Source: Mobula hypostoma (Eukaryota). From it: 64,000 nt of DNA. Shown here piece by piece: positions 1-64,000 of this stretch. The position numbers were made by a program, and so were the translations under genes. The stretch's first letter is position 1. Each line of letters begins with the position of its first letter. The notes beneath the pieces were generated by a model. It was not told where the DNA came from. It was given only the letters and a program-made list of their open reading frames with translations, and searched no databases. The stretch is from assembly GCF_963921235.1 (NCBI RefSeq), contig NC_086108.1, positions 15,066,001 to 15,130,000 on the forward strand, written 5' to 3'.

Positions 1-98
1 CACTTCTGAAGAGTGTCACCAACCACTAGTAAAGGGTGAAAATCCTTACCATTTTTTAATTATTTGTAAAAAAAACCGTAATAATCCCCTCTAGATGA

Positions 99-1051
99 AG
101 TAACGGGTGCCACCTCCAATGGGATCCCACCACTAAGCACATCTTTCCCTCCCCCCTCTCTCTGCATTCCGCAGGGATCGCTCCCTACGCAACTCCCTTG
201 TCCATTCGTCCCCCCCATCCCTCCCCACTGATCTCCCTCCTGGCACTTATCTGTGGAAGCAGAACAAGTGCTACACATGCCCTTACACTTCCTCCCTTAC
301 CACCATTCAGGGCCCCAAACAGTCCTTCCAGGTGAGGCAACACTTCACCTGTGAGTCGACTGGGGTGATATACTGCGTCCGGTGCTCCCGATGTGGCCTT
401 TTATATATTGGCGAGACCCGACGCAGACTGAGAGACCGCTTTGCTGAACGTCTACGCTCTGTCCGCCAGAGAAAGCAGGATCTCCCAGCGGCCACACATT
501 TTAATTCCACATCCCATTCCCATTCTGACATGTCTATCCACGGCCTCCTCTACTGTAAAGATGAAGCCACACTCAGGTTGGAGGAACAACACCTTATATT
601 CCGTCTGGGTAGCCTCCAACCTGATGGCATGAACATCGACTTCTCTAACTTCCGCTAAGGCCCCACCTCCCCCTCGTACCCCATCTGTTTCTTATTTTTA
701 TGCACACATTCTTTCTCTCGCTCTCCTTTTTCTCCCTCTGTCCCTCTGAATATACCTCTTGCCCATCCTCTGGGTCACTCCCCCCCCCTTGTCTTTCTTC
801 CCGGACCTCCTGTCCCATGATCCTCTCGTATCCCCTTTTGCCTATCACCTGTCCAGCTCTTGGCTCTATCCCTCCCCCTCCTGTCTTCTCCTGTCATTTT
901 GGATCTCCCCCTCCCCCTCCAACTTTCAAATCCCTTACTCACTCTTCCTTCAGTTAGTCCTGACGAAGGGTCTCGGCCTGAAACGTCGACTGCACCTCTT
1001 CTTACAGATGCTGCCTGGCCTGCTGCGTTCACCAGCAACTTTGATGTGTGT
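99..1051 (+). mobile_element. 5'-truncated Penelope-like retroelement (GIY-YIG endonuclease end, pyrimidine-rich 3' UTR, hammerhead tail)
   Basis: ORF 332..658 GVIYCVRCSRCGLLYIGET...HF...E...L.P.GMN; 12-bp direct repeat ccctctagatga at 87-98 and 1052-1063. Confidence 0.9.
955..992 (+). ncRNA. Minimal type-I hammerhead ribozyme motif (PLE-associated)
   Basis: tagtc-CTGACGA-a-gggt(ctcg)gcct-GAAAC-GTC-gactg: conserved core, stems I and II, palindromic ACGT stem III. Confidence 0.8.
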
Positions 1052-1249
1052 CCCTCTAGATGACATCACTTAACTAAGCTTGACATGAGGTGTTGGTGAT
1101 TATTATCACAGCACTGATTGAGGAACTGGGTTGGCACCTTATACAAAATTGTGTATTTTCAAAGCACACTATGGAATGGCCCTCCTGCCATATCACACCT
1201 TTAAGTAACAAGATGATCAAGAGCAGAGAACAGTAGAAAAGATGCATTT

Positions 1250-1685
1250 TTATAATATGCATCCCAAAGTATTTTACAGCTTCTAAGTCTTGCATATAGG
1301 AAGCACAGCAACCAATTTGCACATAGCAAGCTTCATCTAGTAGGAATATAATGATTGATTAACTTCCTATAGTGGTGGTGGTTGATGAATGTCATCTAGG
1401 ACATTGGAGTTAACATCCTAGTTCTTTGCAGTAAGATTTTGGGATCATTTGCATTAATCTGAGAGGGCAGCTGGGGTCTTGGTTTGATACATCTAAATGG
1501 CAGACCTCTAATAGCAAGCACTCTCTCATCACTGCCTTCCCAATGGTGCAGTAATTGATTGCACAAAAGTTCCCTCATTCCTGCCTCTCCAAAGATGCAC
1601 CAAGGCATGATCCTTGGGCTCTTAATTTCTGAAGATGATCATTGAATCTGCAATCTTCTGACTTGAGAGAATGTTAAGTGAGTCA
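1250..1685 (-). mobile_element. Old Deu-domain (SacSINE-like) SINE remnant
   Basis: gggatc...ctgagagggcag...ggtttgat...gcactctctcatcactgc resembles the reverse complement of the recalled DeuSINE core; boundaries approximate. Confidence 0.55.
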
Positions 1686-1989
1686 TATCAAAACAAGGAC
1701 AAAATATAAACTGAAGTAGTTGCAACTGTCCCTTCTTATTCCTCTTTTCCTTTCTGGGGAAGCTGAAACTTTTGGTTGTTGGGTGTTCTGGAGCTCATAC
1801 TTACAACGTGAGCACTATTAACGTATTTATCATTACGTTTATTATTTTCTGTATTACAACAACTGTGCTTCAAAATGTTCAGAGGGATGTACAGGGAAAA
1901 GATAATGTTGATCCTATACCAGCTGAGTCAGAAGAGATTATTTTGAGGACTGTGAAATTGGCAGAGAAGTTAAATATTCTGTGCCAGTC

Positions 1990-3450
1990 AATCATTCAAT
2001 TTAATATCGGAGAGTGTATAGCGTGCAACCTGAAATTCTTACTCTCCGCAGACATCCATGAAACAGAAAACCCCAAAGAATGAATGGCAGAAAAACATTA
2101 GAACCACAAAGGCCCCTCCCACCCCCCCTCACACACACAAGCAGCAGCAAAGCATCAACCCTCCCCCAACTTGCTCAGCAGGAAGCATCAACACCAACCA
2201 CCAACCAAGCAAGTAGTAGCAAACCCCCCTCAAAGAGTTCATGATCTGCGGTTCAACAAAAATTACAGTCCATAACCCAGCACTTCAATATGCCACAGCT
2301 CTCTCACTAACAAGGGACAGAGAGATTAGATTAGATTATGAGGACACGCAGTCCTCTTTTTTTTTGTCATTTAGTAATGCATGCATTAAGAAATGATACA
2401 ATGTTCCTCCAGAATGATATCACAGAAACACAAGACAAGCCAAGACTTAAAAAAAACTGACAAAAACCACATAATTATAACATATAGTTACAACAGTGCA
2501 AAGCAATATCGTAATTTGATGAAGAACAGACCATGGGCATGGTAAAAAAAAAAGTCTCCAAGTCCCGATAGCCCATCATCTCATGCAGACGGTAGAAGGG
2601 AGAAACTCTCCCTGCCATGAGCTTCCAGCACCGCAAACTTGCCGATGCAGCACCCTGGAAGCACCCAACCACAGCCGACTCTTGAGTCCGTCCGAAAACA
2701 TCAAGCCACCGACACTGAGCACTGAGCACCACCTCTGCTGAGCGCTTCGACCCTGGCCCCAGCAACAGGCGGTAGGCAAAGCCGAGGATTTGGGGCCTTC
2801 CCCTCCGGAGATTCTCGATCACACAGTAGCAGCAGCAGCGAAGCAGGCATTTCAGAAGTTTCTCCAGATGTTCCTCCATGCTTCTCACGTCTATCTCCCA
2901 TCAAATCAGGATTGTGCACGGCCCCTATTTAACAAATACGATATTATTTCGAGAGGCACACACTGCGTCATGCCGCCATCTTCTCCTCCCCTCCGATGTC
3001 ACCCTTTCCACGGTAAGAGGAAAACCCAACAGATCGCTGTTTCAATGTTACAATCTGAAGCAACACACATTCAAGAACCAGCAGATTCTTCCCCCACCCC
3101 TATCGAGAGAGCGATCCCTCAGGTGCAGAGGCCTCCAACAGCCAAACCTGCTGACTCAGTGTTCTAACCTCTGCAGAGTTCCAGTTGGCAACGCCAGCGG
3201 GGAATCGAGTAGTGCACAGGGGCCTCCCATCTTCCAGGCCACTCCTGGAGATATTGAAAATGCTAGGCCAGTCGGCTAGCACCAGAAACAGAACCGCACT
3301 GCCGTATAGAACCACTGTTTCAGTGTAGCTGTACATTACAGACTCCAATAGGACCCCAGCCACCATGAAAAGGAAAAAGGGACATTAAAGAGAGGAATTT
3401 AAGCTGTTTCGCAGATGAGCCTGAAGATGTTGCCCTCTATCACCATCTTA
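1990..3450 (-). mobile_element. Non-autonomous retroelement interrupted by a second element at about 2325-2995 that has a (gatta)n tail
   Basis: Colinear with the related copy at 5690-6490 on either side of the insert; both elements end near a ccatctt motif (aagatgg on the minus strand). Confidence 0.55.
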
Positions 3451-3600
3451 GCTCCTCCCTGGTGCAAGTCTTACCAAAAATAGTAGAAAACACCCATTTC
3501 TCTATTTCTGTGTTCATAAAAATGCTTTGGGATCAGCTAAGATACAAGTAAGTTAATAAATACAAGATGCAATGTATATTTAAAACTGGCTTATATTAAG

Positions 3601-3781
3601 CAACACACACAAAATGCAGGAGGAACTCCGCAGGTCATCATCTATGGAAAAATGTACAGTTGTTTCAGCCCAAAACTTCAACTGTACTTTTCTCCATAGA
3701 TGCTGCCTAGCTTGCTGAGTTCCTCCAGCATTTTGTGTGTGTTGCTTAGATTTCCAACATCTGCAGATTTTCTTTTGTTTG
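3601..3781. mobile_element. Fold-back short element made of inverted PLE tails
   Basis: Arms about 3601-3662 and 3679-3744; 9-bp direct repeat tatattaag at 3592-3600 and 3782-3790. Confidence 0.8.
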
Positions 3782-3895
3782 TATATTAAGTATAAAGTGT
3801 TAAGTAGCTATAATATGTTGATATGAAAAGTATGAGAATATTTTGTCATAGTACTAGTCATATGCAGTCAGTCTGTTGTTTTTTATGCTCTGCAG

Positions 3896-4016
3896 ATTCC
3901 AGAGCCACAGCCTGTCACCCTGTGTACTGGAGCAGAAAATACCAAACACTATGAGGAAGCAAAGAAATGTGTGGAGGAACTGGCCCTCTACCTGAAACCA
4001 CTTAGCAGCGCCAGAG
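3896..4016 (+). CDS. RC3H1: Roquin-1 internal exon (approx. exon 3): [40 protein letters not shown](G)
   Basis: Manual translation; tgcag acceptor, G|gtac donor, 121 bp, phase 0 to 1; matches recalled human RC3H1 ...[26 protein letters not shown]. Confidence 0.95.
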
Positions 4017-4807
4017 GTACAACCTACAATCTAGAGCATTTTAACAGAGTATGTTGACATCTCTTTGGGAATTTTATAAGCTCTAATCAGGAGCTTTACA
4101 TGGTTTACATATAGGATAACAAAAAGTTTGAAAGATTGAAAGGTTTAGATAGTCACCAAATAAAAAAAAATAGCCTGGTTCCTGTTACTGGCTTGCATCT
4201 ACTGTAACTGAAGGATGTGGGTGGAAAATCATTGATAACTGGGATGGTGTAACAAACTGGCATTGAATCTACTATGCTTGGTGGTTTCTATTGTGAAATA
4301 ACATATACAAAGATGCAGCCTCTCACCCTTTCAGAGTTGTTTTTCCAATCATCAGGTGTTGTATCTAAACTGAAGAGCTTTAAATAACTTGAGTTCTGAT
4401 ACTGTCATATTCACAGATACAAATCTCCAAGTTGACACCCATGTGTAATGCATTGTTTTATCTGGATTGTTAGCAATAGAAACTAGTCCGTGCATATTGT
4501 AACCCCCAGATGCCCGGTTGGAACTAAATACAAAACACAGAGAACTGCAGTTTCTGGAAAATCTGAAATAAAAGCAGAATGCCAGGAATAGTTTAGGTCA
4601 GTGAGCTTTCATCCTAATGAACACCAATGTTTGCAGCTGTGAAGTCAAATCAAATCTTAAGTGTAGGCTTTCTAACCTGGCAATGTTGGAAAAATCACTG
4701 CCTACTATAGTTTAGTGTTTTCCTCAATTTAATTCCTGAAGCAACATACCAATGACAGACTGAGAAAGCATATTTGACCAAAAATGCTCAAATCCACTTT
4801 AGCCATC

Positions 4808-6490
4808 TCAAAGTTCAAACTAAATTTATTATCGAAGTATGTATACCATATAATACAACCTTGCAATTCATCTACTCACAGACAGCCACAAGACAAAAAA
4901 ACGCAATAGAATCCACTTTAAAAAAAACACACAATAAAGACCTTCAAATGTCTAATATCCAAAAAACAAATTGTGTAAACAATAATGAAAGTAAAAATAA
5001 ATGCTCAGAACATGAACCACAGAGACGCAAAAAGTGAGTCCACAGCCACAGAGCCAGTTCAGCAGCAAGACAAGTAAAGCCGATCCAGGAGCACGGTGGC
5101 TGCAAGGCATCAACTTACTCCCAAACTTGGCGGTGTGGACCCAAGACCGGTGTGCACCACATGCCCGATGCCAAACTCAGGCAGAGGGAATGGGCTCAGG
5201 TGGGGGATCTTGGCTGACACAGAGAAGTGAGCTGAACACCAATTTGATCACTGCCCTCTGTTTTGACATTTTAAATCTTTTTATCCTGGCTCAGTGCTTA
5301 AATAGGCTAAATATCAGTTTGTTTTTTGATCCAGCCCAAGGTCTGCACAAGCAATGGCCATTGTCATATCTATATTCTCGAGAATCCAGTTCACCGAATC
5401 CTTCAGGAAAATGTAAAAATGCCACATCGTTCAGACGGTTCAGCAGAGCACCTCCCAAATGAAAGTTATGGGCTATGGATTGCAGTGATTGTAGTCCACA
5501 CATAAATTTAGTAGAATTTGTGAGCCGTCCCCAAAGCATTACGATATATCACCAACAACATCTTAGAAGATGTCCTGGGATCTCCATCATCATAGATACG
5601 ATTATTTAACAAATTTCAAAACAGTGAACCAATCATTGTCCTAAAGACCATCACTCCAGAATTGCGGAACAGCTTTAACACTGACTTCAAGGGTTCAAAG
5701 GTACAATTTAATGTCAGAAATGTATAAAATATACATCCTGAAATGCTTTTTCTTTGCAATCATCTACGAAAACAGAGGTGTGCCCCAAAGAATGAACAAC
5801 AGTTAAACGTTAGAACCCCAAAACTCCCCCCCCCACATGTAAGCAGCAGCTAGCAACAATCCCCCCTCCCCCCACCGGCAAAAAAAAGCATTGGCACTGC
5901 CACTAAGCACTCAAGTGTGCAGCAAAAGCAATAGCAAAGACACAGACTTGTAGTTACCCCGAAGACTTCGTGTTTCACCTGGTATTCAACATACCACAGG
6001 TTCTCTCTCTTCCTGATAAGGGAGAAAGGGGTGTCTCCATTTTCCCAGCGAGCATGGAGACATAACAAACAACTCGCTGGTTTATGATGTTAAAAGTCTG
6101 TTTTGTCGCTTTTTTTCAAGCTCTGTGCCTGAAGATCACAAAGATCCCGGGTCTCCAGGCACACAGCTGTAGATATTTTGACTCCCCCGACGACACACTG
6201 GTCTCCTGTCGTGACACCAACCCTCGATCCACAACTCCAGAGCCCCAAGATCCTAGGCTTCGAAATCCAAGCCAGACTCTTAGGCCAAGCATGCCAAACA
6301 GCGTCCAGCTATGGAACCCCAAGAGCAGGTCCCATTCCCGCTAAGAACCGTAGTCAGTGTGTAACTCCAGGTCAGGGTCTTCAAAAGAACCCTGAAAGGG
6401 AAAAGTAGAGATAGTAAAGATGGAAATAGATCTGTTTCTGAAAATACAAGCAAAGGAGTCGCCGTTAGGCGTCATTAACCCTCCTAAGCT
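4808..6490 (-). mobile_element. Two adjacent non-autonomous retroelement copies (about 4808-5570 and 5685-6490) with LINE-like (ttcaaag)n tails
   Basis: Shared tail ttcaaa...atttattatc, also seen at 35121 and 49395; no coding capacity evident. Confidence 0.5.
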
Positions 6491-8188
6491 CCGCCTCTAT
6501 AGCCAACAATGGAAAAATTGCCAACATGTGTCCTGTCTTCAAAGAAAGCGTATATCTCTCCAGTCTGAATCATCAGTCTACTGTCAACTATTAGTTAAGT
6601 GGAAGGAGTTGCTTAAAGGGCTATCATGTGTTTACTCAGCAATATCCTATTCCTCTGAAGTGCTATTTAACTTGTAAACCTCAAAAAAAAGAAGCAGACT
6701 TTAAGAAGGGAATAACCTTCCCGCGATAACAAGACAACATTTAACTGATCATGACATTCAGGAGCTTTAATACAGGTTGAAGAGGAAGGAAGGGAATCTA
6801 TCCAGCTTGATGAAGGGTCGACCAAAACGTGGACTGTTTATTCCCCACCATTGACTGGCTGACTTGTTGGGTTCATACAGCATTTTGTGAAGATTCAAGT
6901 TATTTCTGAAGGTTATTCCCTGTAAATATTACTTTAACAATTTCTATCTAGTTTGATATTTTTAATCACAAATGAAGAAATGTTAATGCATAATTTTTGT
7001 TCAAATTCCCAACAAGGAATAAATTAATTAAAATACAGGAAATAATGACAGATTTTAGTCATTTAACAGTATGATTTCTTCAAAATAATTTTATTCATTA
7101 TAAATCCTGAAGACTTGATAACTTTTCAATCAGGGAATGTAGCCAATTGTGTTTTTTCTGCACTAGACTCTTCTTGCTTAATAGCTAGGCATGTTTAAGG
7201 GGATGTAACACACTACAAAGCAAGCAGAATATATCTCTCACTGAGCAAGTTCCTTTGATCAGTTCTTCATTCTAGAAATGTGTTGATAGTGGTGAATATT
7301 TTGTTCATAATTCACAGTAACAGCTGGGAAAAGTCAGTGTGTATGACAGAACATATCTGATTTTAAGAGTAGCAGACTAGACCACAACTTCTAATCAGTG
7401 TTAACTTGGTGATGCTGTTGTTGCTAATTCCAAGGATTTGGACAAAAGTATCTGTTAACACTTTGTGTGAGGCTGTGTGATTGCTGCACTGTTGGGTGAT
7501 AAAGATAAGGCCTCTCTAGTGGAACTAAACCAAAACTGATACTGGGAGGTATTGCCATTTTCTGACCAAAGTTTATCCCTCGCTAAAGATACAGAAGCAA
7601 TATTTTGCTCAACGTCACACTGCTGTTTGAGTGTGAACTCAAGCATTCCTGCACTACATGTCAAAACCTCCTTCAGACACCCTACCTTTTCCCTACAACT
7701 CATCCAAATGGCATCTGTCTGCAAATGCAGTATCATCTCAACCAAACAAATCATTACTTTATGACATACCATTTTTAAAAATGTTTAGGTAATTGCTTAA
7801 TAAGCAGAGATTTGTGTTGTGTAACTCTGTACCTTGACCTTACACAGTCTTGTAGCACATAAACAAGACCTTTGTTCTACCTTGTTCATGCCAGCCTTCA
7901 ATTTCTATGTGTACTAATGCATCTTTACCAGCACTCCATCCATAGATTTCCTGACATGGCAATTCAAGTGCTCATTCAAAAGCTTCCTAATTGTTGTGAG
8001 AGTACATGCCTTCACCACACCTTCAGATTGTGTGATCCAAGTTGCAGTCACCCTCTGAGCGAAAAAATTCTTCCTCAGATCCCCTGTAAATCTCACCTTA
8101 AGCTTATTCCTTCTGGTCTTGTATGTAATTGGAATAAGTTTCCTACTACCTGAATTATTCTTGAACTTTTTAAATTGTATATTTTGTA

Positions 8189-9719
8189 CAGTGCCTTGAA
8201 AAAATATTCAGCCCACATAACTTTTCATATTTTACTGTCTCATTTTCTAAATTTACATATATTGAAGTAAAGTTGTTGAGCTAATCTACAAAACATTGTG
8301 CATCATGTCAACTCATAGAAAAACTCCAAAACCTGTCAACAATTTATTAAAAATTAAGACCTAAAATTACTGCACTAACTTTGCGATATATTACCTTATC
8401 TACTCACCCAATTTGGTGATGTAGAAAATTGGAGGATCATCTGTCTTCATTAAATTCATAAAAATAAATTCTCTTCTTTCTGTAAGGTCCAACAGTATGG
8501 TAGATTTTCAACAGATGAAACCACAATGAGGACAAAAGAGCATCCAAGATTAGTCAGGGAAAGGATCATAGAGAAGCACAAATCTGGGGAAGGGTACAAA
8601 GCCATCTCAAAGGCACTGAACATACTCGGAGCTCAATGCGACCATCATGAAAAAATGGAAGCCACAGCCATATTGCCTGGGTCAGGCTGCCCTTCTGAGC
8701 TTAGTTGCCAGAGAAGATTGGCAATTGTAAGAGAGGCTACTGTGACACCAACAGTCACCTGAGTGAACTGCAAAAATCAATAGCTACAACTGGAGATGAA
8801 CTCCATGGCTCCACAAACTCTAAGGCCTTGCACAAAAAGGGTATTTATGGAACAGTGGCAAAGAAAAAGTCCTTGCCCATAAAGACTTTGCAAAGCGTCA
8901 CTTTAAAGATATTGTAAAAATGTGGAAAAAGGTCTTGTGGTTGAATACTAAACTGAAAGCATTTGCCTTAACACTAAGCGGTACGCATGGTGTAAATCTA
9001 ATATTGCGCATCAGCCCGGTAGCATCATCCCTACTCTTAAGGTATGCTATGGAGGTAACATCATGCTATGGGGATGCTTTTCAGCAGCAGAAACTGGAAA
9101 TCTGGTCAGGATTGATGGGAAGAAGAATGCTGCTAAATACAGAAAGGTTGTGGATAAAAACCTGCTATCCTCTGCCAGAAGCCTAAACTGGGGAGGAAGT
9201 TAGTCTTTCAGCAGGACAACAACCCAAAGCACACTGCCAGAGCAACATGGAGTGGCTTCAAATGAAGAAAAGTAATGTCTTTGAGTGGCCCATTCAGAGT
9301 CCTGACTTTAACCCATTCAGACACCTCTGGAATGACCTCGATTCCTATCTATCACAGCTCCCAACTAAGCTGGCACAGCTTGAGCAATTTTCAAGGAGGA
9401 ATGGGCAAACATTGCTCCTTCACGTTGTGCAAAGCTAAGAGAGACTTACCGAAAAAGACGACTGGCTGTAATACCTGCAAGTAGTAGTCAACTAGGTACT
9501 GAACAAAGGGGGATGAATATTTTTGAACTGATAACATTTTTTTTGAATTTTTAGCTTTTTCATGCTTTACAATTTTCCCTGTTTTTTTTTTGGGCTCTAC
9601 TGTGAGAAAGGGAACAAGTGATTCACAAATAAAAATGCTCAGTTAAATTGATCAAAATCCCTGGTTGTAATACTTATGTGAACAAGGGGTTGGGGGCTGA
9701 ATACTTTTTCAAGGCACTG
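8189..9719 (+). mobile_element. Tc1-family DNA transposon, full length, degenerate transposase, inserted into a minus-strand CR1 fragment
   Basis: TIR cagtgccttgaaaaaatattcagccc / gggctgaatactttttcaaggcactg; TA at both ends; ORF pieces MRTKEH...GEGYKAISKAL, FQQDNNPKH, EWPIQSPDFNP. Confidence 0.92.
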
Positions 9720-10019
9720 TATCAGGTCTCCCCTTGCCCTCCTGCACTCCAAGGAATATGCACCCAATCTTACAGCAGCTCCAAACTGAAACATTCCATC
9801 CCAGCTGACATCTGAGTAAATCTCTGTACCTTTTCCAGGTACTGAGCAACAAGAAAGATGCATCTTTCAGACTGTGCCAAAGCAGGAGCTTGTATGTGTG
9901 TGTGCTTGGGGCAGTGGAACAGACCTGCTAGCTGCAAAATCCAATAAAATTTGGAACTGAGCATGAATGGAAGTTAACATTTGGGCTGTAGTGTTATTTT
10001 TACATCATTGCTGGTGTCA

Positions 10020-13000
10020 AAGGAAGTTATTAAGGGAGGTGCAATGACATTTAAAAGATATTTGGATGGCGACATGGATAGGGAAGATTTAGAGAGATTT
10101 GGATCAAATGGGACTCCCTTAAATGGGTTCCATAGTTGGCATGGATGAGGTGGGCCAAACAGCCTGTTTCCATACTGTTTGACTTTTTTTACTCTATGAT
10201 GTTGTGCCTTTGTTTAAGAAGGGCTGCAAAGACAAGGTAGGGAACTGCAGGCCATTAAGCCTTGCAACAGTGGTGAGAAAGATACCAAGGAATAAGAACC
10301 TACTGAACACTTTGGTGGGTTTATACTGTATAAAGGCCTCCCAGGAGTCACTGAGAATTGATATGTAGGCAAATCAAAGAAGTATTTAAAACAATAGGGT
10401 TATTGTAGTGGACGATTTTTACTTTCCCAATATTTTCTGGATTGCCAAAGTGCAAGGGGCTTAGAATGGGAGGAATTTGGAAAATGCATCCAGGAAGATG
10501 TTTTGAAGCACTATTGAGAGAGTCCTACTAGGGATGGTCTATATTTGACCTTATCTTAAGGTATGAGGATGAGCAAGTGTTAGAAGTGTCTGTAAAGGAA
10601 CCCTTAAGGAACAGTGACCATAGTTTTGTAAGGTTCGACGCCGAGAACGAGAAAGAAAGTTGGCTCTCAAGAAAGGACCCTGATCTAAGGGAAAGTAGAT
10701 TTTGATTGTGTAAGACAGAAACTGTCAGAAACAGATTGGGAGAGGGGAAAACCACATCTGATAAGTGGAAGGTGTTTTAAAGTGAGGTAATGAGTCAGCA
10801 TCTCTGTAAGAGTAAGAAGCAAAGTTGGTAAGTTTAGGAAAGTTGGGTGAACAAAGATTTAATCAGGGAAAAGAAAGAACCATATGTTAGGGATAGGAAA
10901 TTGATTGAGTCCTTTGAGGTTGATAGAAAAGAATTAAAACAAATGTGGTTTATGAAGTCTTGGTTGATGGGATTAAGGAGAATCTTGAACCTTTTATAGG
11001 TATTTTGAAGCAAGAGTAATTAAGGAAGGAACAAGTCCCTTTAGGATCCAGTACGGTAATTTGAGTGTGAAGCCAGGGAATATGAAAGAGGCCCTAAGTG
11101 AATACTTCTCAGCAGTCCTTATCAAGAGGAAAGATGTGGAGGCTGGAGAATAAAGGGAGGTATATATCCCTGTATCAGGAAGTAGGATGTGTAAGAAATA
11201 TTGGCACATTTAGATTATCCAGCCAAACAAGTCCTGATGATCTATCCCAAGATGGTATGTGATGCAAGGGAGGGGATTGCTGCGATTCTGATACAGATTT
11301 TTGCATCGTCTCTAGTGTGGGTGAGGTAGCAGAATCTCCTGGAGGATAGCTAATGTTGTTGTCTTGTTTGATAGAGGTAATAAGGATAACACTGGAAACT
11401 ACAGGATGGTCAGCATTACATCAGTGATAGGGGAAAAATTGTAGAAAATTCCGAAGGATAGCATCTTTGTTCACTTGGAAAGGCAAGGACTGGTTAGGAG
11501 GAGCTCGCATGGCTTTGTGCAAGGATCATCATGTGTCACAAATCTGAGTTTTTGTGAAGAGGTAACTAAGAAAGTACAAAACAGAGCAGGAGAGGCACTT
11601 TGCATGGATTTCAGAATTCAAAATCAATTTCTTTTCTGAGTACCTATACGCTCAGTGAATCAGAATCAGGTTTAATATCATTGGCATATGTTGTGGAATT
11701 TGTTTTTGTGGCAGCAGTACATTACAATGCATAATTTAAAAAAAAACTTTATTAGGTACAGGAGTAGAACCCCGTGTGGTCTGCTGCTGTAGCCCATCCA
11801 CTTCAAGGTATTCTCTTCTGCACACCATTGTTGTAACACATAGTTATTTGAGTTACTATTACCCTCCTGTCGGCTTGAACAAGTCTGGCTATTCTCCTCT
11901 GACCTCTCTCGTTAACAAGCCCTTTTTGCCAAAAGAACTGCTGCTGTCTGGATATTTTTTGTTTTTCGCACTATTCTTTGTACATTCCAGAGACTGCTTT
12001 GCATGAAAATCCTAGGAGATCAGCAGTTTGAGGTGGTCAAACCACCTCATCTGGCACCAACAATCATTCCATGGTCAGAGTTACATTTCTTCCCCATACT
12101 GATCTTTGGTCTGAACCACTTGATCATGCATTAAATTCCTGCCACATGATTGGCTGAATAGATATTTAAATTAACAAGCAGCTGTACCTTAGAAAGTGAC
12201 CACTAGGTGTATGTCACCATACACACTGCCCTGAGATTCAATTTTTTTTAGCTGACGTTGCAGTAGTACAAAGAAATACAATTAAATAAGTGAAAAACTA
12301 CACACAAAGCCTAGCAAGAAACCAACTTGCAAAATAAGACAAACTGTAAATATGAAGAAAACCACTAATAATAAATAATACCAGGAACATAAGTAGTACA
12401 GTCCTTGAAAGTGGGTCCATAGTTGTGTTCAGTGATCGGTTCAGTGTTGTGGTGAGTGAGGTTAGCCACATCAGTTCTGGAGCCTGTTGGCTGAAGGGTA
12501 ATAACTGTTCCTGAACCTGGCGGTGTGAGACCAAAGGCTCCTATACCACCTCCGCAATGGCAGCAGCAAGAAGAGAGCATGGCCTGGATGGGGGGTGGGG
12601 AGGAGTGCTTGATGATGGATGCTGTTTTCTTGTGGCAGGGATTGGTGCTTGGACCTTTCTGTATAAATTTATCCGTATAAATTACTTGGATGAGAATGTA
12701 GGTGGTAGTGAATCTGCATGTGACATGGAAATTGGTGAAGTTATAGATAGAAAAGGATACAGTAGAACATGGATCAGCTGGAACATTGAGCCGAGCCGTG
12801 ACAGGTGGAACTTAAACGAAACAAGGGTAAAGTAATGCACTTTGGGAGGTCAAATTCTGGCAGGGTGTGTAGAGTAAAGAGCAAGGACCTTTGTTACTGA
12901 AAAATCTTGGGGTGCAAGCCCTTAACTCCCTGTAAGTAGCAGCACAGATAGATGGGTTAGTGAAAATTACATGCGTTACGCTTACCTTTGTTAGCTTTGG

Positions 13001-13510
13001 CTGAGTATAAGAGTTGGGACATCTTGTTGCAGCTGTACAAAACATTGGTTAGACCACACTTGGAGTTCATGTCGCCACACTGCAGGAAGAATGTGAGAGA
13101 GAGGATAGAAGAGACCCACCAGAATAGTGCCTGGAATGGAGGACTGCAGTTACAAGGAGAGGCTGAATAGATTGGATTTATTCTCACTGGAATGTAGCAG
13201 GCTGATAAGGGTTTATAAAATTAGGGCGATATAAAGGATAGAGTATTTTTCTCAGAGGAGAGTCTAGAAATAGAAGGTACAGGTTTAAGGTGAGAGTGGA
13301 AAGACTTTAAGGAAATAATGGATAAAATTTTCACACAGGATGGGGTGTATATGGAATCAACTGCCAGAGGGATATTGGCAGATTATAACCATAATATTTA
13401 AAAGGCATTTGGACTGTACTTAAATAGAAAAGATGTAGAGAGATGTTGGCATGCAGGCAAATGGGTTATCATAGATATGCATCTTGGTCTGTTTCTGTCT
13501 TGTGTAATTC
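10020..13510 (+). mobile_element. Degenerate CR1 LINE fragments hosting nested insertions at about 11612-12640
   Basis: EEVTK, MDFS, LYKTLVRPHLE motifs in broken frames; boundaries approximate. Confidence 0.7.
11649..12209. mobile_element. Non-autonomous Tc1-type element whose left TIR is split by a LINE-tail fragment
   Basis: TA-cgctcagtg...actttattaggtaca versus tgtaccttagaaagtgaccactaggtg-TA. Confidence 0.7.
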
Positions 13511-14265
13511 TAAAGAGGACAAAGTCAGCAGTGGGGAGGGACCATACCTGCAGGTTCCCCTGCTAAATGCGCATTCTCAATACAAAAATATTCCTTCATG
13601 TTGTTGAGTAGGAATGTGCTACCGAAGTATACTGAAGTTGTACCTTCATTCACAAACTCTAGTACATAAAGGAAACAGCCAACCACCTATCGTTAGAGGT
13701 GATGGAGAAGACATTAAATAGTGGTCTTGCAGATAACACCAAATCCTGTGTATGAAGATGAACTTGCCACTTCAACAAACTATTGTCTACTTACTTGTCC
13801 CTATGTCATTTTCAGCCAGGGATGTTTCCACTCAGTTAAAAGTTGTTAGTCACAAAGACTCTGGCATTGACTGATTTGGAACACATCAAAAAGGCACCAT
13901 AGACCTCTACTTCCTTAAAAGTTTATGTAGGTTTGGCATGTAATCAAAAACTTCGACAAATTTTTGGAGATGCACACTGTAGAGCTTCCTAACTGGTTGT
14001 ATCACAGCCTGCTTACCGAAAGTGGTGCATACTTCCCAGGCAAAGCCTTCCCCACCATTGAGTACATTTATATGGAGCAATGCCACAAGAAAGCAACATT
14101 CATCATCAAAGACCCCACCATCCATCCCATGCTGTCTTCTCACTGCAACCATTGTGCATGAGGTACAGAGCCTTGGGGTTCACACTGCCAAGTTCAGGAA
14201 CAGTTATTACCTTACAGCCATAAAGCTCCGGAGCTTGTATTGAACTGTATTGTGTTGTGTTGCAG

Positions 14266-14505
14266 GTGTGGTGCTCAGCAGTGCAGCACAGAGTGTGCTG
14301 AGCCGGCCCATGCAGAGGAAGCTGGTCACACTGGTTCACTGCCAGCTGGTGGAAGAGGAGGGCCGGATCCGGGCAATGCGGGCTGCACGTTCATTAGGGG
14401 AACGCACTGTCACCGAGCTCATCCTCCAGCATCAGAACCCACAGCAACTCTCCTCCAATCTCTGGGCTGCTGTCAGAGCCAGGGGCTGCCAATTTCTCGG
14501 ACCAG
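14266..14505 (+). CDS. RC3H1: Roquin-1 exon (approx. 4), HEPN-N and start of [82 protein letters not shown]
   Basis: ORF 14250..14522; tgcag acceptor, G|gtgca donor; phase 1 to 1. Confidence 0.97.
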
Positions 14506-15107
14506 GTGCAATACCGATTTAATGCTGTAGATTCACTTTAGTGTTTACCACACAGCTTCACTGGCAAGAGGCTAAGTATTTTCCAAATTCTTGCATTATC
14601 GTTGCTGGGGAAGGGGCTGCTTATTGAAATCCCCCACTGCCATCTGTCCACCACCCCAAAAGAAGGACATGGGGAAAGAGGAAAATGTAGAGTAATATTT
14701 TACCCTGCCCACACTACCCCTTCAGAGGTTGTTGGGGTAGGTGAAGCACGAGCTAGAGACAGTAATGTTCCATCTACATTCTCTCATCTAACACACCCTG
14801 TTAAAATGTGGCTGAGGTATAATTCCCTTTAGCCCTTCTCACCGAAGAAAATCATTTTTAGTCTTATTATTTAACATCACTGCTTGCAATTTAACAGAAT
14901 TTAGGTTGTTTGCAACCTTTGTGGGAAAACTCCCGACTCACCTTGCTGATAAAACAAGCTGTACCATTGAGGGATATGTAACTGTGAAATAATAAGGTGG
15001 ATTTAGAGAAACTAAGGCACAGGAGGCTATACCTTTGGGTCCAGATGAACAGGGTTGTGAATGGTTGATCTTCACCTTGTTGAGTGAGTGATCTGTTTGG
15101 CTCCCAG

Positions 15108-15283
15108 CAATGCAGGAAGAAGCTCTCAAACTTGTCCTCCTCGCACTGGAAGATGGTTCTGCACTCTCAAGGAAAGTCCTGGTGCTGTTTGTGGTTCAGA
15201 GACTGGAACCACGATTTCCTCAAGCCTCAAAGACCAGCATTGGCCATGTGGTGCAGCTCCTGTACAGAGCATCATGTTTCAAA
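15108..15283 (+). CDS. RC3H1: Roquin-1 exon (approx. 5), ROQ domain: (A)[58 protein letters not shown]
   Basis: ORF 15110..15367; cccag acceptor, AAA|gtaagt donor; includes the Met equivalent to the sanroque site M199. Confidence 0.97.
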
Positions 15284-15952
15284 GTAAGTCTGGTATCATC
15301 TTTGGCAGCAATTGAAGTGCACCAATTGGGTATTGCTGAATCAGTTCAAGGGCATCTTCTGTGTTGAATAATTAATATGATTTCTATGTATAAAGGACAA
15401 AGTTTACTAAAATACAATAAAGTATTTTGCATTCTGTTGATGAGACTGAATTCAACCTCTCCAGCTCTCTGTAGACAGGCACCTGGTGTTGGAGATTTCT
15501 TCTAGGTAAATAATATGAAGACAATAGCCATTGCCCTCGTTGTAGGATGAGTGTACAGGGGTGGCTGATGGTCAGCATGGAATCAGTGGGTTGAAGGGCC
15601 TGTTTCTGTGATCTCTACGACTAATATCTGCCATTGAGTCAATTAGCCTCCTAAACCATTAGACATTGGTCCAGACAATTGCAGCCTTCCTAACTCAACA
15701 ATAACCTCAGTAATTTTCATTCTTAACCTTTGCTTACATTTTATTCCCATGGCAACAGTTAAAAATAATCCTGCTTTTCTCACTTGTACTTCCTCGAAAC
15801 ATCTTTTATTTTTTTACTCCAGTATTGCTCCCTTTTTTTTGCCATTTGATCTTTCCTGCCTTTTACCCTAAAAACAAACTTTTCCTTTTGTACTTTGTTC
15901 TCCTCGACACTACCCAACCTGGTACTTGCTGAAAACTATTGCACCATTAATA

Positions 15953-16170
15953 ACAAACACAGGAAAGTCTGCAGATACTGGAAATCTAAGCAACCCACAC
16001 AAAATGCTGGAGGAACTCAGCAAGTCAGGAAGCATCTATGGAAAAGAGTGAACAGTCGACGTTTTTGGCCAAAACATGAAGAAGGGTCTCAGCCTGAAAC
16101 ATCAACTGTTTACTCTTTTCCATAGATGCTGCCTGGCCTTCTGAGTATCGTCAGCATTTTGTATGTGTTG
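15953..16170. mobile_element. Fold-back PLE-tail element, same family as 3601-3781, opposite orientation
   Basis: Arms about 15991-16064 and 16097-16170; imperfect direct repeat ttgcacca(t/c)t(a/g)ata at 15939-15952 and 16168-16181; degenerate hammerhead in the loop. Confidence 0.8.
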
Positions 16171-16699
16171 CACCACTGATATTTTACACTGGTTGTGAAA
16201 GAGCTTGAGCCTCCTGCAGCCGTAGTTTGGTCCTGAAGGCTGGCTCTGTATTTCCAAGTTTCCTGTGTTTCATCTCCTGCACTAACTGCCTTTTTCTACT
16301 TCTCAAACATTGCCTGTCTGCCCTTCCTCAGCTCACCTGCAGTGGAAACCTTATCCATGCTTTGTTACCTCTTAATTATTCACTGACTGGACTTTTCTGC
16401 CCCTCCCAGTAACTTGAACTGATCCCAGGACCTATTCCCATGAAGCAATGACTGAGCTGTCACTTTTTCAGTCTTGTTGATAGTTTTGTATATTCCTGGA
16501 ACTTTCTATATTAGTTACGTGTATTCCCGGCACACAATTTTTGGCAATACGTATTGCATTACTCATGAAGTACTCTGTAGGTTGTCCTTGTACAAATAAA
16601 ATGTTTAACTGGAGACCTGTGGAACTGTTTTGTAAAAGTGCGGGAGGACAAAGATTGGTGGTGTTGTGCACAGTGTAGAAGTTTGCCTAAGACCACAAG

Positions 16700-17930
16700 A
16701 CATGACAGAATTAGGCATTCAGCCCTTCTAATCTGCTCCACCGTTCTTTCAAGGCTGATTCAACCACATTCTCCTGTTTTCTCCCGTAACCCAAACTACC
16801 TGCATGTTAAAATCCCCTATAAGGATCAAATATTCCCCTATTCATATGCCTATCTATCTCCTTGGCTACTGCTTGGAGGCCTGTATATAACTCCCATCAG
16901 GGTCATTTTTAACCTTGCAACTCTACCCACATGGATTTTACATCTACTGATCCTATGTCACCCAGCCTTTTTGTAGAAGTCATTACCTTCCCATGAAGAG
17001 ATCCCAGTGATCCATAAATCTGAAACCCTTCCTCCTGCATTGATTTCTCAGCTACACATTCATCTGCCAAATCATCCATTCTACCCTTACTGGTATGTGG
17101 CACAACCAACTGGAAGTCATGGTTTTCAGCTTTCTACCTAACTCCCTATATACTCTTTGCAGGACCTCCTCCCTTTACAACCCTTTGTCGTTGGTACCAA
17201 TACATACCACAACTTCTGGCTGCTCACACTCCCACTTTAGAAAGCTGTGGGCCCAGTCCGAGACATCCCTGACCCTGGCACCTGGGATGCATCATATCAT
17301 CCTGATGTCTCTTTCACATCCACGGAATCTTCTGTCTGCTCCCCTAGTTATCACTATTGCACTCCTCTTCTCTTCTGTCCCCGTCCCCACCCCCACCCCC
17401 CCACCTTGCCTCCTGAGCCACAGACCTCAGTGCCAGAGACCTGAGCTGACCACTCTGGCTATCTTTTGCTAGGTCATTGCCCCCAACCCCAGAAGTATCC
17501 AAACCTGTTTGTTGAGAGGAACAGCACAGGGGTGCTCTGCTCTGGTTGCCTATCCCCTTTCCCCTCTTGACAGTCACCCAGTTACCTATGTCCTCCCTCC
17601 CTGTATGTCCTGTCAATCAACCCCTCAACTTCCCGAATGATCCAGACTTCTTCCAGTTCCAGCTGCAATTCCTTAACACGGTCTGAAAGAAGCTGCAGCT
17701 GTATGCACTTCTTGCGGCTGTAGTCATCAGAGATACTGGAGGTCTCCCTGCTTTCCCATATCCCACATGAAGAGCATTCCACTATCCTGGTTGCCACCCA
17801 CACTGCTCTAACTGTGCAATAAGAAAGAAAGAAAAATTAAACACAAAAATATACCTGTTATACTCTCCACCTCTCCTCGTTGATGCCTCTGTGTCAAAAC
17901 CTGAGCTCCCCACTCTAAGCACTACTTTTT
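16700..17930 (-). mobile_element. Internally deleted CR1 LINE with ORF1 remnant (zinc finger/leucine zipper) and APE fragment
   Basis: ORF 17582..17803 VECSSCGIWE...KKCIQLQLLSDRVKELQLELEE; NWVTVKRGKG; SMWVEL. Confidence 0.75.
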
Positions 17931-18039
17931 ACTGGCCCTTGCCAGATGCCTAATTATACACAATCCGATGTCTGCTGGGGAACTGTAGCACACAAAGTCC
18001 CAACTAACCCCACTCAGATCTGTTGAATAAAGGATACAG

Positions 18040-18850
18040 TGGGGTACCGATCAATTGCAGATATGGACTGAGAAATGCAGGTGGAGTTTAATCTAAGCAA
18101 ATGTATAGTGTTGCACTGTTAATGGCGAAGTACTGAAAGGCATTGATGTGTGGAGGGATTTTGGGATCCAGGTTTATAATTCTCTAAGTGGCTGAACAGG
18201 TTAATGAGATGATAAGGAAGGCATATTGCACATTTGCCTTTATTGATTGAGGCATTGAGTTGAAAGTTATATTACAGCTTTATAAAACACTGGTTGGGTC
18301 AAACGATGAGTATTACTTTCAGTTCTGGTCGCCCTATTAGAAGGATGTGGAGAGCATGGAGAGGGTGCAGAAGATATTTATCATGAGGGTGCTATGGATT
18401 AGATGCTATGTGCTATTAGGAGGAGTTGGATAAACTACAGTTTTCTCTGGAGTAGCAGAGGTTGGGTGGAGACCTGATAGAAGTTTATAAAATTATGGGA
18501 GGTATAGATAGAGAAAACAATGGTATCTTTTTCCCAGAATTGAATTGTCTAATACCAGAGGGCATGCATTAAGGTGAGAGGGGGTAAGTTCAAAGGAGAT
18601 GTGTGATGAAGGTTTTTTTTTCTCCAGAACATGGTGGATGCCTTGAATGCGCTGCCAGGGTTGGTGGTGGAGAAAGATATAACAGAGGTGTTGAAGAGGC
18701 TCCTAGATAGGCATGTGAATATGCACAGAATGGTGGGATGTAGACTGTTTGTGGGTAGAAAGGAATGTGTCTTTAGCTTAATTAGTTTGGCACAGCATCA
18801 TAGCCCAAAGGTTGTTGCTGTGCTGTACTGTTCTGTGTTGTATGTTTTCC
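18040..18850 (+). mobile_element. CR1 LINE 3' fragment
   Basis: LYKTLV, ERVQ, GDLIEVYKI motifs; tail ctgttctgtgttgtatgtt. Confidence 0.75.
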
Positions 18851-19079
18851 TTTGATCAATGTTTGACTACTAAAGCAAACATTCTAATCATTATTTGCTG
18901 TGGTAGCTTGTTGTGCACAGATTATTTCCAGCATAACAACAGTGACCACACACTTCTAAGTACCTGTACTTCGGTTGTACTACATTTGGGGCTTCCTGTA
19001 AGTAAAGCCAAAGCATGATTATAAATGCAAATATGTCACTGACCCACAATGGTTCCCTGGGACTGAAAACTAACAACCA

Positions 19080-19345
19080 TAATTCTTAATCCTATCAGAT
19101 TCCTCCTCCTCCGACCCTTTACCTTTCCCACCACCTGGCTTCACCTATCACCTTCCAGCTAGCCTCCTTCCTGTCCCCCACCTTCTTATTCTGGCATCTT
19201 CCCCTTCCTTTTCAGTTCTAAAGAAGGATCACAGCCTGAAACGTCAACTGTTTGTTCATTTCCATAGATGCTGCTAGACCTAAGTTCCTCCAACATGTTG
19301 TTTGTGTTGCTTTGGATTACCAGCATTTGCAGGCTTTATTTCTGC
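19080..19345 (+). mobile_element. PLE 3' UTR fragment with mutated hammerhead (19213-19250)
   Basis: Colinear with 830-1050; cagtt-CTAAAGA...GAAAC-GTC-aactg. Confidence 0.7.
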
Positions 19346-21521
19346 AAATGCCTGACTTCAACAATTTCTGTAACTCTATCTTGCCCTACAGTGAAGACTG
19401 TTCACCATTTGGTAACTCCATCTTGCCCTCTCTGAACTCTTGAGTTACAGTCTTTGTATCTTTATCACTCCATCATTGGTCCTTGTGCCTTCACTTATCT
19501 AGATCCAAAGCCTTGGAATTCCAAATCACTTAAACCCTTAAAGTTACTCTTCAAAACTTGCCTCATTGACCAGATATCTTAATATTGGCAAGTGGTTCTC
19601 TCTAAATGTTTAGCAGGTAACACTGCTGTGAAGCAGCTTGCAATTTTTCAAAGGTATAATTGTTGCAAATGATGAGAAGGAGAATGGCAAATCACATAAT
19701 GCCACAGATGGTCTGGTGGTTTGGATAGACACTGGGCAGAGGAAAGTTTACTGCAAATGTGAAAGATATCTTTAGCAAAGGAATTACGTGCATTAAAGCA
19801 AAGATCTGAAAATGCATGCACAAATGTTTAGAGGTTACAAACCATACTCAGAATTTTTTTTTTAGAATAGTGATGGCTAATAACTAGTAAATAGGAATGT
19901 GAATTGTCCGTATGTGGTAACAGGGAACTACAGACAGCGCCTAAAATTAGACACATCATCAGTGATGATGTACAAGTTTCAGAAATGTGCGCCCATTGTT
20001 GTAATACAAAATTGGATCTATTGTTAACTAAGTTGGACTTTTTTTTATTTTGTAATTCTGTAATCGTTTTATTCTGTAATCAAGACCATAATTAAGTCTT
20101 TCTGTAACCACCGTTCCGCAGTCAAAACCTAGTATTACTGTTAATCAAGTCTCTGTGTAATCTTGTCAGCTGAGAATGTAAAAGCTGTACCAAATTCACA
20201 CTTGGGTAGATCAGCTTTGACTGGTCTCCTGGTGTGCATCAGTTTTAATAAATCACCCATTGCTTTGAACACAACTCTGTATGGTTTTTCCATTTGCTCC
20301 TACATGTAGTGTAAATAAAGAAATAGTGTGAAAACTAAGGAATATTTGTAATTCACACCACTCTCTGTTCTAAGCCTAATAAAAGGTGTTCTTAACTTTA
20401 ACCCTAAGAGAGGATATCTCCCAGGATGATGTCATTGATTGAATGGACAGGATCCTAAAAGTTATTGACATAGGTTCAATGATGAATTTTCTAAGTATAC
20501 TGGATGAGTAGTTCCAGGAAAAATCTGTAGTTTAGGAAGACAGGAATTTGATAGATCGACTGTTCCCTAAGTATGCTGGCCTAAATGACAAATTATGCTG
20601 GAAAATTGTATTACAGCTACAACAAATAACCTCAGTTAGTTTATATTGGGGCTTTTTCTGATGACACACATTACAATGAAATAAAAGATTGCTCACTTTC
20701 ACTTTCTCCGAATAGTATTCAGAATTAGTGAAGTCTTTTCAAGGTTACCCTGTTGCTAAGGCAGTGCTGAATATAGCCTACTGCTACAGAGGGCACACTG
20801 TATGCCTGGTATGGAAACACCAATGCTCAAGAATGGAAAATCTACAAGAAACCCAGTCCATCACAGGCAAAGACCTCCCCACCATTGAGTAGTCTAAAAG
20901 GAGCACTGCCACAAGAAAGCAGCATCCATCATCAAGGACCCTAACACACAGGCCATGCGCTCTTCTCACTGCTGCCACCAGGAAGGAGATACAGGAGCCT
21001 CATGTCCCACACCACCTGGTTCAGGAACAGTTATTATCCTTCAGCCATCAAGCTCCTGAATCACTGTGGATAACTGTTTATGAGGCAGTGTTGGCTGTTT
21101 GCCTTTCATCACTGAGCTCCTGTTTATTAAGTTGCATAGGATTTAATGGTCATTAGTTGTTACTACAAGCCTAAGGTTTTAGGGTACTTGGAGGCATAAG
21201 ATGAAATAGGCCAGTCAGCATGGTTTCCTAAAGGGGAAATCTTACATGACAAATCTATTGGAATTGTTTGAGGAAATTACAGGCAGGATAAATAAAGGAG
21301 AGTCATTGGATGTTTGTACTTGGATTTTCAGAAGGCCTTTGACAAGGTGTCGCATATGGTAAGGGCCAGTGGTATTACAGGAAAGAAACTGGCATAGCCA
21401 GAATATTGGCTAGCTGTCAGATGTCAAAGAGTGGGAATAAAGGGTGCCTTTTACCAGTTGGCTACCGATGACTAGTGGTGTTACACGGGGGTTGGTGTTG
21501 GGTCAGGTACTTTTCACATTA

Positions 21522-22248
21522 CAATGGATTCAGGTTGGATGGGCCGTTGGTTAATCCGGGCAACCGCTTATTTGGGACAGGAGGTGGTTGGCGAACAGTT
21601 TCTAACTAATGTCAGTTGTGAGTGCTTGTGTGGCCATTAGATGCTACCGGGTGCTTAGAGCAAACTGTGTTAAATAGCCTCAGTTGTGTGTGCTTGTGTT
21701 CAAAAAGCAGTGATTTTTGTCACTGATGGTTGTTGAGAAATAAGCAATAAGACCATTCAGAATTGTTTCGCTTACTGTGGTTTCAATCAGGCTTGAGGAT
21801 GCCAGAAATGGTCTGGAGTAAAACTTTCACTACTTCATTAAGTTAGGAACTATGAAGAATTTAATGGTATCACCAATCATCTTGAATGTTACAATGAAAA
21901 ATGAAGATTTGGAAAATGAAATCATCCTAAAGCATTGTTTGAAGCATAGATATCTGCACTGATATTGTTCATTTACACAGACAATTGAAGGGCACAGCAC
22001 GAACATAGGATGAATTTCTCCATCAATAACTATTGTGAACTAATACACAATTTTTATAGTACTATAGTATTGGTACTTTTCAAATTTGTTCTGTATTTCA
22101 TTTAAATATATAATTTGTTACTCAGTTAAACAGTAGTTTGACTTTTTATACTTAACTATTTCAATGAAGTTTTGGTTAACTAGGGCAGCTGCTTAATTGG
22201 ACCAAAATATACTGGTCCTAGTGTGTCTCAATTATCTGGAATCCACTG
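21522..22248. mobile_element. Non-autonomous Tigger/pogo-type element
   Basis: TA-caatggattcagg ... ctggaatccactg-TA; splits the CR1 LFTL|YVNDLD motif exactly at a TA. Confidence 0.8.
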
Positions 22249-23074
22249 TATATGTTAATGATCTAGATGATGCCAAGTTTACAGATTATATAAAGATAGG
22301 TGGAGGCAGGTAGTGTTAAGGAAACGGAGTCTGCAGAAGGACTTGGACAGATTGGGAGAATTGGCAAAGAAGTGGCAAATGGAATGCAGCATATGGAAGT
22401 GTATAGTTATTCCATTTGGTAGAAGGAATAAAGACATAGACTATTTTCTAAATGGGGAACAAATTCCGAAATCGAAGGGACAAAAGGACTTGGATGTCCT
22501 AGTGCACGGTTCCCTAAAGATTAACTTGCACATTGAGTTAATAGTAAGGAAGACGTGCATTGTTAGCCTTCATTTCGAGAGAACTAGAATATAAAAGCAA
22601 GGGTGTAATCCTGCATTTTATAAGGTATTATTCAGACCATATTTGGAGCATTGGTAGCAGTTTTGCACCCCATTTCTCAAAAAAGATAATGCTGGCATTG
22701 GAGAGTCAGAGGAGATTTGTGAGAATGATCTTGGGAATGAAAGAATTAACATCTGAGGAGTGTTTGGTGGCTCTGGGCCTGTACTCGCTGGAGGTTATAA
22801 GGATGGGGGGAGGATCTCATTGAAACCCATTGAATACTGAAAGGCCTGGATGAAGTGGATATGCAGAGGATCTTTCCAATAGTCAGAGAGTCTAGGACCA
22901 GGGGGCACAACCTCAGAATACAAAGATACCCCTTTAGAACAGAGATGAGGAGGAGTTTCTGTAGCCAGTGGGTGGTGAATCTGTAGAAATCATTGCCACA
23001 GAAGGCTGTGAATGCCAAGACATTGAGTATATTTGAAACAGAGGTTGGTAGGTACTCAATAAGAGATCATAGAT

Positions 23075-23422
23075 CAGTGGTCCCCAACCTCCGGGCTACG
23101 GACCGATACATTGCCATGAAGAATGCAGTGGTGCAGCGGTAGCCAGAACGCACCCAGCACATCTTTAAGAAAAAAGCTGAAATAAACAAGCTAATTAATT
23201 AGGTGCCGCCCGGCACGCAAATGTCAGCCCAGATCAGAGGCGATTGTCGATTGCGTTCCCTCTGATCTGGGCTGACATTTACGTGCCGGGCGTCACCGAA
23301 TTAATTAGCTTGTTTATTTCGGCTTTTTTCTTAAAGATGTGCTGGATGCGTTCCGACTACCACTGCACCACTGCATTCTTTGAGGCAATGTATCGGTCCG
23401 TGGCCTGGAGGTTGGGACCACT
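23075..23422. mobile_element. hAT/Charlie-like palindromic MITE
   Basis: Termini cagtggtccccaacct / aggttgggaccact; arms of about 165 bp nearly complementary over their whole length; right TSD eroded. Confidence 0.85.
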
Positions 23423-25089
23423 CATTATGGGGAATAGCAGGAGAATGAAGTTGAAAAATACATTAGCCGTGATCAAATGGCGGAGCAGACTCAATGGGCT
23501 GAATGGCTTAATTCTGCTCCTATGTCTCATGGTCATAGACTATTTTTAACAGGAAACACAAGGGACTACAGATGCTTGAACCTGGAGCAACACAGAAAAA
23601 GTTGGAGGAACTCAGTGGATCAAGCAGGAGGCAAAGGGACAGTCGACTTTTCAAGACCTTTAGCTAGACTGTCTCGACCCTGAATTTCCTCTGTCCATTT
23701 TCCTCGGTAGATGCTGATTCATCTGCTGAGTTCTTCCTTTCTTGACAGTTAATGAATACTATCAGTCAAATGATATTTAGTTCTTATTCTTTCTTTGTCT
23801 GTTACAGTCCTACTTAATTACCAAGCCCATAGTTGTCCACTGTGAAGAAGTATTTACTTTTATTGGTGCTATCGTAATGTTAGCATTTATTGCCCATCTC
23901 AAACACCCCAGCGAACAATTGGTTATGTAGAAGCTAGACACTAAGTGAGGAAGGGAGGTTCCTTCCCTGAGGGACATCGGTGAACCAGATGCTTACTTGA
24001 TGACCTGGAGGTTTCATAGATCATTTGTGTTAAATCGATACTCTCAGCTGACAGGGTGTGATTGGAACTTGTGTCCCTAGATCCAGTAATGCAGCCACTT
24101 ATCTCCCTCTGTTATTTATACCTTATTTTGTATTTGCATATTAGTAAATAAGCTTATTGTACCAAGGGACAGTGAAAAACTTTTTGTACCATCCATACAC
24201 ATAATTTCATTATAACAGTGCATTGAGGTAGTACAAGGGGAAATAATAACAAAATGCAGAATATAGTGTTACAGAGAAAGTGCAGTCAGATAATACGGTG
24301 CAAGGACATAGCAAAGTAAACTGTACTAGGGGATAGTTCAATATCTTGTAACAGGATAGAAGTTATTCTTGACCCTGTTGATAAACACTTTCAATTTTTG
24401 TATCTTCTGCCTGATGGGAGGGAGTAGAAGAGAGAATATCCAGAGTGGGTGGGGTCTTTGCTTATGCTGGCTTCTTTACCAAGGTAGCGAGAAGTGTAGA
24501 TGGAGTCTGTGGCGGGAAGGTTAGTTTCTGCGATGCCCAAAGCTATATCCACAACTCTGCACTTTCTTGTGGCCTCCGGCAGAGCGTTTGCTGTACCAAA
24601 CTGATGCCTCCAGATAGGATGCTTTCTAAGTTGCATCTATAAAAATTGGTAGTGAAATGCAACATTCCAAATTTCTTTAGCATTCTGAGAAAGTAGAGGA
24701 ACTAGTGAGCCTTCTTGGCTGTGGATTCTACATGGTTGGATCAGAGCAGGCTGTTGGTAATGATGGACCAGAGCAGACTAGATAGGGGTGATGATGAAAC
24801 CTGAAGTTTCAACTCTCTCGACCTCAGCACTGTTGATGTATGCAGGAGTGTGTATACTGCCCCTTCCTGAAGTCAGTAACTGAGGCACGTTTATTGCTTC
24901 AGCTATGTTATAGAACTAGTTCAGTGGTTATTCAGATATTTGAATGTTCAGTCATTGTTATAGTGGGAACATTTACAGGCGATTATCTGTTTCCATGTCT
25001 GTGTTTAATTATTATTTGCTTTTACTGGGTCTGTGGTAAATGGCTTTACTGTTCCTGGCTTTGTGTTGACAGTCTGCTCACCATTACAG

Positions 25090-25290
25090 GTCACAAAGAG
25101 AGATGAAGATTCATCTCTCATGCAACTGAAGGAGGAGTTCCGGACCTATGAGGCACTGCGGCGGGAACATGACTCTCAGATCGTGCAGATTGCCATGGAA
25201 GCAGGGCTTCGCATTGCTCCCGACCAATGGTCCTCTCTCCTTTATGGGGATCTGTCACACAAGTCCCACATGCAATCTATTATTGACAAG
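25090..25290 (+). CDS. RC3H1: Roquin-1 exon (approx. 6): [67 protein letters not shown]
   Basis: ORF 25033..25383; tacag acceptor, AAG|gtatg donor; 201 bp, phase 0 to 0. Confidence 0.97.
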
Positions 25291-25825
25291 GTATGCCAGC
25301 TGTTTACTAGTTATACTTGGGGACAAACTCAGCAATCTACTGTCCCACTCTTCTTTGCAGAGAATAAAATTAGTTTTTATTGAAACTTAGTTTTCTTTGA
25401 AACTGCACAGACCTCTTTGAATGTTACTGTGGGTTGCATTGAGCTCTGATGTTTGGCAGGACCTGAACCATGCTGTAAAAAGGTGGTTGGCATTTGTTGC
25501 AGAGAAGAGTGAATGGCTGAACTCTCTTAAAATGCTGATTGATGAATTAGAACTAGGTTCTGCTTTTAAGCTGTATCATGGGATATTTACCATCCATTGC
25601 ACAGGTCACCTTAATTAATTGAACTTAGACCTTGAACTTTGCTGCCAGTACATACAGATTGCTCTGTCGTGTTTACATAGTTTGGCTGCATAGAGTTTAA
25701 AAATGAATGGTATCAAAAATCACAGATCTTGGTAGTGAAGATATAAGATAATTTACCATATACAACAGGAAAAAGTGTGCCTAGAAATTTCATCAGAAGA
25801 TTAAGTGAGCAATAAAAATCTATTT

Positions 25826-28800
25826 TCAAAATCAATATCATGTTTAATATCACTGGCATCTGTCATGAAATTTGATGTTTTGCAGCAGTAGTACATTGCA
25901 AAATTTAAATTAAATAAGCAGAGCAAAAACAAATAATAGTGAGGTAGTGTACAATGGTTCATTGTCTATTCAGAAAACTGATGGCGGAGGTGAAGAAACT
26001 TTTGCTAAAATATTGAGTCTGTCTTCAGGCTCTGGAACATCCTTGAAGGTAGCAATGAGAAGAGGGCATGTCCTGGATGATGGGGCGCCTTAATGATGAA
26101 TGTCGCCTTTTTGAGGCATCACATTTTGAAGATGTTGTCGATGCTAGGCAGGCTAGTGACCATGATGGAGCTAGCTGAGTTTGCAACTTTTTACAGCTTT
26201 TTCCAATCCTGTGCAGTGGTCCCTCCGTAGCAGATGGTGATGCAACCAGTTAGAATGCTCTCCACAGTACATCTGTCGAAATTTGTGAGAGTCCTTGGTG
26301 ACATGCAAAGTGTCCTTATAAACTCCGAATGAAATCTAGCCGCGATCATGCCTTCTTTGTAATTGTAACAATATATTGGGCCCAGTATAGATCCTCAGAG
26401 ACGTTGACACCCAGGAATCAGAAAATCACCCTTTCCACTGCTGATCCCACAATGAGGTCTGGTGTGTGTTCCCTTCAGTTTCCCCTTCCAGAAGTTCACA
26501 ATCACCTCCTTATCCTTACTGACGTTGAGTGCAAGGTTCTTATGACACCACTCAACCAGCTGATCTGTCTCACTCCTATATGCTTCCTCAACACCATTTG
26601 AAATTCTTCCAACAATAGTTGTGTTTTCGGCAAAAGTGCACACAGTTACAGCTGTAGAGAGGATGGAGCAGTGGAGCACGCATTTTTGAGGTTGATAGTC
26701 AGCAAGGAGACGATGCTATTTCCAATCTGCATTGACTGTGGACTTCCAATCAGGAAGTCAAGGATCCGGTTTGCAGTGGGAGGTATAAAGGCCCAGGTTT
26801 GGAGCTTGTTGATTAGTACTGAGGGTATGATGTTACTGAATGCTGAGCTGTAATCAATAAACAGCAGCCTAGCATAGGTATTGCGATTGTCCTGATGATC
26901 CAAGGCCAAGAGCAATCACCAGTGAGTTTACATTCCCTGTAGACCTATGTGGCAATAGGCAAATTGCAGCGGGTCCTGGTCCTTGCAAAAACAGGAGTCG
27001 GTTCTGATCATAATGATCACCCTCTCAAAAGCACTTCATCACATAGATGTGAGTGCAACTGGCCAATAGTCATTGAGGCAGCTCACCCTGCACTTTTTAG
27101 GGACTGGTATGATTCTCACCTTTCTGAAGCAGATGGGAGCCTCTGAATGTAGCAGTGAGAGATTGAAGATGCCCTTGAACACTCCTGCCAGTTGGTTTTC
27201 AATGCCACACCATCAGGGCAGATATCAGCTTCTGAAACCACAGGTTCATGAGATGCTGCAGGGATTCACACAGGTGTATTCGTATTCTCCCTTTAAGAAT
27301 GCATAAAAGGTGTTTAGCTCAGCTGCGAGTGAAGTGTCACAACCATTCATTTTAGGTTTTGCTTTGTTGGAAGAAATGGCCTGCAAATCCAATCAGAGCT
27401 GGCATGTATCTAATTCCATCTCTAACTTTAATCAGAATAGGTTGTGCCTGGACTTCTTGTATAGTTCTGGACCACAGGTGTTGAATACCACAGATCTAGC
27501 CCTCAGCAGACTATGAATCTTCTGTTCATCCATACCTTTCGATTTGTTTATGTTGTGTATGTTCTCGAAGGCACTTGCTCTTCCACTGTGGTCTTGATGA
27601 AGTCGGTGACTCGAAGATGAATCCCAGAATATTGTCCAGTTCACCAACTCTAAGCAGTCCTGTAAGCACTTCTCCGCCACCCTTGACCAAAACTTCTTGA
27701 TTCTCACCATTGGTGCTATTGTCTTTAGACTCTGCCTGTACACTGGGAGAGGAAGTTCAGACAGGTGATCGGACTTCCCAAAGTGCCGATCTTTAGACTC
27801 TGCCTGTAAGTGTTTTTGATGGTGGTGTAACAGTTGTCAAATGTGTTAGCTCCTCTGATTCCCTAGGTGGTATGTTGTTGGTAGTTTATCAGAGACTTCT
27901 TCAAACTGGTCTGCTTGAAATCCCCCATAGTTAATATTAGGGAAGGCATCAGCATTCACTGTTTTGTGACTGCTGATCACAATGCTCAGCGCCTGTTTGA
28001 CGACCAGAGGTGGAATATATACTGCTACCAGGATGATGGCGGAAAAAGCCCTTGGCAGATAAAATGGACGACACTTGACATTAGATGTTCCAGGTCAGGT
28101 GAGCAGCATTGAGAAAAAACAGCCATGTCTGTGCACCACAATGAATTATTTGTGAAGCATGCTTCGACTCCTCCAGAAGACTCAGCTGTCCTGTCTTTGC
28201 AGTGGATTGTGATGCCAGTGGGCTGCAGTGCTACATCCAGAATGGCAGGGGTGAGCCATATTTCCATAAAGCAAAGTACACAGCAGTTTCTGATGTCCCT
28301 CTGGTACTGCAGTCTTGCTGTGAGGTTTCCAACTTTATTTTAGACCATAAGACAAAGGAGCAGAAGTCGGCCAATCGTCCCATCAAGTCTGCTCTGCCAT
28401 TTTATCATGAGCTGATCCATTCTCCCATTTAGTCCCACTCCCCCGCCTTCTCATCATAATCTTTGATGCCCTGGCTACTCAGATACCTATCAATCTCTGC
28501 CTTAAATACACCCAGTGACTTGGCCTCCACTGCTGCCCTTGGCAACAAATTCCATAGATTCACCACCCTCTGACTAAAAATATTTCTTCGCATTTCTGTT
28601 CTGAATGGGCGCCCTTCAATCCTTAAGTCATGCCCTCTCGTACTAGACTCCCCCATCATGGGAAACAACTTTGCCACATCCACTCTGTCCATGCCTTTCA
28701 ACATTCGAAAGGTTTCTATGAGGTCTCCCCTCATTCTTCTAAACTCCAAGGAATACAGTCCGAGAGCGGACAAACGTTCCTCATATGTCAACCCTCTCAT

Positions 28801-31480
28801 TCCCGGAATCACTCTAGTGAATCTTCTCTGTACCCTCTCCAACGTCAGCACATCCTTTCTTAAATAAGGAGACCGAAACTGCCCACAGTACTCCAAGTGA
28901 GGTCTCACCAGCGCCTTATAGATCCTCAACATCACATCCCTGCTCCTATACTCTATTCCTCTAGAAATGAATGCCAACATTGCATTCGCCTTCTTCACTA
29001 CCGACTCAACCTGGAGGTTAACCTTAAGGGTATCCTGTACGAGGACTCCCAAGTCCCGTTGCATCTCTGAACTTTGAATTCTTTCCCCATTTAAATAATA
29101 GTCTGCCTGTTTATTTCTTCTACCAAAGTGCATAACCATACACTTTCCAACATTGTATTTCATTTGCCACTTCTTCGTCCATTCTTCCCATCCATCCAAG
29201 TCTCTCTGCAGGCTCTCCGTTTCCTCAGCACTACTGGCCCCTCCACCTATCTTCGTATCGTCAGCAAACTTAGCCACAAAGCCATCTATTCCATAATCCA
29301 AATCATTGATGTACAGTGTAAAAAGAAGTGGCCCCAACACGGACCCCTGTGGAACACCACTGGTAACCGGCAGCCAACCAGAATAGGATCCCTTTATTCC
29401 CACTCTCTGTTTCCTGCCAATCAGCCAACACTTTATCCACGTATGTAACTTCCCTGTAATTCTATGGGCTCTTATCTTGTTAAGTAGCCTCATGTGTGGC
29501 ACCTTGTCAAAGGCCTTCTGAAAATCCAAATGTACAACATCCACTGCATCTCCCTTGTCTAGCCTACTGGTAATTTCCTCAAAAAATTGTAATAGGTTTA
29601 TCAAGCAGGATTTTCCTTTAAGGAATCCATGCTGAGTTCTGCCTATCTTGTCATATGCCTCGAGGTACTCTGTAACCTCATCCTTGATGATCGACTCCAA
29701 CAACTTCCCAACCACCAATGTCAAGCTAACAGGTCTATAATTTCCTTTTCGTTCTTCCTTGTCCCCTTTTTAAATAGCGGAGTGACATTTGCAATCTTCC
29801 AGTCCTACGGAACCATGCCAGAATCATTGACTTTTGAAAGATCATCGCTAATACCTCCGCAATCTCCACAGCTACTTCCTTCAGAACATGAGGGTGCATT
29901 CCATCTGGTCTGGGAGATTTATCTACCTTTAGACTATTCAGCTTCCTGAGTACTTCCTCTGTCGTAATTGTGACTGCGCACACTTCTCTTCCCTGCCACC
30001 CTTGAGTGTCCGGTATACTGCTGATGTCTTCCTCGGTGAAAACTGATGCAAAATACTTGTTCAGTTCCTCCGCCATCTCCTTATCTCCCATTACAGTTTC
30101 TCCAGCATCATTTTCTATCAGTCCTATATCTACTTTCACCTGTCTTTTACTCTTTATATACTTGAAAAAGCTTTTAGTATCCTTTTTGATATTATTTGCT
30201 GGCTTCCTTTCATAGTTAATCTTTTCCCTCTTAATGACCTTCTTAGTTTCCTTTTGTAAGGTTTTAAAAACTTCCCAATCCTCTGTCTTTCCACTAATTT
30301 TTGCTTCCTTGTATGCCCTCTCCTTTGCTTTAACTTTGGCTTTGACTTCTCTTGTCAACCATGGTTGCATCCTTTTTCCATTCGAAAATTTCTTCTTTTT
30401 TGGACTATACCTGTCTTGCACCTTCCTCACTTCTCGCATAAACTCCAGCCACTGCTGCTCTGCCGTCTTTCCCGCCAGTGTCCCTTTCCAGTCAACTTTG
30501 GCCAGTTCCTCTCTCATGCCACTGTAATTTCCTTTACTCCACTGAAATACTGACACATCAGATTTCGGCTTCTCTTTTTCAAATTTCACAGTGAACTCAA
30601 TCATGTTATGATCACTGCCTCCTAAGGGTTCCTTCACCTCAATCTCTAATCACCTCTGGTTCATTACACAATACCCAATCCAGTACAGCTAATCCCCTCG
30701 TGGGCTCAACAACAAGCTGTTCTAAAAAGCCATCTCGCAGACATTCTACAAGTTCTCTCTCTTGAGATCCAATGCCAACCTGATTCTTCCAATCCACTCG
30801 CATGTTAAAATCCCCCACAATTATCATAACACTGCCCTTCTGACAAGCTTTTTCTATTTCCTGTTGTAATTTGTAGTCCACATCACTGCAGCTGTTTGGA
30901 GGCCTATAAATAACTGCCATCAGGGTCCTTTCACCCCTGCGATTTCTTAGCTCAACCCATAAAGATTCTGCACCTTCTGATCCTATATCACCTCTTTCTA
31001 ATGATTTAATATCATTTCTTACCAATAAAGCCATCCTCCCCCTCTGCCTACCTTCCTATCCTTCTGATACACCGTGTATCCTTGGACGTTTAGCTCCCAG
31101 AGACATGCAAACTTTAGCCACGTCTCAGTGATGGCCACAATATCATACCTGCCAATCTGTAGCTGTACGACAAGATCATCCACCTTATTCCTTATGCTGT
31201 GTGCATTTTAGTATAACACCTTAAGACCAGTATTTGGTACTTTTGGCATTGATTTCACTGCAACTTTATTTTCCAGCGACTGTACATTCACTAGCAGGAT
31301 GAGTTGGAGGGGGGTGTCTAAAGGCTCATTTCTTATTTCTTAAAGAGGAGCTACACTTGCAACTCAAGGCTATTGTCTGGGGTCTGTTGATTTTGAGGAT
31401 TGATAGATTTTTTTTAAACGTCTTAAAATCAGTGATGTTGCTTACTGAAGTACACGTGGTTGGGATTGGATTTCAGCTGT
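25826..31480 (-). mobile_element. Degenerate Rex1/Babar-type LINE (APE-RT) interrupted by a CR1
   Basis: YARLLFIDYSSAFSNIIP, WCHKNLALNVSK motifs; APE start ILLVNVQSLENK is split by the CR1 insertion. Confidence 0.8.
28342..31260 (-). mobile_element. Young 5'-truncated CR1 LINE (APE plus RT, few frameshifts)
   Basis: ORFs 28429..29724 (FADDTK), 29735..30637, 30639..31034; 12-bp TSD caactttatttt at 28330-28341 and 31261-31272. Confidence 0.95.
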
Positions 31481-31767
31481 AGTAGTCCTAAACGGGAATA
31501 TTTGATGATTCCTTTCAGAGCTGCACGTAAAGAGTCCCACTAATCAGTGACTTTTGTCAAACAGTGTATATTAGGTCATGACCAGTGTAAGAGCTGGTGA
31601 TATAATTGTTGAATACATGAAGTGAGAGTGAAGTATAAAGAGAGTGAGTAAGTTCCTGGAGTATCTGAAAGAGTAGTGTGTAGATGGGGTTTGGAAGTAG
31701 TCCATGACAGGAAAGGAAGGACAAAGGTGTGCAAATGGTGTTATAGATGCAGGACAATCCAAATCAC

Positions 31768-33780
31768 TAGAAACCATAGAAACTACAGCACAGAAACAGG
31801 CCTTTTGGCCCTTCTTGGCTGTGCCGAACCATTTTCTGCCTAGTCCCACTGACCTGCACACAGACCATATCCCTCCATACACCTCCCATCCATGTATCTG
31901 TCCAATTTATTCTTAAATGTTAAAAAAGAACCCGCATTTACCACCTCTTCTGGCAGCTCATTCCATACTCCCACCACTCTCTGTGTGAAGAAGCCCCCAC
32001 TAATGTTCCCTTTAAACTCCCCCCCCCCACCCTAAACCCATGTCCTCTGGTTTTTTTCTCCCCTTGCCTCAGTGGAAAAAGCCTGCTTGCATTCACTCTG
32101 TCTATACCCATCATAATTTTATATACCTCTATCAAATCTCCCCTCATTCTTCTACGCTCCAGGGAATAAAGTCCCAACCTATTCAACCTTCCTCTGTAAC
32201 TGAGTTTCTCAAGTCCCGGCAACATCCTTGTAAACCTTCTCTGCACTCTTTCAACCTTAGTTATATCCTTCCTGTAATTTGGTGACCAAAACTGAACACA
32301 ATACTCTAGATTCGGCCTCACATTCCAGCTCTTATACTCAATACTTTGATTAATAAAGGCCAATGTACCAAAAGCTCTCTTTCGACCCTATCTACCTGTG
32401 ATGCCACTTTTAGGGAATTTTGTATCTGTATTCCCAGATCCCTCTGTTCCACTGCACTCCTCAGTGCCTTACCATTAACCCTGTATGTTCTACGTTGGTT
32501 TGTCCTTCCAACGTGCAATACCTCACACTTGTCAGTATTAAACTCCGTCTGCCATTTCTTAGCCCATTTTTCTAGCTGGTCCAAGTCCCTCTGCAGGCTC
32601 TGAAAACCTTCTTCACTGTCTACTACACCTCCAATCTTTGTATCATCAGCAAACTTGCTGATCCAATTTACCACATTATCATCCAGATCATTGATATAGA
32701 TGACAAATTACAATGGACCCAGCACTGATCCCTGTGTCACACCACTAGTCACAGGCCTCCACTCAGAGAAGCAATTCTCTACCACCACTCTCTGGCTTCT
32801 TCCATCGAGCCAATGTCTAATCCAATTTACCACCTCTCCATGTATACCTAGCGACTGAATTTTCCTAACTAACCTCCCATGCGGGACCTTGTCAAAGGCC
32901 TTACTGAAGTCCATGTAGACAATATCCGCTGCCTTCCCTTCATCCACTTTCCTGGTAACCTCCTCGAAAAACTCCAATAGATTGGTCAAACATGACCTAC
33001 CACGCACAAAGCTATGTTGACTCTCCCTAATAAGTCCCAGTCTATCCAAATGCTTGTAGATTCTGTCTCTTAGTACTCCCTCCAATAACTTACCTACTAC
33101 CGACGTTAAACTTACTGGCCTATAATTTCCCGGATTACTTTTTGATCCTTTTTTAAACAACAGAACAACATGTGCCACTCTCCAATCCTCCGGCACCTCA
33201 CCTGTAGACAGCGACATTTTAAATATTTCTGCCAGGGCCCCTGCAATTTCAACACTAGTCTCCTTCAAGGTCCGAGGGAACACCATGTCAGGTCCCGGGG
33301 ATTTATCCACTTTAATTTTCCTCAAGACAGCAAGGACCTCCTCCTTTTGGATCTGTACAGGTTCCCTGATCTCACTACTTGTTTCCCTTAATTCCATAGA
33401 CTTCATGCCAGTTTCCTTAGTAAACACAGACGCAAAAGCCTATTTAAGATCTCCCCCATTTCCTTTGGTTCCGCACATAGCCGACCACTCTGATCTTCAA
33501 GAGGACCAATTTTATCCCTTACAATCCTTTTGCTCTTAATATACCTGTAAAAGCTCTTTGGATTATCCTTCACTTTGACTGCCAAGGCAACCTCATGTCT
33601 TTTAGCCCTCCTGATTTCTTTCTTAAGTATTTTCTTGCACTTCTTATACTCCTCAAGCACCTTATTTACTCCCTGCTTCCTATACACGTCATACAACTCC
33701 CTCTTCTTCTTTATCAGAGTTGCAATATCCCTTGAGAACCAAGGTTCCTTATTCCTATTCACCTTGCCTTTAATCCTGAC
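31768..33780 (-). mobile_element. 5'-truncated CR1 LINE (second subfamily)
   Basis: ORFs 31938..33762 with YMDFSKAFDKVPH and SKFADDTK; tail tagaaaccatagaaac. Confidence 0.93.
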
Positions 33781-34224
33781 ACTGATAAATATGTGGAATA
33801 TAATTGCTGATGTTAATGTATTGTTAAGCTGCCTTAGTGGAGTATAATTGAGACTAAAGGTCTTTGAGAGGTGATGGGATGTGTGAGTACTTTGTGTGTC
33901 ATCTTCATTGTCTAGGTCCGTTGAATGTCGTGTGGAGTGGCTGAATCAGACTTATTATAATTTTACCTTTGAGACTAGACATATTTTCCCAAAGCCGATA
34001 TCAGTAGATGGTCTGAGATTGTGGAAGCATATTAATGAGAGGCAAAGGGTCTTCTGGCATTGTGAGTTTGTGTGGAAGCGCTGTATTCCAGTGGCTCCCA
34101 CTTAATCTTTTACAAGCTTGGTTTGAATCTTTTCACTTGGATGTTTTGTGATGTTGCGATTACCCAGATGGGACTTGGAACTTCACAAAGATAAGTTATA
34201 ACTGTTTATGTAATTATTTCCCAG

Positions 34225-34357
34225 CTGCAAACACCAGCCTCCTTTGCGCAGAGTGTTCAGGAGCTGACAATTGCCCTGCAACGAACTGGGGATCCTGCCA
34301 ATCTGAACCGGCTGAGGCCACACCTGGAACTACTGGCCAACATTGACCCCAGCCCAG
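34225..34357 (+). CDS. RC3H1: Roquin-1 exon (approx. 7), [49 protein letters not shown]
   Basis: Manual translation (not in ORF track); cccag acceptor, G|gtaca donor; 133 bp. Confidence 0.96.
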
Positions 34358-34874
34358 GTACAAACATTGTTTCATCTCACACAAGTCAGCTCAAAGTTTA
34401 ATTATGCAGCAAAACACACAAACCCACAACAATGTTGTGTTTCATTTTTAACAGACTAAAATGTTCTGGGCCCAGATCTGTGGCTAGTTCTAGAATAAGT
34501 TGCATATTTCCTTATGAAAGAATTAAGTCATATTCCTTGGATGGGGGAAAATAATCTGCATGCTCTGTAAGGAAGAAAGTGATGGACAATGTAAATGGCC
34601 AATGAATAGCTCCAAATGGGTTTCTGGTATTAATTAAACGACTGGTAGTGCCTTACCTTTTTGACTCCTCTAAATTTGCAGGGCTTTCTGCATTATTTAT
34701 GAGTTTGTGTCACACTGATTACCCAGCAATGAATATCTTTCAAGTTCACCAGGGTCAGACTTCTGTGACCCTGTCAGGATTCTTCTGAAGGTGGACTTCT
34801 ATCATACCATGCATGAATTCCCCTGTCCTCCTCTGTCCTCGTCTAACCCGTATGTTTGCCGAATCTCTCTGCAG

Positions 34875-34993
34875 ATGCCCCTCCTCCGACATGGGAGCAG
34901 CTGGAATTTGGGCTGGTGGCTGTAAAGACTGTCGTGCACGGACTGGTGGATTTTGTACAGAACCATAGCAAGAAAGGAACAGACCAGCAGCAG
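34875..34993 (+). CDS. RC3H1: Roquin-1 exon (approx. 8): (D)[39 protein letters not shown]
   Basis: Manual translation; ctgcag acceptor, CAG|gtaatc donor; 119 bp, phase 1 to 0. Confidence 0.95.
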
Positions 34994-35704
34994 GTAATCG
35001 GAAATGTGGCCAACTTTATAGGAGCCATGTGATTTCACTGGAGAGGGTGCAGATTTACGTGCCAGGAGCAGGAAAATGTAGCTGTGGGGAATAAATAGGC
35101 TATGAATTAAAATAGGGGAGCAAAGTTCAAAGTAAATTTATTATCAAGGTACATGTGTGTCACTATATACAACCCTGCGATTCATTTTCTGCAGGCATTC
35201 ACAGTAGAAACATGATAGAATAAGTGAAAAACCACGCTCAACAAAGATGGAGACACAACCAATGGTAAAGACAACAAACTGCAAATACAAAAATAGATAA
35301 ATAAGCTATAGGACATGAATTGTGTAGTCCTTAAAAGTGAGTCCATCGATTGTGGTAATCAGTTCAGTATTAGAGTGAGTGAAGTTATCCCGTCTGGTTC
35401 AGGAGTCTGATAGCTGGGGGGTAATAACTGTTCCCGAACCTGGTGGTGTGGGATTTGAGCCTCCTGTACTTCCTGCCTAGTGGCAGCAGCAAGAAGAGAG
35501 CCTTGCCTGGATTTTGCAGGTCCTTAATGGTGGGTGCTACTTTCCTGTGACAGCATCCATGTAGATATGCTCAATGGTGGGGAGATCTTTACCTGTGATG
35601 GACTGGGCTGTATCCAGTTATTTTTGTAAGATTTTCCATTCAAAGGTACTGGTGTTTCCATACCAGGCACTGTTGCAACTAGTCAGTGTACTCTCCACCA
35701 CGTA

Positions 35705-37296
35705 TAGTGCCTATAAAAAAGTAATCACACCACCTCCCCCTTGGAAGTTTTCATGTTTTATTGTTTTACAACATTGAATCACAGTGGATTTAATTTGGCT
35801 TTGGTTTTTTGTCACTGATCAACAGAGAAAGACTCTTTCGTATCAAAGTAAAAAACAGATCTCTACAGAAGTGATCTAAATTAGTTACAAATATAAAACA
35901 TAAAATAATTAATTGCGTAAGTATTCACCCCTTTGAAGTCAGTATTTAGTAGGTGCACCTTGGAAGTAATCACAGCCTTGAGTCTGTGTGAATAGGTCTC
36001 TATCAGCTTTGCAAATCTGGCAATTTTTTCCCATTCTTCTTTACTGCTTAAGCTCAGTCAGATTGCATGGGGATCGTGAGTGAACAGCCCTTTCAAATCC
36101 AGCCACAAATTCTCAATTGGATTGAGGTCTGGACTCTGACTTGGCCACTCCAGCATATTAACTTTGCTGTTTTTAAGCCATTCCTGTGTAGCTTTGGCTT
36201 TATGCTTGGGGACATTGTCTTGCTGAAAAGCAAATCTCCCAAGTCTCAGTTCTCTTGCAGACTGCGTCAGGTTTTCCTCCAGGATTTCCCTGTATTTTGC
36301 TGCATTTATTTTACCCTCTACCTTCACAAGCCTTCCAGGGCCTGCTGCAGTGAAGCATCCCCACAGCATGATGCAGCCATCACCATGCTTCATGGTAGGA
36401 ATGGTGTGTTTTTGATGATGGGCGGTGTTTTGCAAATGCCAAAAATAGCATTTAGTCTGATGGCCAAAAAGCTCAATTTTGGTTTCATCAGATCATAGAA
36501 TTTTCTTCCAGCTAACTTCGGAGTCTCCCACGTGCCTTCAGGCAAACTCTAGCTGAAATTTCATGTGGGGTTTTTTTTCCCAACAGTGGCTTTCTCTTTG
36601 CCACTGTCCCATAAAGCTGGATTGATGAAGCACCAGGGCAGCAGTTGTTGTATGTGCTGTCTCTCCCATCTCAGCCACTGAGGCTTGTAACTTGTCCAGA
36701 GTTCTCATCGGTCTCTTGGTGGCCTCCCTCACTAGTTTCCTTCTTGCACGGTCACTCCGTTTTTGAGGATGGCCTCCTCTAGGCAGATTTACAGCTGTGC
36801 CATATTCTTTCCATTTCTTGATGATTGACTAAACTGTACTCAAAGGGATATTCAGTGACTTGGAAATCTTTTTGTATCCATCTCCTGACTTGTGCTTTTC
36901 ATGGATATGCTTTTGTCTTCATGGTGTAGTTTTTGCCAGGATACTGACTCAGCAGTTGGACCTTCCAGATCCAGGTGTATTTTTACTGCAATCAATTGAA
37001 ACACCTTGACTACACATGGTGATCTTCGTTTAATGAATTATGGGACTTCTGAAACCAGTTGGCTGCACCAGTGATGATCTAGTGTGTCATATTAAAGTGG
37101 GGGAATGAATACTTTTGCAATCAATTATTTTGTGGTTTATATTTTTAATTAGTTTAGATCACTTTGTAAAGATCTCTTCATTTTGACACGAATGGTCTTT
37201 TAGTTGATGAGTGTCAAAAAAGTGAAATTAAATCCATTGTGATTCAATGTCGTAGAACAATGAAACATGAAAACTTCCAATGGAGCATAGACGCTG
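35705..37296 (-). mobile_element. Tc1 transposon with long (about 200 bp) inverted repeats; degenerate transposase
   Basis: ORF 36058..36435 MLWGCF...FQQDNVPKH...EWPSQSPDLNPIENLW; IRs about 35705-35930 and 37100-37296; TA flanks. Confidence 0.9.
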
Positions 37297-38888
37297 TACC
37301 TATAGAAGTTTGTCAAAGTTTTAGGTGACCTGCCAAATCTATGCAAATGTCTAGAAAGAAGAAGTGCTGCTGTGCCTTCTTTGTAATGGCAGTTACATGC
37401 TGGATCCAGGACCAGACCCTCTGAAATAATAACGCCAAGGAATTTCAAGTTGCTGACCTTCTCCACCTCTGAGGACTGGTTCATGGACCTCTGGTTTCCA
37501 CCTCCTGTAGTCAGTAATCAGCTGTTTGGTTTTGCTGACATTAAATGAGAGTTTATTTTTGTGACACGACTCAGCCAGATTTTCAATCTCCCTCGTATAT
37601 ACTGATTCGTCACCACTATTGATTCAGTCCACAACAGTAGTGTCATTAACAAACTTAAATAGGGCATTGGAGCTGTACTGCCTCACACTCATCAATGTAA
37701 AGCAAGTAGAGTGTGGGGTGGAGGTGAAACACACAACCTTTGGGGTGCATCTGTACTGATGGTGATTGTGGAGGGGGTGTTGTTGCCAATCCGAACTGAC
37801 TGGGATCTGCAGGTGGGGAAATTGAAGATTCAGTTGCACAAGGAAGTAGTGAAGCTTGGATATTATTTATTAGGTTTGAGGGGATAATAGTGTTGAATGC
37901 AGAGCTATAGTCAATGAAGAGCATCCTGGTATTTTCATCTTCACTATCCAGATGTTCCAAGGTTGAGTGAAGAGCCAATGAGATAGAATCTGCTGTTGAC
38001 TTGTGACAGTAGGCAAATTGGAGTGGATCCAAGTCATTCCTCAGGCAGGAGTTGATGTGCTTTATTGCCAACCTGTCAAAACACTTCATTGCAGTGCATG
38101 CAAATGCTAATGGACAGTAGTCAATAAGGCAAGTTAGCACACACTTTTTGCAATTGAAGTATAATTGAAGCAAGTAGGTACTTCAGACTGCCAAAGCGAG
38201 ACGTTAAAGATATTAGTGAACGCTCAAGCCAGTTGATTAGCACAGGTTGTCAGTACAAAGCTAGGTAGCCCATCTGGGCCAGTTGCTTTTTGTGGGTTTA
38301 CTTTCCTGAAGGATGCTCTCATGTCAGCCTCAGAGACTGGAATCACAGGTCATCAGGGGTTGTGGGAATTTGTGAAGGTGCCTCCATGTTTTGATGATCA
38401 AAGTGTGCATAAAAAGCATTGAGCCCATCTGGAAGCTAAACCTTTTGTCACCTATAGTGCTTGGTTTCACTTTTTAGGAGGCAGGCATTCAAGCCCTGCC
38501 TCAGCTATCGAGCATCCTTCTGTGATTCAAGTTTGGTCTGGAATTGTCATTTCGCACATGAGATGGCTTTCCAGAGGATGCACCTGGACCTTGTATTTTA
38601 CCTGGTTGCCAGACCTGAATGCCACTGATCTGATCTGCAGCAAATTGCTATCTCTTGGCTTCTGGTTGGAGAAGACTTAGAAAGATTTTGTGCAGACACA
38701 CTTGTCCATGACTACCTTTATAAAGTCAGTGACAACTGTGGCATGTTCATTCAGATCCTTTTAGTCTTTGAACATGGCCCAGTCCACCAACTCAAAGCAA
38801 TCCCATAGCTGCTGCTCCTCTGCCTTCAGCAACCTCCTCTTCGTTGTTGTTACCTCTGAAGCCCTGATCTTTAGCCTGTGCCTGTATC

Positions 38889-40554
38889 TTCCGGAAATAG
38901 TAGGGGACAGAGGGTCCAGTGAGATGGAGGAACTGAGGGAAATACATGTTAGTAGGGAAATGGTGTTAGGTAAATTGAAGGGATTAAAGGCAGATAAATC
39001 CCCATGGCCAGATGGTCTGCATCCCAGAGTGCTTAAGGAAGTAGCCCAAGAAATAGTGGATGCATTAGTGATAATTTTTCAAAACTCTTTAGATTCTGGA
39101 CTGGTTCCTGAGGATTAGAGAGTGGCTAATGTAACCCCGCTTTTTAAAAAAGCAGAGAGAAACCGGGGAATTATAGACCGGTTAGCCTAACATCGGTGGT
39201 GGGGAAAATGCTAGAATCAGTTATCAAAGATGTGATAACAGCACATTTGGAAAGCGGTGAAATCATTGGACAAAGTCAGCATGGATTTCTGAAAGGAAAA
39301 TCATGTCTGACAAATCTCATAGAATTTTTTGAGGATGTAACTAGTAGAGTGGATAGGGGAGAACCAGTGGATGTGGTATATTTGGATTTTCGAAAGGCTT
39401 TTGACAAGGTCCCACACAGGAGATTAGTGTGCAAACTTAAAGCACACAGTATTGATGTGGATAGAGAATTGGTTGGCAAACAGGAAGCAGAGTGGGAATA
39501 AACGGGACCTTTTCAGAATGGCAGGCAGTGACTAGTGGGGTACCGCAAGGCTCAGTGCTGGGACCCCAGTTGTTTACAATATATATTAATGACTTAGATG
39601 AGGGAATTAAATGCAGCATCTCCAAGTTTGCAGATGACACGAAGCTGGGCAGCAGTTAGCTGTGAGGAGGATGCTAAGAGGATGCATGACGACTTGGATA
39701 GGTTAGGTGAGTGGGCAGATTCATGGCAGATGCAATTTAATGTGGATAAATGTGAGGTTATCCACTTTGGTGGCAAAAACAGGAAAACAGATTATTATCT
39801 GAATGGTGGCCGATTAGGAAAAGGGGAGGTGCAACGAGACCTGGGTGTCATTATACACCAGTCATTGAAAGTGGGCATGCAGGTACAGCAGGCGGTGAAA
39901 AAGGCAAATGGTATGCTGGCATTCATAGCAAGAGGATTAGAGTACAGGAGCAGGGAGGTACTACTGCAGTTGTACAAGGCCTTGGTGAGACCACACCTGG
40001 AGTATTGTGTGCAGTTTTGGTCCCCTAATCTGAGGAAAAGACATCTTTGCCATAGAGGGAGTACAAAGAAAGTTCACCAGATTGATTCCTGGGATGGCAG
40101 GACTTTCATATGATGAAAGACTGGATGAACTAAGCTTATACTCGTTGGAATTTAGAAGATTGATGGGGGATCTTATTGAAACGTATAAAATCCTAAAGGG
40201 ATTGGACAGGCTAGATGCAGGAAGATTGTTCCTGATGTTGGGGAAGTCCAGAACGCGGGGTCACAGTTTGAGGATAAAGGGGAAGCCTTTTAGGACCGAG
40301 ATGAGGAAAAACTTCTTCACACAGAGAGTGGTGAATCTGTGGAATTCTCTGCCACAGGAAACAGTTGAGGCCAGTTCATTGGCTATATTTAAGAGGGAGT
40401 TAGATATGGCCCTTGTGGCTAAAGGGATCAGGGGGTATGGAAGGAAGGCTGGTACAGGATTCTGAGTTGGATGATCAGCCATGATCATACTGAATGGTGG
40501 TGCAGGCTCAAAGGGCCAAATGGCCTACTCCTGCACCTATATTCTATGTTTCTA
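38889..40554 (+). mobile_element. 5'-truncated CR1 LINE
   Basis: YLDFRKAFDKVPH and LYKALVRPHLEYCVQFWSP motifs; tail ctatattctatgtttcta. Confidence 0.93.
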
Positions 40555-40979
40555 GGTAAGAGGAGGACAGGCAAATGATCAGATCTCCCAAAGTGCAAGT
40601 CTAGGTATCAAATGGTAGGCATTCCTAATCATGGTATAACAGTGGTCGAGTGCATTGGGGCCCTGTTATCTGTTGAGTATGATTGGGCAGAAATTTCTTC
40701 AAATAAGCCTGATTGAAGCCCCTGGCAATGATTTGAAAGGCTGTTTCTTGGTTGCTAATCGCTTTACTCAATACCTCAAGTACTTGCTTAGCATCTGCCT
40801 TTGGTGATATGTAAACTGCGGTCAGAACTCTCAGTAAGTAGAACGGTCTGCACTTAATCATTTGATGTTCCAGGTTAGGAGAATAAAAGACCACAACATC
40901 CAAATACTACAAAGAGTTTATCATGAAACACAGACCCCCACCTCTTGCCTTCTCTGAATCAGCAGTTGATCCATCTGGT

Positions 40980-41730
40980 GGATTAAGAATCCCTCGGCCA
41001 GTGTCTTCCATAGTGGAGACTGATAGAAAACACTTATTCAGTTCATCTTGTCATTTCTTTCTTCCCCGTTACTACCTCTCGAGTGTCATTTTCCAGGATT
41101 TGAAGCCCATTCTTACTTCTCTTCTACTTTTTATACATCTAAAAAACTTGGTATCATCTTTTATATTATTGACTAGCTTACCTTCATATTCATCTTTTCT
41201 CTCCTCATTGGTTTTTAGTTGCCTCCTTTAGTTTGTAAAAGCTTCCAAATCCTCTAGCTTCCCACTAATTTTTGCTATATTGTATGCTCTCTCTTTTTCT
41301 TTTATGCTGTCTTTCACTTCAGAGACCTGTGTATAATTCCCATCAGTCTTTTTACCCCTGCAGTTTCTTAACTCTACCCACAAAGATACTTCAGCTTCTG
41401 ATCCACTTTTTTATAAGGATTTGATTTCATTGTTTATCAACATAGCTACCCCACCCTCTTTGCCTACCTGCCTCTCCTTTCAATATAATGTGTAACCTTG
41501 GATGTTAAGCTCCTAGCTGTGATCTTCCTTCAGCCATAATCCTGCAATGCCCACAATGTCACACCTGGCAGTTTCTAAACTGTTACAAGATCATCTGTCT
41601 TATTTTGTATAGTGCATGCAGTCAGATATAACGCCTTCAGTCCTATATTCACCACCTTTCTTTTCAATTTTGTCGCCATGTTGTCTGAAGTTAAATTCTT
41701 ATCCCATTAGAAACTTTTTGTCTTATTCTC
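40980..41730 (-). mobile_element. Deleted CR1 fragment (APE region)
   Basis: Colinear in pieces with 30030-31210. Confidence 0.7.
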
Positions 41731-42199
41731 TATTCCGGACAAAAATGTGGCTTAAATTGCAATAAAGTGTCAGCCTGGACTAGAAAAGACAAGAACACCA
41801 TGGCTATGAGCACGTTGGTGCTTTTATCCACAGACACCAGCACCCCTATCAGGGATCACATCCAAGTCTGAGTCTAGGTTGTCAATGTTGGCAAGCTAGT
41901 TGACAGTGAAAATTCCTGAACTAATTTCTCAGGCAGGTGCTGTGCAGTGGGAGCTTGCAGAGAGTAGTGACGAGAGGTGCTTTAGCTGTTTTCATTCTTT
42001 GTTGCCCTCCCAAACTCTGGCATTTAGGTGAGTGACAGCACTGTGGGTGACAAAGAGGGCCCATTACCTCTTCTAAAGGTGTATTTAACCAGAGGATCAT
42101 TGTAAGGCGTTTTAGCACTGTAACTATTTTCCCCAGAGAACCCGCTGATTCTCACAGCTACCTGGGCAATTCCTCTTCCCACTCTATCACTTGTAAAAC

Positions 42200-42580
42200 G
42201 CCATCCCCTTCTCTCAATTCCTCTGCTGCATCTGCTCTCAGGATGAGGCTTTTCATTCCAAAATTTCCTCCTTCTCACCTTCTCCTTACCTGCCCATCAT
42301 CTCCCTCTGGTGCTCTTCCACCTTCTCCAGTCCTTTATCTCTTTCTCCAATCCTTTATCTCTTTCTCCAATCATCTTCCCAGCTCTTTACTTCACCTCCT
42401 CCCTGTCTCCCGGTTTCACCTATCACTGACCTCCCCTCCTCCAATTTATTGCTCTAACTGACTTCCCATCTTTTTCCCAGTCCTGACGAAGGGTCTCGGC
42501 CTGAAACGTTGACTGTTTACTCTTTTCCATAGATGCTACCTGGACTGCTGAGTCTGTCCAGCATTTTGTGTGTGTTCCCC
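42200..42580 (+). mobile_element. Internally deleted PLE remnant ending just upstream of the zinc-finger exon
   Basis: SQFL...ICSQDEAFHS-like fragment, pyrimidine-rich UTR, and a tail matching 950-1050. Confidence 0.75.
42478..42515 (+). ncRNA. Minimal type-I hammerhead ribozyme motif (GUU cleavage triplet)
   Basis: cagtc-CTGACGA-a-gggt(ctcg)gcct-GAAAC-GTT-gactg; perfect 5-bp stem I. Confidence 0.75.
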
Positions 42581-42669
42581 CGAGTAGAGTTAGAAATGAG
42601 CCAGCAAAGGATGGCCAGCCATTGTGTATTTCTGTATAATGTCTGCTCTTTTCTTTGTTTACAATGCAG

Positions 42670-42782
42670 TCAGCACAGAGCAGCAAGTACAAAACAAGCA
42701 TGTGCCGAGACCTGAGGCAGCGGGGAGGCTGTCCTCGAGGAGCAAGCTGCACTTTTGCCCATTCCCAGGATGAACTCGAAAA
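42670..42782 (+). CDS. RC3H1: Roquin-1 exon (approx. 9), CCCH zinc finger: [37 protein letters not shown](K)
   Basis: Manual translation; C-x8-C-x5-C-x3-H motif; tgcag acceptor, AA|gtaagt donor; 113 bp. Confidence 0.95.
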
Positions 42783-44339
42783 GTAAGTGCTATACAGGCT
42801 CACTGCGGACATTTGTGTTTCATGTCACCTGACTCTGCACAGTCCTGCTGGGAAAGTTGAATCTCCCCTTTTTTTTAGAGAAGTGACTTATTTTGCACAG
42901 ATTATCAGTTGTTTGATTTAACAGCCACTGTCCTGCTTTGTACCACGTCCCACATCGTGCCATTGATTGTGCCCCTGTTTTATTCCTACATTTAGTCTCT
43001 TGCCAGTTTGTAGGTGCTTCCATATCCTAAGTGAACACATGAGCCCCCTGCTGTACTGTGGAACCATAACCTACAGTACCTCAACTGAATGTTCTGCAGA
43101 AATGGTATTGAGAAATGAGAGCCTTGTGTTTCCAGGATGGGAATGGGAATGTCCAATACAAGAAGGCACTGCTTTAAGGTGTGAAAGAGAGAGAGAAAAT
43201 TTAAAGGCAATGTGTGAAACAAGACTTTTCTCCTCTAGCAAAGAGTGGAAGGTGCGTAAAACATGCTGCCATGGGTGGTGGTGGAAGCAGATATAACAGG
43301 GAATCGAGAGATGTAGACCCTGTGCAGACAGATAGGATTAGGTTAGATTTACATCATGGTCAGCACAGACATAGTGGGCTGAAGCGCCTGTGCTGTTCTG
43401 TGTTCTTGTAGTGCAGGGACACTGCTTCTAATTCAGGCATCATGACTCTGACTATTTCTGTAACCAACTAGCTATTAGACAGGGAAACAAGATTCAACAG
43501 GATTTGAGAATGAAGGGGATAAAAATATGACATTCAGTGAAAATTTTATCAGCCTATTGACATGGAATAGGCCCCACACAGCTATTTGTAGAGGTAGAAT
43601 GTGGGACAGACCAATGCAAGTCGGATGTAAGCTGGCATAATGAGGGAAATTTCTTTCCTAATCTCTTGCAATGTTATGAAAGCATACAGAGCATCTGATT
43701 TGTTAGATTTGCATTTGCTGCTGAAGCACGGAATGATGTAAAGAGACATTCTCTGGATGTTGCACAGCTGCCTCACAGAAACCAAGATAGGACTGTCAGG
43801 TGGTTATGGAGAAACTTGGTCAACCCCCATTCCAAGCACTGGGCACGTTATCCATGCAGATAGTTGCATCCTAGATCCATCACAATGAGATTAGTGAAAT
43901 ATGCATGGAGGGGCCATGTCATGGAGTATATGACAGAGACTGATGTGTTGTGGATGATGTTCAGGCTTATGGAGAGAAGACAGGAGAATGGGATTGAGTG
44001 GGAAAATAATAGACATGATTGATTACCAGAGCAGACTCGATGGACTGAATGGCCTAATTCTGCTCTTATGTCTTATGATTTTATGAAAAGAGTTTTAAAG
44101 GCAGCTTGCAAAAGCTATGTTAAAATATAATTGAATGTAAAATTGATTCAAGTGTTTAAATTTGTGAAGATGTTGCAGATAGAGAAAGACTGGCTATTTA
44201 CACTAGTGATACAGGAAACTGCTGATGCTGGAATATGGAGCAACACACAAAGTACTGCAGGAACTCAAGCTCAAGCAGCATCTCTGGAGGGAAATGGGCA
44301 ATCAATGTTTTGGGTTCAGACATCTAGACAAGGACATTC

Positions 44340-46385
44340 TGAGGACCATAAGACAGGAGCAAAATTAAGCCATTCAGCCTATTGACTCTGCTCTAGCATT
44401 CAAGCATGATTAGGTTTTTTTAGACTCTGCAACAGAACATAGATAGGTTGAGTGAATTAGGTGAAAACTTGGCAAATGGGTTGCCCAAAGTCACACACTT
44501 CAGTAAGAGGAATCCAAATGAGTGGAGTACACCTGAGTGTTCTTTTGCATGAATCATAACAGCAGGAGCAGCAAGTAGGAAGGCAAGAGGGTTGGAGTTG
44601 AGAAATAGATAATTTCGCAATCACACCTCTGAGCATCACATTTGCAATGCAACACACACAACTCAGCACAGGTCACAATGGAAAGACACCTATCCCACTG
44701 GCCCAAACTGGGTCCACATTTATCTGAGCAACACCCAGTGAGGTTGTAGCACCAAGCCTTGTCTGCGTGAACAGTCATCATTCTTCTGGATGAGCCATGA
44801 ACATGAGGTCCCATAACCCAGATTGAGACAAGGATATCATTCACCATTTCATCATAGCAGATCCAATTTTCCTTTCAGTCCCAATCTCCTACCTTCTCCC
44901 TATATCCCTCGAACCCTGACCAATCAAGAACGCTTAAATATACACAAAGACTTGGCCTCCACAACTGCCTGTGACAAAAAATTCCACAGGTTCACCACTC
45001 TCTGGCTAAAGAAGTTCCTCCTCATCTCCATTCTAAAAGGATGCCCCTTATTCTGAGGCTGTGTCCTCTGGTCTTAGACTCCTCACCATAGCAAACATCC
45101 TCTCTACTTCCATCCTATCAAGGCCTTTCACCATTCGATAGGTTCCAATGAGGTCACCCCGCACTCTTCTGAATTGTAGATACAGGCTCAGAGTCATCAA
45201 ACACTCTTCATATGACAAGTTGTTCAATCCTGGAATCATTTTCGTGAACCTTCTTTGAACCCTCTCCAGTTTCAGCACATCCTTTCTAAGAAAAGGGGCC
45301 CAAACCTGCTCTCAGTACTACAAGTGAGGCCTCACCAGTGCTTTATAAAGTCTCAACATTACATCCTTGCTTTTATATTCTAATCCTCTTCAAATGAATG
45401 CTTACATTGCATTTGTTGTCTTCATCATAGACTCAAAGTGCAAATTAACTTCTAGGGAATCCTGCACAAGGACTCCCAAGTCCCTTTGTTCTTCAGGTTT
45501 TTTTTTTATAGTTTCCCTCCATTTAGAAAATAGTCAGCCCTTTCATTTCTTCTACCGAAGTGCATGACCATACACTTCCCAACACTGTATTCCATCTGCC
45601 ATTTCTTTTCCTGTTCTCCTAATCTGTCTGCCCTCTGTAGCCCCTCTACTTCTTCAAAGCTACCTGCCCCTCCACCTATCTTTATGTCTGCAAATGTTGC
45701 AACAAAGCCACCAATTCCATCAGCAACATCATTGACATATAACATAAAAAGAGTCGGTCCCAACACAGGTCCCTGTGGAACACTACTAGTCACCAGCAGC
45801 CAGCCAGGAAAGCTTCTCGTTATTCCCATTCTTTGCCTCCTGCCAATCAGCCACTACTTTATCCATGCTAGAATCTTTCTTGTAGTACCATGGTCTCGTA
45901 GCTTGTTAAGCAGCCACATGTATGGCACCTTGTCAAAGGCCTTCTGAAAATCCAAGTACACAATATCAAGCAATTCTCCTTTGTCTATCCTGCTTGTTAT
46001 TTCTTCAAAGAATTCCAACAGATTTGTCAGGCATGATATTTCCTTGAGGAAATTGTGCTGACTATGGCCTATTTTACCATGTGCCTCCAAGTACCCTGAG
46101 ACCTTATCCTTAATAATCGACTCCAATGTCTTCCCAACCACTGAGGTCAGACTTACTGACCTATAGTTTCCTTTCTGCTGTCTGTCTCCCTTGAAGAGGG
46201 AAGTGATATTTGTAATTTTCCTATCTTCTGGAGCCATTCCAGAATCTAGTGTTTCTTGAAAGGTCATTACTAATGCCTCCACAATTTCTTCAGACACCTT
46301 TTTCATATCTCTAGGATGTTCACCATCTGGTCCAGGTGACTTATCTACCTTCGGACCTTTCAATTTCCTAAGAACCTTCTGTGTA
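44340..46385 (-). mobile_element. CR1 LINE 3' part, interrupted at about 44415-44840
   Basis: ORFs 45854..46474 and 45506..45829; accataagac tail as at 28342. Confidence 0.85.
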
Positions 46386-48048
46386 GTCCCAGAATAGAGC
46401 AATGGGAAACTCTTGCATTGAAACTTCATATCCTGTTTAGATCCCAAATCCAACAAGGATGTTTCACAGATCACTGTTAGAACTTGGACCCCGTGCTATA
46501 GCTCCCCTGGGACTGTTAGTGGGGTAGAATGAAGGACATTTTACCCAGTGTCTCATCCATGCTACAGCTCAAACAATAGGTGGAACAATGTCAAAGAGAT
46601 ACCGCTGGTGGTTGTATGGTGATAGGTAATTCACAGATTTTATAACCCTAGCTAACAGCCTGAATGACTCTTGAGGTGATATAAATCTCCAATATTACCT
46701 AAGACTGGAGTCACAAAAGTCCCATAAGAGTGTAACATCCCTCTCCTTGAAGGACATTAGCAAATTATGGGGTGTTTGCCAATATGTAATCATCTGCCAT
46801 GCCACTCCTAATAATTCTCAAATTTTTGAATTTGATTTAGTATTTCAATATATTTGTACTGAAACTATGTGCTAGGGATGTAGTCCAGTGTCCCAAATAA
46901 TCCACACCCCTTCCTAATATTGTAAACAAAATGTTCTGATACCAGGATTTGACATTGAAGCAAGAAACAAAAGTATAATCCCTACACATTGGCCCTGTTA
47001 GCAGGGGGTTCCTTCATGATCATGTGTTCCTTAGATCCTAGACCTTACAGTGTCCAATGCTGAAATCCACTAAGAATTTATTTCTTATATATTTCAACCC
47101 CATGCTCGTGTTTTGGGAGGTTACAGTACAATTTCCTGTCTCCAGCCATCCTACTACCACACATTCCCAACACTGATCAATGATGCTGTGGCAGCTGTTG
47201 TACCCATAGGCTCCAGCAACTACTGCTCTTGGCATGTGGTTCTGATGGGTGACATACCATCCTGCTGATATCCTCCATGTTATGGATGAGAATGTCCCCA
47301 TGACTACTCACAGGAGTACATAGAACAGTACAGGACTGAATCGGGCCCTTCAGCTCACAATATCTGTGCCAAACACAATGTCAAATTAAACTAACTCTGT
47401 TCTGCCTGTATCCCTCCATTCTCGTATGTCTATGTAAACAGCCTCTTAAACACCAGTGTTGTATCTGCTTCTACCACCACCACCCCAGGAACATATTCCA
47501 GGCACTCATCCCTCACTATTGTGTGCACATCTTCCATAAACATTCTCTTACCTTAAATGCATATCCTCTAATATTTGAAGTTTCTAACCTGGGTAAAAGA
47601 CTCTTGATTATCTACCCTATGTATGCTTATCATAATTTTCAAAACATCTACCAAGTTTTGCCTCATCCTCCATTGCTCCAGAAAAAAAAACACTTGAGTT
47701 TTCAACCTCTCTATAACTTACACCCTCTAACGTCGTAATCCCATTCTCAATCCTAGTAGAAGTGTTTCTCATAGTTTTTTACCAAGACAAATAAAACTGT
47801 ATCTCGGGCAGCTCACCCCAGATCCAATGGCATAGATCTTTGCTCAAAAACTTGCATTTCCTTTCAGGAAGCCTGGCTTTTATCTATAATAACAGTGCAA
47901 GAGCTTGGTGCTTCGCCTTGGGAGATAGATTTTCCAGTTCCCATGTTGGGCAAGTGTTCCCCTGGCACATCCAGCAAGCCCATTGCTGTCAGATGCATAA
48001 CTGCTGAACAGAAGTGCAAGAACAAAGTCATTTCTAAGGCAGGAACCA

Positions 48049-49385
48049 GAGAGGGTCACAGGTCAGGGCAGGATCCTGTACCTGGGGAGGGTCACAGGTC
48101 AGGGCAGGATCCTGTACCTGGGGAGGTCACAGGTCAGGGCAGGATCCTGTACCTGGGGAGGGTCACAGGTCAGGGCAGAATATTGTACCTGGGGAGGGTC
48201 ACAGGTCAGGGCAGGATCCTGTACCTGGGCAGGGTCACAGGTCAGGGCAGGATCCTGTACCTGGGGTGGGTCACAAGGTCAGGGCAGGATCCTGTACCTG
48301 GGGAGGGTCACAGCTCAGGGCAGGATCCTGTACCTGGGGAGGGTCACAGGTCAGGGCAGAATATTGTACCTGGGGAGGGTCACAGATCAGGGCAGGATCC
48401 TGTACCTGGGGAGGGTCACAGGTCAGGGCAGGATCCTGTTCCCAAAGGGAGGGTCACAGGTCAGGGCAGGATCCTGTTCCCAAAGGGAGGGTCACAGGTC
48501 AGGGCAGGATCCTGTTCCCAAAGGGAGGGTCACAGGTCAGGGCAAGAGCCTGTTCCCAAAGGAAGGCACAGGACAGGGGTTGAGTATGTACCCGGGGTGT
48601 GGCACAGTTCAGGTCAGGAGCCTAAATGCGGGAGGGGCACAGTACAGGGCAGGAGACTAGCCTGGCATGGGCACAGGTCATGACAGGATCCTGAACCCTA
48701 GTGGGATGCAGGGCAGGAGCCAGGAAGGGGCACAGGTCAGGGCTGGAGCCTGTACTCGGGGAAGGGGCACAGGTCAGAGCCAGGAGCCTGTACTCGGGGA
48801 AGGGGCACAGGTCAGAGCCAGGAGCCTGTACTCGGGGAGGGGTGCAGGTCAGAGCAGGAGCCTGTACTCGGGGAGGGCGCAGATCAGGGCAGGAGCCTGT
48901 ACTCGGGGAAGGGCACAGGTCAGGGCAGCGGCCTGTACTCGGGGAGGGGCGCGGGTCAGGGCAGGTGCCTGTACTCGGGGAACTGTACAGGTCAGGGCGG
49001 GAGCCTGTACTCGAGGAAGGGTACAGGTCAGAGCGGGAGCCTGTACTCGGAGGGGCGCAGGTCAGAGCCAGGAGCCTGTACTCGGGGAGGGCGCAGGTCA
49101 GGGCAGGGACCTGTACTCGGGGAGGGGCGCAGGTCAGAGCAGGAGCCTGTACTCGGGGAGGGGCGCAGGTCAGGGCAGGTGCCTGTACTCGGGGAGGGGT
49201 GCAGGTCAGGGCAAGAGCCTGTACTCGGGGAGGGGCGCAGGTCAGGGCAAGTGCCTGTACTCGGGGAGGGCGCAAGTCAGGGCAGGGACCTGTACTCGGG
49301 GAGGGGTGCAGGTCAGGGCAGGTGCCTGTACTCGGGGAGGGGCGCAGATCAGGGCAGATGCCAGGAAGGGCCACAGGGCTGGGCC
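48049..49385 (+). repeat. G-rich minisatellite, 36-38 bp unit, two sub-arrays
   Basis: gagggtcacaggtcagggcaggatcctgtacctggg (period 36 from 48051 to 48087); variant ggggaggggcgcaggtcagggcaggagcctgtactc after about 48720. Confidence 0.95.
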
Positions 49386-50499
49386 TATGAACTTGAAATC
49401 AAAGTAAAATTTATTATTGAAGTACATATGTTACCATATACTCCCTTGAGATTCATTTTCTTGCAGGCATTCACAGGAAATAAAGGAATATAGTAGAATT
49501 TATGAAAAATTCTGTATAAGCAAAGATTGACAAACAACCAATGTGCAAAAGAAGACAAATTGTGCACATAAAGCATACTCAGAACATGAGTTGTAAAAAA
49601 ATGCTTGAGAGCGAGTCTGAAGGTTGTGTTTTGTTGAGTTGTCGTGAGTGAAGTTATCCACACTAGTTCAGGAGCCTGATGATTGTTGGGTCGTCACTTC
49701 TGCTGAACCTGGTGGTGTGGACCCTAAGGCTTCTGTACCTCTTGCCCGAGTGTAGGAGAAGAGGAGAGCATGGCCTGGATGGTGGGAATCCTTCATGATG
49801 GATGCTGCTTTCTTCTGACAGGGTTCCAAGTAAATGTGCTCAGTGGTGGGGTGGGCTTTGCTCGGTGATGAGCTTGGACAGCTTGCCAGTTCAGTGGAAT
49901 TTCAGACTACTACCTTAGTGCTGACAGTTCTCAGAGTGCTCCTAATGAAGTCACTGCTCGTAGTTTCCAACAGGAACATGCTATCATTTCATTAAGAGCA
50001 ATCTAATTGCTGCAGCCTGTTGCCACATCACCTGTGGACCACACTCCTTGGTGACTGATTCCAACACAAAGAAAATTTGACAATTTGAGCTGGCCATATT
50101 CCAGCCACTTTCATCACACCCCATCTTGGGACTGAATACCCTGCCTCTGCACTCCTGTCTTTGTCCACCACACACAATGAGCTTTTCAACATAAAGCCTT
50201 GTCAGTGTAGTCAGCAACTTCAGACTCTCCCTTGTCTGGCTAGGTGGCTCTTAACTTCAAGTGAATCAACTGTTTACGTTGTAAAAAATCTAAAATGTAG
50301 CAAAGCAAAAGATGTGGCTTAACACTAGAGTAACAATCATTTCCTCATATTGCACAGCCAAGATTATTTCAGGTGTAATGTGAAGTTTTCAGGGGCACTA
50401 AATTTCCAGTCCCCAGCGATAAGAACCATCAGCACTCCTCAGACCAGCTGTGACTCTGGCTGACCTGTTTGATCTCTTGATGATGTCTCTCCCTTCCAG

Positions 50500-50799
50500 A
50501 TTTCGCATGAGGAACAAGCGGTTAGCAGCCGGGCGGCCTCTCAGCCAATCCCTCACCCAACTCAGCAAGGTGGGAGGGGTGATGTCAGTCACGTCCAACA
50601 GCTTGTCTGACGAGGGCTCCTTGGAAGCCGGCACGAAGCCCGTGTCCATTCAAAACGGCATGGTAGTCACGAGCAACAGCATTGCACAGCTGATATCCCG
50701 TGGGACGGACTGCACCTATGACATTGCAGTGAAGCCAGGCAAGATGGGCGACATGAGTATGAGTGCGCCGGGATCGGTGTCAGGATCTCCACCAGACTC
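50500..50799 (+). CDS. RC3H1: Roquin-1 exon (approx. 10): FRMRNKRLAAGRPLSQSLTQL...QLISRGTDCTYD...SAPGSVSGSPPD(S)
   Basis: ORF 50450..50803; ttccag acceptor, TC|gtaaga donor; 300 bp, phase 2 to 2. Confidence 0.92.
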
Positions 50800-52979
50800 G
50801 TAAGAAAACTCTTTATCCTCACAGTAAGGTGCATTTAACATCAGCCCAATAAAAGCCCAAGAGCTGTCAGCTTCCCTAGTCACCTGGTGGGTGGGAATCT
50901 CCTCGACTGCTCTGAGAGTCAATTCACCAATAGCCTGCTGCACAAGACCACTTTGTCTGGAGGCCCCTTTCCCCAGTGGATCACCCATTCACCCATTGCC
51001 TGCTCTCTCTGCAGGAGTTCCCTCAGCTTTCAGCAGCTTACTGGAACATTCACTCGCAGTGCTGGGGTGTTTGAAGCATTGAGCATGGAGAAGCTTGTAT
51101 TTTTATGATCTGTTTCATGTCTTCCGTCAGTCCAGATGTAAACAGCCTTCAGAGTGCAGATGAAGTATTGCCATTCCTACAATGGCAATGTGGGAAAGCC
51201 CAACAAGCCAATTTGTGTTCTGCAAACATACCAAATGTTTTCAGTGTTGTTTGAGGTTTAAGCTCATCTTGCTCATCTTGTGTTTTGTGATCGTTATGGT
51301 ATTACCTAGAATCTATGACAAGCAGAGACGTATCCCATGCAACTGGTCTGTGCTGAGTGTTCCATCTGTCTCACCACATTCTACTTACCTGCTCCCAACC
51401 ATTCTCATGCCCCTGTTTGTGTTCAACCTCCATTTAAATGCTTGAATCCTATCTGCCTAGCATTTCCCAATGCTGTGACAAGAATACTCTCAGATAACCC
51501 ATCTGAATCACGTGAATAATGAACATGGATGAATCCTGCACACTTAATTCAAAAACAAAGGATGGATATATAAAACAAATAGAATATAGAAATATTCAGC
51601 AGGTCCAACAGCATATGTATCTAGAGAAATAAATGAGAACTAACTTTTTCAGTTCTATACATTTCTTCAGAACCTGAATCCTTTAACTAAAGAAACAAAT
51701 CAGGGAAAAGTCTGTTGGGTTCATTAGCCTGATGACTGAGACAAACATAAACGGTATCTAAGTGAGGAAAACCACCTGAACCATTCCTTCCCGCCTCCAG
51801 TGACTAGACTGTGGACCATCTACAAAGTGCACTGTAGTTGCAGACCACTTCAACAACACCTTTCTCTGCCACTAAGCAGAACATGAGCAGCATGTGTGTG
51901 GGGATGGCATGATTTTTAGAAGCTGGTTCACAACCACGCCCCATTGGCGGTAAGTGCTGGCCTTGTCAGAAGTGCCCACATTCCAAACAATGAAAAATAA
52001 AGCAGCCTCCCCCTCCACCCTACTTCCCCGTTCCGTTAGATCTTTGCTGCGCTATTCTCTATCCAAACACCTGCCTTGCTTCCACTTCATGTGCCTAACA
52101 AAAATCCACTGTCATTTTTAAGTAACTCAGCTTCTACAGCTCTTTGCAGAAATAGGGTTCCAGATTATCAGTGCACCTTCTGCCAAAAAAAAGGAAATAC
52201 TTCCAGGTACCATGTGTCAGTGAAGGTGCTGCCTTTGTTGGAATATTAAAACATGATAGCTCTTGATTTGCAACCAGAGGAAGTAGTTTCCCTCTTTATC
52301 CACCCTGTTAGCCTAAGGAGACAGGTCTAAAAATGGCAAATGAAATTGGTTAGTATTGATGAGGTGGGCTGAAGGGCCTGTTCTAGTGATGTGCAGTTTT
52401 AAGATTCTGGGTTGGTGGTGACCAAAGGCGAAATCCCACCATAGTAAATTATTGGGTAAATGTCATTGATCAGCAAGTATTATTTCTGAGAGTAGTGCTG
52501 CTATGTATAAAAGTCAATGCACAGGGAAAGCTTTCCCCACAGCTTTTCACGCCATTGGGTCCCTAAGTATTAATTAGAAGAGTGTGGGTGTCCTGATCAA
52601 TATTTATTTATCAACCAGCAGTATCTGGTGGTTTTCTCCTTGCTTTGGGCTGTGTTTCCTACATTACAACAACCCTACATCAGAAGCATCAACAACCTCT
52701 GCTCTCAGATGCTGCTTGAGCTGCTGAGTTCTTCCTGCGGATTGTTGCTCCCCACAAGACATGCTGAATGTCAACGTTCCCCATCTGCCAGATCCTGATG
52801 CCAAAGTTGCATGTGGAAACAGGATTCAAACAGTATACAGTCATGCGTGTATTTGGCTTCAGCTTCTTTGCTTAAGGAACTGGATGGGCTACTCCTGTTC
52901 TTGTCCTTCTTCTTCTCTGGGTATGTGAAGCTCCCCGCATTGCTTCAAGCTAATCCTTTCCTTCCCTGTATCTCAGCAG

Positions 52980-53200
52980 GATTGAATTGCCACAGAAGAG
53001 CTCCCTTGGTGCGGTGCAAATCAGTGCCCTCTCCGTGCCACCGCGAATAAGTGCCGAGATGCCACCCATGCCAGTCTCCAAGCAGATCCAGATGGTACCA
53101 CGGGGATCACAAATGTACACCCCGAGCCAGCAGCCCGACATGTACTACCAGGACCCAAGGAGCTCAGCTGCTTCCTATGAGCCACCGCAGTATCCGCCAA
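52980..53200 (+). CDS. RC3H1: Roquin-1 exon (approx. 11), proline-rich: IELPQKSS...MPPMPVSKQIQMVPRGSQMY...YYQDPRSSAASYEPPQYPP; alternative start 52977 (NAGNAG)
   Basis: ORF 52987..53286; cagcag acceptor, A|gtaagc donor; phase 2 to 1. Confidence 0.92.
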
Positions 53201-54462
53201 GTAAGCCGTCTATTTGTGAACAGTTGGGCTGCGTCATACCACAGGGCACAGAAGTGGTAGCAGATAGAGCTGAGAACAACCATTAGAGGGCAGCAGGAGA
53301 AAGCAAGATGACTATTTGTTAGGAGAGTGCAGCAAGCAAATGGAGTACTGCTATGCCTCCAGTTGACTGCAGGCATAGCAACAATTTAGAGTGCCTAATT
53401 GCTATGGGATTTGCCTGCTGCACTCTCCCTCAGAAACACAACACTCTAAATTACTGCTATACCTCTAGTCAAACTACTTCAACCATCCTAATGTATTGAT
53501 GAACTACTGAACCAGAGTTTATGTAGGGAAGGGAAGGCAGAGTGATTAAAAATGATCAAAGGTGCTGCCACCAAAATCAGTGGATTCAGGGGACATGGTC
53601 AACCTCAAAGTAAAAGTAAGAAATCAAAGTGGAGTGTATTGTCACAAGTACATGAATGCACGGGTGCAGTGGAAAACTTAAAGTAGGATTATAGGCACAG
53701 AGCATTTGAGCCACAGCATTCACAAGAAGGGAATAAATTAAACATAAATTATCCCAAAAAAAGAACACAATTAGAACATTTAAAAAGTCCATTGTAGGGT
53801 AAAGTGATGATAGTGTTTCTATACTGAGCTAGAGATTAAGGTACTACATGTTGGTTCAAGAACCAACTGACTGAAGGGAAGTACCTGTTCTTGAATCTGG
53901 TGGTGTGGGACTTAGAGCTTCTGTACCTCCTTCCTGATGATAGCTATGAGAAGATTGCTTTACCTGGATGGTGGGCATCTTTGATGATAGAGGTTGCTTT
54001 CTAGAATCAGCATCGGTGATATATTGGCCTCAGTCTACCTCTCTTTGCAGCTTCTTGCATTTCTGTCAATCTGGCAGTGACAAGTGACTGGACTGATGTT
54101 GTGGGAACTGACAGTGGAGGGGTATTAGTGGAAGGCCTTGTTTGCCCTGTTACTTTCTTGACCCCTTCTTACTTTCTGCTTTTATAGTGTGTGGCCACCA
54201 GGTGGGGCATCAATTTATCATTCTGAGCAGAATCAAGAAAGGAAGTAGTCAGGGATGCACAGAGGAAGAGGGAGGCCCTCCCCTTGAATGGCTAGTTTAT
54301 TCTGACTAAGTTGTTTCCAATCATGGCTAGGCCAATTAGCCCCTCATACCTGTTCTGCCATTCAGTAAGATCAGACTGATCCTCAACCTCTACACACTTT
54401 TCCACACTAATACCATATCCCCAGCACACTGTGTCTCTAAATCCATTGATCCTTTGAATATA

Positions 54463-56650
54463 CAAGTGTGTGCCGCTTAACGTCCATTCGGACAACATCC
54501 AATCGCATATACGTCCGCAGTCCCGTTGGAGAACATGACGTAGCTGACGTAACCAATCTCATGTATTGCGCGTCTCATGAGTTATCTCGCTGTTTAATTT
54601 TCTTTCGAAAATTTTACCGTGAGGTGCATCATGGCTTCCAAATGCAGCAAAACCACTCCTAGTGATAGCAGCAGCAAGAAGCAAAGGAAGAGTATTGATT
54701 TGGAAGTGAAACAAAAGGTTATTAAACAATATGAAGGTGGAAAACTATTGAATGCTAGTGCTCGGGATTTAGGCATGTCACACTCAACAATCACAACAAT
54801 CCTGAAAAACAAAGAAAAAATTCTCGAAGCTGTTAAAGGATCGGCTTCACTGAAAACTACAAGGCTCACGAAAATGCAAGGGGGACCTATATCGGATATG
54901 GAGAAATTGCTAATGACATGGATTGAGGACCAAACACAAAAGAGAATCCCTCTCAGCACGTTGACCATCACTGCTAAGGCACGGAGCTTGTTCGAAATGC
55001 TTAAAGAAAAAGCAGGCCCAGACTACGGTATCGAGTTTAGTGCTAGCTCTGGGTGATTCAAGCGCTTCAAGCAATGTTCTTCACTGCATAATGTGAAAGT
55101 TAGTGGTGAGTCTGCGAGTGCTGATGCGAAGGCAGCAGAAGAATTTGTTGAAACCCTAGATAAGCTAATTGTAGAGGGAGGTTATTTGCCCCGGCAAATT
55201 TTTAGTGTGGACGAAACCTCCTTATTCTGGAAGCGAATGCCTGAAAGGACCTTCATCCATAAGGAGGCCAAGTCAATGCCAGGCTTTAAGGACAGAGTGA
55301 CAGTGTTGTTAGGAGGCAATGTTGCTGGCTACAAGTTAAAGCCATTTGTTATTTGGCATTGTGAAAACCCCAGGGCTTTCAAGAACATCAATAAGTACAC
55401 ACTACCTGTGTATTATAGGAGCAATAAAAAGTCCTGGATGACACAAACGCTGTTTCAGGATTTCCTTCTAAACTGCTATAGCAGTGAAATAGAGAAAAAC
55501 TGCTTAGAAGAAGGCATACCTTTCAAGATTTTGCTAATTGTCGATAATGCTCCAGGACACCCCCCCCCACCCCCCGTTTCATTGGTGAACTCCACCCCAA
55601 CATCAAAGTGGTGTTCCTCCCACCAAACACCTCTTTAATACAGTCAATGGAGGAAGGGGTTATTTCTGCATTTAAGGCCTACTACCTAAGGAGGACTTTT
55701 GCTCCGGCTATTGCTGCAGCAGATGACACTGAAGCAGTTTTGGAAAGAATACAACATGTACCACTGCATAAAGGACCTTGCTTGGGCCTGGGATGATGTA
55801 ACCAAAGAATGCATGAAAGGCATATGGAAGAAAATATTGAAGCGGTATGTGCATGACTTGAAGGGATTTGAAAAGGATGAGATTGCAAAGATTAATAACG
55901 CTGTTGTCGACATGGCAAACAACAACCTGGACTTGGACATAGATGATGAGGACGTTGAAGAACTCCTAGAGGTGGTTCCTGAGGAACGAACAAATGAAGA
56001 GTTGCTGGAGCTAGAGCAAGAGCAAATAGCTGAAGAAGAACAGGTGCAGAAGAGGTTAACTGTTGGGGGTTAGCCAGATTCTTTGCAGGCCTTAACAGCT
56101 TGCTGAAGAGATGGACCCAAATACTGAACGCTTTTCACTGATAGAGAGGAATGCTCATGCAGTGTTTGCTGCATATAGCGAAATTTATGAAGAAAGGAAA
56201 AGGCAGACTAGGCAAACAACACTGGACATATTCCTGAAGAAGCCAACACCTCCTGAAGAAGAGCCTTAGCCAGGTCCTTCAGGCATTACAGGAGATGATA
56301 TTATCATTGTTGGTGATAGTTCATCAATGTAGGTTATTCGACCTGCAACTCTTCGAACAGTGACGTGGATGATCCTGATCCTCTTTGATAAATTGTGTGT
56401 GATATAGGCTAAGTAAGTGTTTGCATAAAAGTTTAAGAAGTGAAAAAAAATTTAAAAGTTTAAAATGAAATAAATTATAGTGTACAGTATGCAGTTTTAG
56501 TGTAAGTTCTTGGCTATTTAGTCAATACAGGTACACTACAGTACTCCTTATAGGTTTGCTAATTATATAATATGGTGTTCACACAACGTCCAAATCACAT
56601 AACGTCCGATTTCACAGAACGTATCGTGGATGTTAAGCGATGCATATCTG
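54463..56650 (+). mobile_element. Tigger/pogo DNA transposon, full length, pseudogenised CENP-B-like transposase
   Basis: TIRs caagtgtgtgccgcttaacgtcca / tggatgttaagcgatgcatatctg; TA flanks; HTH (RKSIDLEVKQKVI), VDETSLFWK, LIVDNAPGH; stop at 55054, poly-C frameshift near 55560. Confidence 0.93.
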
Positions 56651-58096
56651 TAGTGACAGACCACCACTCCCTGAGATGGTGATTTGCTACCCACAGGATA
56701 AAGCAATTTCTTGTCACCTCTGCTTTGAATGGTTGACCTCTTATTTTAGATCAACCCTTCTTCTGGACATTCCAGTCAGGGAGTATATCATCCCTACATT
56801 TATCCTGTCAAATCCAGAAAGTATTTTGTACAGCAAAATCACCACTTAGTCTTCTAACTAGTCTCTGTCTGTTTAATCTCTTCCAGACAACAATTCCCCT
56901 CCCTTTCTGCACTCCCTCCATCACAACTTAAGGTAGAGAGATCAGTTGTGCACAGTATTTCAAGTGTAGTCCCACCAGAGAATTGTGTACTTGAGGCATC
57001 TTGCTATAAAGGCCATCCATTGCCTTACTATTATTTGCTCCACCTGCATGTTAACATCCTCCTCACATGACTCAAGGCTCGCCTCTCAGTCAGTGGGTCT
57101 GGGTTATAATTCTCCAGCACTATTGCACACCAGTGTAGAAAAGTGGACATTTAGAAATACTGTCCTTGGAGATGAAAACAAGTCCTTGAGTCTTCTTTTG
57201 GGGTAGATGTAGGTTTTTCCTCAGTACGTATTGTTCTGTAAGTAAACTATCCACAGCCCACGATATGCTTCCAGTTTATAACACATATCCACTTACAGTA
57301 AAACTCTAGTAATCCACATGCTCAGATCTCTGGAGTGGGATTAGCAAATCTTCTCGATATTTGGATGTTGTTCACGTTAGATGTTAACATATAACCATAT
57401 AACAATTACAGCACGGAAACAGGCCACCTCGGCCCTTCTAGTCCATGCCGAACTCTTACTCTCACCTAGTCTATTAATCTATTACAGTACCTTAGTGAAT
57501 TGGTAAGTTTAAAGGGAGCACAGGACCCTGGTAGGTCGAAAGATAAGTGAGAACTAAAATGCAGAAGGAAACACAAAAGCAAAGGTCCAGGTTATTAGGA
57601 GGCAGTTTAGGAACTGGATCCCAGTGAGTGGGAGGGAGGGAGTGTGAAATTGGGTCCAGAGAGTCAACAAACGTTATCCAGTGAGTCAGATGCCAAACCA
57701 TTGAGATTTCCAAATGGTTGGATACTGGATTATGGATGTTACCCTACAGTTAAACCACCTGAATCTTTCTATTAGAGTACAGCCAAATTGGAGGCTATTG
57801 AAACATACAAGACCTTAAGGGGAATTGTCGGTGTGATTGAGGCAAAGATGTCTTTTGAATTTTTTTTAAGGGAGAGGTGGATAGATTCTTGATAAGCAAG
57901 AGTCTGAAAGGCTATGGTGGGTAGTCAAGAATGTGAAGTTGATGCCACATCCAGAATAACCACAGTAATGAGTAACAGAACCAGTTCAAGAGTCTAAATC
58001 CTTCTAACTCACATGTTTGTATCTTGATTGTTTTTGGCAGTACCCTTGTGTGATGCAACTGTTTCTAAATGTGATATTTTGTTCTTGTTTCCCCAG

Positions 58097-58500
58097 ACCT
58101 CTACTACTCTCATCACTCCTCTGGATCTGTGGCACCCTACCTACCGCATTATAGACGGGCTGGCAATGTACCAGAACCCCCTCTGCCTCCTTCCAGTGTT
58201 CAGTACCAGGACCATTACCCATCCTACATTCAGGAGAGGATGGGAAGCTCTCAGTACTCCAGCCCTCAGCAGTACCCACTGGCACAACCAGTTTCAGGAA
58301 TGTACCCTCCCCATTATGATGGGCGGCGGATCTACCACCCTCTACAATCTTACCCAAGGGAGGACATTCGAAACAGCCCAATACCAGTCGATGTACCATC
58401 TGCAGTGACTAACTGCATTGCAGAGCCAAGGGAATGCTACGCTCCTGAAAGCTATTATACCATGAGCTCTCACCCCACCCAGATCAGGCCTGCATACAGG
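58097..58500 (+). CDS. RC3H1: Roquin-1 exon (approx. 12), proline-rich: LYYSHHSSGSVAPY...DHYPSYIQER...HYDGRRIY...HPTQIRPAYR
   Basis: ORF 58129..58524; ccccag acceptor, AGG|gtaggt donor; phase 1 to 0. Confidence 0.93.
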
Positions 58501-60673
58501 GTAGGTCCCACTGGTATCACTTAGACTGCTACCACCTTGTGTTCTGTGCAATCTTCTTGGAATTTCTGCTGGTATCTGTCCATTCTGTGTTATCAGAAAT
58601 CATTGGTGAACCTTGTGCATTTTGTTCCTTGTCAGAATTCTCTCTGAAGTCAATAAATGTCCAGTGCACACTCACAGGCTCATTCTAGAGTTGACATACA
58701 CACTGACGAAATAACCCCAGTTTCTTTCTTCTGAATTCCACCCAGACACAAGGAGGCACTAATTATTTCATACAGGTGTCACAGAAAAGGATGTATTAGC
58801 ACTGGATTATCCTGTGTGATAGTAAACCCTGCTGAGGCATTTACAGCTTGCTCTTTGGAATAAATTGGAACAGATACAGGTCTATGTGTCCTCGAATACA
58901 AGACCAAACCAATAATCATCTCTGACAAGGTATCCTTCTGTTCCAGACCAACCCAAATCACCTTCTGTCAAAGTATTTTGCCTCCAATTATGCACCGATT
59001 CAGTAAACACTTTCCAGTCGGGTATCCCATTCTGCTATTCAAGCCCAGCCCAGGAATTTTCTACATTGTGAGCTTTGCTGACCTCATCATGGAATATGCC
59101 AGGACACACAATAAAATGGTAAACACTCAGATTAAGTATAACTGAAGGGGATCCTGTGATGCTGTGGAGGGGTGAAAAATAAAATCTTTGTTGTCCTGAC
59201 CTGAGGTGAAGAGATAAAAAAAGGGAAGTCCTGACCTGAAGTGAAGAGATACAAAAGGAAGACCTGAACCAGATACATTGAATTGTCACTGATGAAGATG
59301 AACTATGAGGACAGAGTGTGCTGCTCCTTCAGCAATCATTAATCTTAGAAACATAGAAAACCTACAGCACAATACAGGTCCTTTGGCCCACAATGCTGTG
59401 TCTAGCATGTACTTAGAAATTACCAAGGGTTACCCATAGCCCTCTATTTTTCTAAGCTCCATGTATGTATCCAGGAGCCTCTTAAAAAGCCTCTTGATGG
59501 CAGCCATCTGGAAAAGCAAGAGTGAAGGCAGTTTTTCAGGCATCCCTCAGTGGAAACTCGCCCACTACTGTTCATGAGGGGGATACAAGGAAACAGCCCT
59601 GTAGCAGTACTCTGTAAATGCACAGGACTAAATCACCCGGAAAGGCAGCAGCATCATGTCTGACGGAACCTAATGGAATCCTTCCAGCCAATAATCAAAA
59701 ACATCTTGAGTGCAGTGGATTTTAGGAATTTGGAAATGTAAAAGCTTTTGATTTGCTAAGGTGCCACATTGTAGATATGATGAGGCGCATGATGAGCATG
59801 GGTAGGTGATCAGACAACTTCTGGACTGGAGCGATGTCTCTGGAGGTGAATGTTGAATTTTGGTTTCTGTCTCAGTGATTGATTGGAGGATGTGGAATGC
59901 CTAATCAGGAGACCAAAATGCCTCGTAGTCTTGGTGCGAGAAGATGGATAAATATTTGAAAAAGGAAAAATGGAGCAGGTTGAGGAAGAGTTTAGCTCGA
60001 ATAGCTAAAGGAAATAGATGGACCAAGAGGCAGCAAAGTACAATGAGCTAAGTGCTGAATGAGTATGTGTGGTCCCTGGGTATTATTCACCATTTGGATT
60101 TTGCAATTTTCTTGCACTTTCTCCCATGTCATACAAGCTGTCTAACGTCTTCAAAATCTCAACCAAGCCATCAGTCTCCTGTGTCAGACAGGCAACTGTG
60201 GAACTGGAGCCTTGTCCTGTCTGTGCGTGTACTTTCTGGCATTATTCTATGGGTAGTGTGGAACTGCAGCTGTGGGGTGCTAAGTGCTACTGTAAGCCAA
60301 ACTAAAGTTGGCTAACACAGCACAGAACTCCTGTGCTGTGTGAACCCATCTTCATTTTAGAGACCAATACTAACACAGGAGAAAACAGTGCCTTTGCCTG
60401 ATAGTGATTGACTGTTGTTTCTGACAGTGGAATTTACACTGCAGAATCTGGCTTTTCAGCCCATCTAAGCTCTGTCTATGTTTATGTGCATAAGCTTCCT
60501 CGCCTAATTCATGTAAACCTACCTGCACGTCCTCTGTTTCTTTCCACCTTCTGTCATTCTGCTTGTACATGAAATGGCTGATGTGCGTGGAGTTCATCTG
60601 CCAATAAGATCACATTCTAAATGCCCACGGGGAAAAGCATGCAAACATTGCTGATTATACTCTTTTGTTACAG

Positions 60674-60847
60674 GATCCTCACAGCAGGGTGCCCCAGCAC
60701 CAGCCTCAGCCCCCACCAAGCCTGGATTACCTACACCGGCGGAGGAAAGAGCTTATGGCTCAGCTCGAGGAGCGGAAAACCATCTCTCCACCTCCCTTCC
60801 CTCCAACAGCAGTGATACCATCTTCCTTTGTAGATGTTTCCTCAGAG
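60674..60847 (+). CDS. RC3H1: Roquin-1 exon (approx. 13): [58 protein letters not shown]
   Basis: ORF 60665..60934; tacag acceptor, GAG|gtactt donor; [21 protein letters not shown] is characteristic of RC3H1 rather than RC3H2. Confidence 0.93.
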
Positions 60848-60920
60848 GTACTTGGAATTCTCAGTTTTCTGTTGCCAAGGAAGTACGATCTACCACAGAG
60901 TCTGGAAGTGAACAGTGGTC

Positions 60921-63900
60921 TCTGGACAGGCTGAGAGTGAATGGTTGACTCAGGGCCAGGCTGGGGACAAACGGTTGTCTCAGGACCAGGCTGGGGATGA
61001 ATGGTTGACTCTGTACCAAGCTGGGGTTGAACAGTGCCCTCTGGGCCAGTTTGGGGATGAATGGTTGACTCTGGGCCAGGCTGAGAGTGAATGGTTGACT
61101 CAGGGCCAGGCTGGGGATGAACGATTGACTCAGGGCCAGGCTGGGGATGAACGATTGACTCAGGGCCAGGCTGGGGATGAACGATTGACTCAGGGCCAGG
61201 CTGGGGATGAACGATTGACTCTGGGCCAGACTGGGGTTCAACAATGTCCTCTGGGCCAGGTTGGGGATGAACGGTTGACTTTTAGCCAGGTTGGGGATGA
61301 ATGGTTGACTCTGGGCCAGACTGGAGTTCAACAATGTCCTCTGGGCCAGGTTGGGGATGAACGGTTGACTTTGAGCCAGGTTGGGGATGAATGGTTGACT
61401 CTGGGCCAGGTTGGGGATGAATGGTTGACACAGAGCCAGGTTGGGGATGAATGGTTGACTCTGGACCAGGCTGGGAATGAATAATTGACTCTGGGCCTGG
61501 TTGGGAATGAATAGTTGACTCTGGGCCAGGTTGGGGATGAATGGTTGACTCTGGGCCAGGTTTTGGGGATGAATGGTTGACTCTGGGCCAGGTTGGGGAT
61601 GAACACTACCCTCTGGGCCAGGTTGGGGATGAACGGTTGACTCTGGGCCAGGTTGGGGATGAATGGTTGACTCTGGGCCAGGTTAGGGATGAACGGTTGA
61701 CTCTGAGCCAGGTTGGGGATGAATGGTTGACTCTGGACCAGGCTGGGGATGAATGGTTGACTCTGGGCCAGACTAGGGTTCGACAGTGTCCTCTGGGCCA
61801 GGTTGGGGATGAACACTACCTTCTGGGCTAGGTTGGGGATGAATGGTTGACTCTGGGCCAGGTTGGGAAGGAATAATTGACTCTGGGCCTGGTTGGGGAT
61901 GAATAGTTGACTCTGGGCCAGGTTGGGGATGAATGCTTGACTCTGGGCCAGGTTTTGGGGATGAATGGTTGACTCTGGGCCAGGTTGGGGATGAATGGTT
62001 GACTCTGGGCCAGGTTGGGGATGAATAATTGACTCTGGGCCAGGTTGGGGATGAATAGTTGACTCTGGGCCAGGTTGGGGATGAATGGTTGACTCTGGGC
62101 CAGGTTGGGGATGAATGGTTGACTCTGGGCCAGGTTTTGGGGATGAATGGTTGACTCTGGGCCAGGTTGGGGATGAATGGTTGACTCTGGGCCAGGTTGG
62201 GGATGAATGGTTGACTCTGGGCCAGGTTGGGGATGAATAGTTGACTCTGGGCCAGGTTGGGGATGAATAGTTGACTCTGGGCCAGGTTGGGGATGAATGG
62301 TTGACTCTGGGCCAGGTTGGGGATGAATGGTTGACTCTGGGCCAGGTTGGGGATGAATGGTTGACTCTGGACCAGGCTGGGGATGAATGGTTGACTCTGG
62401 GCCAGGTTGGGGATGAACGGTTGACTCTGGGCCAGGTTGGGGATGAATGGTTAACTCTGGGCCAGGTTGGGGATGAACGGTTGACTCTGGGCCAGGTTGG
62501 GGATGAATGGTTGACTCTGGACCAGGCTGGGGATGAATGGTTGACTCTGGGCCAGACAAGGGTTCGACAATGTCCTCTGGGCCAGGTTGGGGATGAACAC
62601 TACCTTCTGGGCTAGGTTGGGGATGAATGGTTGACTCTGGGCCAGGTTGGTAATGAATAATTGACTCTGGGCCTGGTTGGGGATGAATAGTTGACTCTGG
62701 GCCAGGTTAGGGATGAATGGTTGACTCTGGGCCAGGTTTTGGGGATGAATGGTTGACTCTGGGCCAGGTTGGGGATGAACAGTTGACTCTGGGCCAGGTT
62801 AGGGATGAATGCTTGACTCTGGACCAGGCTGGGGATGAATGGTTGACTCTGGGCCAGACTGGGGTTCAACAATGTCCTCTGGGCCAGGTTGGGGATGAAC
62901 ACTACCCTCTGGGCTAGGTTGGGGATGAATAGTTGACTCTGGGCCAGGTTGGGGATGAATGGTTGACTAGGGGCCAGGTTGGGGATGAATTGTTCACTCT
63001 GGCCTAGGTTGGGGATGAATGGTTGACTCTGGGCCAGGTTGGGGATGAATGGTTGACTCTGGGCCAGGTTGGGGATGAATGGTTGACTCTGGGCCAGGTT
63101 GGGGATGAATGGTTGACTCTGGGCCAGGTTGGGGATGAATGGTTGACTCTGGGCCAGGTTGGGGATGAATAGTTGACTCTGGCCCAGGTTGGGGATGAAT
63201 GGTTGACTCTGGGCCAGGTTGGGGATGAATGGTTGACTCGGAGCCAGGTTGGGTATGAATGGTTGACTCTGGACCAGGCTGGGGATGAATGGTTGACTCT
63301 GGGCCAGGTTGGGGATGAATAGTTGACTCTGGGCCAGGTTGGGGATGAATAGTTGACTCTGGCCCAGGTTGGGGATGAATGGTTGACTCTGGGCCAGGTT
63401 GGGGATGAATGGTTGACTCTGGGCCAGGTTGGGGATGAACGGTTGACTCTGGGCCAGGTTGGGGATGAACGGTTGACTCTGGGCCAGGTTGGGGATGAAT
63501 GGTTGACTCTGGGCCAGGTTTGGGGATGAATGGTTGACTCTGGGCCAGGTTGGGGATGAATAGTTGACTCTGGGCCAGGTTGGGGATGAATAGTTGACTC
63601 TGGGCCAGGTTGGGGATGAACACTACCCTCTGGGCTAGGTTGGGGATGAATGGTTGACTCTGGGCCAGGTTGGGGATGAATGGTTGACTCTGGGCCAGGT
63701 TGGGGATGAATAGTTGACTCTGGGCCAGGTTGGGGATGAATGGTTGACTCTGGGCCAGGTTGGGGATGAATGGTTAACTCTGGGCCAGGTTGGGGATAAA
63801 CGGTTGACTCTGGGCCAGGTTGGGGATGAACACTACCTTCTGGGCTAGGTTGGGGATGAATGGTTGACTCTGGGCCAGGTTGGGAATGAATAATTGACTC

Positions 63901-64000
63901 TGGGCCAGGTTGGGGATGAATGGTTGACTCTGGGCCAGGTTTTGGGGATGAATGGTTGACTCTGGGCCAGGTTGGGGATGAATGGTTGACTCTGGGCCAG
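60921..64000 (+). repeat. 30-bp minisatellite (gggccaggttggggatgaatggttgactct)n, about 100 units, continuing past the window end
   Basis: Direct reading; the ORF track shows decapeptide repeats LGQVGDEWLT / PGPESTIHPQ. Confidence 0.98.

Follow-up and report, generated by a model that had tools for sequence, protein, structure and literature searches.

The Element, the Motif, and the Gene

The window analyzed here (the whole 64,000-nucleotide stretch of Mobula hypostoma DNA) opens on a transposable element that has lost its front and kept its tail, and that tail carries the small RNA motif with which we are concerned. Exact 12-bp direct repeats at 87–98 and 1052–1063 bracket about 953 bp as left and right target-site duplications, in keeping with the insertion that a first, sequence-only reading had proposed, and read depth climbs from the level of the flank to that of a repeat within bin 68–134. 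What lies between (99–1051, + strand) is a 5′-truncated Penelope-like element (PLE) of Neptune/Nematis type, recognized by tblastn to PLE proteins and by the ends of contigs, and it consists of the end of an RT-EN ORF followed by a 3′ pseudo-LTR, or tail. Family contigs part company with the window sequence at 109 (run X1, 175 loose ends) and continue beyond 1051 (783 in the same run). The letters at the 5′ junction, 99–108, deviate from the family by a few bases and are perhaps untemplated or the product of a template switch.

The coding part, 102–658 (+), is by protein alignment a decayed linker and GIY-YIG endonuclease remnant with a change of frame near 140–155. Its ORF at 137–658 matches the Pfam GIY-YIG domain at E = 0.0027, short of the curated cut-off, and has 14 longer PLE-type homologues, the best being an 89% match to a Mobula hypostoma protein and the next coming from Hypanus, Rhincodon, and Stegostoma. 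These homologues carry an RT upstream of the matched region (P0011 with PF00078), that is, their GIY-YIG domain is C-terminal to the RT. A C-terminal GIY-YIG domain, a CX2-5CxxC linker, and a CCHH motif are what has been described for the EN+ PLEs Neptune and Nematis (PMC8557442), and the relatives of the ray element match that description, with linker and CCHH motif intact wherever they align. The 99–1051 copy, in contrast, is broken at one residue in each: the first linker Cys has become Trp (codon 254–256; Cys in seven of the seven relatives that cover the site), and the first CCHH His has become Arg (the codon with 450; His in nine of nine aligned relatives). The RT is missing from this copy, and its Neptune/Nematis placement is a putative one, taken from the motifs of its relatives.

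Beyond the ORF comes a pyrimidine-rich 3′ region at repeat-level depth (659–954, +), then the motif (955–992, +), and then the tail after the cut site (993–1051, +), whose 3′ boundary is set by the contig ends and the direct repeat. The stop codon of the ORF precedes the motif by 297 nt, close to the 300 nt first estimated, and the motif ends 59 nt before the 3′ end of the element. It lies in the pseudo-LTR, of which the upstream repeat is lost.

Read base by base, the 38 letters of 955–992 form a minimal type-I hammerhead with the anatomy originally assigned to it. Stem I joins 955–959 to 988–992 through four Watson–Crick pairs and a U·G; the 5′ core box CUGACGA occupies 960–966, with an unpaired A967 next to it; stem II joins 968–971 to 976–979 (G·U, G-C, G-C, U·G, and hence Watson–Crick in two of its four pairs) around a CUCG loop at 972–975; and the 3′ side of the core runs through GAAA (980–983), CG (984–985), U986, and C987, with the cut predicted at 987/988. 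Where a stem III might be expected there is only ACGU (983–986), and because these letters are a palindrome without a loop, stem III cannot close within one molecule.

This is the design that Cervera & De la Pena reported in 2014 (PMC4209133) for the minimal hammerheads (min-HHRs) of PLEs: a base bulged between positions 9 and 10.1, a palindrome at about 15.2–16.2, and a helix I of 4–5 bp. The 955–992 copy has their CUGANGA, GAAA, and U-H cleavage site (960–966, 980–983, 986–987), the unpaired base between 9 and 10.1 (A967), helices I and II of five and four pairs, and a palindrome without loop 3 that leaves a helix III no room; like the PLE motifs described there, which are mostly solitary in truncated copies and number thousands per genome, it sits in a pseudo-LTR. 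Core, A967, ACGU, and position in the tail together support its initial placement among PLE-tail hammerheads of the dimerizing type. One feature escaped that placement: the pair next to the core, 10.1–11.1, is G968·U979, and the conserved G-C is absent. G10.1–C11.1 is a typical trait that stands outside the search descriptor of PMC4209133, and helix II, with 4 bp and a G·U closing pair here, has 7–8 in S. mansoni according to the same paper. We conclude that 955–992 belongs to the PLE minimal hammerheads known since 2014, with one typical pair decayed.

Which host gene carries it? An exon at 3896–4018 (+), which follows an acceptor, encodes residues 78–118 of RC3H1 by its match to human Roquin-1 (E = 1.6e-19, vs. 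1e-7 for Roquin-2), and later RC3H1 exons, placed by short motifs, fall near 14.3k, 15.2k, 25.2k, and 42.7k, all on the + strand. That the element is sense to RC3H1, as had been claimed, follows from the strand of the 3896 exon; that it lies in the intron before this exon we infer, since the window does not reach back to the preceding exon. One presumed RNA run yielded a contig of 254 nt on the intron (depth 2.7) with no information on strand or ends, and we let it weigh on expression in neither direction.

The element has company. Nine tail loci lie in the 64 kb (930, 3600, 6802, 15960, 19150, 23554, 42440, 44216, and 52695), and two of them have the whole core: 955–992 and a second motif at 42478–42515 (+), which belongs to another subfamily and has U at position 17. 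The latter, 41.5 kb away in the same gene and on the same strand, is the nearest whole-core partner. It sits in an internally deleted PLE (42138–42576, +) made of an RT fragment (42138–42277), a pyrimidine tract, and the tail; the RC3H1 zinc-finger exon follows some 100 nt further on. Two further copies, at 19150–19340 and 44216–44330, retain a longer optional tail, which gives two classes of 3′ end, as for PLEs. The family as a whole is very abundant: summed contig depth in the motif bin is 8.2 (X1), 3.2 (X5), and 1.8 (X11) × 10^5 times that of the flank, ratios that are to be read as an order of magnitude and not as copy number. Such abundance looks far above the 4,000–9,000 given for coelacanth and Xenopus in PMC4209133.

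Folding, Pairing, and Cleavage

How might so incomplete a ribozyme work, and does it work here? By the double-hammerhead scheme of PMC4209133 and a review (PMC6765202), from which we take the mechanism, two motifs of an active element would exchange stem I strands while ACGU pairs with ACGU as stem III, and the paired motifs would cut after C17, probably with help from the element's protein. PLE min-HHR monomers were inactive and dimers weakly active in PMC4209133. In Poseidon PAc of Anolis carolinensis (PMC11167929), the ribozyme required the element's protein, insertion did not depend on the ribozyme, and RNA-seq showed no ends at the cut. PAc and the ray copy are alike in having a hammerhead in the pseudo-LTR and an insertion end tens of bases past the cut; they differ in that the optional 30–40 nt tail of PAc is missing from the 99–1051 copy (its sister copies have it) and in that PAc is a Poseidon-type element with measured activity, whereas the ray element, with its relatives' Neptune/Nematis CX2-5CxxC linker, is known here as sequence.

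The insertion itself hints at how it was made. It stops 64 nt past 987, which suggests an RNA template uncut at 987/988, and it does so without the longer tail that 783 family contigs of run X1 possess. Taken together, these two features fit target-primed reverse transcription that would have started at an internal site on uncut RNA.

A lone motif is predicted to fold otherwise than a hammerhead should. The 38-mer gives a rod, with core bases GACG paired to CGUC at the cut site, and the probability of an open core is put at P = 0.0006. In ViennaRNA folds of prefixes and contexts, a competing hairpin is predicted at 941–971 (+), with 941–947 paired to 965–971 and 950–953 to 960–963, which engages the catalytic core together with the 5′ arm of stem II; it would be complete by 971–975, ahead of the 3′ arms of stems I and II, and once at least 15 nt of upstream context are added, both stems drop to a predicted P ≤ 0.01. 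(These are models that leave out the hammerhead core contacts.) In short context, the stems of 42478–42515 fare better than those of 955–992: they are predicted to be kept up to 60 nt of context and lost at 100 nt or more. The letters that form the 941–971 hairpin seem common to a large subfamily; other subfamilies diverge upstream of 956 (X1, 477 loose ends). As modeled, the hairpin could be a subfamily-wide off state.

The energies of dimers are less discouraging. The 955–992 double hammerhead comes to −11.5, against a median of −8.3 for 55 relatives, and it is separated from the best alternative dimer by 18.8, a gap that 15 of the 55 equal or exceed. Dimer energies being no worse than those of its relatives, nearest-neighbor energies fail to mark 955–992 as dead. 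A G·U at 10.1–11.1 lowers the rate of cleavage, and our search of the literature found no paper that gives the rate cost of this G·U.

The reading that we hold to be very probably correct is that 955–992 is a relic of a standard PLE min-HHR, a passenger of a 5′-truncated copy in an RC3H1 intron that decays neutrally. It would be transcribed with the intron and, as a lone copy, would cleave almost never, having no partner, a G·U closing pair, and a core predicted to be paired elsewhere. The suggestion that this copy could self-cleave thus finds no support for the motif on its own: the monomer has no stem III, there is no tandem partner, the 10.1–11.1 pair is G·U, and the predicted folds hide the core.

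Is there, nonetheless, some leakage in trans? Given how abundant the tails are, 955–992 would pair with a second copy, perhaps aided by the protein of the element, and a small share of the RC3H1 pre-mRNA would be cut; the partner would come from another transcript or, within one pre-mRNA, be the 42478 copy, with which 955–992 may form a candidate pair. We consider this unlikely, yet it is not an idle thought. The core is intact, with all of its bases kept in the best-scoring copy of the window; both whole-core copies are sense, and their heterodimer is possible on paper at −12.8 kcal/mol; and an engineered intronic hammerhead is reported to reduce zebrafish mRNA by up to 20-fold (PMC11856399), which makes the question of an effect on RC3H1 a fair one, although nothing found here points to one. 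What weighs against leakage is that dimers cleave poorly in vitro (PMC4209133), that the non-catalytic dimer (−30.3) is far stabler than the double hammerhead, that the predicted hairpin would be in place ahead of stems I and II, and that 41.5 kb and several exons separate the two copies. Nor are sense tails depleted in RC3H1: the six tails outside hairpin insertions are five sense and one antisense, a small sample. If it were true, cleavage of host pre-mRNA by trans dimers would be a new route by which retrotransposons affect host genes.

A broader version of the same thought is, in our judgment, a long shot. With tails on the order of 10^5, many of them in transcribed introns, double hammerheads might form in ray nuclei, in trans or across a single pre-mRNA (955 with 42478), and cut host pre-mRNAs such as that of RC3H1 at a low level, and the 941–971 hairpin might then be an off switch that made it cheap for this subfamily to spread through genes.

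Descent of the Motif

One may ask whether 955–992 is a look-alike that arose by chance, without hammerhead ancestry. The check first proposed for the motif, a search with Rfam hammerhead covariance models, was run and gave no match, neither over the whole window at gathering score nor over 800–1200 at E ≤ 10, and in stability the 38-mer does not stand out from its shuffles (z of −1.24). The core pattern has one match in the window and none in 100 shuffles, a result that overstates the rarity of the motif because the motif itself supplied the pattern. We nevertheless regard a coincidence as very improbable, given the position of the motif in a PLE tail and the covariation found across its class.

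That class was drawn from metagenomes with a pattern that fixed the core, along with stem II at its first two positions, and left the remainder free. The scan returned at least 124 matches in at least 122 loci; those listed include no ray or shark copy and none alignable to the ray element. From the 124 listed, 101 distinct matches were kept (2 without 5-nt flanks and 21 duplicates were dropped, and likely chance matches were retained). Stem I has three or more pairs in 47 of these 101, compared with 8.8 ± 2.7 in shuffles, and the third pair of stem II is Watson–Crick in 79 of them, compared with 25.7 ± 4.4, in a mixture of types (GC 25, CG 20, UA 17, and AU 17). None of 5,000 shuffles equals either count, and this holds after collapse to 61 coarse types. 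Among 55 matches with a 28-nt core, which make up the alignment and the model, covariation reaches 0.514, vs. 0.175 when shuffled and at most 0.165 in slid controls, a shuffle comparison that relatedness among the 55 motifs inflates. The stems, that is, covary in non-ray motifs of the same architecture, in listed loci (at least 122) that include no ray or shark family.

The same relatives tie the architecture to PLEs. A PLE-protein match accompanies 14 of the 122 listed loci, and in several metagenome loci the motif lies 79–601 nt downstream of the end of a PLE endonuclease on the same strand. Model R1, built from the 55 non-ray motifs, ranks 955–992 top in the window (34.7 bits) and 42478–42515 second (33.8 bits), scores that come partly from the core that the scan pattern fixed. 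Among viral contigs the pattern had no match, and no relative was confirmed. In one metagenome contig with a near-complete PLE, the ORF is preceded by an inverted hammerhead and followed, at a distance of 141 nt, by a direct one (L002:1060-1087 and L003:1501-1528).

How much of this was known? Type-I hammerhead retrozymes related to PLEs have been described, one chondrichthyan genome included (bioRxiv 10.64898/2026.07.22.740005). A non-LTR retrozyme consists of non-coding units in tandem and has at least two ribozymes, whereas the ray copy is a fragment of a coding element with a single motif, and a motif and repeat search of the insertion found no tandem unit. Shark and skate terms are absent from two supplement files of PMC4209133, the available text of the manta genome preprint does not mention PLEs, and our literature search (in which one supplement was unsearchable) found no explicit description of PLE hammerheads for rays or sharks. 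The present copy, of modest import by itself, extends the 2014 class to a ray genome. Given the abundance of the family, rays and sharks would serve well as a natural setting in which to ask what purpose PLE hammerheads have, with constraint on the core, sense/antisense bias in introns, and insertion ends at the cut site as the readouts.

Age and Decay of the Copy

The copy had been called young, which holds in a relative sense, for its subfamily more than for the insertion. In run X1, 44,048 of 245,853 pieces are at least 99% alike, which points to a fairly recent expansion of the subfamily, and many family contigs are 95–100% alike. The insertion, in contrast, is probably not new. At least seven element positions, among 22 variant rows examined (252, 431, 450, 489, 690, 893, and 1002), set the copy apart from 96% or more of the X1 depth, and in a second species (organism B, run X5) the left flank continues in one contig as far as 126, while a second contig has its first base at 1028, where the one of organism A also begins. 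As these contigs enter both junctions, the insertion probably predates the split of the two species, a sharing that is probable and not proven because the overlaps, 28 and 24 nt into the element, fall below the 31-letter bar applied. The flank of the second species differs at 19 of 973 letters. Contigs of organism C end before both junctions, and no empty-site joint was found among the 15 examined of 1,375.

What became of the pair next to the core? Of the seven arms that can be aligned in the window, four have TG at 11.1/12, three have CA, and none has CG; TG and CA are what CpG decay produces. The reading frame of the shark protein P0008 crosses the motif, and at the place where the 955–992 copy gives Leu this protein has Pro, which calls for C at 979. 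Both observations point to an ancestral C at 11.1, and U979 may be private to this copy or the letter of its subfamily. Among the 101 listed metagenome matches, 11.1 is C in 81 and U in 20, the two letters that the pattern allowed.

RC3H1 is a dosage-sensitive immune regulator, and one might imagine that the host has retained 955–992 to tune the output of Roquin-1, much as has been proposed for the intronic ribozyme of CPEB3. For all the appeal of such a gene, an intact core, and an insertion probably present in two species, we find this scarcely credible, since at about 1–2% divergence chance alone would be expected to leave a 13-base core intact, another whole-core copy lies within 64 kb, the monomer does not fold, and there is no sign of constraint; of what would recall CPEB3, just the presence of the junctions in a second species was seen, repeat reads being unassignable to the locus. 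Of the 22 variant rows examined inside the element, none falls within 955–992. The evidence as a whole favors an RC3H1-intron copy that is probably inactive and decaying neutrally.

Elsewhere in the window, 3600–3780, 15960–16171, and 23554–23737 are hairpin insertions of two opposed PLE tails, in which the central hammerhead has decayed or been lost, and two metagenome loci (L028 and L094) have two opposed hammerheads 25 nt apart.
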